Notes under the pieces: model-generated
What the model was told of the DNA's origin: nothing
Databases searched by the model: none
What the model saw: the letters and a program-made list of their open reading frames with translations, nothing else
Program-made: the position numbers and the translations under genes
From: an uncultured Candidatus Saccharibacteria bacterium
GTDB taxonomy: Bacteria; Patescibacteriota; Doudnabacteria; UBA920
Direction: 5' to 3'
Length of the DNA: 36,142 nt
Assembly (NCBI GenBank): GCA_964470855.1
Contig: CAYYEK010000001.1
Coordinates: forward strand, 1-36,142
Part shown: in pieces, positions 1-36,142 of the stretch
Layout of the letters: the number at the start of each line of letters is the position of its first letter
Numbering within the stretch: position 1 is the stretch's first letter

Positions 1-25
1 AAGAATTTGTCCGTTTAAAAATTTC

Positions 26-952
26 ATGAATCAAATTTTAGTTACAAGTTACAATTACCCAGACCTGGATGGGACATCTGGTGGTGTAGCGTATGCAGAG
101 TATTTACAACTGACCGGACGACCGGCCGTGGCGGGTTTTTTTGGGGAATTATTTGTAGAAACAAATTTTCTGCTTACTCGGTATGGCATACCTGCTCCTT
201 TGATGCTAAAGAGCGCTTTAGACTATAAAGAGGTTGTTTTGGTAGACGCCAGTTCTATGGACGGTTTGGTTGGTCTAATAGACTCCGGTAAGGTCGTAGA
301 GGTGATAGATCATCGTCAGGTGAACAACGCGCATCTGTTTGTCAATGCTAAAACGCAGATAGAGATGGTGGGGGCCGCGGCAACATTGGTGGCGGAAAAG
401 TTTTTTCAATTAGGCTTGAATCCCAGTAAAGAATCTGCCATTTTATTGTGTGGAGGAATAGTTTCTAATACACTAAATTTCTTAAGTCCAAACACTACAG
501 ACCGGGACCAGGCAATGTATGCCAAGTTAAGCGCTGTGGCTGGGATAGATGCGAGTTTTGCAGGGGCAATGTTTCAAGCAAAGTCAGATGTGTCTGGTGA
601 GAAGTTATTTATCAGGTTGGATGGGGACCTGGCGACATTTGAGTTCGGTTCAAAAAAAGTCGGTATAGCTCAGTTGGAATTGATGGGAGCAAGAGATCTG
701 GTAGAGAAAAGAGCATCAGAGATCGTGGGCGACTTGGTGGCGTTGAAAACAAGAGACGCTTTAGATATAGTTTTTTTGAACTTGATAGACTTAGAGGAGG
801 GAAAGAATTATTTTCTTGCTGCTGATGAGGTGGCTAAAACACTTGTGTCTAGTGCGTTAGGTGTTATGTTTGACGGAGCTGTGGCGGTTCGGGATCAGTT
901 AATCATGCGTAAACAGATCGTCCCTCTTATCCGATCGATCTTGTTAGGCTAG
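26..952 (+). CDS. DHH/DHHA2-family phosphoesterase, family II inorganic pyrophosphatase (PpaC)-like
   Basis: 308-aa ORF. ILVTSYNYPDLDG, VLVD, VVEVIDHRQ and SNTLNFLSPNT fall at the DHH motif I-IV positions. The C-terminal GSKKVGIAQLE ... MRKQIVPLI matches the DHHA2 half of Bacillus-type PpaC as I recall it. Several metal-ligand positions are substituted (see findings). Confidence 0.7.
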   Translation: MNQILVTSYNYPDLDGTSGGVAYAEYLQLTGRPAVAGFFGELFVETNFLLTRYGIPAPLMLKSALDYKEVVLVDASSMDGLVGLIDSGKVVEVIDHRQVNNAHLFVNAKTQIEMVGAAATLVAEKFFQLGLNPSKESAILLCGGIVSNTLNFLSPNTTDRDQAMYAKLSAVAGIDASFAGAMFQAKSDVSGEKLFIRLDGDLATFEFGSKKVGIAQLELMGARDLVEKRASEIVGDLVALKTRDALDIVFLNLIDLEEGKNYFLAADEVAKTLVSSALGVMFDGAVAVRDQLIMRKQIVPLIRSILLG

Positions 953-1146
953 GGTTCAAAAAAGAAAGCTAGAATACCAAGGAGCGTAAATCAAAATTGG
1001 GTTGTGTACAACGGCATGCCTTTCAAGTATAGTTTAGGTTGCAGATACAAAAAATACTTTAGGTCTGACTGACGAATGTACTGGTTGCTAGTGTAGTGTC
1101 AAAGGCGCCCTTTAGTTTTCACATCTTTTTAAATAATTCTTAGACT

Positions 1147-1599
1147 ATGAACGCTAACGTATTAGATTTAGCAGAAAGGAGATCTGCCTTAGAAAATAGG
1201 GAGTTGAGAGCACTGTGCTCGATGATGTGGCTTATAGGCTACCGTTTACAGACATATATTGACAGATACCTGAAAGATTTAGAGGTTGGAGATTATGATG
1301 GGTTAGTCGCTATTATCTGGAACTTTGGGATGATAGAAACAGATCTATCAAGGACTGGGGATTTTGTGCTTAAGGATAATAAAAGTGTCGTTGAACGCGC
1401 GAGGACCTTAGCTTCAAATTTTCGACATGTGTTAAATGTGCTAGGAAGGTATCCCAATCCCCACTTGAGGCTAGTGGGTAACCCGGATACATGTGCAATC
1501 TTGATTAAGGATTTACGCGATAATTATAATAAGTTGAGTAAATATATTGAGCCGCTGAGTAAAAAATGGGAACAGATAGCTGAGAGCAAGACATGTTAG
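1147..1599 (+). CDS. hypothetical protein (150 aa, soluble, no recognisable motif)
   Basis: Only long ORF in this interval. Its TAG stop (1597-1599) abuts the duplicated ppaC-like fragment. Confidence 0.5.
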   Translation: MNANVLDLAERRSALENRELRALCSMMWLIGYRLQTYIDRYLKDLEVGDYDGLVAIIWNFGMIETDLSRTGDFVLKDNKSVVERARTLASNFRHVLNVLGRYPNPHLRLVGNPDTCAILIKDLRDNYNKLSKYIEPLSKKWEQIAESKTC

Positions 1600-1696
1600 A
1601 TGGCGGGACATCTGGTGGTGTAGCGTATGCAGAGTATTTACAGCTGACCGGACGACCGGCAGTAGCGGGTTTTTTGGGGAATTATTTGTAGAAACA
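1599..1696 (+). pseudogene. 98-bp degenerate copy of codons ~15-46 of the ppaC-like gene (copy of 68-163)
   Basis: My hand alignment of 68-163 against 1599-1696 gives 3 substitutions, one 3-nt insertion (gatggg vs gatggcggg) and a T7 to T6 frameshift. Flanks on both sides are unrelated. Confidence 0.85.
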
Positions 1697-1719
1697 TAAA
1701 AATCTTTACGAGCTCAGAT

Positions 1720-2148
1720 ATGAATACAAAAAAGAAAATGTTTTGGGTGACAGGGGTGGTGCTGGCTGGTCTAGTGTTTCTGGTGTTGCGTGTGCTGTTT
1801 ACCCAACCAGAGGAACGCCAAATACCTATAAACGAACCTGTTGGGCTGACAGCAGTACGCGCGGCCTTAGAAAAGGCAGAATGGGTTAGAGTCGTGGTCA
1901 GGTTGCGATACGAGCAAACCGAGGTTGCGGATCCAGAAATCACAAAACAAGAAATCCAAAGCTTGCAAGATCGAGTTTTAGCGGACATGGCAAACAAAAA
2001 TTTTTTGTTAGTAAGCCGTCCCTCGTATTCGCCATTTTTATTCGGTAAGATCAACAAAGCAGGCCTAGAACAACTACTTGTTCATCCAGATATCATAGGA
2101 GTGGAACTGGAAAAGCTTTCTGCTCCAACGATGCCGTTTGCTCCTTGA
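1720..2148 (+). CDS. membrane-anchored hypothetical protein, possibly a subtilisin-propeptide (inhibitor I9)-like alpha/beta domain
   Basis: 142-aa ORF with an N-terminal hydrophobic helix (FWVTGVVLAGLVFLVLRVLF). The VRVVVRLRY ... FLFGKINKAGLEQLLVHPDIIGVELEK pattern resembles I9-type prodomains, but this is a weak match by eye. Preferred over the antisense ORF 1638-2057. Confidence 0.5.
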   Translation: MNTKKKMFWVTGVVLAGLVFLVLRVLFTQPEERQIPINEPVGLTAVRAALEKAEWVRVVVRLRYEQTEVADPEITKQEIQSLQDRVLADMANKNFLLVSRPSYSPFLFGKINKAGLEQLLVHPDIIGVELEKLSAPTMPFAP

Positions 2149-2268
2149 TGGGGCAACATTATTCGCAAAAAAGACAGTTAAGTTTGAGTGGGTGGTTTTT
2201 GTCAAAAGATTGAGAAAGTATTAATATTTACATATCAGTCCGTATATTTATCAATCGCAAACAATTTT

Positions 2269-2952
2269 ATGAAAAAAACTTGGTTAGGAGGGGTGGTGGG
2301 TTTGTTTGTTTTAGTAGTAGTTATGGTAGTGTTTTGGCCGCAGCAGGCGGAGATGCCAAGCCAGGTCTCAGAAGATATAAAGTCTAAGGTCTTAATATCG
2401 GAAGATAAGCACTCTGTCCTTCGTAGTGGCGAATTGTTGTTGGACACTAAACACGAACAACTTGTGCAGTATTTGAGAGAAGAGACCGGGCTGTGCGAGG
2501 AAAGTAATATGAACCGCACCCCGACTTCGAAGCGGTTTTGTGAAGATCTGGACTTTTTTGCGCAAGAAGTTTTCTTTAGCGACTTGCAAGTAGACCCGAA
2601 CTCGCAAGCAGTGGTATTTGCTGTTAGGACTAAACAGTTGGAGCCTGACAACTTTTTAGTGTGGTTGTCGCTGGCCACAAAAGATTTACAAGTTTTAACG
2701 CCTTTTTACTTAGGCAATGAATTTCTAGGATTTTCCAGCAAAGGGAAACTTTTCGCCTACCGAACAAATTGTTGGGAAGGCATGTGCGGCATTAAGGTAG
2801 GACAGACCGCAACCGGATTGGAAGTGGCAAGTTTTAATAATCCGGAACAGTTTGACTCTAGAGAATTTGACGCGCAGTTTGTTGGTTGGGATTCTGAAGT
2901 GGGTTTGTATTATCGGTTAGATGGAAAGCAGGTCTTAGGTAGGATTGAGTAG
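2269..2952 (+). CDS. membrane-anchored hypothetical protein
   Basis: The ORF is open from 2188. The ATG at 2269 gives a typical MKKTW + hydrophobic helix (LGGVVGLFVLVVVMVVFW) N-terminus. Four Cys lie in the predicted external part. Confidence 0.55.
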   Translation: MKKTWLGGVVGLFVLVVVMVVFWPQQAEMPSQVSEDIKSKVLISEDKHSVLRSGELLLDTKHEQLVQYLREETGLCEESNMNRTPTSKRFCEDLDFFAQEVFFSDLQVDPNSQAVVFAVRTKQLEPDNFLVWLSLATKDLQVLTPFYLGNEFLGFSSKGKLFAYRTNCWEGMCGIKVGQTATGLEVASFNNPEQFDSREFDAQFVGWDSEVGLYYRLDGKQVLGRIE

Positions 2953-3025
2953 TGGCAGCGGGTGGCAGTATTGTAATTGGCTTTTCTTTTTAGAAGCGAG
3001 TATAGTGGGGGTAGAAAGTTATTTT

Positions 3026-3532
3026 ATGAACGGCATACCCACTTCAAGGCACCATATAAAATTCAATGCCATCATCTTGGTTTGGCGGCTTTTTTGGGTA
3101 CTGTTCGTTATAAATACCCTTTATGGATTTTTGCTGCTACTGGTGTCTAGGGGTGCGATTTTGACTAATTATACAGGCGAGTTGTTCAATGCCGCTTGGA
3201 TGGGGCATATAGTGGTGTTTGTGGTGCAGGCGGTTGCTTTGGTGATCTTAACTGCCGGCTGGCTGCGCACGAATTACTATCTAACTGACGGGGAGTTGGT
3301 GTTGGTTTCGGGCATAGTCACTGAAAAAGAAGTTTTGTATAAAATTTCCGATGTCCGCTCCATCACATTACGACAGTCTTGGCCGGGTAGGATTTTTAAC
3401 TACGGCACGCTGATCGTGTATATAAGTGCATCTGGTGGGTACCACGAAACCGTGCGGCTAAAAGACATCAAGAACCCGAAAGTGTACGAGCACGCCTTAC
3501 GGGAGGGGATGAAACTGAACGAAGGCGATTAA
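3026..3532 (+). CDS. membrane protein with bacterial PH-like (bPH_2 / YdbS-YdbT type) domain
   Basis: The ORF is open from 2945. The ATG at 3026 precedes two hydrophobic helices, then YYLTDGELVLVSGIVTEKEVLYKISDVRSITLRQSWPGRIFNYGTLIVY, the usual bPH_2 pattern. Confidence 0.6.
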   Translation: MNGIPTSRHHIKFNAIILVWRLFWVLFVINTLYGFLLLLVSRGAILTNYTGELFNAAWMGHIVVFVVQAVALVILTAGWLRTNYYLTDGELVLVSGIVTEKEVLYKISDVRSITLRQSWPGRIFNYGTLIVYISASGGYHETVRLKDIKNPKVYEHALREGMKLNEGD

Positions 3533-3641
3533 GATTGAAGTAAGTAAAATAGAACAGTTTTTGTTTTAAAGAAAGTTTGGTGCGCCTTGGCGGTTGCATT
3601 TAGAAATTGAACTGGTGACTGACGAGGGTGCAAAAACTTTG

Positions 3642-3663
3642 TGGTACAATTAGTGCATAAAAA
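3642..3663 (+). promoter_or_regulatory. extended -10 promoter (TGgTACAAT) plus a conserved 19-nt motif TACAATTAGTGCATAAAAA
   Basis: TG at 3642-3643 and TACAAT at 3645-3650, 29 nt upstream of the DUF805 start codon. The 19-mer 3645-3663 recurs exactly at 35606-35624. Confidence 0.5.
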
Positions 3664-3678
3664 ATAAATCAACAAGCA

Positions 3679-4053
3679 ATGCAACATTACATAGCTGCGC
3701 TAAAAAAATACGCCGTGTTTAGCGGCAGGTCATCACGAGCGGAGTTTTGGTATTTCGTGCTATTCAACCTGATTATAAGTATACTTATGTCAGTTATCAG
3801 TGGGGTGTTTGGAGACTCCAAAAATATTTTGGGGTATTTGTATTCTTTAGCTGTTTTGGTGCCTGGATTAGCCGTGTCAGTTAGAAGAATGCATGATATC
3901 GGCAAAAGCGGTTGGATGTTGCTGGTAGTCTTGATTCCTTTGGTGGGGTGGATTTGGTTAATCGTCCTATATGCCCGAAAGGGTGATGTGGGTGACAATA
4001 AGTACGGTCCTTCCGGTGCTACCTCCCAGCCAGTCCAAAATCCTACAACATAA
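3679..4053 (+). CDS. DUF805-family inner-membrane protein (YhaH/YhaI-like)
   Basis: YAVFSGRSSRAEFWYFVLFN ... SVRRMHDIGKSGWMLL ... LIPLVGWIWLIVL ... G..GDNKYGP is the family signature. Confidence 0.85.
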   Translation: MQHYIAALKKYAVFSGRSSRAEFWYFVLFNLIISILMSVISGVFGDSKNILGYLYSLAVLVPGLAVSVRRMHDIGKSGWMLLVVLIPLVGWIWLIVLYARKGDVGDNKYGPSGATSQPVQNPTT

Positions 4054-4066
4054 TTTTCAAAAATCT

Positions 4067-4091
4067 AAAAGCGCCTCTCATGGGCGCTTTT
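4067..4091. terminator. bidirectional rho-independent terminator between convergent genes
   Basis: AAAAGCGCC-tctcatg-GGCGCTTTT: a 9-bp perfect stem flanked by an A-run and a T-run. Confidence 0.8.
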
Positions 4092-4148
4092 AGTATTTCC
4101 GATTTTTTGAAAGCTGTAGGGCGCAGAACAGTTCTAAAGGCTATATAA

Positions 4149-4610
4149 TTAATCACCCTTGAAACTAGTTAAAAGTGCTATGGCAGTTAGTTGTAGGTTT
4201 GTCATTGATAAAGCTTCAGCTATTTCCTGGTGAGCTTCATCCATAGAAACCTCTTCGGCAAATTTTGGATTTGCCCTTATTAGTTTAGTGATGGCCATGC
4301 ATACCATTCTCGCTTTTTCGAAATTAGCTAGATATTCTTTTGCGTCTTCGGGGCTCCAATAACCCTTGGCTTCGTTAAATATTTCTTTATTTATAGATTC
4401 GAGCCGGCCTGGGTCTAGCAGATCAAAACCGTGGTCATTTTTTATTTCCTCAAAGATTTGGTTGCGGAGTTCTAGTAAACCTGTGAGGTTATTACTATCG
4501 ACATAAGAGCTAATTAGTTCCTCTGTAGTCGGTTTTTTTTTGTTTTCTTTTTGTTCTTCGAACAATCTTCCGACCGGTGTTACAGGGAGATCCTTACCTT
4601 CAGTCGCCAT
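4149..4610 (-). CDS. hypothetical protein (153 aa, acidic, helical-looking)
   Basis: Clean ORF between the terminator and pyrG, on the same strand as pyrG. No recognisable motif. Confidence 0.55.
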   Translation of the reverse strand: MATEGKDLPVTPVGRLFEEQKENKKKPTTEELISSYVDSNNLTGLLELRNQIFEEIKNDHGFDLLDPGRLESINKEIFNEAKGYWSPEDAKEYLANFEKARMVCMAITKLIRANPKFAEEVSMDEAHQEIAEALSMTNLQLTAIALLTSFKGD

Positions 4611-4698
4611 AAATATCTTGATTTAGACTTATTGAATAGGATCATTCTAACAAACATGTTAGGTGGAAAGCAAATGTGGTTTTATAAGTATAGAGTGC

Positions 4699-6387
4699 TT
4701 ATTTACCTAGATGTTTCACAAATTCTCTAAACAGAGGGTGGGGGGAGAGGGGGCGGGAGAGGAACTCTGGGTGAAACTGGGTGGCTACGAAGAATTTATG
4801 CTTGGGCAGCTCTATGATTTCTACCAGCAATCCGTCAGGTGAAAAGCCGGAAAATTTCAACCCCGCTTTTTCCAGCCGTTCCCTGTAAGAGTTGTTGACT
4901 TCATAGCGGTGGCGATGGCGCTCTTGAATTTGGGGGTCTGTGTTTGATTTGATCCAACCAGCTTTTTTATAAGCGGCAAATGCTCGGGATTTGGGTGCTA
5001 GCACACAAGGCCAAGCACCTAAACGCATGGTGCCGCCATATTGTTTTTTAAGCAGTAACTTTTCCTGGTCCGGCATAATGTGTATGACCGGGTGTTGAGT
5101 AGAAGGATCTACTTCCGTGGTATGCGCGTCTAGTTTTAGGATATTTCTAGCATACTCTATAACAGCCATTTGTAAGCCGTAGCAAAGGCCTAAGAAGGGG
5201 AGATTGTGGGTGCGGGCGTACTCGATAGTTTTTATCATCCCTTCTGTGCCACGCGACCCAAATCCACCTGGTACCACTATTCCATCAAAACCCCCTAGCA
5301 CTTTTTTAGCTCCTTGTTTCTCTACTTCTATACTAGACACCCAAGATAGCTTGATATTTTTCCCCGCAGCCCACGCCGAAGCCTTAAGTGCCTCTACAAC
5401 TGAAACATAGACATCTGCTAGTTTAAAGTCACCAGTTTCGTAGTATTTACCCACCACGGCGACTTTGATCTCTGGTTTTTTTAGTGCTCCGACCCGTTTA
5501 CGGTTAAACGCGTACCAAGTAGAGAGATTTGGTTTAGAACCTTTAAGCCCCAAAGAGTCCATAAGCAAGTTGCCAAAGTTTTGTTTTTCGAAATTCGCCG
5601 GTACATCGTAGATACTGGGCGCGTCCGGTGCTGCGATAATGTGGTCAGGTTTGAGGTTGCAGATCCAAGCTAGTGTCTGCTTTCGCCTATCATCTATGCT
5701 TTCCGATGAGCGAGCGACTAAAAAGTCAGGTTGGACACCGGTGGCATTAAGTTGGCGGATGGAATTCTGAACCGGTTTAGACTTCATCTCACCAATACTT
5801 GGAGGTATGGGCAAGTATCCAACATGAACATGCACAACTGAACGTGAGTCCCGGTATTTCATGATCCTACTAGCCTCGATGAACAAGATGTTTTGATATT
5901 CTCCTACTGTGGCTCCTATCTCACAGATCACTACATCGGCTTGCTGTTCTTCTCCGGCTGCTTCTAATCGTCTAATGATCTCCTCTGGTACATGGGGGAT
6001 GATTTCCACATCTTCGCCGTCAAATTCAAAGTTACGCTCTTTTTCTATTAGCCGTTGGTAGATTTGACCGTTAGTTACATAATTTGCTTTTGAGAGTGAT
6101 CTACCTAGAAATCTTTCATAGTTTCCCAAATCTTGATCACACTCCATGCCGTCGTTTAACACAAACACTTCCCCATGTTCTTGTGGGCGGATCGTGCCTG
6201 CGTCTACATTTAGATACGCATCGCATTTTACTGGAGCTACCTTAAGACCCCTGGCCTCCAACAGCATGGCTATAGAAGCGCTTGTGATTCCTTTGCCAAC
6301 CGAGGAGATAACACCTCCTGATACAAAAATAAACTTTGTTTCTGACCTTTTGGCCTTCCTGGATTTTACATGGTAACTCATAAGCAA
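4699..6387 (-). CDS. pyrG: CTP synthase
   Basis: FVSGGVISSVGKG synthetase N-terminus, GLCYGLQ glutaminase nucleophile motif, HRHRYEVN and QFHPEF near the C-terminus. 562 aa. Confidence 0.95.
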   Translation of the reverse strand: MLMSYHVKSRKAKRSETKFIFVSGGVISSVGKGITSASIAMLLEARGLKVAPVKCDAYLNVDAGTIRPQEHGEVFVLNDGMECDQDLGNYERFLGRSLSKANYVTNGQIYQRLIEKERNFEFDGEDVEIIPHVPEEIIRRLEAAGEEQQADVVICEIGATVGEYQNILFIEASRIMKYRDSRSVVHVHVGYLPIPPSIGEMKSKPVQNSIRQLNATGVQPDFLVARSSESIDDRRKQTLAWICNLKPDHIIAAPDAPSIYDVPANFEKQNFGNLLMDSLGLKGSKPNLSTWYAFNRKRVGALKKPEIKVAVVGKYYETGDFKLADVYVSVVEALKASAWAAGKNIKLSWVSSIEVEKQGAKKVLGGFDGIVVPGGFGSRGTEGMIKTIEYARTHNLPFLGLCYGLQMAVIEYARNILKLDAHTTEVDPSTQHPVIHIMPDQEKLLLKKQYGGTMRLGAWPCVLAPKSRAFAAYKKAGWIKSNTDPQIQERHRHRYEVNNSYRERLEKAGLKFSGFSPDGLLVEIIELPKHKFFVATQFHPEFLSRPLSPHPLFREFVKHLGK

Positions 6388-6555
6388 AAGCGTTTAATAG
6401 TGTGTCTATAAATAAACAATCTCCGCTACTCGGGTGCTTAGAGAGCGGAGCTTTTTCTTGGCTCTTTATAATTATAGCCTCGGTAAAGCAGGGCCTACCT
6501 GTGGATAGCTCTGAGATGTTGCTGGTTTGGTGGTTAACTTGCTAGTATACACAAC

Positions 6556-7680
6556 ATGAAAGTCCTTGTTTTATACACTGCGCACACTTTGGGGCATAAG
6601 CAAATTGCGGAAAATGTGGCTTGGCACTTGCGGGAGGCTAGCCATGAAGTGGTGCTTGAGGAGGTGCTGAAGTCCGCCAACTCGGCTGCAGTAAACAAGT
6701 TTTTGAAAGTTCATATATTTGTCAACCGTTACCTGCCTTTTATCTGGTGGTTTTTGTATCGTTACGGATTTTGGTTTACTATGCCTTTCCGCTTGCTGGT
6801 AGCTTGCAGATTTGCGCCTATTTTACAAAGAATTATAAACTCGCACAGCCCTGACCTCGTGGTCACAACTCAGACTAGTCCCTCAGCTGTGATGAGTGTT
6901 ATCAAAAAGACTGCCCCTGATCTTCTTTGGCTAACTGCTTTTTCAGATTTTCACTTCCATCGCTACTGGGTTTATCCAAGGTGTGATGGTTTTTTGGTAA
7001 ATATCCGAGAACAAGCTGAGAAACTGGTAAAATTGGGCATCCCCAAGCACCAGATATTTAGAATTGGCATGGGGCTGTTTCCAAGTCCTTCTTTAAAATC
7101 AGTGGACAAGACACGTGAAGAGCTTGGTGTTGGTCAAGATGAAAAAGTGGTTTTGGTCACGGTTGGTGGTGGAACTCTAGGTCAAGGCATAGAAGATGCT
7201 GATTGGAGGGCTTTACAGCAACTTTCAAACCTGTGTAGATCTTCTAATTTGAAAGTAAAAATTTTGATAGCCTGCGGCAAAGACCAGGTTTTGTTCCAGA
7301 AAGTTGAAACTATGTCCAAACAAGACCATACCTTTCGTGCAGTGAGGTTCTATACACCTTTTATAGAACTGGTTCGGTGCGCTGACCTTGCATTGGGAAA
7401 GCTTGGGGGCATGACCACAGCAGAGTGTTTGTATGAAGGGGTGAGGGTGTTTTCCACTCGTGTATTGCCAGGTCAAGAGGAGATGAATCTAGACTATTTG
7501 GTATCAAGAAATTTAGTGGTTGACCTTTCAAGGAGCAATCCTGAGCAAAGGGCACGGATACTTTTTGAAGCACTACAACAGCAAAAGCCCAGCGACCAGC
7601 AACTAAGTGCCCAAAAAGGGTTAGTTTCACCAGACTCGGAGCCTGCTTTTTCCGCATTTATAAAAAGTTTTTCCCGGTGA
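6556..7680 (+). CDS. GT28-type glycosyltransferase (MGDG synthase / UgtP / MurG-like fold)
   Basis: MKVLVLYTAHTLGHKQIAENV N-terminus is typical of MGDG_synth-type enzymes. C-terminal GKLGGMTTAECLYEGVRV matches the GT-B nucleotide-sugar half. Confidence 0.6.
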   Translation: MKVLVLYTAHTLGHKQIAENVAWHLREASHEVVLEEVLKSANSAAVNKFLKVHIFVNRYLPFIWWFLYRYGFWFTMPFRLLVACRFAPILQRIINSHSPDLVVTTQTSPSAVMSVIKKTAPDLLWLTAFSDFHFHRYWVYPRCDGFLVNIREQAEKLVKLGIPKHQIFRIGMGLFPSPSLKSVDKTREELGVGQDEKVVLVTVGGGTLGQGIEDADWRALQQLSNLCRSSNLKVKILIACGKDQVLFQKVETMSKQDHTFRAVRFYTPFIELVRCADLALGKLGGMTTAECLYEGVRVFSTRVLPGQEEMNLDYLVSRNLVVDLSRSNPEQRARILFEALQQQKPSDQQLSAQKGLVSPDSEPAFSAFIKSFSR

Positions 7681-7710
7681 AAAAACTTGTGGGTTTCACC
7701 TGAAAATGTG

Positions 7711-7739
7711 TTGACTCTAATTGAGGTTTTGTTTATGAT
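7711..7739 (+). promoter_or_regulatory. near-consensus sigma-70 promoter TTGACT-17-TATGAT
   Basis: TTGACT at 7711-7716, 17-nt spacer, TATGAT at 7734-7739, 30 nt upstream of the hsp20 ATG. Confidence 0.7.
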
Positions 7740-7768
7740 GACAGCAACAAGATTTTAAAACAAACCGT

Positions 7769-8434
7769 ATGGCAACAAATAGAAGATCGTTTTTCGGAAA
7801 AATTATGGGTTCTGGGCAAAATGACGAGGTAGCTGAAGATGTAGAGCCAGCGAGGACTTTTCAGCCAACTGCTGGGCCCACAGAAGACGAAGATGAGATT
7901 GAGGATCTCGAGGTTTTGGAAGATGAAGATACAGAAGTTCAGGAAGAAGTTTTTGAAGATGAGATTACTGTAAGTGGTACCTCGACGAGTCGCCCGGTTA
8001 AAGTGGAGCAAGAAGAGGTAGAAGAAGAGCAGGAGGAAGAAGACTTACCTGCTACTCCTGCAAAAAAAGAATCTGGGGACCACGAGGGTTGGTTGTCCGA
8101 CTACGAAGGTCAGCTGAACATTGACATGTATCAGACTAAAGACAATGTTATCATCAAGTCCACGATTGCCGGGGTACGACCAGAGGATATAGATATCACG
8201 GTGGCCAATGACATGGTTTCCATAAAAGGTGTCAGGAATAGAGAAGAAAAAGTAGCTGATGATGACTACTTCTACCAGGAGTGTTACTGGGGCAATTTTG
8301 CCAGAAGCGTCATAGTTCCGGTTGATATTGACAGTGAAAACATAGAGGCGGACTTGAGAGATGGAATTCTTACGATAGTAATACCTAAAGCAGCCAAAGC
8401 AAAAACCAAGAAAATCAAAGTGAAAGGACTGTAA
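7769..8434 (+). CDS. small heat-shock protein (Hsp20/alpha-crystallin) with a long acidic N-terminal extension
   Basis: C-terminal ~105 aa: NIDMYQTKDNVIIKSTIAGVRPEDIDITVANDMVSIKGVR ... FARSVIVPVDIDSENIEADLRDGILTIVIPK. This is the canonical alpha-crystallin domain. Confidence 0.9.
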   Translation: MATNRRSFFGKIMGSGQNDEVAEDVEPARTFQPTAGPTEDEDEIEDLEVLEDEDTEVQEEVFEDEITVSGTSTSRPVKVEQEEVEEEQEEEDLPATPAKKESGDHEGWLSDYEGQLNIDMYQTKDNVIIKSTIAGVRPEDIDITVANDMVSIKGVRNREEKVADDDYFYQECYWGNFARSVIVPVDIDSENIEADLRDGILTIVIPKAAKAKTKKIKVKGL

Positions 8435-8451
8435 AGCAGGATTACAGCCAT

Positions 8452-8484
8452 AAGCGCGCAGGGCTTCTTAGTCACCGCGCGCTT
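8452..8484 (+). terminator. stem-loop after hsp20 (weak T-tract)
   Basis: AAGCGCGC-17 nt-GCGCGCTT followed by TGTGTT. 8-bp GC-rich stem but a large loop. Confidence 0.4.
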
Positions 8485-8506
8485 TGTGTTGCTGGCTGGA
8501 ATTTCG

Positions 8507-8515
8507 TGATACAAT
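8507..8515 (+). promoter_or_regulatory. extended -10 element TGaTACAAT upstream of ftsK
   Basis: TG at 8507-8508 and TACAAT at 8510-8515, 21 nt before the ATG at 8537. Confidence 0.4.
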
Positions 8516-8536
8516 AAACCCAGACAGACAAAAAAT

Positions 8537-10735
8537 ATGGGTCGAAAAAAGAAGCTCTGGAAAAAAAGTACTACACAATACTTCTTGCAACTTTTTAAAG
8601 TTAGCATTAGTGATGAAATCAAAACCACTTTGCTTGCGATATTTTTGTTTATCGCGTCTTTAGTGGTTGCGTTGGCCTTACTAGGATTTTCTGGTAGTTT
8701 TGGCGTCAGATTTAGTAGCTTTCTAGTTTCTGTTTTCGGTTTTGTTGCCTACTTATTGCCCCTGTTTTTGTTAGGTGCGCTTTGGCTACTGCTAAAAAAT
8801 GCCGGACAGAAAGACAGCTCGGGAATAGGTAAAAAAACTGTCTTCAGTCTGTTTTTGTTCTTTGCTGGCTTTTTAGGTTTGTGGCATCTGGTTTTTACTT
8901 TGCTTGAAGGGCGAGAGTTGTGGGATTTTAGTTTTGCACCAACCGGAGCTGGGGCAGTGGGGGTTGTACTTTCCGGTGTATTTCTAAAGGCTTTTGGCGC
9001 ACCCATAGCCGGACTAATTTTAATTGGAATAATGATTTCCGGGCTGGCTATCATGGCCAATTGGGAACTTGCTAAAATCAAAATTAAATGGCCGGCCACC
9101 AAACCCGCTGAACAGGCTGCAGTAGGAGCTTTGAAGCTAAAAATAAACGCTCCGCAAGATGCAAACTTTGTGGCTAAAAATGTAGATCAGCAACCGGAAC
9201 CCAGAAAGCCGGAGCAGGCGCCGGTCGCGCCCATGCCCATTGTTCATGAGTCTAAGCCTAGACAGCAAGAACTTATCCCGGATGCAGTAGTATTGACTGA
9301 AAAAACAGACTGGAAGCTTCCTCCGTTTGACATCTTAGACGACAAGAAAACCAAGGCCGATAGCGGCAACATCGAAGCCAACGCAGCCATAATCCGCAAG
9401 ACCTTGTCTGACTTTGGTATATCCGTGGAGATGGGTGAAGTCAATGTAGGGCCAACTGTGACGCAGTATACTTTACGGCCAGCGATAGGGGTTAAGCTTT
9501 CACAGATTGCGGCATTGAAAAATGATTTGGCGCTGGCTCTTGCCGCATCTTCTTTGCGTATGGAACTTCCTATACCAGGGAAGCCGTATGTGGGAGTAGA
9601 GGTCCCAAACCGTGCTGTGTCCAAAGTACTTTTACGCGATGTTATGCAAACCCCAGAATTTATCAACCACAAGAGTCCTTTGGCGTTTGCACTGGGTAGG
9701 GATGTTTCGGGTGCTCCGGTTGTCGCTGATTTGGTGAAGATGCCGCATATGTTGATTGCTGGCTCTACTGGTACTGGTAAGTCCGTGGCTTTGAATTCGT
9801 TGATTTTAAGTTTGCTGTATCGTAACACCCCCCAAAGGGTTAAGCTCATAATGATTGATCCAAAAAGGGTGGAGATGAGACCGTACAATGGCATACCACA
9901 TCTGATCACAGCCCCCATTATGGATTCAGATAAAGCAGTTAATGCTATGAAGTGGGCGGTTAACGAAATGGACCGCAGATTTAAGTTGGTTTCCGATGCT
10001 CAGAAAAAGACCATCGTGGACTACAATGAATCTGCTGCAACGCAGTTGCCGTATATCGTGATCATCATCGACGAGATGGCCGACTTGATGACTGTAGCGC
10101 AGGCTGATATAGAGGCGGCGATCGTGCGTTTGGCTCAGATGGCCAGGGCGGTTGGCATTCATCTGGTTTTAGCCACCCAAAGTCCACGAGTGGACATTAT
10201 TACTGGATTGATCAAGGCTAACATATCTTCCAGGATGGCGTTTAAGGTCACTAGTCAGTCAGAAAGCAGGATTATCCTAGATATGAGCGGGGCAGATCAA
10301 CTTTTGGGCAATGGCGACATGCTTTTTGTCTCACAAGGTGATGCGGGCCGTCCGCGGCGGGTACAGGGTTCGTTTGTGACAGACACTGAGGTGCATAAAG
10401 TTGCAGAATTTTTCATACACCAAGCTGGAGTAGTGCTGTATAACGACGAAGTAGTAGAAAAACAGAAAGGGATATCCGCTGTAGGAGGATTTGATGATAG
10501 CGAAGGTGATGAGTTTTTGGATGAGGCCAAACAAGAGGTACTACGCGCAGGCAAGGCTTCAGCCTCTTTTCTTCAGCGACGTTTGAAAATAGGGTATGCA
10601 AGGGCGGCTAGGATACTTGATCTTTTAGAACAACAGGGGGTTGTGGGTCCAGGGGATGGTGCAAAACCTCGTGAAGTATATGGCGCTACCGGGTCTGATG
10701 GACTAGATGATGACTTTGACAGGTCTGGGTTTTAA
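8537..10735 (+). CDS. ftsK: DNA translocase FtsK/SpoIIIE
   Basis: N-terminal polytopic membrane domain, Pro/Gln linker, IAGSTGTGKS Walker A, IIIDEMADL Walker B, and a C-terminal gamma winged helix (ASASFLQRRLKIGYARAARILDLLEQQGVVGP). Confidence 0.93.
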   Translation: MGRKKKLWKKSTTQYFLQLFKVSISDEIKTTLLAIFLFIASLVVALALLGFSGSFGVRFSSFLVSVFGFVAYLLPLFLLGALWLLLKNAGQKDSSGIGKKTVFSLFLFFAGFLGLWHLVFTLLEGRELWDFSFAPTGAGAVGVVLSGVFLKAFGAPIAGLILIGIMISGLAIMANWELAKIKIKWPATKPAEQAAVGALKLKINAPQDANFVAKNVDQQPEPRKPEQAPVAPMPIVHESKPRQQELIPDAVVLTEKTDWKLPPFDILDDKKTKADSGNIEANAAIIRKTLSDFGISVEMGEVNVGPTVTQYTLRPAIGVKLSQIAALKNDLALALAASSLRMELPIPGKPYVGVEVPNRAVSKVLLRDVMQTPEFINHKSPLAFALGRDVSGAPVVADLVKMPHMLIAGSTGTGKSVALNSLILSLLYRNTPQRVKLIMIDPKRVEMRPYNGIPHLITAPIMDSDKAVNAMKWAVNEMDRRFKLVSDAQKKTIVDYNESAATQLPYIVIIIDEMADLMTVAQADIEAAIVRLAQMARAVGIHLVLATQSPRVDIITGLIKANISSRMAFKVTSQSESRIILDMSGADQLLGNGDMLFVSQGDAGRPRRVQGSFVTDTEVHKVAEFFIHQAGVVLYNDEVVEKQKGISAVGGFDDSEGDEFLDEAKQEVLRAGKASASFLQRRLKIGYARAARILDLLEQQGVVGPGDGAKPREVYGATGSDGLDDDFDRSGF

Positions 10736-10755
10736 GTTTGTAGTATAATAATATT

Positions 10756-11724
10756 ATGGGTTTTGAGGTTCATAAGCTGAAGACTGAAACATTGGGCGAG
10801 TATCTTAGCTCGGTGCGTTTTTTTTGGAATTTGACCACGGAGCAAGTGGCTGATCGTTGTGGAGTTTCTGCGAAACTTTTAGAGAATCTGGAGACTGGAA
10901 ATTTTAATCAGATGCCCGAGCAAGTTTATGTTTTAGGTTTTCTTAGAAAATTAGCAAGGCTGTATAAGATTAACGAGATAGATATCGTCCGGCAGTTTAA
11001 AAAGGAGGCGGGTTTTCATCAGACGCCTACCAATGATTCTCCAAAGATTTGGAGGAAGTTGGTAGGATGGGCCTGGCTTCCTGGTCGGTGGTGGATAAGT
11101 TTTGGGCTTGGGGCCTTCTTGCTGGTCGTGGGAGTGGTCGGTTACCAAGTGGCTGCTATAGCAATGGTTCCTGATCTGGAAATCTATAGCCCTATCGAAG
11201 GTCAAAATCTAGACGGCGGGGTGGTGTCTGTTGCTGGTAGGGCCACTCCAGGTAGCGAAATTGTTATCAACAACCAGCAAATTTTTGCTGGTGAAGATGG
11301 AGACTTTTCTGTCAGTCTTGGGGTTCTTTCAGGTATCCAGACTTTGAATGTAAAAGCCAAAAATCGTTTTGGAAAAGAGAGTGCCAGAGTGGTTAATTTT
11401 TCGGTTAATGGGAATTTTGATCAGAAGGCGTACGGCCCAGCCCATCCTTCTGTAGTGCTTGGGGTCAAAATTGATTCAGGTGTTGAGGCGGGCGTAACCT
11501 TGAAAGGAGTGTTTCGTCCTGTAGAACCGGCGGCGGGTGGGTTTTCATTTTATACTTCCGGTTCAACTATCTTGCTTTCTACCATGGACGCGGGCAAAAC
11601 TCGGGTCGTACTCAACGGGCAAGATATGGGTTACCTAGGAAAACCAGGAGAAGAGTTAAACAATATACCTTTTACCGCAGGTCCGCAGGTGGGCTTGCTT
11701 GAGCAAAAGCTTTCCAGTAAATAA
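10756..11724 (+). CDS. RodZ-like HTH membrane protein
   Basis: XRE-type HTH ([25 protein letters not shown] ... [14 protein letters not shown]), one TM helix ([19 protein letters not shown]), and a beta-rich external part. Confidence 0.6.
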
Positions 11725-11729
11725 ACATT

Positions 11730-12776
11730 ATGCCAAAAAATTTAAAGTCAAAACCAGATTCGGATACAGGTTCAGCTAAGTGGAAAGCGGTTGCTACCGC
11801 CCTTGATCACATAAAGGAGAAGTTTGGGGAAGGCAGCATCATGAAGTTGGCTGACTCAAAGACCTTAAGCGTAGAGGCTATACCTACAGGCAGCGTGAGT
11901 TTAGACCTTGCACTTGGGGTAGGCGGGATTCCTAGAGGTAGAATTATCGAAGTTTTTGGCCCGGAAAGTTCCGGTAAAACTACCTTGACTTTGCATATGA
12001 TAGCTGAAGTTCAAAAGATGGGAGGATTGGCTGCCTTCATAGACGCAGAGCATGCTTTGGATCCTGAGTACGCAGCACACCTTGGAGTAAAACTAGATGA
12101 TTTGTTGGTTTCGCAGCCAGACTCCGGTGAGCAGGCATTGGATATAGCCGAAACTTTAGTTAGAAGTAACGCGGTAGATCTGATAGTCATAGACTCGGTC
12201 GCTGCTTTGACTCCACGCGCGGAAATTGAAGGAGAAATGGGGGATAGCCATATGGGCTTACATGCTAGGCTGATGAGTCAAGCGCTTCGTAAATTGACTG
12301 GTATTATTTCAAAATCCAAATCAACTGTGATCTTCATAAATCAGATAAGGATGAAGATAGGTGTGATGTTTGGCAACCCCGAGACAACTACTGGTGGCAA
12401 TGCTCTCAAGTTTTATGCTTCAGTAAGGCTAGATGTCCGCAAAACTGCGCAGATAAAAAACGGAGATAATGTCGTTGGCAATAGGGTTAAGGTAAAAGTG
12501 GTAAAAAACAAAGTGGCGCCACCTTTTAAGTCTGCTGAATTTGATGTGATGTATGTGCCAGGCAATTGGGGTATATCAGCTTCAGGTGATGCTCTAGATA
12601 CGGGTGTGGCGCTCGGTGTGATTGAGAAATCTGGTAACACCTACCTGTTCGGTGAGAACAAGTTGGGGGTGGGTAGAGAGAACGCCAAAACTACTTTGGG
12701 CCAGGATTTGCCACTTCTTGCCAAACTTATAGAAGCAGTTCGCTTAAAAGCTAAACAGGCTCAAGAAGAGGTTTAA
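11730..12776 (+). CDS. recA: recombinase RecA
   Basis: [13 protein letters not shown] Walker [56 protein letters not shown]. Confidence 0.97.
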
Positions 12777-12792
12777 CGCATAAGGTGTTTGG

Positions 12793-12825
12793 ACGCCACT
12801 TTCTGATAAAGTGGCGTTTTTTTTG
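12793..12825 (+). terminator. rho-independent terminator after recA
   Basis: ACGCCACTT-tctgata-AAGTGGCGT followed by a T8 run. Confidence 0.85.
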
Positions 12826-12852
12826 TTTCTATAAATAGGGTATTATATTCTT

Positions 12853-15027
12853 ATGTCGAACGAAATTGAATACTGTTGCTTAGACATAGAAGCTTCGGGT
12901 TTTAATCCGGAAAAAGAAGAAGTTCTTGAGCTTGGTATGGTCAAATTTAGGGTTGTAGAAGGCCAAATTACTAGAACCGACTCCTATAACGCTGTGTATA
13001 AGCCAGTTTTAAAAAATACTAATCACAGAGTGCTAGACCTAACCGGCATCACAACAGCTGAGATGGAACATGGTTTGCTGTTTGAAGACGAAAAAGAAAA
13101 GATACGATCTGTACTGGCCGGGGCTGTTCTAGTTGGCCATGGGCTGCAGCTGGATCTCGCATTTTTGAACTATCATGGGCTTATAGTCGGCACTGCCACA
13201 CGCATCGATACTTTGGAGATGGCGCAGGTTTTTTGGCCTACACATAAATCGTATAATCTCGAAAATTTGGCCATGAATTTGGAACACGAGACAAACGCTT
13301 TTCATAGAGCCATGGCCGATGTGGAAGCGACATTGGCGGTTTTAAAGGGGTGTGCTGCGGTTTTCCAGAACTTGCCAGATGACACGCGAAAAGTTTTTCA
13401 CTCCTCATATGTACAAGCATCTTATCCTTGGGCGCATATTTTGGACTCTTTACGACTAGATCTTGGTCGTGTGGCTGTTTTGAACACAAAGGACCCCAAG
13501 CCTGATCTTCATAAGTTGGCAGCTCTAGTTGCTGAGCAAGTTCAAACAGGAGTGGTCGCCTACCCGTCTCTTGTAGATGCAAAGCGCTTGGCCTCGCAGT
13601 TAGATAACCAAACGCACAGGTTTTTCAGTGGAACTAGGCTCAATTTTTCACTATTAACAGCTTTTATAAATGAGCCTACTTCCATGCCCGAGTATGCTTT
13701 GCTTGGGGCCTTGAAGGCTGTGGTTTTTTCAGTGGTTGGTGACCAGGCTGGAGAAACTATCAACTGGGCTGCTCAAGGAAAGGAGGTAGTGCAACTACTG
13801 ACTAAAGAAGACGAGGCTTCCATTGGAAGCTACACCTATCATACGGATTATCCAATGGCAGTAAAAAAGTTGTCCGCTGCTCCACAGCTAAGTATCATCG
13901 AGAAGGCTCGATTTTTTGACTGGCTGGAGCTACGATCAGGAGATAGAGTCTCATGGGGAAAGCTTGTTGGTTACTGCTACTCGATTTACAATCCGCTGTC
14001 CAAATTCGGAGATCAAGACCTAGAAGAAGATGTAGTAACAGCCATAACTGCCATTGATTTATGCTTTGCAAACATTTTATTACTTTTTAAAAAGCACAAC
14101 AGGCTTGTTCAGGGAGTGCTTGGTGTAGAAGACTTGGATCCTTTCGTGAAGTCTAGGATTTTAGAAACCCTTGATCACCTTTGTATCCAGCTTCAACGCG
14201 TGAGGTTTGATACTACCTGGTTCCTCCATAAGGTCCAAAGGCTTGAGGAGGTTATTCGTAGTGGTGGGGGTTCTGGATATGTGGTTTGGGTAGAATTCTC
14301 GGATAGCCGATTTGAGTTTATTTACAAACCACTGTTTTTAGATGATGCTGCTTTTTCTGTTTTAGGGCACGACCAGGCAGCACAAGTGCTTGAGACATTT
14401 TCGACTGCTCGGCTTGATAGGTATTATGAGAGTAGGTTTGAAAAAAAACTGAGCTTGAAAGCAGTTGCAGTCTTACAGGAGCCTGCTATGTCTATGGCCG
14501 AATACACTAGTTTAAGAGGTTTGGCAAAGATTCTGTCTCAAATACCACCAAAAAGCGTGGTGCTATTTGAAGATATCGCTCAAGCTAAAGAAGTGTTCGA
14601 TGCTATTCTTGCTGAAGGTCGCGTGCAGCGGGATATCTTAGTTCAGGGTATACATGGAGGGCCAACAAAACTAGCTTCAAATTTTGTATGGAAAAGTGGT
14701 TCTAGGCTTTGGTTGTCTTTAAGTTCTGCCTCCAAGCTAGCGGTTTCCCTTTTAAGTTCGCGGGAATTGTATGTCGTACTGCGCGGGTCTAGCACTTTTT
14801 CTCATCCTTACATACAAGCTCTTACTAGATTGCATACTGGCTATGACAATGATTTTGAGTGGAAGGCAGATTTTTTGCTAGCGACCATAATAAAATCTTT
14901 GCCTGTTTCTCTGTCCACACTATCCGTAACTATTTATAGTCATGAGCGTGAATTATGGCCAACTGTTTTCGACGCATTGTCTTCAAGGCTGGGGTCTATA
15001 CCTAAAAAAACAGTACTTACCTCTTGA
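12853..15027 (+). CDS. DEDDh 3'-5' exonuclease (DnaQ/epsilon-like) fused to a degenerate DinG/Rad3-like helicase body
   Basis: Exo I CLDIEASGF, Exo II LVGHGLQLDLAFL, Exo III FHRAMADVEA in the first ~165 aa. The C-terminal ~150 aa (VVLFEDIAQAKEVF ... ILVQGIHGG ... LYVVLRG) resembles the DinG helicase C-terminal domain. I found no Walker A or DEAH box. Confidence 0.65.
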   Translation: MSNEIEYCCLDIEASGFNPEKEEVLELGMVKFRVVEGQITRTDSYNAVYKPVLKNTNHRVLDLTGITTAEMEHGLLFEDEKEKIRSVLAGAVLVGHGLQLDLAFLNYHGLIVGTATRIDTLEMAQVFWPTHKSYNLENLAMNLEHETNAFHRAMADVEATLAVLKGCAAVFQNLPDDTRKVFHSSYVQASYPWAHILDSLRLDLGRVAVLNTKDPKPDLHKLAALVAEQVQTGVVAYPSLVDAKRLASQLDNQTHRFFSGTRLNFSLLTAFINEPTSMPEYALLGALKAVVFSVVGDQAGETINWAAQGKEVVQLLTKEDEASIGSYTYHTDYPMAVKKLSAAPQLSIIEKARFFDWLELRSGDRVSWGKLVGYCYSIYNPLSKFGDQDLEEDVVTAITAIDLCFANILLLFKKHNRLVQGVLGVEDLDPFVKSRILETLDHLCIQLQRVRFDTTWFLHKVQRLEEVIRSGGGSGYVVWVEFSDSRFEFIYKPLFLDDAAFSVLGHDQAAQVLETFSTARLDRYYESRFEKKLSLKAVAVLQEPAMSMAEYTSLRGLAKILSQIPPKSVVLFEDIAQAKEVFDAILAEGRVQRDILVQGIHGGPTKLASNFVWKSGSRLWLSLSSASKLAVSLLSSRELYVVLRGSSTFSHPYIQALTRLHTGYDNDFEWKADFLLATIIKSLPVSLSTLSVTIYSHERELWPTVFDALSSRLGSIPKKTVLTS

Positions 15028-15159
15028 TAATCCACTTCCACCCTCACTTATCCACAAGCTTTAAAAAAATAAAAATAACTAAAAACATCTCATCCTCAGT
15101 TTCGTTCGATCAAAATCCCTTTTAAACAAAAACAAGTTAGGTTGTTGGTTTGGGTTTTC

Positions 15160-15189
15160 TTGACACAACTAGTGTTTATTTTTTATGAT
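15160..15189 (+). promoter_or_regulatory. near-consensus sigma-70 promoter TTGACA-18-TATGAT with no ORF behind it
   Basis: TTGACA at 15160-15165 and TATGAT at 15184-15189. The next CDS starts 517 nt downstream. Confidence 0.6.
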
Positions 15190-15621
15190 TAGTTTGTAGG
15201 AGGAGTTGGCACCTTAACAATCTAAAAGTTACAACTGCAAGAAGGAAGACTGGTCTAAATTTATTACTTTTAGGACAGCCTCCCTTTAGGCTCTTCGTCA
15301 TAGCCTTCCAGCCAAGGCTGATTGAAAACAAAAATCAAAAAAAACTTTGAAAAATAAAATACAAAAATCAAATTTTAAAAAAACAACTTGTTAGGTCCAA
15401 GCGGACCAGAAGAGGAGCTTAGAGTGCAGTTTGACTAAAATTAGGCTGGGGAGTCAGACGCTAACTGCTTGTTGTAAAAAACGGGCGGTATGCCTTAAGT
15501 GACGAAAATGTCGCCTTGTGTAGCGCTTTCTGTTTAAAACAGGAGTTTTTATTCAGAAAGAGCTACGCAAAGTGACTCAAACTTGAGGCCTTAGGCCTCT
15601 GCAGGGCACTTTAATAAACGT

Positions 15622-15650
15622 GGCCCTAAAGCAGGGGCCTTTTGTATTTG
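15622..15650 (+). terminator. terminator-like hairpin with a competing upstream pairing
   Basis: GGCCC(T)-aaagca-(G)GGGCC followed by TTTTGTATTTGTTTG. The same GGCCC can instead pair with AGGGCAC at 15603-15609. Confidence 0.5.
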
Positions 15651-15706
15651 TTTGTTATAGTTTATACTTATTTTAAGTTAAGGCAGAAGTAATACTAACA
15701 AGGTTT

Positions 15707-16021
15707 ATGCTAACCCCAGAATTTATAGAAGAAATGCGACAGGTTCTGTTGCAAAAAAAACTTCAGTTAGAGCAAGAGTTGCTCGGACTTCAGCCCCATG
15801 TGGAGCTTGGAGAAACCGAAGAGGACACTGCTGCTGAGTTGCCTATTGACGAGCAGAGTCAGGATCTTATAACACATATCAAACAAGATTTGAGAAAAAT
15901 CGATAAAGCTTTGGCTAAAATTGATGCAGGGACATATGGTGTGGATGATGAGGGAAGGGAGTTTGCAGAAGAACAGCTACGAGCCAATCCATACGCGGAA
16001 GTGGCTTTGGTAGTGGATTAG
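15707..16021 (+). CDS. DksA/TraR-family protein lacking the zinc-finger cysteines
   Basis: Coiled-coil N-terminus, then KIDKALAKIDAGTYGVDDEGREFAEEQLRANPYAEV. This aligns with the DksA/TraR C4 region, but both first-pair Cys positions are replaced and the protein ends before a second pair. Confidence 0.65.
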   Translation: MLTPEFIEEMRQVLLQKKLQLEQELLGLQPHVELGETEEDTAAELPIDEQSQDLITHIKQDLRKIDKALAKIDAGTYGVDDEGREFAEEQLRANPYAEVALVVD

Positions 16022-16028
16022 GTCTGGT

Positions 16029-16460
16029 ATGTTTATGACTAATTCAAAACGAGTAGGCTTCGCCATACTCGTTTTTGTATTACTGGTCGTTTTAGATGTC
16101 TTGGCGAGGTGGTGGTTTTCCGCAGGTTGGGTTGACTGGTCGCTTGGCCTCTTGAGATTAGAATTCTACGCCAACCCTCGGCTTCTCTTCAGCCTCAGTT
16201 TTGGTCGCATGCTGGACTTAGCGTTGCCTGTGCTTGCGCTCTCTATCCTGGTGTTCCTTAGCTGGAGGGCATATAAACGACAGAATTGGCCTGCTTTTAC
16301 AAGCAGTGTGGCTTTAATCATTTTGGGGCTTCTTAATGTGGGCGAGCGTTTGACACGAGGCTATGTCACCGACTATATTCGAATATTAAACGGATACTTC
16401 AATTTGGCGGATTTTTTAATAATAATTATACTGCTCACTTGGCTTAAAAAAAGTAAATAG
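16029..16460 (+). CDS. lspA: lipoprotein signal peptidase II
   Basis: Four hydrophobic segments. GYVTDYIRILNGYFNLADFLIII matches the C-terminal catalytic Asp box (VDF...FN.AD). The N-terminal box is divergent (NPRLLFSLSFG). Confidence 0.7.
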   Translation: MFMTNSKRVGFAILVFVLLVVLDVLARWWFSAGWVDWSLGLLRLEFYANPRLLFSLSFGRMLDLALPVLALSILVFLSWRAYKRQNWPAFTSSVALIILGLLNVGERLTRGYVTDYIRILNGYFNLADFLIIIILLTWLKKSK

Positions 16461-16461
16461 T

Positions 16462-17985
16462 ATGGTATCCAAAATTTTTACAGCTGCTTTGGTTGGGATC
16501 GATGCGGTACCGATTATCGTTGAGGCGGATATAACATCCGGCTTGCCTACTACGGTAATTGTCGGGCTTCCGGATACGGCTGTGCAAGAAAGTAAGGAGC
16601 GAGTGAAAACTGCGTTGAAAAATTCTTCTTGTCCATACCCACAAACTCGAGTGTCTGTAAATTTGGCTCCGGCTGATGTTGCAAAAGTAGGCACTCACTT
16701 TGATTTACCCATAGCGTTAGCAATAGCTATAGCCGGTGGGTATGCCAAAGAACCGGAACAACCAGCTTGGTTTGCAGGTGAGTTGTCTCTAGAAGGGAGT
16801 TTAAGGCCGATCCAGGGTAGTTTGGCTATTGCCATTGCTGCAAAAGAAAATGGTATTGAAAAACTTTTTTTGCCAGCTCAAAATGCAGCTGAGGCTGCAT
16901 TGGTTGAAGGCTTGCAGGTTTATCCTTGCGAGGACTTTCAGCAAGTTTTAGCCCATCTATTAGATTTCAAGCATATCGCAACCTACCAGAGAGAGGCGGG
17001 GAGTATCCAAGAAAGAAACGGACAGGCTAGCTTTGTAGATTTGTACGATATAGCTGGACAAGAGCATGCTAAAAGAGCTTTGGAAATTGCATGCGCTGGA
17101 GGTCACAATTTACTGATGTTTGGGCCGCCTGGCTCAGGCAAAACTTTGTTGGCTAGAGCGATGTCAGGCATCTTGCCTGAGCTAACAAATCAGGAAAAAT
17201 TAGAGTTGACCAAGATTTACAGCGTGTCTGGAAAGTTAACTTTATCGGGCATGGTTGAAAAGCGACCAGTGAGAAGTCCCCATCATACTGCATCTGGTGT
17301 GGCGTTGGTGGGTGGTGGTGCAAATTCTAGACCAGGAGAGGTTACATTGGCTCATCGAGGAGTATTGTTTTTAGATGAGCTACCCGAATTTTCTAGAGCG
17401 GTTTTAGAGAGTTTGCGTCAGCCTTTGGAAGATGGCGTGGTGACTGTGTCTCGAGCAAAAAATACTTTTACCTATCCTGCCAAGTTTATCCTGGTAGCTT
17501 CTCTTAATCCTTGCCCTTGTGGTTACTATGGGGATACTGCCAAGCGTTGCACCTGCGCGCCGACACAGATCGTTAAGTACCAGAAGAAATTATCTGGGCC
17601 TCTTCTAGACAGGATAGATTTGCATATAGAAGTGCCGCGTGTTGAGTATGAAGAACTTTCTAAAATTCGAAGTGGTGATACTTCAGAGCAGGTTCGAAAA
17701 AGAGTGGAACAGGCTCGAGCAAGACAGTATGCTCGCTTAGGAGGAAGTAGGACCAATGGTGAGATGGGATTAACTGATGTGAGGTTGCATTGCGCCCTTG
17801 ACTCGCAAGGTGACGCTCTGCTGAAAAACGCTAGTAACAGATATAGTCTTTCAGCCAGGACCATCCATCGGCTGCTTAAAGTTTCCAGAACTATAGCGGA
17901 TTTAGCAGGATCGGACAGTGTCATGAGCTCGCATATTGCAGAGGCTTTGCAGTTTCGGATGCGTCAAGAGATGGTGGGTGTGTAG
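16462..17985 (+). CDS. comM: Mg-chelatase-like AAA+ protein YifB/ComM
   Basis: Lon-protease-like N-terminal domain (GLPTTVIVGLPDTAVQESKERV), GPPGSGKTLLA Walker A, VLFLDELPEF Walker B, C-terminal Mg_chelatase_C-like tail. 507 aa. Confidence 0.92.
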   Translation: MVSKIFTAALVGIDAVPIIVEADITSGLPTTVIVGLPDTAVQESKERVKTALKNSSCPYPQTRVSVNLAPADVAKVGTHFDLPIALAIAIAGGYAKEPEQPAWFAGELSLEGSLRPIQGSLAIAIAAKENGIEKLFLPAQNAAEAALVEGLQVYPCEDFQQVLAHLLDFKHIATYQREAGSIQERNGQASFVDLYDIAGQEHAKRALEIACAGGHNLLMFGPPGSGKTLLARAMSGILPELTNQEKLELTKIYSVSGKLTLSGMVEKRPVRSPHHTASGVALVGGGANSRPGEVTLAHRGVLFLDELPEFSRAVLESLRQPLEDGVVTVSRAKNTFTYPAKFILVASLNPCPCGYYGDTAKRCTCAPTQIVKYQKKLSGPLLDRIDLHIEVPRVEYEELSKIRSGDTSEQVRKRVEQARARQYARLGGSRTNGEMGLTDVRLHCALDSQGDALLKNASNRYSLSARTIHRLLKVSRTIADLAGSDSVMSSHIAEALQFRMRQEMVGV

Positions 17986-18062
17986 TAATTCAGTATAAGC
18001 CACAGTTGATTTTTTATGGAGTTGGGAGCAGAATGAAGGTAAATATTTAGCTTATATCGTTT

Positions 18063-18959
18063 ATGTCTAACAAGAAGGTGAAAAAAGCGGTGATCGCGGC
18101 AGCAGGATTTGGCACTAGGTTCTTACCAGCCACCAAGGCGATGCCTAAAGAAATGTTACCTATAGTTGATAAGCCGATAATCCAGTATGCAGTTGAGGAC
18201 GTAATTTCTGCTGGAGTTCAGGATATTGCTATAGTTACAGGTTGGCATAAACGAACCATAGAAGACCATTTTGATTACCCATTTGAGTTGGAGAAGAGGT
18301 TGGAAGAGGCTGGTAAGATGGAGCAGGTGGAGGAGGTAAGACGTATAGCAGAGATGGCCAATTTTATATATATTCGACAAAAAGGCCCTTATGGTAATGG
18401 GACGCCAATTTGGAATGCTAGAAGTTTTATTGGTGACGACCCTTTTTTATATCTTTGGGCAGATGATTTCATAGCGGCTGAACCTACACGCTGCCAGCAG
18501 TTGGTATCAGCTTATGAACGGTATGGTGGCAGTGCGATATTAGGAAGTATCAGGTTGAGCTCCGAGGATGATTACCGGCGCTACGGATACGCAGTGGGGG
18601 AGGAGCTGGAATCGGGTGTTTTAAAGGTTAGCCAAACCATTGAAAAGCCTGGTGCCGGCAAAATAGATTCGGATTATGCTATTGTTTCAGGTTTTTTGTT
18701 TGGGGCTGAGATGGTTGGGGCTATAGAGAAAGCTATGAAGCAGTTGGAGGCGGCTAGCTATCGTGATGAGCTTTGGTACAATCAAGGAATTAACAATATG
18801 TTAGACGACGGTCGAGAGGTGTTTGCAGCTGAAATTAAAGGCGGAAAGTATTATGACTGTGGGAACAAGCTGGAGTATTTGAAAACCGTGATTGAATACG
18901 GTCTCAAGCACGCAGAAATCTCAGAGCAGTTGAAAAAGTTTTTAAAAGAGGTTGTCTAA
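18063..18959 (+). CDS. galU: UTP-glucose-1-phosphate uridylyltransferase
   Basis: KAVIAAAGFGTRFLPATKAMPKEMLPIVDKPIIQYAVED is the GalU signature. 298 aa. Confidence 0.9.
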   Translation: MSNKKVKKAVIAAAGFGTRFLPATKAMPKEMLPIVDKPIIQYAVEDVISAGVQDIAIVTGWHKRTIEDHFDYPFELEKRLEEAGKMEQVEEVRRIAEMANFIYIRQKGPYGNGTPIWNARSFIGDDPFLYLWADDFIAAEPTRCQQLVSAYERYGGSAILGSIRLSSEDDYRRYGYAVGEELESGVLKVSQTIEKPGAGKIDSDYAIVSGFLFGAEMVGAIEKAMKQLEAASYRDELWYNQGINNMLDDGREVFAAEIKGGKYYDCGNKLEYLKTVIEYGLKHAEISEQLKKFLKEVV

Positions 18960-19014
18960 AGTTATACTACACCCCAATCTAGGTATATTTTTTGAACGAA
19001 CTTTGCTATAATCT

Positions 19015-20331
19015 ATGAGTAGCAAAGTTGGTATGAAACAAAAATTTTCAAAGAGTATATTTTTTAAGCTGTTGATGGTCTTTGTGGGCTTCTCTTTATT
19101 AGCTGCTGGTTGCGGGGGTGGAGGTGGTGGTAGCAATGAGAGTCTTGTAGTATGGACTGTCTACGATAATGACGAGACCCTTCGACCGGTGATTGAGTCA
19201 TTTAGGGCCAAACGCAAAGGGGTGGAGGTTAAGCTGCAGGTGGTAGACCCAGGGGACTATGAAGACCAGCTTTTAAACGCCATGGCGTCAGGCAGAGGTC
19301 CGGATGTTTTCTTTATACACAATAGCTGGCTACCGAAGTATCTTGATAAAATCTCTCCTGCCGAGAGTTCGGTTTGGCAGTATAGTGATTATAAAAATAC
19401 ATTTGTAGATGCCTTGTCTAGCGATTTTACCAAGGACAGGCAAGTTTATGGGGCGTCGCTATATGTAGATAGTTTAGCTTTGTTTTACAACAAAGACTTA
19501 CTTGGAACCGCAGGTATAGCCCGCCCACCAAGAACTTGGGCGGAGTTGGAAGTAGCCTCACGAAAGCTTGCTCGTTTGAACATTAACGGCTATTTTAGCA
19601 GAAGCGGTGTGGCTTTAGGTTTGTCCAGTGTGGCACCGGGAGGGCAAATCAATCGCGCGGAAGATGTGTTGTATTTGTTAATGCTGCAAAAAGGAGTGAA
19701 GCCCTGGTCTGAGGATGGTTTAAGTCCGGAGTTTGGCTCTGGGGATAGTGCAGCCGCAGCAGAGGAGGCTTTAAGGTTTTATACATCATTCGCCGATCCA
19801 GCTGGGGATAACTATACTTGGAATACTTTGAGCGATTACTCTATAGATGCATTTGCTAACAGTCGCGCTGGTTTAATGATCAATTATTCGTACGCCCGGG
19901 GGCTTATAGAGCAGAAGGCTTCAAATCTGAACTATGATGTTGCCCCAGTGCCCCAGCAGTCTTTGGATGTGTCGGAGTCTAACTTTGCCTCGTACTGGGG
20001 GATGGTGGTTTCCAAACAGAGTGAGCTGCAAAAAGAAGCTTGGGATTTCATAAAAGCCGCCACCAGTAAAGATGCTTTAGATAAATACGCTGGGGTAACC
20101 AAACTCCCTTCTAGTAGAAGAGACTTAATAGAATTACAGGTCAATGATCCTGAAGTAGGGGTATTTGCTCATGCCAATTTGACTGCAAAAACTTTTTACC
20201 GTCCTGACCAGCCGAAATTTGACGCCATAATCGCCGAGATGATAGATGATGTCGCTTTGCGTGGATCGCTCCCCCGCGAAGCTTTGTCTAAAGCCCAAGC
20301 ACAAGCAGCAGAAATTCCAACTGGCAAATGA
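19015..20331 (+). CDS. ABC-transporter family-1 extracellular solute-binding lipoprotein (sugar type), no cognate permease or ATPase nearby
   Basis: Lipobox LLAAGC followed by a Gly run. DVFFIHNSWLPKY, YGASLYVDSLALFYNKDLL and PRTWAEL are typical SBP_bac_1 blocks. The start may be the ATG at 19033, because TGcTATAAT (19004-19012) lies only 2 nt before 19015. Confidence 0.8.
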   Translation: MSSKVGMKQKFSKSIFFKLLMVFVGFSLLAAGCGGGGGGSNESLVVWTVYDNDETLRPVIESFRAKRKGVEVKLQVVDPGDYEDQLLNAMASGRGPDVFFIHNSWLPKYLDKISPAESSVWQYSDYKNTFVDALSSDFTKDRQVYGASLYVDSLALFYNKDLLGTAGIARPPRTWAELEVASRKLARLNINGYFSRSGVALGLSSVAPGGQINRAEDVLYLLMLQKGVKPWSEDGLSPEFGSGDSAAAAEEALRFYTSFADPAGDNYTWNTLSDYSIDAFANSRAGLMINYSYARGLIEQKASNLNYDVAPVPQQSLDVSESNFASYWGMVVSKQSELQKEAWDFIKAATSKDALDKYAGVTKLPSSRRDLIELQVNDPEVGVFAHANLTAKTFYRPDQPKFDAIIAEMIDDVALRGSLPREALSKAQAQAAEIPTGK

Positions 20332-20867
20332 AACAACCTATGAGTAAAAAAATATTTATTACCTTGTTCGTGGTTTTTGCCATGGTATTTTTGGTCGGGT
20401 TTGGTGCGTCTGCTCAAGCTGCTTTAGTTGACTGTGGAAATGCCGTTTCTCCAACAGACTCCTCAACAGGATGCAAGTTGGGAGATATACTGACTACAGC
20501 CTTTAATCTTATAGAGTATATGCTGGGAGGTGCGGCAACCTTTGCAGTGGCTGGGGTGGTTTATGGAGGAGTCTTGATGGTAACCTCTGCGGGTAATGAA
20601 AGTAGGTCAACTGAAGGGAAAAAAGCAGTAACTAATTCTCTCATAGGTTTGGCGGTCATCTTGTTGGCCTTTTTGATGGTTAGAACCTTGTTTACGGTGC
20701 TGGGTTTTGATAGTGCTGACCAAGTTCTGACTAGTCCGGATAACTACATAAACTCCGGGCAGGAGCAGATGTTTACCCCAGGATCAAGCGGCAACTCAGC
20801 AGGCCCCGGTACACAACCGGCAAATTGTGGCAGGTGGGACTTTATTACAGGAAACTGCGGAAAATAA
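20328..20867 (+). CDS. pilin-module protein A: signal peptide, short Cys-loop ectodomain, VirB2/TrbC-like two-helix module, 55-aa C-terminal tail
   Basis: The ATG overlaps the SBP stop (ATGA). Signal peptide ends ASAQA. Module is VVYGGVLMVTSAGNESRSTEGKKAVTNSLIGLAVILLAFLMV. Cys pairs at C36/C49 and C167/C177. Confidence 0.8.
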   Translation: MKQPMSKKIFITLFVVFAMVFLVGFGASAQAALVDCGNAVSPTDSSTGCKLGDILTTAFNLIEYMLGGAATFAVAGVVYGGVLMVTSAGNESRSTEGKKAVTNSLIGLAVILLAFLMVRTLFTVLGFDSADQVLTSPDNYINSGQEQMFTPGSSGNSAGPGTQPANCGRWDFITGNCGK

Positions 20868-20883
20868 GAATTATAAGTCAACG

Positions 20884-22116
20884 ATGAAAACAATACATGC
20901 TACATGGATAGGTCTAGTTTTGGGATTATTGGTTTTGATTTTTCCCAAGGTCAGCTTGGCGGCTTGTCAGATGCCGGTTCAAATTTCGTCTAGCGACTAT
21001 AATATATCTACCGGCGATAAATTTATAATTACTGCCACCGTGGAAGGCATAGTTCCGGCTGTGGGTTGTGGTAGAAAGACTAAACCAGTGTTATTAGTTT
21101 TATTTTTGCTCGGAAATGGGGGCAAGGATCTAAAGTATGGGGAGAGTAGTCCGGGTTTTAAACCTGAGCCTGGCGCTAACGAAAAATTTAGTTTCCAATG
21201 GGAGCTTGACACTTCAAAATTAGACAAGAGTGTATTTTACCGAGATGCTTCCGGTAAAATTTCAATTAAACCAAAAGCCTCACTTTTTGCAGACATAGGA
21301 GGTGCGAGCGACGATTATAGGTCAGTCTCAGAGAGTGGTCGTTTAGAAATAGCATTGACTGGTTCTAGCGGTTCTTCTAGCATGCTTGGGTTGTCGGGTA
21401 ACGTATATTTTAAGCCTCAAAAGTCTTATTATAATCAGGGAGAACAAGTCCAAGTTTTGCTAAATCTCACCGGATCTTCCAGAGAAGAATTGAAAAAGTC
21501 TGCTACAAATTTTAAGAATTTGTACATCAGTCTTTTGATAAACGGAAAATCGTCTGGGGGGTTTTCTAGGTCGATTGGAGATTTTATCAATAGCGATCAA
21601 TTTTTTGATGTAGAAGTGGGGACTGCTAAGGGCTTTCAAAAGGGAAATAACGCTATCACGGTAGAGCTGTGGGAGGTCAAAGAGGGGGATGGGCCAAAAC
21701 AAAAATTTTTATCAGCTACAGCTCAACTACAAGCATTCGGCGATGCCTTACCTGAACCACCAGCCCAAGGCGGTGTGGGCAATGGTACTGGAGGTGGAGC
21801 AGGTGGATCTGGTAATTATGCAGGAGGGGGTAGTGAAAATGTTACTACCAATCTCTCCGTGTCGGGTAGTTTGAGAAATCCTGTGAAGTTTGAATCCGCT
21901 GGCCAGCTGATTTCTGGGGTTATTTCTTTCTTGCTTGGCCTTATAGGTGCGCTCTCAGCGCTGTTTATAATAATCGGTGGTGTGATTATGATTACCGCTG
22001 CTGGTAGGCCGGAGCAGCTTACCAAAGGCAAAAAAACCTTGACCTGGGCGATACTTGGCCTTGCAGTATCTTTTCTGGCTTACAGTTTGATAGCGATAGT
22101 TCAAAACAGTCTTTAG
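20884..22116 (+). CDS. pilin-module protein B: signal peptide, ~300-aa beta-rich ectodomain, Gly-rich linker, VirB2/TrbC-like module
   Basis: The ORF is open from 20827. The ATG at 20884 gives MKTIHATWIGLVLGLLVLIFPKVSLAA. Linker is GGVGNGTGGGAGGSGNYAGGGS. Module is FIIIGGVIMITAAGRPEQLTKGKKTLTWAILGLAVSFLAYSLI. Confidence 0.8.
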   Translation: MKTIHATWIGLVLGLLVLIFPKVSLAACQMPVQISSSDYNISTGDKFIITATVEGIVPAVGCGRKTKPVLLVLFLLGNGGKDLKYGESSPGFKPEPGANEKFSFQWELDTSKLDKSVFYRDASGKISIKPKASLFADIGGASDDYRSVSESGRLEIALTGSSGSSSMLGLSGNVYFKPQKSYYNQGEQVQVLLNLTGSSREELKKSATNFKNLYISLLINGKSSGGFSRSIGDFINSDQFFDVEVGTAKGFQKGNNAITVELWEVKEGDGPKQKFLSATAQLQAFGDALPEPPAQGGVGNGTGGGAGGSGNYAGGGSENVTTNLSVSGSLRNPVKFESAGQLISGVISFLLGLIGALSALFIIIGGVIMITAAGRPEQLTKGKKTLTWAILGLAVSFLAYSLIAIVQNSL

Positions 22117-22123
22117 ATTTTGT

Positions 22124-22897
22124 ATGAAAAAATTACGTTATTTTTTTAGATTATCGGCTTTTCTTTTTACAGTTATAAGTGTTTTTTACTTTGGTCCTTT
22201 TGGGACTTTACACGCCCAAGAAGCTAGTGAGTGTACTGGTCAGCCTGTTCTAAGGGAAGGCAGTAAAGATGTCGCTTGTGTGAAAAAAATGAAAAACTTA
22301 CTAAGTGGACATTTAAACTTGGCTGACAGTGGGTCTTCATCTTTTAATCCCACTTCATCTGATTTTGGGAAGTTTGATTCTAGTACAACAGAGGCCGTAA
22401 AAGCTTGGCAGGAATCCAAAGGCATAACCAGAGACGGTATAGTTGGGCCGCAAACTTGGGCTACCTTACTTTGTAAGGACTGGGACGAGGCTAACAAGAA
22501 ATGCAAAGACGCTCAAACTGAAAAACCTCCAGCAGACATAACTCCTGATCCAGGTAGTACTCAACTATCTGCTGCGGAATGCGAGCGATTAAAGAGGGAT
22601 ATCGCGGAGTTCGGAGAGGGTGAACAGATAAGTAGCCTTCTTTCTTCCCGTTGCTATACACCAGGAGGTTTTGTTAGCAAGTTGGTTTCTTGGCTTCTGT
22701 CCATAGCTGCGTCACTTGCGGTGTTGTTCTTTGCTTTTGGTGGAGTCAGGTACATGACTGCTGCTGGTAATCCGGACGCGATGAAGTCTGCAAAGCAGAT
22801 TATGAAGTGGTCTCTTTTCGGATTGGTGGCAGTATTGCTTGCTTACACGATAGTAACTCTAGTAAAAAATATCACTACTTCAACTCAAATTTTATGA
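22124..22897 (+). CDS. pilin-module protein C: signal peptide, peptidoglycan-binding (PG_binding_1-like) domain, linker, VirB2/TrbC-like module
   Basis: FDSSTTEAVKAWQESKGITRDGIVGPQTWATL is the classic PG-binding repeat end. Module is FFAFGGVRYMTAAGNPDAMKSAKQIMKWSLFGLVAVLLAYTIV. Confidence 0.8.
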   Translation: MKKLRYFFRLSAFLFTVISVFYFGPFGTLHAQEASECTGQPVLREGSKDVACVKKMKNLLSGHLNLADSGSSSFNPTSSDFGKFDSSTTEAVKAWQESKGITRDGIVGPQTWATLLCKDWDEANKKCKDAQTEKPPADITPDPGSTQLSAAECERLKRDIAEFGEGEQISSLLSSRCYTPGGFVSKLVSWLLSIAASLAVLFFAFGGVRYMTAAGNPDAMKSAKQIMKWSLFGLVAVLLAYTIVTLVKNITTSTQIL

Positions 22898-22903
22898 GGT
22901 CTG

Positions 22904-22912
22904 TGGTATAAT
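22904..22912 (+). promoter_or_regulatory. extended -10 promoter TGgTATAAT internal to the cluster, upstream of protein D
   Basis: TG at 22904-22905 and TATAAT at 22907-22912. It is followed by a TATTTGT/ACAAATA leader hairpin and a GAGAGGGGG Shine-Dalgarno-like run. Confidence 0.55.
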
Positions 22913-22959
22913 ATACATGTTGCTATTTGTAAAGTAGACAACAAATAATTTGAGAGGGG

Positions 22960-23352
22960 GTGAATGAATTGACCTATTTCAAAAAGTTTTTAAAATACGC
23001 ATGGTTACCAATTATTGCCCTAGCCTTTTTCACTTTCCCAGGATTTGCCGGTGCCCAGTTGAAAGCGCCCAGCGGTCTTTGTGCTGACGGTTTAAACTGT
23101 GAAGATGTGTCTTTAAATGGACTGATTATCAAAGTCATAAACTGGATACTAGCTATAGTTTTGGCGATAGATGTTTTGGTCATCATCATTGGTGGGTTTT
23201 TGTACATCACATCAGCAGGCAATGAAGAGCGTGCTAAGTCTGGCAGAAAAGCAGTGATCAACGCTATCATCGGTTTGATCATTATCATCATGGCCTACGT
23301 CATAGCACAAGTGGTAAACAGCTTCTTTTCAGAAGAAGATATGGGTGCCTAG
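22960..23352 (+). CDS. pilin-module protein D: minimal member (signal peptide, ~25-aa Cys loop, VirB2/TrbC-like module)
   Basis: GTG at 22960. An in-frame TTG at 22969 is better spaced from the GGGGG run. Signal peptide ends GFAGA. Cys loop is CADGLNC. Module is VIIIGGFLYITSAGNEERAKSGRKAVINAIIGLIIIIMAYVIA. Confidence 0.8.
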   Translation: MNELTYFKKFLKYAWLPIIALAFFTFPGFAGAQLKAPSGLCADGLNCEDVSLNGLIIKVINWILAIVLAIDVLVIIIGGFLYITSAGNEERAKSGRKAVINAIIGLIIIIMAYVIAQVVNSFFSEEDMGA

Positions 23353-23360
23353 TTTATCAT

Positions 23361-23408
23361 CGTGCTGCGCTGGCAAGTTAGAAAAAGCTTAAGCTCCGGC
23401 GCAGCACG
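23361..23408 (+). terminator. 13-bp intercistronic stem-loop directly after protein D (attenuator, partial terminator or processing site)
   Basis: CGTGCTGCGCTGG (23361-23373) pairs with CCGGCGCAGCACG (23396-23408) with one G-U pair. The loop contains the palindrome AGCTTAAGCT. Only a weak T-tract follows. Confidence 0.45.
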
Positions 23409-23458
23409 GTGGTGGTTTCTTAGTAAGCGACTGTTCGTTTTTTGAGAAATCAAAACTT

Positions 23459-24295
23459 ATGAAAAATAAAATCATCATAACCCTTGCAATTCTTTTTTTG
23501 TTGCTAACGCCACGCCTTGCCAACGCCCAGTCGTTGGGTGCTGCAATACAAAGCAGCTGTCCTAAAGGAGATTCAGAAAAATGCACTACAGCAAAGCTGT
23601 TTTCCGAGGGTGTTGTGGTATTAAAATTTACAAACAGAAGTGGCCAAAATAATGAACCAGCAGAAGCTGTTGAATTTGTTTATTTGGAGAATGAGAATAA
23701 AAAGTTTACTGAGCTACTCCATTCTGTACGGAGTGATGACCAGTTAACGGTAAACATCCCAGAACTACCCGCTGGCAAAATATATTCGTTGTTTTATACT
23801 TTAAAAGGCGAAAATCAGGCCAAACTCTACCTTATCAAACAAGATCTGCCCGTTGCTACAGCTGAGGCTGGTACCGGTAGCGGGCAGACAGGAAGTGGAG
23901 GGACAAATACAGGAGGTCAGAACCCTACGGGAGGTGGAACAACCGGAACGGGCGGTGGTCAGCAAGTTGCGTCTGGTGATGGGAAGATACGGGATGGCCT
24001 AGAGGCTATAAAAGGAGAGTTTAATACTACTGGCGATATCGCTGGTGCGACTTCCATAGGCGGACTCATAGTTGGAGTGATCAGATTTTTGCTCGCTTTG
24101 CTTCTGGCCCTGGCGGTTTTAATGATTATCATAGGAGGGTTTATATACCTAACCTCAGCGGGCAATGAAGACAAAGCCAAGAACGGCAGAAAAACCGTGA
24201 TGTACGCCATCTACGGACTCATCATAGTCATCTTGTCTTATATGTTGGTTAATGTTGTTGAGCGTGCCATATCTACTGGTAACCCAGATGAATAA
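23459..24295 (+). CDS. pilin-module protein E: signal peptide, ~110-aa ectodomain, long Gly/Thr-rich linker, VirB2/TrbC-like module
   Basis: Signal peptide ends RLANA. Linker is GTGSGQTGSGGTNTGGQNPTGGGTTGTGGGQQ. Module is MIIIGGFIYLTSAGNEDKAKNGRKTVMYAIYGLIIVILSYMLV. Confidence 0.8.
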   Translation: MKNKIIITLAILFLLLTPRLANAQSLGAAIQSSCPKGDSEKCTTAKLFSEGVVVLKFTNRSGQNNEPAEAVEFVYLENENKKFTELLHSVRSDDQLTVNIPELPAGKIYSLFYTLKGENQAKLYLIKQDLPVATAEAGTGSGQTGSGGTNTGGQNPTGGGTTGTGGGQQVASGDGKIRDGLEAIKGEFNTTGDIAGATSIGGLIVGVIRFLLALLLALAVLMIIIGGFIYLTSAGNEDKAKNGRKTVMYAIYGLIIVILSYMLVNVVERAISTGNPDE

Positions 24296-24301
24296 TATTT
24301 T

Positions 24302-25435
24302 ATGAAAAAAGTGTTCACATTACTATTTGCGTTGTTATTTTTAACTGTTGGGATGGGTGTGACAGCCGCGGAACCTAGCTTGCGAGTGGTGCCAGAAGCT
24401 GCTTTACCGGGCGATCAAGTGAAACTCATAGTAAGTGGTGATAGTTTGTTGGAGAAGGAGTTTTGCGTGTATGTCAATGACGCTAAAGACCGTTGTTTTG
24501 AAAGCACAGGTCTTCCAAAGTTTGTTTCTAAAAAAAACAATACCGTAACATTTCGCGTACCAGAGTCGGCAAAGCCCGGGGAGTATAGTTTAAACGTCTT
24601 AGTCAAAGAGTCTGGTAGTACAGCCAGCCGAGTGCTTTCAAACTGGCTGCAAGTCAACACCGCCTCGGCACAGCAGGAGTTAAAAATATTAGAGGTCTTT
24701 GGTTGTTTGAAAAGTGATACCAAAGAGTGCAAGATGGGTCTAGTTGAACAGGGTGGAATTTTGAGCTTTCAGATAAATTCTAGCGCTGTTTCGCAAACTG
24801 ATAGTATCCAAGTCGCTTTAGGTGATATTTCATTGTCTATTAGTAACGTGGATGAGGGCAAAGGGGTGATCTCTGCTGAGCTTCCTGTGGCTATACCTGT
24901 TGGTGACTACTTTATTAATCTTACTTATCAAGGGATGTCTGCCCAATCAACTGTTAAGGTTGTCAAAGCAACTGACCTTTCTGTTTTGCCTGATATCAAA
25001 GTAGAAGTGCCACCTATAGGCCAGGGAAAAACTCCACCAAAAGAAACAGATGTTTCTCCCAATCCGGTGGATTTGAATAAGGATTTGGACTGCTCTGGTC
25101 TGGGTTTGGTGCTGGATCCCGCGACTGGGCTTTGTTTGCCTGCAGATTTGGTGAAAGGTGAGCAGGGGTCGTTAGCAGGAAGCAGGAGTGTTGGTGAAGT
25201 TATAAAGGTAGTGCTCAACTTTTTATTGGTTTTAGCTGGCGTGATAGCAGTGCTATTTATGATGATTGGTGGTTACCAGTATCTTATGTCTCGTGGTAGT
25301 GATGAAATGGCCAAGAAAGGCCGCTCTACCATGACAGCGGCTATCATCGGTTTAGTAGCTGTATTGCTCGCTTGGACTGTGGTAAATATAGTGACCAATG
25401 CAGTGACTTTGGGGACAGGGTCGTTGTTTAGATAA
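24302..25435 (+). CDS. pilin-module protein F: signal peptide, two Ig/IPT-like repeats, Pro-rich spacer, divergent VirB2/TrbC-like module
   Basis: SLRVVPEAALPGDQVKLIVSG ... VTFRVPESAKPGEYSLNVLV, and a second similar segment ending PVGDYFINLTY. Module is FMMIGGYQYLMSRGSDEMAKKGRSTMTAAIIGLVAVLLAWTVV. Confidence 0.8.
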   Translation: MKKVFTLLFALLFLTVGMGVTAAEPSLRVVPEAALPGDQVKLIVSGDSLLEKEFCVYVNDAKDRCFESTGLPKFVSKKNNTVTFRVPESAKPGEYSLNVLVKESGSTASRVLSNWLQVNTASAQQELKILEVFGCLKSDTKECKMGLVEQGGILSFQINSSAVSQTDSIQVALGDISLSISNVDEGKGVISAELPVAIPVGDYFINLTYQGMSAQSTVKVVKATDLSVLPDIKVEVPPIGQGKTPPKETDVSPNPVDLNKDLDCSGLGLVLDPATGLCLPADLVKGEQGSLAGSRSVGEVIKVVLNFLLVLAGVIAVLFMMIGGYQYLMSRGSDEMAKKGRSTMTAAIIGLVAVLLAWTVVNIVTNAVTLGTGSLFR

Positions 25436-25627
25436 ATTTAGTACCTACGCACCGCACACTTTTATACATTAAAAATTCCTTTTAAAACAGCTTTTGACCG
25501 ATCTCTTCGTTAAAATACTGCGGTTATTTTCACCGTAGTAGTACTACGCCTTCAAATAATCCTCGTATTTTGCCTCGATCTCGGCCAAATGCGTAGGTTC
25601 TTAAATTTTGTAAAATTTAGTAAAGAA

Positions 25628-25661
25628 AGCAAGGTCAGCAAAAAGACTTTGCTTTTTTTTT
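25628..25661 (+). terminator. rho-independent terminator closing the pilin-module cluster
   Basis: AGCAAGGTC-agcaaaaa-GACTTTGCT (9 bp, one G-U pair) followed by a T9 run. Confidence 0.8.
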
Positions 25662-25856
25662 GATTTTTATGTATAGTGTATGCTAATTGCGGTTTAAGAA
25701 TTGTTTTTTAGCTCATGTGGCGGAACCTTCCCTTGTCTCCTGTTTCGTCCCGACAGGTCGGGACCTCGCAGGATAAGCGCGACTATGGAAGAGCAGGTAG
25801 GCTCAAGTGAGGGGTTAGTGTTTGCAAAGTAAATGTATCTAGCGGAATTAATTTGT

Positions 25857-25943
25857 GCCCAGGTGGCGGAATTGGTATACGCGCATGGCTTAGGACCATG
25901 TGGGAGAAATCCTGTGGAGGTTCGAGTCCTCTCCTGGGCACCA
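25857..25943 (+). tRNA. tRNA-Leu (anticodon TAG), class II with long variable arm, CCA encoded
   Basis: Acceptor GCCCAGG/CCTGGGC, anticodon arm CATGG-CTTAGGA-CCATG, variable arm GGGA-gaaa-TCCT, T arm GGAGG-TTCGAGT-CCTCT, then ACCA. Confidence 0.9.
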
Positions 25944-25995
25944 TCTGTACGATACGCATACACGCGTTGTACTAGAACATAGTAAGAAACTTCGT

Positions 25996-26053
25996 AGAGG
26001 TTCTGCGCCCTAGGCGCACCCGTCTATGACGGGGAGTCCTCTTGCGGGCACCA
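25996..26053 (+). other. tRNA-Leu 3'-half fragment (T arm + acceptor 3' strand + CCA) interrupted by a 30-nt double hairpin
   Basis: AGAGGTTC [TGCGCC-cta-GGCGCA][CCCGTC-tat-GACGGG] GAGTCCTCTtgcGGGCACCA, compared with GGAGGTTCGAGTCCTCTcctGGGCACCA in the intact gene. No matching 5' half lies upstream. Confidence 0.6.
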
Positions 26054-26192
26054 AATGTATAGTAATTTAAACCGTTGTTTATAGTTCACTTCCGGTCTTG
26101 TCCTTAGGTTGAAAGACTGGGGTTATTTAGGTAAACTATAGTAACTTAACCAATCCTAAATAGAACAACTTTCTTCTTTTTAAACTATAGTT

Positions 26193-28073
26193 ATGTGGAA
26201 AATTATTAGAAATATCTTGCTAGTTTTAGCCGTTTTTTTCTTAATCACACTTTCCTTGGGTGGGCTTGGTTCGTACAAGCCTACAAATACTGTTGCGATC
26301 TCTGAAATCGTTAATTTGATCAGCCAGGATAAGATCGAGCGACTTGAGGTCCTAGGGGAGGAAGTTAGGGCAAAACTTAAAGACAGTAGTACGGTATTTG
26401 AGGCGAATCTGGGAAAGGGCACAGATATAGTAAGCTTGCTTAAAGATAGCGGTATATCTACAGATCAGATTCGTGGGGTACAGATCGAATACAAGTCAGC
26501 TGGAGTATGGGCAAGCTTAGTAGGAGGTATACTGCCGATCCTGCTGCCGTTTTTGCTCGTGATTTTGGTCATATACTTTTTTATGCGTCAGGTGCAAGGT
26601 TCAAACAATCGAGCTATGTCGTTTGGCCAAAGTTCGGTAAGGTTGTCTGATGAGCGGAAAAATAAAGTAAAGTTTACAGATGTAGCTGGTGCTAAAGAAG
26701 CCAAGGAGGAGCTAAGAGAAGTGGTGGATTTTTTACGTTTTCCTCAAAAATACTTACAGCTTGGGGCAAAAACTCCTAAGGGTATACTTTTGTTGGGTAG
26801 TCCTGGTGTTGGGAAAACTCTACTTGCAAGAGCTGTAGCCGGAGAGGCCAATGTACCTTTTTTCCACATCTCCGGCTCGGAGTTTGTAGAGATGTTTGTT
26901 GGAGTAGGCGCTAGCCGCGTTAGGGATTTATTTAGAAAGGCCAAGCGCAATAGCCCTTGCATTGTGTTTATAGATGAGATAGACGCCGTGGGTAGACAGC
27001 GCGGGACTGGCCTTGGTGGTGGTCATGACGAGCGTGAACAAACTTTAAACCAGATTCTGGTTGAAATGGATGGTTTTGATACAGATACCAATGTCATAGT
27101 CTTAGCCGCTACCAACCGGCCTGACGTCTTGGATCCGGCCCTGCTCAGGCCTGGAAGGTTTGACAGACAAGTGGTTTTGGATCTGCCGGACATAAATGAC
27201 CGGGAAGAGATTTTGAAAGTTCATGCCAAAAACAAGCCTTTGGCTACAAATGTGAATTTGCGTAATATCGCTGAGCGCACTCCGGGATTTTCCGGTGCGG
27301 ATTTGGCAAACTTGCTCAATGAAGGAGCCATCTTGGCGGCAAGACAAGACAAAAAAGAAGTTGGAACTGCAGACCTAAGGGAGGCTATAGAAAAAGTTAT
27401 TCTTGGTCCAAAAAGGAGCAGCCACATACTTTCTGCTAAGGAAAAAGAAGTTACGGCATATCACGAAGGTGGTCATGCGTTGGTTGGTGCGGTGTTGCCG
27501 GAAGCTGATCCAGTGCATAAGATTACGATCCTTTCTCGCGGAAGAGCGGCTGGGTATACCATGAAACTTCCTACCGAGGATAAACATATGAAAACCAAAA
27601 ACAGTTTTCTTGACGAGATAGCTTCACTTTTAGGTGGATATGCTGCGGAATTGTTAGTTTTCGGAGAACTTACCACCGGAGCCTCCAACGACTTAAAGGT
27701 GGCTACTGGCATAGCAAAAAAAATGGTTACAGTGCATGGGATGAGTGCTGAGCTTGGCCCGGTAGCGCTTACTGACCCTTCGGAGATGGTATTTTTAGGA
27801 AGAGAGCTGGCTGAGCATAAAAATTACAGCGAGGAAGTGGCAGCAAAAATAGACGCAGAAATACGACGAATAATGCGTGAGCAGCTTCAGCGTGCCACGG
27901 AAGTTTTAACACAACATCGTACATACTTGAACAGCATAGCAGCTCTGCTTGTGAAAAAAGAAACAGTTGAGCAAGAAGAATTTTATGAACTAGTGAAGGA
28001 TGTTGTTCCAAAAGATAAACCCAGACCAGCTTCTCACCAGGATGAGTTGAGGGTGGAAGCAGTAGCGGCCTGA
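26193..28073 (+). CDS. ftsH: ATP-dependent zinc metalloprotease FtsH
   Basis: Two N-terminal TM helices, [11 protein letters not shown] Walker [10 protein letters not shown] Walker B, PGRFDR second region of homology, HEGGHA zinc site. Confidence 0.97.
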
Positions 28074-28086
28074 CAGGCCGCTTTTG
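28065..28086 (+). terminator. terminator hairpin overlapping the ftsH stop codon
   Basis: GCGGCCT-gac-AGGCCGC followed by TTTTGC. Confidence 0.6.
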
Positions 28087-28154
28087 CTTGCTTTTGGCTG
28101 ATTATTTGTGTTAAGATAAGCGCGGTTAGTTGCATTTGAAAATAGGTTGGTTGG

Positions 28155-28231
28155 GGGCGCATAGCTCAGTTGGTTAGAGCGCAAACTTGACGTGTTTGAG
28201 GTCTCTGGTTCGAATCCAGATGCGCCCACCA
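28155..28231 (+). tRNA. tRNA-Val (anticodon GAC), CCA encoded
   Basis: GGGCGCA-TA-GCTC-AGTTGGTTA-GAGC-G-CAAAC-TTGACGT-GTTTG-AGGTC-TCTGG-TTCGAAT-CCAGA-TGCGCCC-ACCA. Confidence 0.93.
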
Positions 28232-28252
28232 GCCTTCGCCGTAGGCTACGTC

Positions 28253-28328
28253 TGGCAGGCCAGTGAACCACCCATTCAGAATACTTCGGGTTCATGGCGG
28301 GCCAGTGAACCACCCGTACAGGGTACTT
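28253..28328 (+). repeat. two 34-nt direct repeats, 42-bp period, immediately downstream of tRNA-Val
   Basis: TGGCaGGCCAGTGAACCACCCaTtCAGaaTACTT (28253-28286) vs TGGCgGGCCAGTGAACCACCCgTaCAGggTACTT (28295-28328). 29/34 identical. Confidence 0.85.
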
Positions 28329-28541
28329 TATTTGAAGACAAACTGGCAGAATGCCTATCATTCGTTTGTTATCAGACCGGAGTATGTAAGGGTGGCTATA
28401 CCGAGGGGGTTAAAGATTACAAGGCTGCAAAGCTTTGTTTTATGAACATTAAAAAATGTAAAAATCAAAAAGTGAATGTAGTCCGGTGAATTGACGCTAC
28501 ATTTCAGTTTTGACTTTTACATTTTGCATGAAAGTAGCAAG

Positions 28542-29228
28542 ATGATTACTAAACTGGAAGCCGAGCAGTTGCTGGGCTTTGAAATAAAAGACATAAACCT
28601 TTATATCTCCGCTTGTACACACCGTTCGTACATCAATGAACATAGGTCTTTTAATTTGCCTCACAACGAGCGTCTGGAATTTTTGGGAGACGCGGTGTTG
28701 GAGCTGATCTCTACTGAACACTTGTACGCCAACTATCCCCACTCTGAAGGTGAGCTGACGAATTTTAGATCTGCGTTGGTGAACTATAAGATGCTTTCAG
28801 AGATCGCTAAAAATATCGGATTAGAGCAGTACTTACTTATGTCTCGCGGTGAGGCAAAGGACACTGGTCGGGCAAGGCAAGTCATCTTGGCAAACGCCCT
28901 TGAAGCTTTGATAGGCGCTGTTTACTTAGACTTAGGGTATGAGCAGGCTAAAAAGTTTATAACAGATAAAGTTTTAACAGCTTTGCCAAGCATTATTTCC
29001 TCTGGTTCGTATTTGGACCCTAAAAGCAAATTGCAAGAGATGGTGCAGGAACAAAAAGGGGTTACTCCTTCCTATGGTGTGGTATCCGAGCACGGCCCAG
29101 ATCACGACAAGGAATTTGTGGTCGCTGTGTTTGTGGAAAACCAAGAAATAGGTCGAGGGAAAGGCCCTTCAAAGCAGGAGGCCGAGGTTGCGGCAGCAGA
29201 GAACGCCTTGAAGAGCGGGGCTGTGTAA
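28542..29228 (+). CDS. rnc: ribonuclease III
   Basis: NERLEFLGDAVLEL signature, ANALEALIGAVYLD, and a C-terminal dsRBD (DPKSKLQEMVQ ... GRGKGPSKQEAEVAAAENAL). The ORF is open from 28491, but the ATG at 28542 gives the normal 228-aa length. Confidence 0.93.
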   Translation: MITKLEAEQLLGFEIKDINLYISACTHRSYINEHRSFNLPHNERLEFLGDAVLELISTEHLYANYPHSEGELTNFRSALVNYKMLSEIAKNIGLEQYLLMSRGEAKDTGRARQVILANALEALIGAVYLDLGYEQAKKFITDKVLTALPSIISSGSYLDPKSKLQEMVQEQKGVTPSYGVVSEHGPDHDKEFVVAVFVENQEIGRGKGPSKQEAEVAAAENALKSGAV

Positions 29229-29285
29229 TGGGAAGAACGTGGTTAAAAGCTAAGTTTTGAACGGAAAATATTTTAACAAAAACAA

Positions 29286-31907
29286 ATGTACTTAAAGCGG
29301 TTGGAAATACAAGGTTTTAAATCTTTTGCCCACAAAACCACCATGGAGTTTGAACCTGGTATCACCGCTGTGGTGGGACCAAACGGGAGTGGCAAAAGTA
29401 ATGTAGCCGACAGTGTCAGGTGGGTTTTGGGTGAGCAAAGTTCGAAAATGTTGCGAGGTAAGAAAAGCGACGATGTGGTTTTTGCCGGCAGTGATAAAAA
29501 GGTGCGAGCGGGTTTTGCCGAGGTAGTGGCCACTTTTGATAACTCGGACCGCATTATACCCTTAGACGCGCCTGAGGTGAGTATTGGCAGAAGAATTGAT
29601 CGGACTGGCGAGAGTGAATACCTGATCAACGGACAAAAGGCTCGTTTGATGGATGTGGTAGATTTGGTTTTAAAAAGCAACATTGGTACTTCCCGCTATA
29701 CGGTTATAGGCCAGGGAACTATAGATGCGTTAATAATGTCCGGGCCCGGGGAGATAAAAGGGCTTTTAGATGAGGCTAGTGGAGTGAAAGTTTACCAGTT
29801 AAGGCGAGAAAGAACTTTGAAAAGGCTTGAACAAACAGCCCAGAACCTGATGCGTGTTGAAGATGTACTAGCTGAGATAGAACCAAGGCTGAAGAGTTTA
29901 CGCAGACAAGCGAAAAAAATGGAGGCTCGTGAACAGTTGGAGACTGAAGTACGGGTTTTGCTGCGTGAGTTTTGGGGTGGTCAATACTTCACGCACACTA
30001 AAAAATTGCACGAGGTTCAACAGAGGATTAACCGGACGACAGAGCAGAAACAAGAACTTCGGCAGCAACAAGATGTTCTTACAGAGAGGAAAAACTCGTT
30101 GATTGAAAAAGAGACCGGTTTGGGGGGTAAGTTTAGTCAAATCCGTACCCAGATCAACGACCTTTCTTATCAGAAAAATTCGCTTTTGGAAAAGAAAAGC
30201 ATGTTGTCTGGCAAGATACTAAGTTTGAAAACAGGGGGATCGGTAAGTCCAGAAGTCTTAGCTTCCGAGCTAAGTCAGTTGCGCGATGAGGAGGTCCGTT
30301 TAGAAAAGGAAAGCTCAGAAGATCGGCAAAACATTTTAGAGTTAGAGGCTCAAGAAAAAACGCTTGAGCAGAATTTGAATGACCTGATTGGTAAATTAGA
30401 TCGCATATATCTCCAGCTCGCTTCAAAACAACCGTTATCCCAAACCACAGCTTCTAGTATAGTACTTGAAGTCGAGGAGGCTGTGGCAGAACTGGAGGCT
30501 GGGTTGGGAAAGTGCGAAAGTATAGAGCAGGCGTTTGGTATAGTGACTGAAATAAAAAAAAGGCTTTTTGGGATCAGACAGAAATTCGGATTGGCGAAAA
30601 CCGCACCTGAAGCTGTTCAGACCGATCTAAAAGAAGAATTGACCGAGTTGTCCTCTGCCAGAACAAAGCTTGAGCAAGAGGTAAAACTTATCGTCTCTAG
30701 CAGAGCCGGCAGACAGGCTGGGCTGCAGGTGAAAGTAAAACGATTGGGCGAGTTAAAACAAAAGCAGCTGGATTTGGAGCTGGAGCTGTCAAAAACCGGT
30801 GCGAAAACCCATAATGAACTAGCTTTAGAAATTACCGGGCAACAACAGCAGATTGATCGGGATCTTGAAGCGCTCACCAAACAGATCGAGCAGTATGAAA
30901 ATTTGCTTTTAAATTTTGATCAGGAAGCAAAAGAACGCAGGAAGGGCCTGGGAGAGGTAGAGAACAGCCTGCGAGATTTGCAAAGTTTGCTAGACGCTAA
31001 ACAAGGAGAGCTCACGGAGTTAGAGGTAGAGCTTGCAAGGATAGAGACCGAACTTCGTTTGTTGGAAAAAGAGATCGTAGACTTTTTTGGGCCGGAGGAA
31101 CTGGAGTCTATACGACAAGATCACACGCCTGCCACCACCCCTGACTTGGAGAGTAGGATAGCTCGTGCTAGATCGCAGTTGGAGCAGATTGGTGGGGTGG
31201 ATGAGATGACAATGCAAGAATACCAAGAAACCGATGCTAGATTCAGTAACCTTTCTGGGCAGGTGCAGGATTTGCGAAAAGCAATGGAAGATTTAAGAAG
31301 CGTACTAGACGAGCTTGACATGCATATCAAGGGAAAATTTCAAACAGCTTTTCATCAGGTTAATGAAAAGTTTGAAAATTACTTCCGTATGTTATTTGGC
31401 GGCGGCAAGGCGAGCTTGTCCATATTGAAAAACCAGATGATCCCGGATGAAAAAAAACCGGAGTCTGGTGAGGTGGAAAGTGGTGATGTAGAAGCTGATT
31501 TGCGTCCCGAAGAGCGGCTTTTACAGCAGTATGAGCAAGGGCAGGACCAAGTATTGGGAGTAGATATCAAAGCAACCCCTCCTGGGAAAAAACTGGCTTC
31601 TGTGCAGGCTTTGTCTGGGGGGGAACGAGCTTTGACAGCCATAGCGCTTTTATGTTCCCTTTTGTCGTGCTTCCCTTCCCCGTTTGTGGTCTTAGATGAA
31701 GTGGATGCGGCCTTAGACGAGTCCAACACTATCCGTTTTGGGCAGATTTTAGGCACTTTGGCTCATCAGACTCAGTTTTTAACCATCACCCACAACCGTG
31801 AGACTATGGCGCAAAGCTCTACCTTGTATGGCGTGACCATGGGGGATGATGGTGTTTCAAAGATTTTAAGCATAAAGTTTGATCAGGCTACGGCTTATGC
31901 CAAATAG
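29286..31907 (+). CDS. smc: SMC-family chromosome segregation ATPase, unusually short (873 aa) with no recognisable hinge
   Basis: MYLKRLEIQGFKSF ... VGPNGSGKSN Walker A, long heptad-rich arms, LSGGERALTAIAL signature motif, FVVLDEVDAALD Walker B. Confidence 0.85.
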   Translation: MYLKRLEIQGFKSFAHKTTMEFEPGITAVVGPNGSGKSNVADSVRWVLGEQSSKMLRGKKSDDVVFAGSDKKVRAGFAEVVATFDNSDRIIPLDAPEVSIGRRIDRTGESEYLINGQKARLMDVVDLVLKSNIGTSRYTVIGQGTIDALIMSGPGEIKGLLDEASGVKVYQLRRERTLKRLEQTAQNLMRVEDVLAEIEPRLKSLRRQAKKMEAREQLETEVRVLLREFWGGQYFTHTKKLHEVQQRINRTTEQKQELRQQQDVLTERKNSLIEKETGLGGKFSQIRTQINDLSYQKNSLLEKKSMLSGKILSLKTGGSVSPEVLASELSQLRDEEVRLEKESSEDRQNILELEAQEKTLEQNLNDLIGKLDRIYLQLASKQPLSQTTASSIVLEVEEAVAELEAGLGKCESIEQAFGIVTEIKKRLFGIRQKFGLAKTAPEAVQTDLKEELTELSSARTKLEQEVKLIVSSRAGRQAGLQVKVKRLGELKQKQLDLELELSKTGAKTHNELALEITGQQQQIDRDLEALTKQIEQYENLLLNFDQEAKERRKGLGEVENSLRDLQSLLDAKQGELTELEVELARIETELRLLEKEIVDFFGPEELESIRQDHTPATTPDLESRIARARSQLEQIGGVDEMTMQEYQETDARFSNLSGQVQDLRKAMEDLRSVLDELDMHIKGKFQTAFHQVNEKFENYFRMLFGGGKASLSILKNQMIPDEKKPESGEVESGDVEADLRPEERLLQQYEQGQDQVLGVDIKATPPGKKLASVQALSGGERALTAIALLCSLLSCFPSPFVVLDEVDAALDESNTIRFGQILGTLAHQTQFLTITHNRETMAQSSTLYGVTMGDDGVSKILSIKFDQATAYAK

Positions 31908-31980
31908 TCCATATTTCTCGTAGAAACTTCAATATTTGACGAAACAACCGCTTTTTTGGTAACATTGATTTACAAATTTT

Positions 31981-32379
31981 ATGCTTACGATCAGATTACA
32001 AAGAACCGGCAAGAAAAACCGGCCGGAGTTTAGGGTTGTTGTTACCACGAAAACAGCTGCGCCCAAAAAGAAATTCTTAGAAGTTTTGGCAAGTTTTAAT
32101 CCACGGACCAAAGCCCTTTTAGTTAAGGATAAAGAACGAGTTGAGTATTGGCTTGGGCAAAATGTCCAGCTGTCCCCTACTGTTCATAATCTTTTTGTCA
32201 CAAACGGATTGCTGAGCAAGCCCAAGGTGAAGGCGTTTACGCTCCCTAAGAAGGCTCCTGAAGTTGCAAAGCCCGAATCTGTAGAGAAAAAAGAAGAAGA
32301 AAAATCAGAGCCAGTAACAGAATCTGCACCTACAGAGGTCCAAAATCAGGAACTCAACACTACGAGTGAAGGCGAATAA
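31981..32379 (+). CDS. rpsP: 30S ribosomal protein S16 with a ~50-aa Lys/Glu/Pro-rich C-terminal extension
   Basis: MLTIRLQRTGKKNRPEFRVVV ... FNPRTK ... RVEYWLGQNVQLSPTV. Confidence 0.93.
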   Translation: MLTIRLQRTGKKNRPEFRVVVTTKTAAPKKKFLEVLASFNPRTKALLVKDKERVEYWLGQNVQLSPTVHNLFVTNGLLSKPKVKAFTLPKKAPEVAKPESVEKKEEEKSEPVTESAPTEVQNQELNTTSEGE

Positions 32380-32420
32380 GGGAACAGTAATAAATTCTTA
32401 TTATAAACTCACTATAGTAA

Positions 32421-32444
32421 ACCACTGCTTATGCGGTGGTTTTG
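32421..32444 (+). terminator. rho-independent terminator after rpsP
   Basis: ACCACTGC-ttat-GCGGTGGT (one mismatch) followed by TTTT. The T-tract runs into the next -35 box. Confidence 0.7.
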
Positions 32445-32470
32445 ACTTTTTATGAAATATCTGATATACT
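32442..32470 (+). promoter_or_regulatory. near-consensus sigma-70 promoter TTGACT-17-TATACT for the PA14 protein gene
   Basis: TTGACT at 32442-32447 and TATACT at 32465-32470. The leader is ~105 nt and contains an AGGCAA-tct-TTGCCT hairpin. Confidence 0.65.
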
Positions 32471-32581
32471 GTATCTAAATAAGGCAATCTTTGCCTCCAA
32501 AAGAAACAAAAAATTAATCAAAGATAGTTGATTTAAGGACCAAAATAGTCTTTTTACAACTGTCAGAAAAAAAACAAAAAA

Positions 32582-34900
32582 ATGCAAGAGAGTAACTCTG
32601 CTGGCGTTGGTCCAGCAGCCCGGAAATCCAGGCAGTATAAATTTACTGCTCAAGACTTTGTAAAGGCACTGATCAGTCCTAAGGTCTTGTTTACAGCAGT
32701 GTTTTCAGCTGTTGTGGTTAGCACTGCTTTGCTTTTGGCCGTAGTGGCGGTCAATGGTGACCAGAATAATCCTGTGGTTAGAGCCTTAGGAGCTTATGCC
32801 GGGCTTTTGTACCCGACAGAAGTGACTAAGTATAGGTATCTAAACAATAATACAACAGGTTGTCCGACCATAGTCCCCCAAAATGCGTGGAGAGGTTGTT
32901 ACTATAAATACAGTGGAACAGATTATTTTAACCCGGCTAATTTTTTAGTCACTCGCAACGTTAATCAAATAAGTTTTGACTGGCTGAACGGTTCTCCAGA
33001 ATCGGTCGTACCTTCGGATTATTTTAGCGCTAGGTGGGAGGGTGACTTTAACTTTGAGTCCGGTGAGTATACTTTTACGGCTGTGAAAGACACTGGTATG
33101 AGGGTGTTTCTTGACAATAAGCTGGTTTTTGATCGCTTTTATTCTGAGGCTAACGAAAAATTCACTTTTACGTCCCAACTTACATCTGGTATCCACAGAG
33201 TTAGGGTTGAGTATTATGAGTCAACAGGCTTGGCAGCAGCTAAATTGTCCTGGGCTAAAACAAGCTCAGCTTCGGGCGGGGGCGGTACAGGCACGGTGCC
33301 TGGTCTAGGATTAAGCAAAATTTCTGGACCGGCGGTTGTGGACTCTTGTAATACATCTACAATAACCTTGAATATAATTACCGGAGCCAAAGACGTAGAA
33401 CAGGTGATCTCAAGTCAAAATGCCAACTACTACGCTCCAGAATTACCTCGGTTTATTGGCGCTGCAACCACAGTGACTTATGTGGTCGACGCGAATAAAT
33501 TCAAGGCAGGCGACAATACATCCGTGACTTTTGCCTTGAGAGATATCACATCAAAATCGGTGGAGAGTTCAATTAAGGTAACCCGCCAAGATAATTGTGG
33601 AACTAAAGGTTCAGTACAGCTGACTACTCCAACCGTATATCAGTGTACACAAGGAAAGATTGGTGGGACCGCCCCGGAAGGAAATGTCTCAGATGTGAAG
33701 GTCATAGTGACCCAAGGGACAGGAAAAGTGGAAATCACAAATATCAAAGATAGTAACTATCCTTCCATTCTTAAACCTGAATCAAACAACAACACAGGCA
33801 CTTGGACGCGGAGTTTGACTACACAAGACTTTAACTACACTTCAGGTAAAACTCTGACAGCGGTAATTTCGCTGAAAGATTATCTAACCAGTGCGGTTAT
33901 AGACAGCAAAACCTTGACTATCAAGGTTGATACAACCGACATATGTAATCCTCTTATCTCATCCAGCATCACGGTTGGGAGTGTGTATGCTGCGTGTTTA
34001 GGTGGTAATGGTATCAAATCGTTTACCGATAACCTAAGCGTGACTAATGGTTCTACGACTGCGGCTGGGCTTCATATTTTCTGGAACGGCACAGATCGCG
34101 GAGAGTTGATGCGGGTTGAGGCTCGCGCCACCGAAGTAAGATCTAGGTATGTTTTAGGCATAGACGGAAAAAATGGAGACAAAGTGCTGTTTACGCTAGT
34201 TCGTGATGGTAGCGGTGACCCCAATCAACGCATAATCGCTATGGCTCCTGAACTTACGGTGCAAGACAACAAAGCTTGTGCGCCCACCGGCTCTATTCTT
34301 ATAAACGACACAGCTTTGCAGACTATTGATTTAAGTACTTGTGGCCTAAGAGGGTTTGCCAAAACCGCTAAATTGACCGCTAGGATAGACACGCCTTTTG
34401 GTGAAGGTGTTGTGGTAGTTGGTAGTGGTACCTACTCACCTGTGCCGACGGAAAAGGTCACAGACGCTAATGACGTGACATTCACTGTAGATGCAGAAAA
34501 AATGGGTGTGACTTCAGGCGTGACTTTTAACATCAAAAGTACAATTAGCGATAATTTCGTTCAGGGTGCTGGCGTGGTCGTATACAGGAGCGATGCGGCT
34601 TGCGGTAATAGTATAGATGGAGCTCAAGGTTTTGATCCAAATGCTACCCCGCAGTATACCAGCGACATAGCGTATGAAAACACTTACGTAGTTCTGTATG
34701 GGACTTTTCCTTCAAGCGGGAACTCCCTCGTCTCCGCCGGAAGTGTGAGTGGAACTATAGACTGGCAAGGGATGCAGCCATCCGGAACTTACAGCCAGAT
34801 TAACATTAAACTAGGCCCTGGCGCCGGGACTGCAACTTTTGCGGTGAGCAATTCTCGCGGTCAGTCAAACACAATTTCTATTCCAGTTGTTAAGAGGTAG
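32582..34900 (+). CDS. N-terminally membrane-anchored surface protein: PA14 domain plus about five Cys-delimited beta modules
   Basis: TM helix VLFTAVFSAVVVSTALLLAVVAV. The PA14 block is SDYFSARWEGDFNFESGEYTFTAVKDTGMRVFLDNKLVFD ... GIHRVRVEYYESTGLAAAKLSW, then a GGGGTGT linker. Modules of ~80-120 aa are each introduced by D-x(1-3)-C (DSC, QDNC, TDIC, QDNKAC, SDAAC). Confidence 0.8.
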   Translation: MQESNSAGVGPAARKSRQYKFTAQDFVKALISPKVLFTAVFSAVVVSTALLLAVVAVNGDQNNPVVRALGAYAGLLYPTEVTKYRYLNNNTTGCPTIVPQNAWRGCYYKYSGTDYFNPANFLVTRNVNQISFDWLNGSPESVVPSDYFSARWEGDFNFESGEYTFTAVKDTGMRVFLDNKLVFDRFYSEANEKFTFTSQLTSGIHRVRVEYYESTGLAAAKLSWAKTSSASGGGGTGTVPGLGLSKISGPAVVDSCNTSTITLNIITGAKDVEQVISSQNANYYAPELPRFIGAATTVTYVVDANKFKAGDNTSVTFALRDITSKSVESSIKVTRQDNCGTKGSVQLTTPTVYQCTQGKIGGTAPEGNVSDVKVIVTQGTGKVEITNIKDSNYPSILKPESNNNTGTWTRSLTTQDFNYTSGKTLTAVISLKDYLTSAVIDSKTLTIKVDTTDICNPLISSSITVGSVYAACLGGNGIKSFTDNLSVTNGSTTAAGLHIFWNGTDRGELMRVEARATEVRSRYVLGIDGKNGDKVLFTLVRDGSGDPNQRIIAMAPELTVQDNKACAPTGSILINDTALQTIDLSTCGLRGFAKTAKLTARIDTPFGEGVVVVGSGTYSPVPTEKVTDANDVTFTVDAEKMGVTSGVTFNIKSTISDNFVQGAGVVVYRSDAACGNSIDGAQGFDPNATPQYTSDIAYENTYVVLYGTFPSSGNSLVSAGSVSGTIDWQGMQPSGTYSQINIKLGPGAGTATFAVSNSRGQSNTISIPVVKR

Positions 34901-34937
34901 TTTCGCTTGGATACTGACAATTTTTGAAACCCCCTTA

Positions 34938-34966
34938 TTGACTTTAAGGTTCCATGTGGATATACT
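34938..34966 (+). promoter_or_regulatory. near-consensus sigma-70 promoter TTGACT-17-TATACT for the KH-domain gene
   Basis: TTGACT at 34938-34943 and TATACT at 34961-34966. The hexamers are identical to those of the PA14 promoter. Confidence 0.65.
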
Positions 34967-35039
34967 AGTTCTAGTACTGGCTTAATGGAAAGGTCGAAAG
35001 CTAGATTTCTCTCCTAGAGATTAATACGGAAAAGAAGCT

Positions 35040-35378
35040 ATGTCTGCTATAGAACAAGATGAGCAGTTTGTAGAGTTTGTTGTGAAAGCTTTGGTAGATA
35101 ACCCACAAGATGTTCGCACTGAAAGAGTGGTGGACGAGATGGGTGTCCTTATCACCTTACACATCAACCCCAAAGATATGGGGCAGGTCATAGGTAGGCA
35201 AGGTCAAACAGCCAAAGCGATCCGCACTCTACTTAGAGTGGTGGGCGCAAAGCACAAGGCACGGGTTAACCTGAAGATCTATGAACCAGAAGGTTCCCAT
35301 AGGCCAAGCCACCATCAGGACACATCCAACAGCGCTCCAGCGCAGATGGATGACGATACTGACGACTTTAACATCTAG
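35040..35378 (+). CDS. KH-domain RNA-binding protein (YlqC/UPF0109-like) with an acidic/His-rich C-terminal tail
   Basis: FVEFVVKALVDNPQDV ... LHINPKDMGQVIGRQGQTAKAIRTLL contains the GxxG KH loop. This is the usual partner gene of rpsP. Confidence 0.85.
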   Translation: MSAIEQDEQFVEFVVKALVDNPQDVRTERVVDEMGVLITLHINPKDMGQVIGRQGQTAKAIRTLLRVVGAKHKARVNLKIYEPEGSHRPSHHQDTSNSAPAQMDDDTDDFNI

Positions 35379-35391
35379 ACTTAGAAAAAGA

Positions 35392-35426
35392 AAACCGCTT
35401 TGGCTGGTCAAGCTAGGCGGTTTTTG
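35392..35426 (+). terminator. rho-independent terminator after the KH gene
   Basis: AAACCGC ... GCGGTTT outer stem with additional inner pairing (TGGCT/AGCTA), followed by TTTTT. Confidence 0.7.
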
Positions 35427-35605
35427 TATTAGGGTAAAGTAGTTAAGAGATTTTTTTGGAGTAGTATTACAAAATTTTTTTCAAGATAGTAGCCTAGCTT
35501 TGTATGTTTGTATTTTTTTGAAAGTATAATTATACAAGATTATTGATTTTTTTATTAATAATTGCTATAATTACATAGATAGATAAAAAACCTCTGAAAC
35601 AAAAA

Positions 35606-35624
35606 TACAATTAGTGCATAAAAA
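35606..35624 (+). promoter_or_regulatory. second exact copy of the 19-nt motif TACAATTAGTGCATAAAAA
   Basis: Identical to 3645-3663. It lies 32 nt upstream of the ATG at 35657 in a very AT-rich spacer. Confidence 0.5.
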
Positions 35625-35656
35625 GCCAAAACAAGCTTTTTTGAAGGGAAAAAGAT

Positions 35657-36142
35657 ATGTCAGCCAAGACAGTGGTTCGTCGTTCTGCTGCCAAGCAGCC
35701 TGGGATATCGTCTAAGTCGGAGCAGAAATCAGGAATGCTTAGGTTTTCTGTAAGGCAGATTGTGGTTATGGCTGCAGTTTTTTTGCTTGTGGTCGCAGCA
35801 GTAGTTGTAAGTGCGATGTCTGTATCTCGGGGGGGTAAAATCTCCCGTTTGCAACCTATGTACGGTAGCGCGAATTATGATTTGTCAGGATATGGCGAGT
35901 CGAGTAGCGTGGATTCTTGTAGCCCCACTATCAATGGGGTACAAGGCTATGATTCCAACGGATATAACAACAGTACTGCGATAAATGGTGAATACGCCAT
36001 AATTTATGGGGAGTGTCTAGGAAATGCTGAGTTATTGTATGGACCGGGAAACTCGTATATTGATTATCGTAGCGACACCCAGCTCAATGTAAAACTGCAG
36101 GTTGGGTATCCAGATAACGCGGCTTTTGTGGTTCAAGACAGG
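35657..36142 (+). CDS. N-terminally membrane-anchored surface protein, 5' part only (runs off the window)
   Basis: My own translation gives MSAKTVVRRSAAKQPG ... IVVMAAVFLLVVAAVVVSAM (TM helix), then DSCSPTINGVQGYDSNG ... YAIIYGEC ... QLNVKLQ. It stays open to the end of the window and is absent from the ORF track because no stop codon is reached. GAAGGGA lies upstream. Confidence 0.7.
   Translation, partial: MSAKTVVRRSAAKQPGISSKSEQKSGMLRFSVRQIVVMAAVFLLVVAAVVVSAMSVSRGGKISRLQPMYGSANYDLSGYGESSSVDSCSPTINGVQGYDSNGYNNSTAINGEYAIIYGECLGNAELLYGPGNSYIDYRSDTQLNVKLQVGYPDNAAFVVQDR

Follow-up and report, generated by a model that had tools for sequence, protein, structure and literature searches.

Six tandem T4SS_pilin paralogues, five of them with passenger domains, in a Doudnabacteria-like CPR genome

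An array of six open reading frames (ORFs) on one strand (positions 20328-25435, + strand) of an ultra-small CPR/Patescibacteria genome encodes paralogous members of the VirB2-like pilin family of Patescibacteria (T4SS_pilin, Pfam PF18895). Five of the six pilins (A, B, C, E and F) bear passengers of approximately 55-300 aa. D is without one and is a candidate major subunit. The Patescibacterial pilin array as a kind of locus is already known; the novelty of the arrangement implied by an earlier note on this DNA is not upheld, as arrays of 2-11 genes have been published and pilins located apart from virB4 are common. Undescribed in the literature consulted are the large, fast-changing passengers on five of the six proteins, which suggest a filament or an anchor displaying host- or cell-wall-binding modules. 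The features of the locus are listed below for the window, i.e. the entire analyzed stretch of 36,142 nt.

19015..20331, + strand: solute-binding protein (SBP_bac_1; Pfam 112 bits), directly 5' of the array
20328..20867, + strand: pilin A, 179 aa; PF18895 32.7 bits
20884..22116, + strand: pilin B, 410 aa from ATG 20884; PF18895 39.7 bits
22124..22897, + strand: pilin C, 257 aa; PF18895 49.4 bits
22904..22912, + strand: extended -10-like element TGGTATAAT in the C-D spacer, a consensus match only
22960..23352, + strand: pilin D, 130 aa, mature approximately 98 aa; PF18895 41 bits
23356..23451, + strand: double stem-loop directly 3' of D; MFE -50.3 kcal/mol
23459..24295, + strand: pilin E, 278 aa; PF18895 39.6 bits
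24302..25435, + strand: pilin F, 377 aa; PF18895 44.9 bits
25622..25659, + strand: terminator-like hairpin followed by a T-run, approximately 190 nt past F

In a Pfam profile search, all six proteins exceed the curated PF18895 cutoff of 26.6 bits (32.7-49.4 bits), so the relatedness of the modules is far beyond chance and the family that the earlier note had guessed is the correct one. Pairs of modules are 22-49% identical (BLAST E 4e-9 to 3e-29). The motif GG..Y.TSAGNE..G+K and a fixed loop length are kept across these divergent paralogues and across >80,000 family clusters. The N-terminal parts of the six proteins, previously described as unrelated, indeed share no mutual similarity (BLAST, best E 0.09). 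The proposed kinship to VirB2/TrbC stands in part: PF04956 (TrbC/VirB2) is also matched by 26 of 62 close relatives of D and by 20 of 148 large relatives (best E 4e-7), but the window's own six proteins remain below its Pfam threshold (best E 0.57), and solved VirB2, TraA or other pili were not matched by sequence, profile or Foldseek, the two-helix hairpin being too simple for discrimination by the last of these. The NCBIfam model NF045849 (Mycoplasma-ICE 'pilin-like conjugal transfer protein') is matched by five of the six window proteins, where F reaches 40.3 bits against a cutoff of 40 and A-E score under the cutoff.

Each translation starts with a hydrophobic leader of ordinary length (23-33 aa) that closes in an AXA-like site, and contains two strong hydrophobic segments with an intervening loop of approximately 16 residues and net positive charge. 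The consecutive same-strand genes with signal peptide and shared hairpin were all recovered as claimed, including ORFs, leaders and transmembrane (TM) segments; the six quoted loop strings match the translations exactly, and the T/M-S/A-A/R-G codons start at positions 20583, 21994, 22757, 23209, 24152 and 25286. The leaders predict that all six proteins are exported by a cleavable signal peptide. Given the charged-loop hairpin topology, both termini would be located outside the cell according to the positive-inside rule. Fitting extracytoplasmic folding, the number of Cys residues is even in all six proteins; every Cys lies outside the TM helices. The AF2 model of D is a helical hairpin (pLDDT approximately 90). 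Among 451 clade modules, the loop length is near-invariant, with two insertions of at most 7 aa each, and extra residues amount to up to approximately 445 at the N-terminus and 260 at the C-terminus; modules concatenated in tandem are found in this set, too. Passengers are confined to these two presumably extracytoplasmic termini and are almost never found in the loop. Tandem poly-pilins with 2-17 hairpins per protein (median linker 19 aa) are common family-wide, which is expected for units packing side by side.

The hairpin is C-terminal in B-F and internal in A. Pilin A comprises a signal peptide, a Cys loop, the hairpin (aa 54-120, nt 20487-20687) and an extracytoplasmic C-terminal tail of approximately 55 aa with a second Cys pair; in orthologues from relatives, such tails take the protein up to 432 aa. 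A short Cys pair precedes helix 1 in A and D, and this Cys loop is seen directly, as are the Gly-rich linkers reported for B and E. Pilin B probably starts at ATG 20884, judging from the normal signal peptide encoded there (MKTIHATW...), and not at GTG 20827. Its signal peptide is followed by an orphan ectodomain of approximately 300 aa, a Gly-rich linker and the C-terminal hairpin (nt 21898-22089). Database-scale searching gave no homologue of the ectodomain, whose only alignments (22-32% identity) are with position-2 proteins of distant relatives. In pilin C, a signal peptide, six Cys residues and a C-terminal hairpin (nt 22673-22864) accompany a PG_binding_1 domain (nt 22346-22468; 43.5 bits, Pfam), confirming the peptidoglycan-binding domain recognized in the earlier note; C orthologues are full-length in all close relatives. 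Such a domain would make just as much sense on a protein that simply remains in the membrane as on a pilus subunit.

Pilin E consists of a signal peptide, an ectodomain of approximately 120 aa, a long Gly/Thr-rich linker and a C-terminal hairpin (nt 24050-24259). It aligns to its orthologues by module and linker only, and in two relatives (L002 and L003; 138 and 162 aa) the orthologue is without an ectodomain. Pilin F has a signal peptide, a beta-rich ectodomain of approximately 240 aa with six Cys residues, a Pro-rich linker and a C-terminal hairpin (nt 25181-25393), and aligns to its orthologues over the C-terminal 110-200 aa only. Of the two Ig/IPT-like repeats suggested for F, the Ig-like character has some backing from sub-threshold Pfam matches to Ig-like families (E 0.002-0.03) and from a single-sequence AF2 model that is beta-rich with low confidence (pLDDT 45), but an internal repeat is not significant. 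A survey of relatives bears out the turnover of ectodomains between genomes, with 84 BLAST clusters among 215 sequences. For B, E and F, the alignment with the nearest orthologues is limited to module and linker. Ectodomain turnover is much faster than module turnover. Among the passengers of the clade are PG_binding_1 (15 proteins by Pfam, approximately 45 by BLAST clustering) as well as Amidase_2, TIG, DUF11 and FN3-like domains, and a PKD-pilin fusion is present in another lineage.

Pilin D is made up of a signal peptide and the hairpin (nt 23110-23316) plus a small Cys loop; none of the other paralogues is conserved as well as D, which has 56-70% identity in close relatives. The array genes follow each other closely and appear to be co-transcribed, with D alone set apart. 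Spacers of approximately 97 and 90 nt are found at D-like genes of related arrays, compared to 6 nt at other junctions. The ribosome-binding site of D is AGAGGGGG, and D-like genes have stronger Shine-Dalgarno matches than the other paralogues. The sequence TGGTATAAT upstream of D is a candidate promoter element; among 74 related arrays, 25 have a TGnTAnAAT motif no more than 150 nt ahead of the D-like gene. The double stem-loop 3' of D has a z-score of -7.8, and the clade median of the 3' stem-loop energy is -27 kcal/mol versus -14 kcal/mol in controls. In its first hairpin (approximately 23361-23412), 17 pairs are 94.9% paired among relatives, 10 of them with compensatory changes, where slid controls reach at most 50% pairing. 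Rfam provided no match for the stem-loop, which from its position and fold may act as an mRNA 3' stabilizer or attenuator. As the smallest and best conserved paralogue, with seemingly separate expression, D is read as the candidate major subunit; its conservation and apparent special regulation fit a structural subunit and not a remnant. The array transcript probably ends at the terminator-like hairpin past F.

The solute-binding protein gene is a conserved neighbor of the array. Its product has an LAAGC lipobox-like leader and a weak MalE match (NCBIfam), and its stop codon overlaps the start of gene A (ATGA). In 58 related loci, a homologue encoded on the same strand precedes the array; it usually adjoins the first pilin gene, the gap ranging from -50 to 1412 nt. 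In approximately 60 of 80 related species genomes, a sugar-binding protein gene, 5-8 pilin genes and FtsH form a conserved block in this order. The synteny of ComM, an NTP-transferase gene, FtsH, RNase III and SMC with the array is as conserved as that of the solute-binding protein. Paralogue identity and the order A-B-C-D-E-F are kept across species. Doudnabacteria-like CPR genomes share the array as an old chromosomal cassette in conserved synteny.

As stated in the earlier note, T4SS machinery is not encoded in the 36-kb window, according to a profile scan of ORFs of at least 100 aa other than shadow ORFs nested on the opposite strand within scanned genes. The only FtsK/HerA-type ATPase in the window was ruled out as a T4SS part, as its 4TM, alpha and gamma domains identify it as a genuine FtsK. 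A T4SS locus flanking the array, considered earlier as a possibility, was looked for at 80 related loci as well, and no T4SS family was detected within 10 kb among the 65 largest unassigned flanking ORFs. In published assemblies with pilins, these are located near virB4 in 1,135 of 1,948 cases and not near it in approximately 40% (PMC12102498). VirB4 is present in 2,407 of 3,035 CPR assemblies, a Doudnabacteria genome among them, and a T4SS is therefore likely to be encoded elsewhere in the source genome.

We propose a pilus assembled by a T4SS encoded elsewhere, with D as its major subunit and A, B, C, E and F as minor modular pilins, and assign an even chance to this model. The hairpins would be held in the cytoplasmic membrane as a store, from which a VirB4/VirB6-type T4SS would extract and polymerize them into a pilus or a short conduit across the cell wall. 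In solved conjugative pili, the loop points toward the lumen and both termini lie outside (10.64898/2025.12.18.695078); here, too, the loops would line the lumen and both termini would be exposed on the outside of the filament. D would supply the bulk of the subunits, with the minor pilins incorporated sparsely or at the tip. It speaks against the model that a 30-kDa domain on every subunit is sterically implausible, so that mosaic assembly has to be assumed. Flexible Gly/Pro-rich linkers would hold the passengers on the filament surface, namely the peptidoglycan-binding domain of C and the beta-rich, disulfide-bonded, fast-diverging domains of B, E and F, which would attach to cell-wall and surface structures of the host or of the cell itself. 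If true, the filament would be a mosaic display system of natural origin, with which an episymbiont could achieve attachment or uptake. The idea of a display scaffold or heteropolymeric filament gains support from the apparently separate regulation of D, the restriction of passengers to the termini and the tandem poly-pilins, which leave polymerization unproven; an imaged pilus of the PF18895 family from any CPR organism was not found in the literature consulted.

The main rival explanation is that the hairpin is a shared two-TM membrane anchor that is never polymerized, its loop perhaps being a sorting signal. It would hold peptidoglycan-binding and adhesin-like beta-domain proteins in the cytoplasmic membrane of a monoderm, from where flexible linkers would let them extend into the wall or across it, with D as a domain-less remnant or regulator. 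The topology and the long Gly/Pro-rich linkers would be appropriate for a tether, PG_binding_1 is sensible beside the cell's own wall, and neither assembly machinery nearby (window or 80 relatives) nor similarity to solved pili was detected. However, a generic anchor would not hold the fixed loop length and the sequence motif, 2-17-fold concatenation in one protein is unexpected for it, conservation is highest for the domain-less D-like gene, which also seems to be specially regulated, and small PF18895 members occur within the essential T4SS cluster of S. epibionticum. On balance, a mere anchor appears rather unlikely, though it deserves serious consideration.

Each paralogue might instead form its own homopolymeric pilus, with the set serving antigenic or host-range variation, as proposed for CPR arrays (PMC12102498). 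The high divergence of the paralogues and the ectodomain turnover between genomes are in line with such alternative major pilins. However, DNA repeats or recombination cassettes were not found between the six paralogues, the conserved gene order indicates that all six are kept together and not swapped, and the genes are packed and seemingly co-transcribed with D alone apart. A conjugative pilus filament is approximately 8 nm wide, and homopolymers with domains of 200-300 aa on each subunit would be sterically unlikely. We consider this explanation improbable. Still less credible is a T4SS-independent uptake structure spanning membrane and wall, formed by the hairpin proteins and the co-transcribed sugar-binding lipoprotein without a VirB4 machine. 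The same-strand binding protein upstream at 58 loci, its stop/start overlap with gene A, the lack of an ABC permease or ATPase and of T4SS genes in the window, and the lack of T4SS genes beside any of the 80 arrays are compatible with it, but it is without known precedent, the distance between binding protein and pilins varies, the equally conserved synteny of the other neighbors means that the adjacency may be neutral, and VirB4 is widespread in CPR assemblies.

Among known systems, the Patescibacterial arrays are closest. In total, 441 arrays with 2-11 divergent VirB2-like pilin genes each were reported, with a mean paralogue identity of 25% and a maximum of 54% (Quinonero-Coronel et al. 2025, PMC12102498), and S. 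epibionticum has an essential array of six small VirB2-like pilins, SEML1_0014-0019, inside a T4SS cluster (Wang et al. 2023, PMC10633639). These arrays and the TM7x 'Sec secreted array' share with the present locus PF18895, tandem same-strand genes, low paralogue identity, a location on a CPR chromosome and no relaxase context. The pilins studied in S. epibionticum are small without exception, at 103 to approximately 190 aa, whereas five of six carry passengers here, and the present array lies between a solute-binding protein gene and ftsH in approximately 60 related species, with no T4SS found nearby. It also differs from published CPR arrays in its one minimal paralogue, a candidate for separate regulation. 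Descriptions of large passengers, of the block of solute-binding protein, pilins and FtsH, of a separately regulated D with its covarying stem-loop, of the faster turnover of ectodomains or of tandem poly-pilins were not found in the literature consulted on Patescibacterial pilin arrays.

VirB2 (Ti plasmid), TrbC (RP4) and TraA (F) resemble the present proteins in the cleaved leader, two helices, short charged loop and extracytoplasmic termini. In contrast to these canonical conjugative pilins (PF04956), the leaders here are ordinary, most members bear passengers, the genes are not beside virB4, virB6 or virD4, and a VirB5-like tip protein is not evident in the window. Two-TM charged-loop hairpins are likewise known from PrgF(B2) of pCF10 (10.64898/2025.12.18.695078) and the Mycoplasma ICE Mbov_0395 family (NF045849). 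They belong to monoderm MPF-FATA-type systems, to which class CPR VirB4 is related, but they are single small genes in conjugation operons of mobile elements and not a six-gene chromosomal array with passengers.

In type IV pili, e.g. with PilB and PilC of Streptococcus sanguinis, the polymerization module is grafted to adhesive or lectin-like domains, and several such modular or minor pilins, displayed on the filament, are encoded beside one abundant major pilin. The design logic is the same as proposed here, whereas fold and machinery are unrelated: the type IV module is a single N-terminal helix instead of a two-helix hairpin, and a class III signal peptide or G/FTLxE prepilin motif is absent from all six translations of the window. 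Arrays of VirB2 paralogues in Bartonella and Anaplasma, as far as they are covered in PMC12102498, are also tandemly amplified, diverged T4SS pilin genes of obligately host-associated bacteria. Those pilins are small and thought to serve antigenic variation, whereas the paralogues described here are ancient, conserved in position and differ mainly by their grafted domains.

The array consists of six consecutive genes for secreted proteins, A to F, for which the following open reading frames were called.

Pilin genes of the array
20328-20867, + strand, pilin A
20827/20884-22116, + strand, pilin B (two candidate starts)
22124-22897, + strand, pilin C
22960-23352, + strand, pilin D
23459-24295, + strand, pilin E
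24302-25435, + strand, pilin F

For B, the ATG at 20884 is the most likely start, giving the normal leader MKTIHATWIGLVLGLLVLIFPKVSLA. The six loop strings that an earlier note had read from the sequence are all present exactly in the window, with the codons of the loop motif starting at 20583, 21994, 22757, 23209, 24152 and 25286. The layout described there, a signal peptide followed by a helix, a charged loop and a second helix, was likewise recovered: all six proteins carry a type I-looking leader and two strong hydrophobic segments. The loop between these segments comprises about 16 residues and, as it is net positive (2-4 K/R versus 1-2 D/E), the positive-inside rule predicts a cytoplasmic loop with both termini outside. 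The cysteine count is even in 6/6 proteins and every cysteine lies outside the TM helices, which is what one would expect of domains that are exported and disulfide-bonded. The leaders carry AXA-like sites and belong to the ordinary type I class. Type IV pilins (T4P/T2SS) are recognized by a class III signal peptide, a prepilin-peptidase site of the form G/FTLxE and one hydrophobic helix at the N-terminus; this identity was rejected in view of the leader type and of the module being a C-terminal two-helix hairpin.

The modules of A to F share 22-49% pairwise identity (BLAST E 4e-9 to 3e-29), and the N-terminal parts are without detectable mutual relatedness by BLAST, in line with the unrelated ectodomains proposed earlier. 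The suggestion that the Pfam family T4SS_pilin covers the module was borne out by a profile check, as all six proteins score above the curated gathering cutoff of PF18895, 26.6 bits (A 32.7, B 39.7, C 49.4, D 41.0, E 39.6, F 44.9). A to F are very probably Patescibacterial (CPR) VirB2-like pilin paralogues.

Mature D has about 98 aa; the other five proteins are larger by 55 to approximately 300 residues. An AF2 model of D from a 62-sequence alignment is a helical hairpin (residues 52-84 and 89-129, pLDDT ~90). The peptidoglycan-binding domain attributed to C was identified by Pfam as PG_binding_1 (43.5 bits). The two Ig/IPT repeats ascribed to F are weakly supported: Pfam matches to Ig-like families are sub-threshold, no significant internal repeat was found, and the single-sequence AF2 model of F is beta-rich at low confidence (pLDDT 45).

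One genome per GTDB species was scanned with an alignment of D-like proteins, yielding 414 relatives, of which 80 loci were kept. A same-strand series of 5-8 pilin-module genes occurs at nearly every locus with enough flanking sequence. The genomes closest to that of the window are MAGs of Doudnabacteria or Patescibacteria. The array is embedded in the same block in about 60 loci, namely ComM, NTP transferase, solute-binding protein, array, FtsH, RNase III, SMC and S16. The paralogue order in the closest relatives is A-B-C-D-E-F, in some B-A-C-D-E-F, and no DNA repeat longer than 38 nt was found between paralogues; a recent duplication or a recombination cassette was rejected on this ground. 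Because the order is kept and long DNA repeats are absent, the array is regarded as an old, stable cassette and not as a recent amplification. Many GTDB-representative MAGs (TPA assemblies) labelled uncultured Candidatus Saccharibacteria (L002, L003, L005-L008 and many other related loci) have the Doudnabacteria-type synteny and the pilin array in common with MAGs labelled Doudnabacteria; the label is probably generic or wrong. One sub-clade carries five-gene arrays of small passenger-less pilins, with a conserved 203-231-aa two-module 'di-pilin' at position 2 in eight loci.

Di-pilin genes at array position 2, by related locus
L027:8793-9437, di-pilin
L032:8814-9479, di-pilin
L046:8899-9555, di-pilin
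L052:8556-9167, di-pilin
L056:4533-5228, di-pilin
L067:8532-9143, di-pilin
L074:8910-9566, di-pilin
L080:8801-9466, di-pilin

In total, 443 pilin ORFs were found in 82 sequences, made up of the 80 related loci, the window and a short contig that matches part of the window exactly; 159 of the ORFs encode at least 200 aa and 57 at least 300 aa. At least 70 residues precede the module in 185 ORFs (signal peptide counted), and a C-terminal tail of at least 50 residues follows it in 30. The loop length is essentially invariant over 451 modules, with two insertions of at most 7 aa. Recognizable passengers are most often PG_binding_1 domains (15 by Pfam, ~45 by BLAST clustering); Amidase_2, TIG, DUF11, an FN3-like domain and PG_binding_3 are single cases, and another CPR lineage has a pilin fused to PKD. 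Turnover of ectodomains between genomes is evident from the division of 215 ectodomains into 84 BLAST clusters. It is also seen among the nearest relatives (D 56-70% identical), where the alignment spans the whole protein for A, C and D alone and is limited to module and linker for B, E and F; the E orthologues of loci L002 and L003 are without an ectodomain. In a database-scale search the B ectodomain found only itself and no homologue, and about 300 aa of it align with position-2 proteins of more distant relatives at 22-32% identity. Full-length C found three proteins. Comparison of the B, E and F ectodomains with PDB sequences was uninformative.

The minimal paralogue D differs from its neighbors in its intergenic regions. 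Spacers around D-like genes have medians of 97 and 90 nt versus 6 nt at other junctions, and a strong Shine-Dalgarno match is more common on D-like genes (22% versus 4%). Two elements were annotated next to D in the window.

Elements next to pilin gene D
22904-22912, extended -10-like element TGGTATAAT
23356-23451, stem-loop directly after the minimal pilin gene, core CTGCGCCG...CGGCGCAG

The stem-loop 3' of D has an MFE of -50.3 kcal/mol (z -7.8), and the clade median 3' of D-like genes is -27 versus -14 kcal/mol in controls. A 17-bp stem is kept in 8/9 of the closest genomes, with compensatory changes at 10/17 pairs; 94.9% of the stem cells are paired, compared to 80.3 +/- 1.9% in shuffles and at most 50% in slid controls. 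Equivalent stem-loop spacers are located in L002, L003, L005, L006, L007, L009 and L060. The element at 23356-23451 has no Rfam match; it might act in termination or attenuation, stabilise the mRNA or bind a protein. D is the most conserved, domain-less paralogue and is also regulated separately.

The window covers 36 kb of a 50,504-bp source contig and, apart from the array, holds housekeeping genes. Upstream of the array these are genes for a DHH phosphoesterase, CTP synthase, a glycosyltransferase, Hsp20, FtsK, an HTH_25 helix-turn-helix (RodZ-like) protein, RecA, a DEDDh exonuclease, a DksA-like protein, LspA, ComM, an NTP transferase and a solute-binding protein; downstream follow tRNA-Leu, FtsH, tRNA-Val, RNase III, SMC, S16, a PA14 protein and KhpA. 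The reported absence of T4SS machinery from the window holds, as VirB4, VirB6, VirD4, PrgI and TrsD were all not found. FtsK (8537-10735) was dismissed as a coupling protein, since its 4TM, alpha and gamma domains make up a complete FtsK. A T4SS flanking the array, in which case the note would have regarded the genes as ordinary accessory pilins, is likewise absent within 10 kb across the clade: Pfam reported no T4SS family on the 65 largest flanking ORFs without a window counterpart (80 loci). The second scan of these ORFs covers the best 25 of 39 families, and weak matches above E ~2e-9 could lie outside these. Minus-strand blocks between array and ftsH in some relatives were considered as hidden T4SS genes and rejected, as they encode kinases, PBPs, tRNA synthetases or proteins without a family. 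The latter, of 440-620 aa and without a Pfam family, are found at L029:11879-16018, L074:10814-14140, L079:11461-16193 and similar loci; elsewhere, this interval encodes a Ser/Thr kinase or a protein with a cold-shock domain.

Further genes and ORFs in the vicinity of the array
15707-16021, conserved 104-aa protein, preceding LspA and ComM in 38 related loci
19015-20331, sugar-type solute-binding protein (SBP_bac_1, weakly MalE-like, lipobox-like LAAGC)
25857-25943, tRNA-Leu(tag), between array and ftsH
28155-28231, tRNA-Val(gac), after ftsH
25694-25963, minus-strand ORF, and 28187-28489, ORF, both probably spurious overlaps of the tRNA genes
32582-34900, protein of 772 aa in which PA14 (56 bits) is the sole domain recognised

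The 104-aa product is a DksA/YteA-like zinc-finger regulator according to a sub-threshold NCBIfam match. The PA14 protein may be a surface adhesin with which this organism binds carbohydrates. The stop codon of the solute-binding protein gene overlaps the start of pilin A, and the gene precedes the array in 58 related loci; an ABC permease or ATPase for it was not found in the window.

Beyond these loci, an HMMER scan of the module family covered 1.84 billion representatives and gave 82,067 clusters at 50% identity. Among the best 150 entries, 149 (P0135-P0283) are single polypeptides with 2-17 tandem hairpins, joined by linkers with a median of 19 aa; 29/149 contain a non-module stretch of at least 150 aa. 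Five poly-pilin sequences inspected each have a single signal peptide. A gene-calling artefact was discarded in view of the one leader and the regular 15-28 aa linkers. Loci with poly-pilins include L084, L086, L087 and L088. Some poly-pilins are located within pilin arrays, and downstream of one with 8 modules come a pilin-PKD fusion and a PKD protein of 718 aa. At L086:10001-15328 (NCBI GCA_975902405.1), a protein of 1,775 aa comprising about 17 pilin hairpins is encoded in an archaeal-looking neighborhood with ribosomal protein L39e, Cas4 and a NosD/beta-helix protein. This suggests that the pilin family and its concatenated form reach beyond CPR bacteria.

Solved conjugative pili all have their charged loop towards the lumen and the two termini on the outside, as stated in 10.64898/2025.12.18.695078. 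Elaboration of the module at its termini or head-to-tail, and almost never in the loop, fits this geometry of a polymerising unit. The main rival is that the hairpin serves as a membrane tether only, which is rather improbable: the cytoplasmic loop of a generic two-TM anchor would be expected to vary freely, unlike the near-invariant loop length observed. The elaboration pattern, together with a conserved, domain-less and separately regulated D, supports a filament in which D would be the major subunit and the passenger-bearing paralogues minor modular pilins. Its assembly machinery would be the near-universal CPR VirB4-type T4SS, encoded elsewhere. The complete model, i.e. major and minor pilins in one filament made by a remote T4SS, is given an even chance.

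Passenger-bearing pilins would be placed sparsely or at the tip among D subunits. On steric grounds, a homopolymer of subunits with 200-300-aa domains is inferred to be impossible on a filament of ~8 nm, so sparse or tip incorporation would be required. Alternative homopolymeric pili, serving variation, are considered unlikely. Least probable, and very much so, is an uptake structure that works without a T4SS and is linked to the solute-binding protein; the adjacency of the gene for this protein to the array could reflect either functional coupling or plain synteny.

Returning to the mixed filament, a broader reading is put forward tentatively, with the odds against it: a conjugative-type pilus, or a T4SS-remote hairpin polymer, may across a large CPR clade serve as a natural scaffold for mosaic display. 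Abundant D would build the shaft, and VirB2-type pilins would then not always be bare 70-residue subunits. Co-encoded modular pilins would graft host-binding, peptidoglycan-binding or hydrolytic domains via either exposed terminus, the rapidly evolving passengers would sit on the shaft surface, and covalent poly-pilins of 2-17 hairpins would act as pre-assembled blocks. The whole might be an attachment and uptake organelle of an episymbiont, co-expressed with a sugar-binding lipoprotein. If the passengers sit on outward pilus termini, testable hypotheses follow on contact with the host cell wall or surface, and grafted peptidoglycan-binding, hydrolase-like and adhesin-like domains would explain the retention of many paralogues. 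The conserved stem-loop and the spacers around the minimal pilin predict subunit stoichiometry.

Canonical VirB2/TrbC pilins have about 65-80 aa when mature, lack passengers and are encoded next to virB4, virB6 or virD4; in the window, D alone is minimal and the array is without these neighbors. None of the window proteins reaches the TrbC/VirB2 profile PF04956, the nearest being pilin E (E=0.57); 26/62 close D relatives and 20/148 large relatives match it (best E 4e-7). Through these relatives, PF18895 and PF04956 are bridged. NCBIfam NF045849, the Mbov_0395 family of pilin-like conjugal transfer proteins of Mycoplasma ICEs, provides a link to monoderm conjugation: five of the six proteins match (F 40.3, C 35.6, D 30.7, E 28.4, B 27.3 bits; A no match), of which F alone passes the curated cutoff of 40 bits, barely. 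Likeness of the module to the solved pilins VirB2 (8cue/8exh) and TraA (5ler/9moq) was not detected by methods to which a bare hairpin gives little power. With hmmsearch, a profile of the six modules matched no pilin in the PDB and gave only spurious TM matches, Foldseek of the D model against the PDB gave a best E of 1 (archaeal conjugative pilus 8dfu at E 5.3), and hhalign of the D-family profile with VirB2 and TraA, verified against the PDB entries, gave a probability below 1%. D had no tblastn match among 72,556 plasmids.

The novelty implied in the earlier note for the array and for its separation from virB4 does not stand, as both are already published. Quinonero-Coronel et al. 2025 (PMC12102498) applied PF18895 and PF04956 to 3,035 CPR genomes and found VirB4 in 2,407/3,035 assemblies, including the one Doudnabacteria genome in the available part of the table. 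VirB2-like pilins occur in 1,948 VirB4-bearing CPR assemblies, near virB4 in just 1,135, and 441 CPR arrays of 2-11 pilin genes have a mean identity of 25% (maximum 54%; PMC12102498). The published array criterion is at least two pilin genes, in tandem or split by one non-pilin gene, in a Patescibacteria genome (PMC12102498); the six consecutive genes of the window fit it, and the divergence of their modules is alike. The locus type is therefore known and not categorically new. In S. epibionticum, a set of predicted pilins encoded within the T4SS cluster is essential (Wang et al. 2023, PMC10633639), and a 2025 review describes six VirB2-like pilins of conserved structure and divergent sequence there and speculates on a pilus conduit. 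T4SS and pilin array are essential in the sole genetically tractable CPR bacterium, with a role termed 'completely unknown' (PMC11665869).

The S. epibionticum pilins are all small (103 to ~190 aa). What appears new is the passenger-bearing ('modular') VirB2-like pilin with passengers confined to exposed termini, the conserved location of the cassette at a distance from all T4SS genes, the minimal pilin with its separate regulation and covarying stem-loop, and the family-wide poly-pilins. These features would be surprising and testable for T4SS and CPR specialists. They challenge the working definition of VirB2-like proteins as always small and two-TM; HMM or size filters built on it would miss or mis-describe thousands of members of a family of 82,067 clusters whose top scorers are multi-hairpin.
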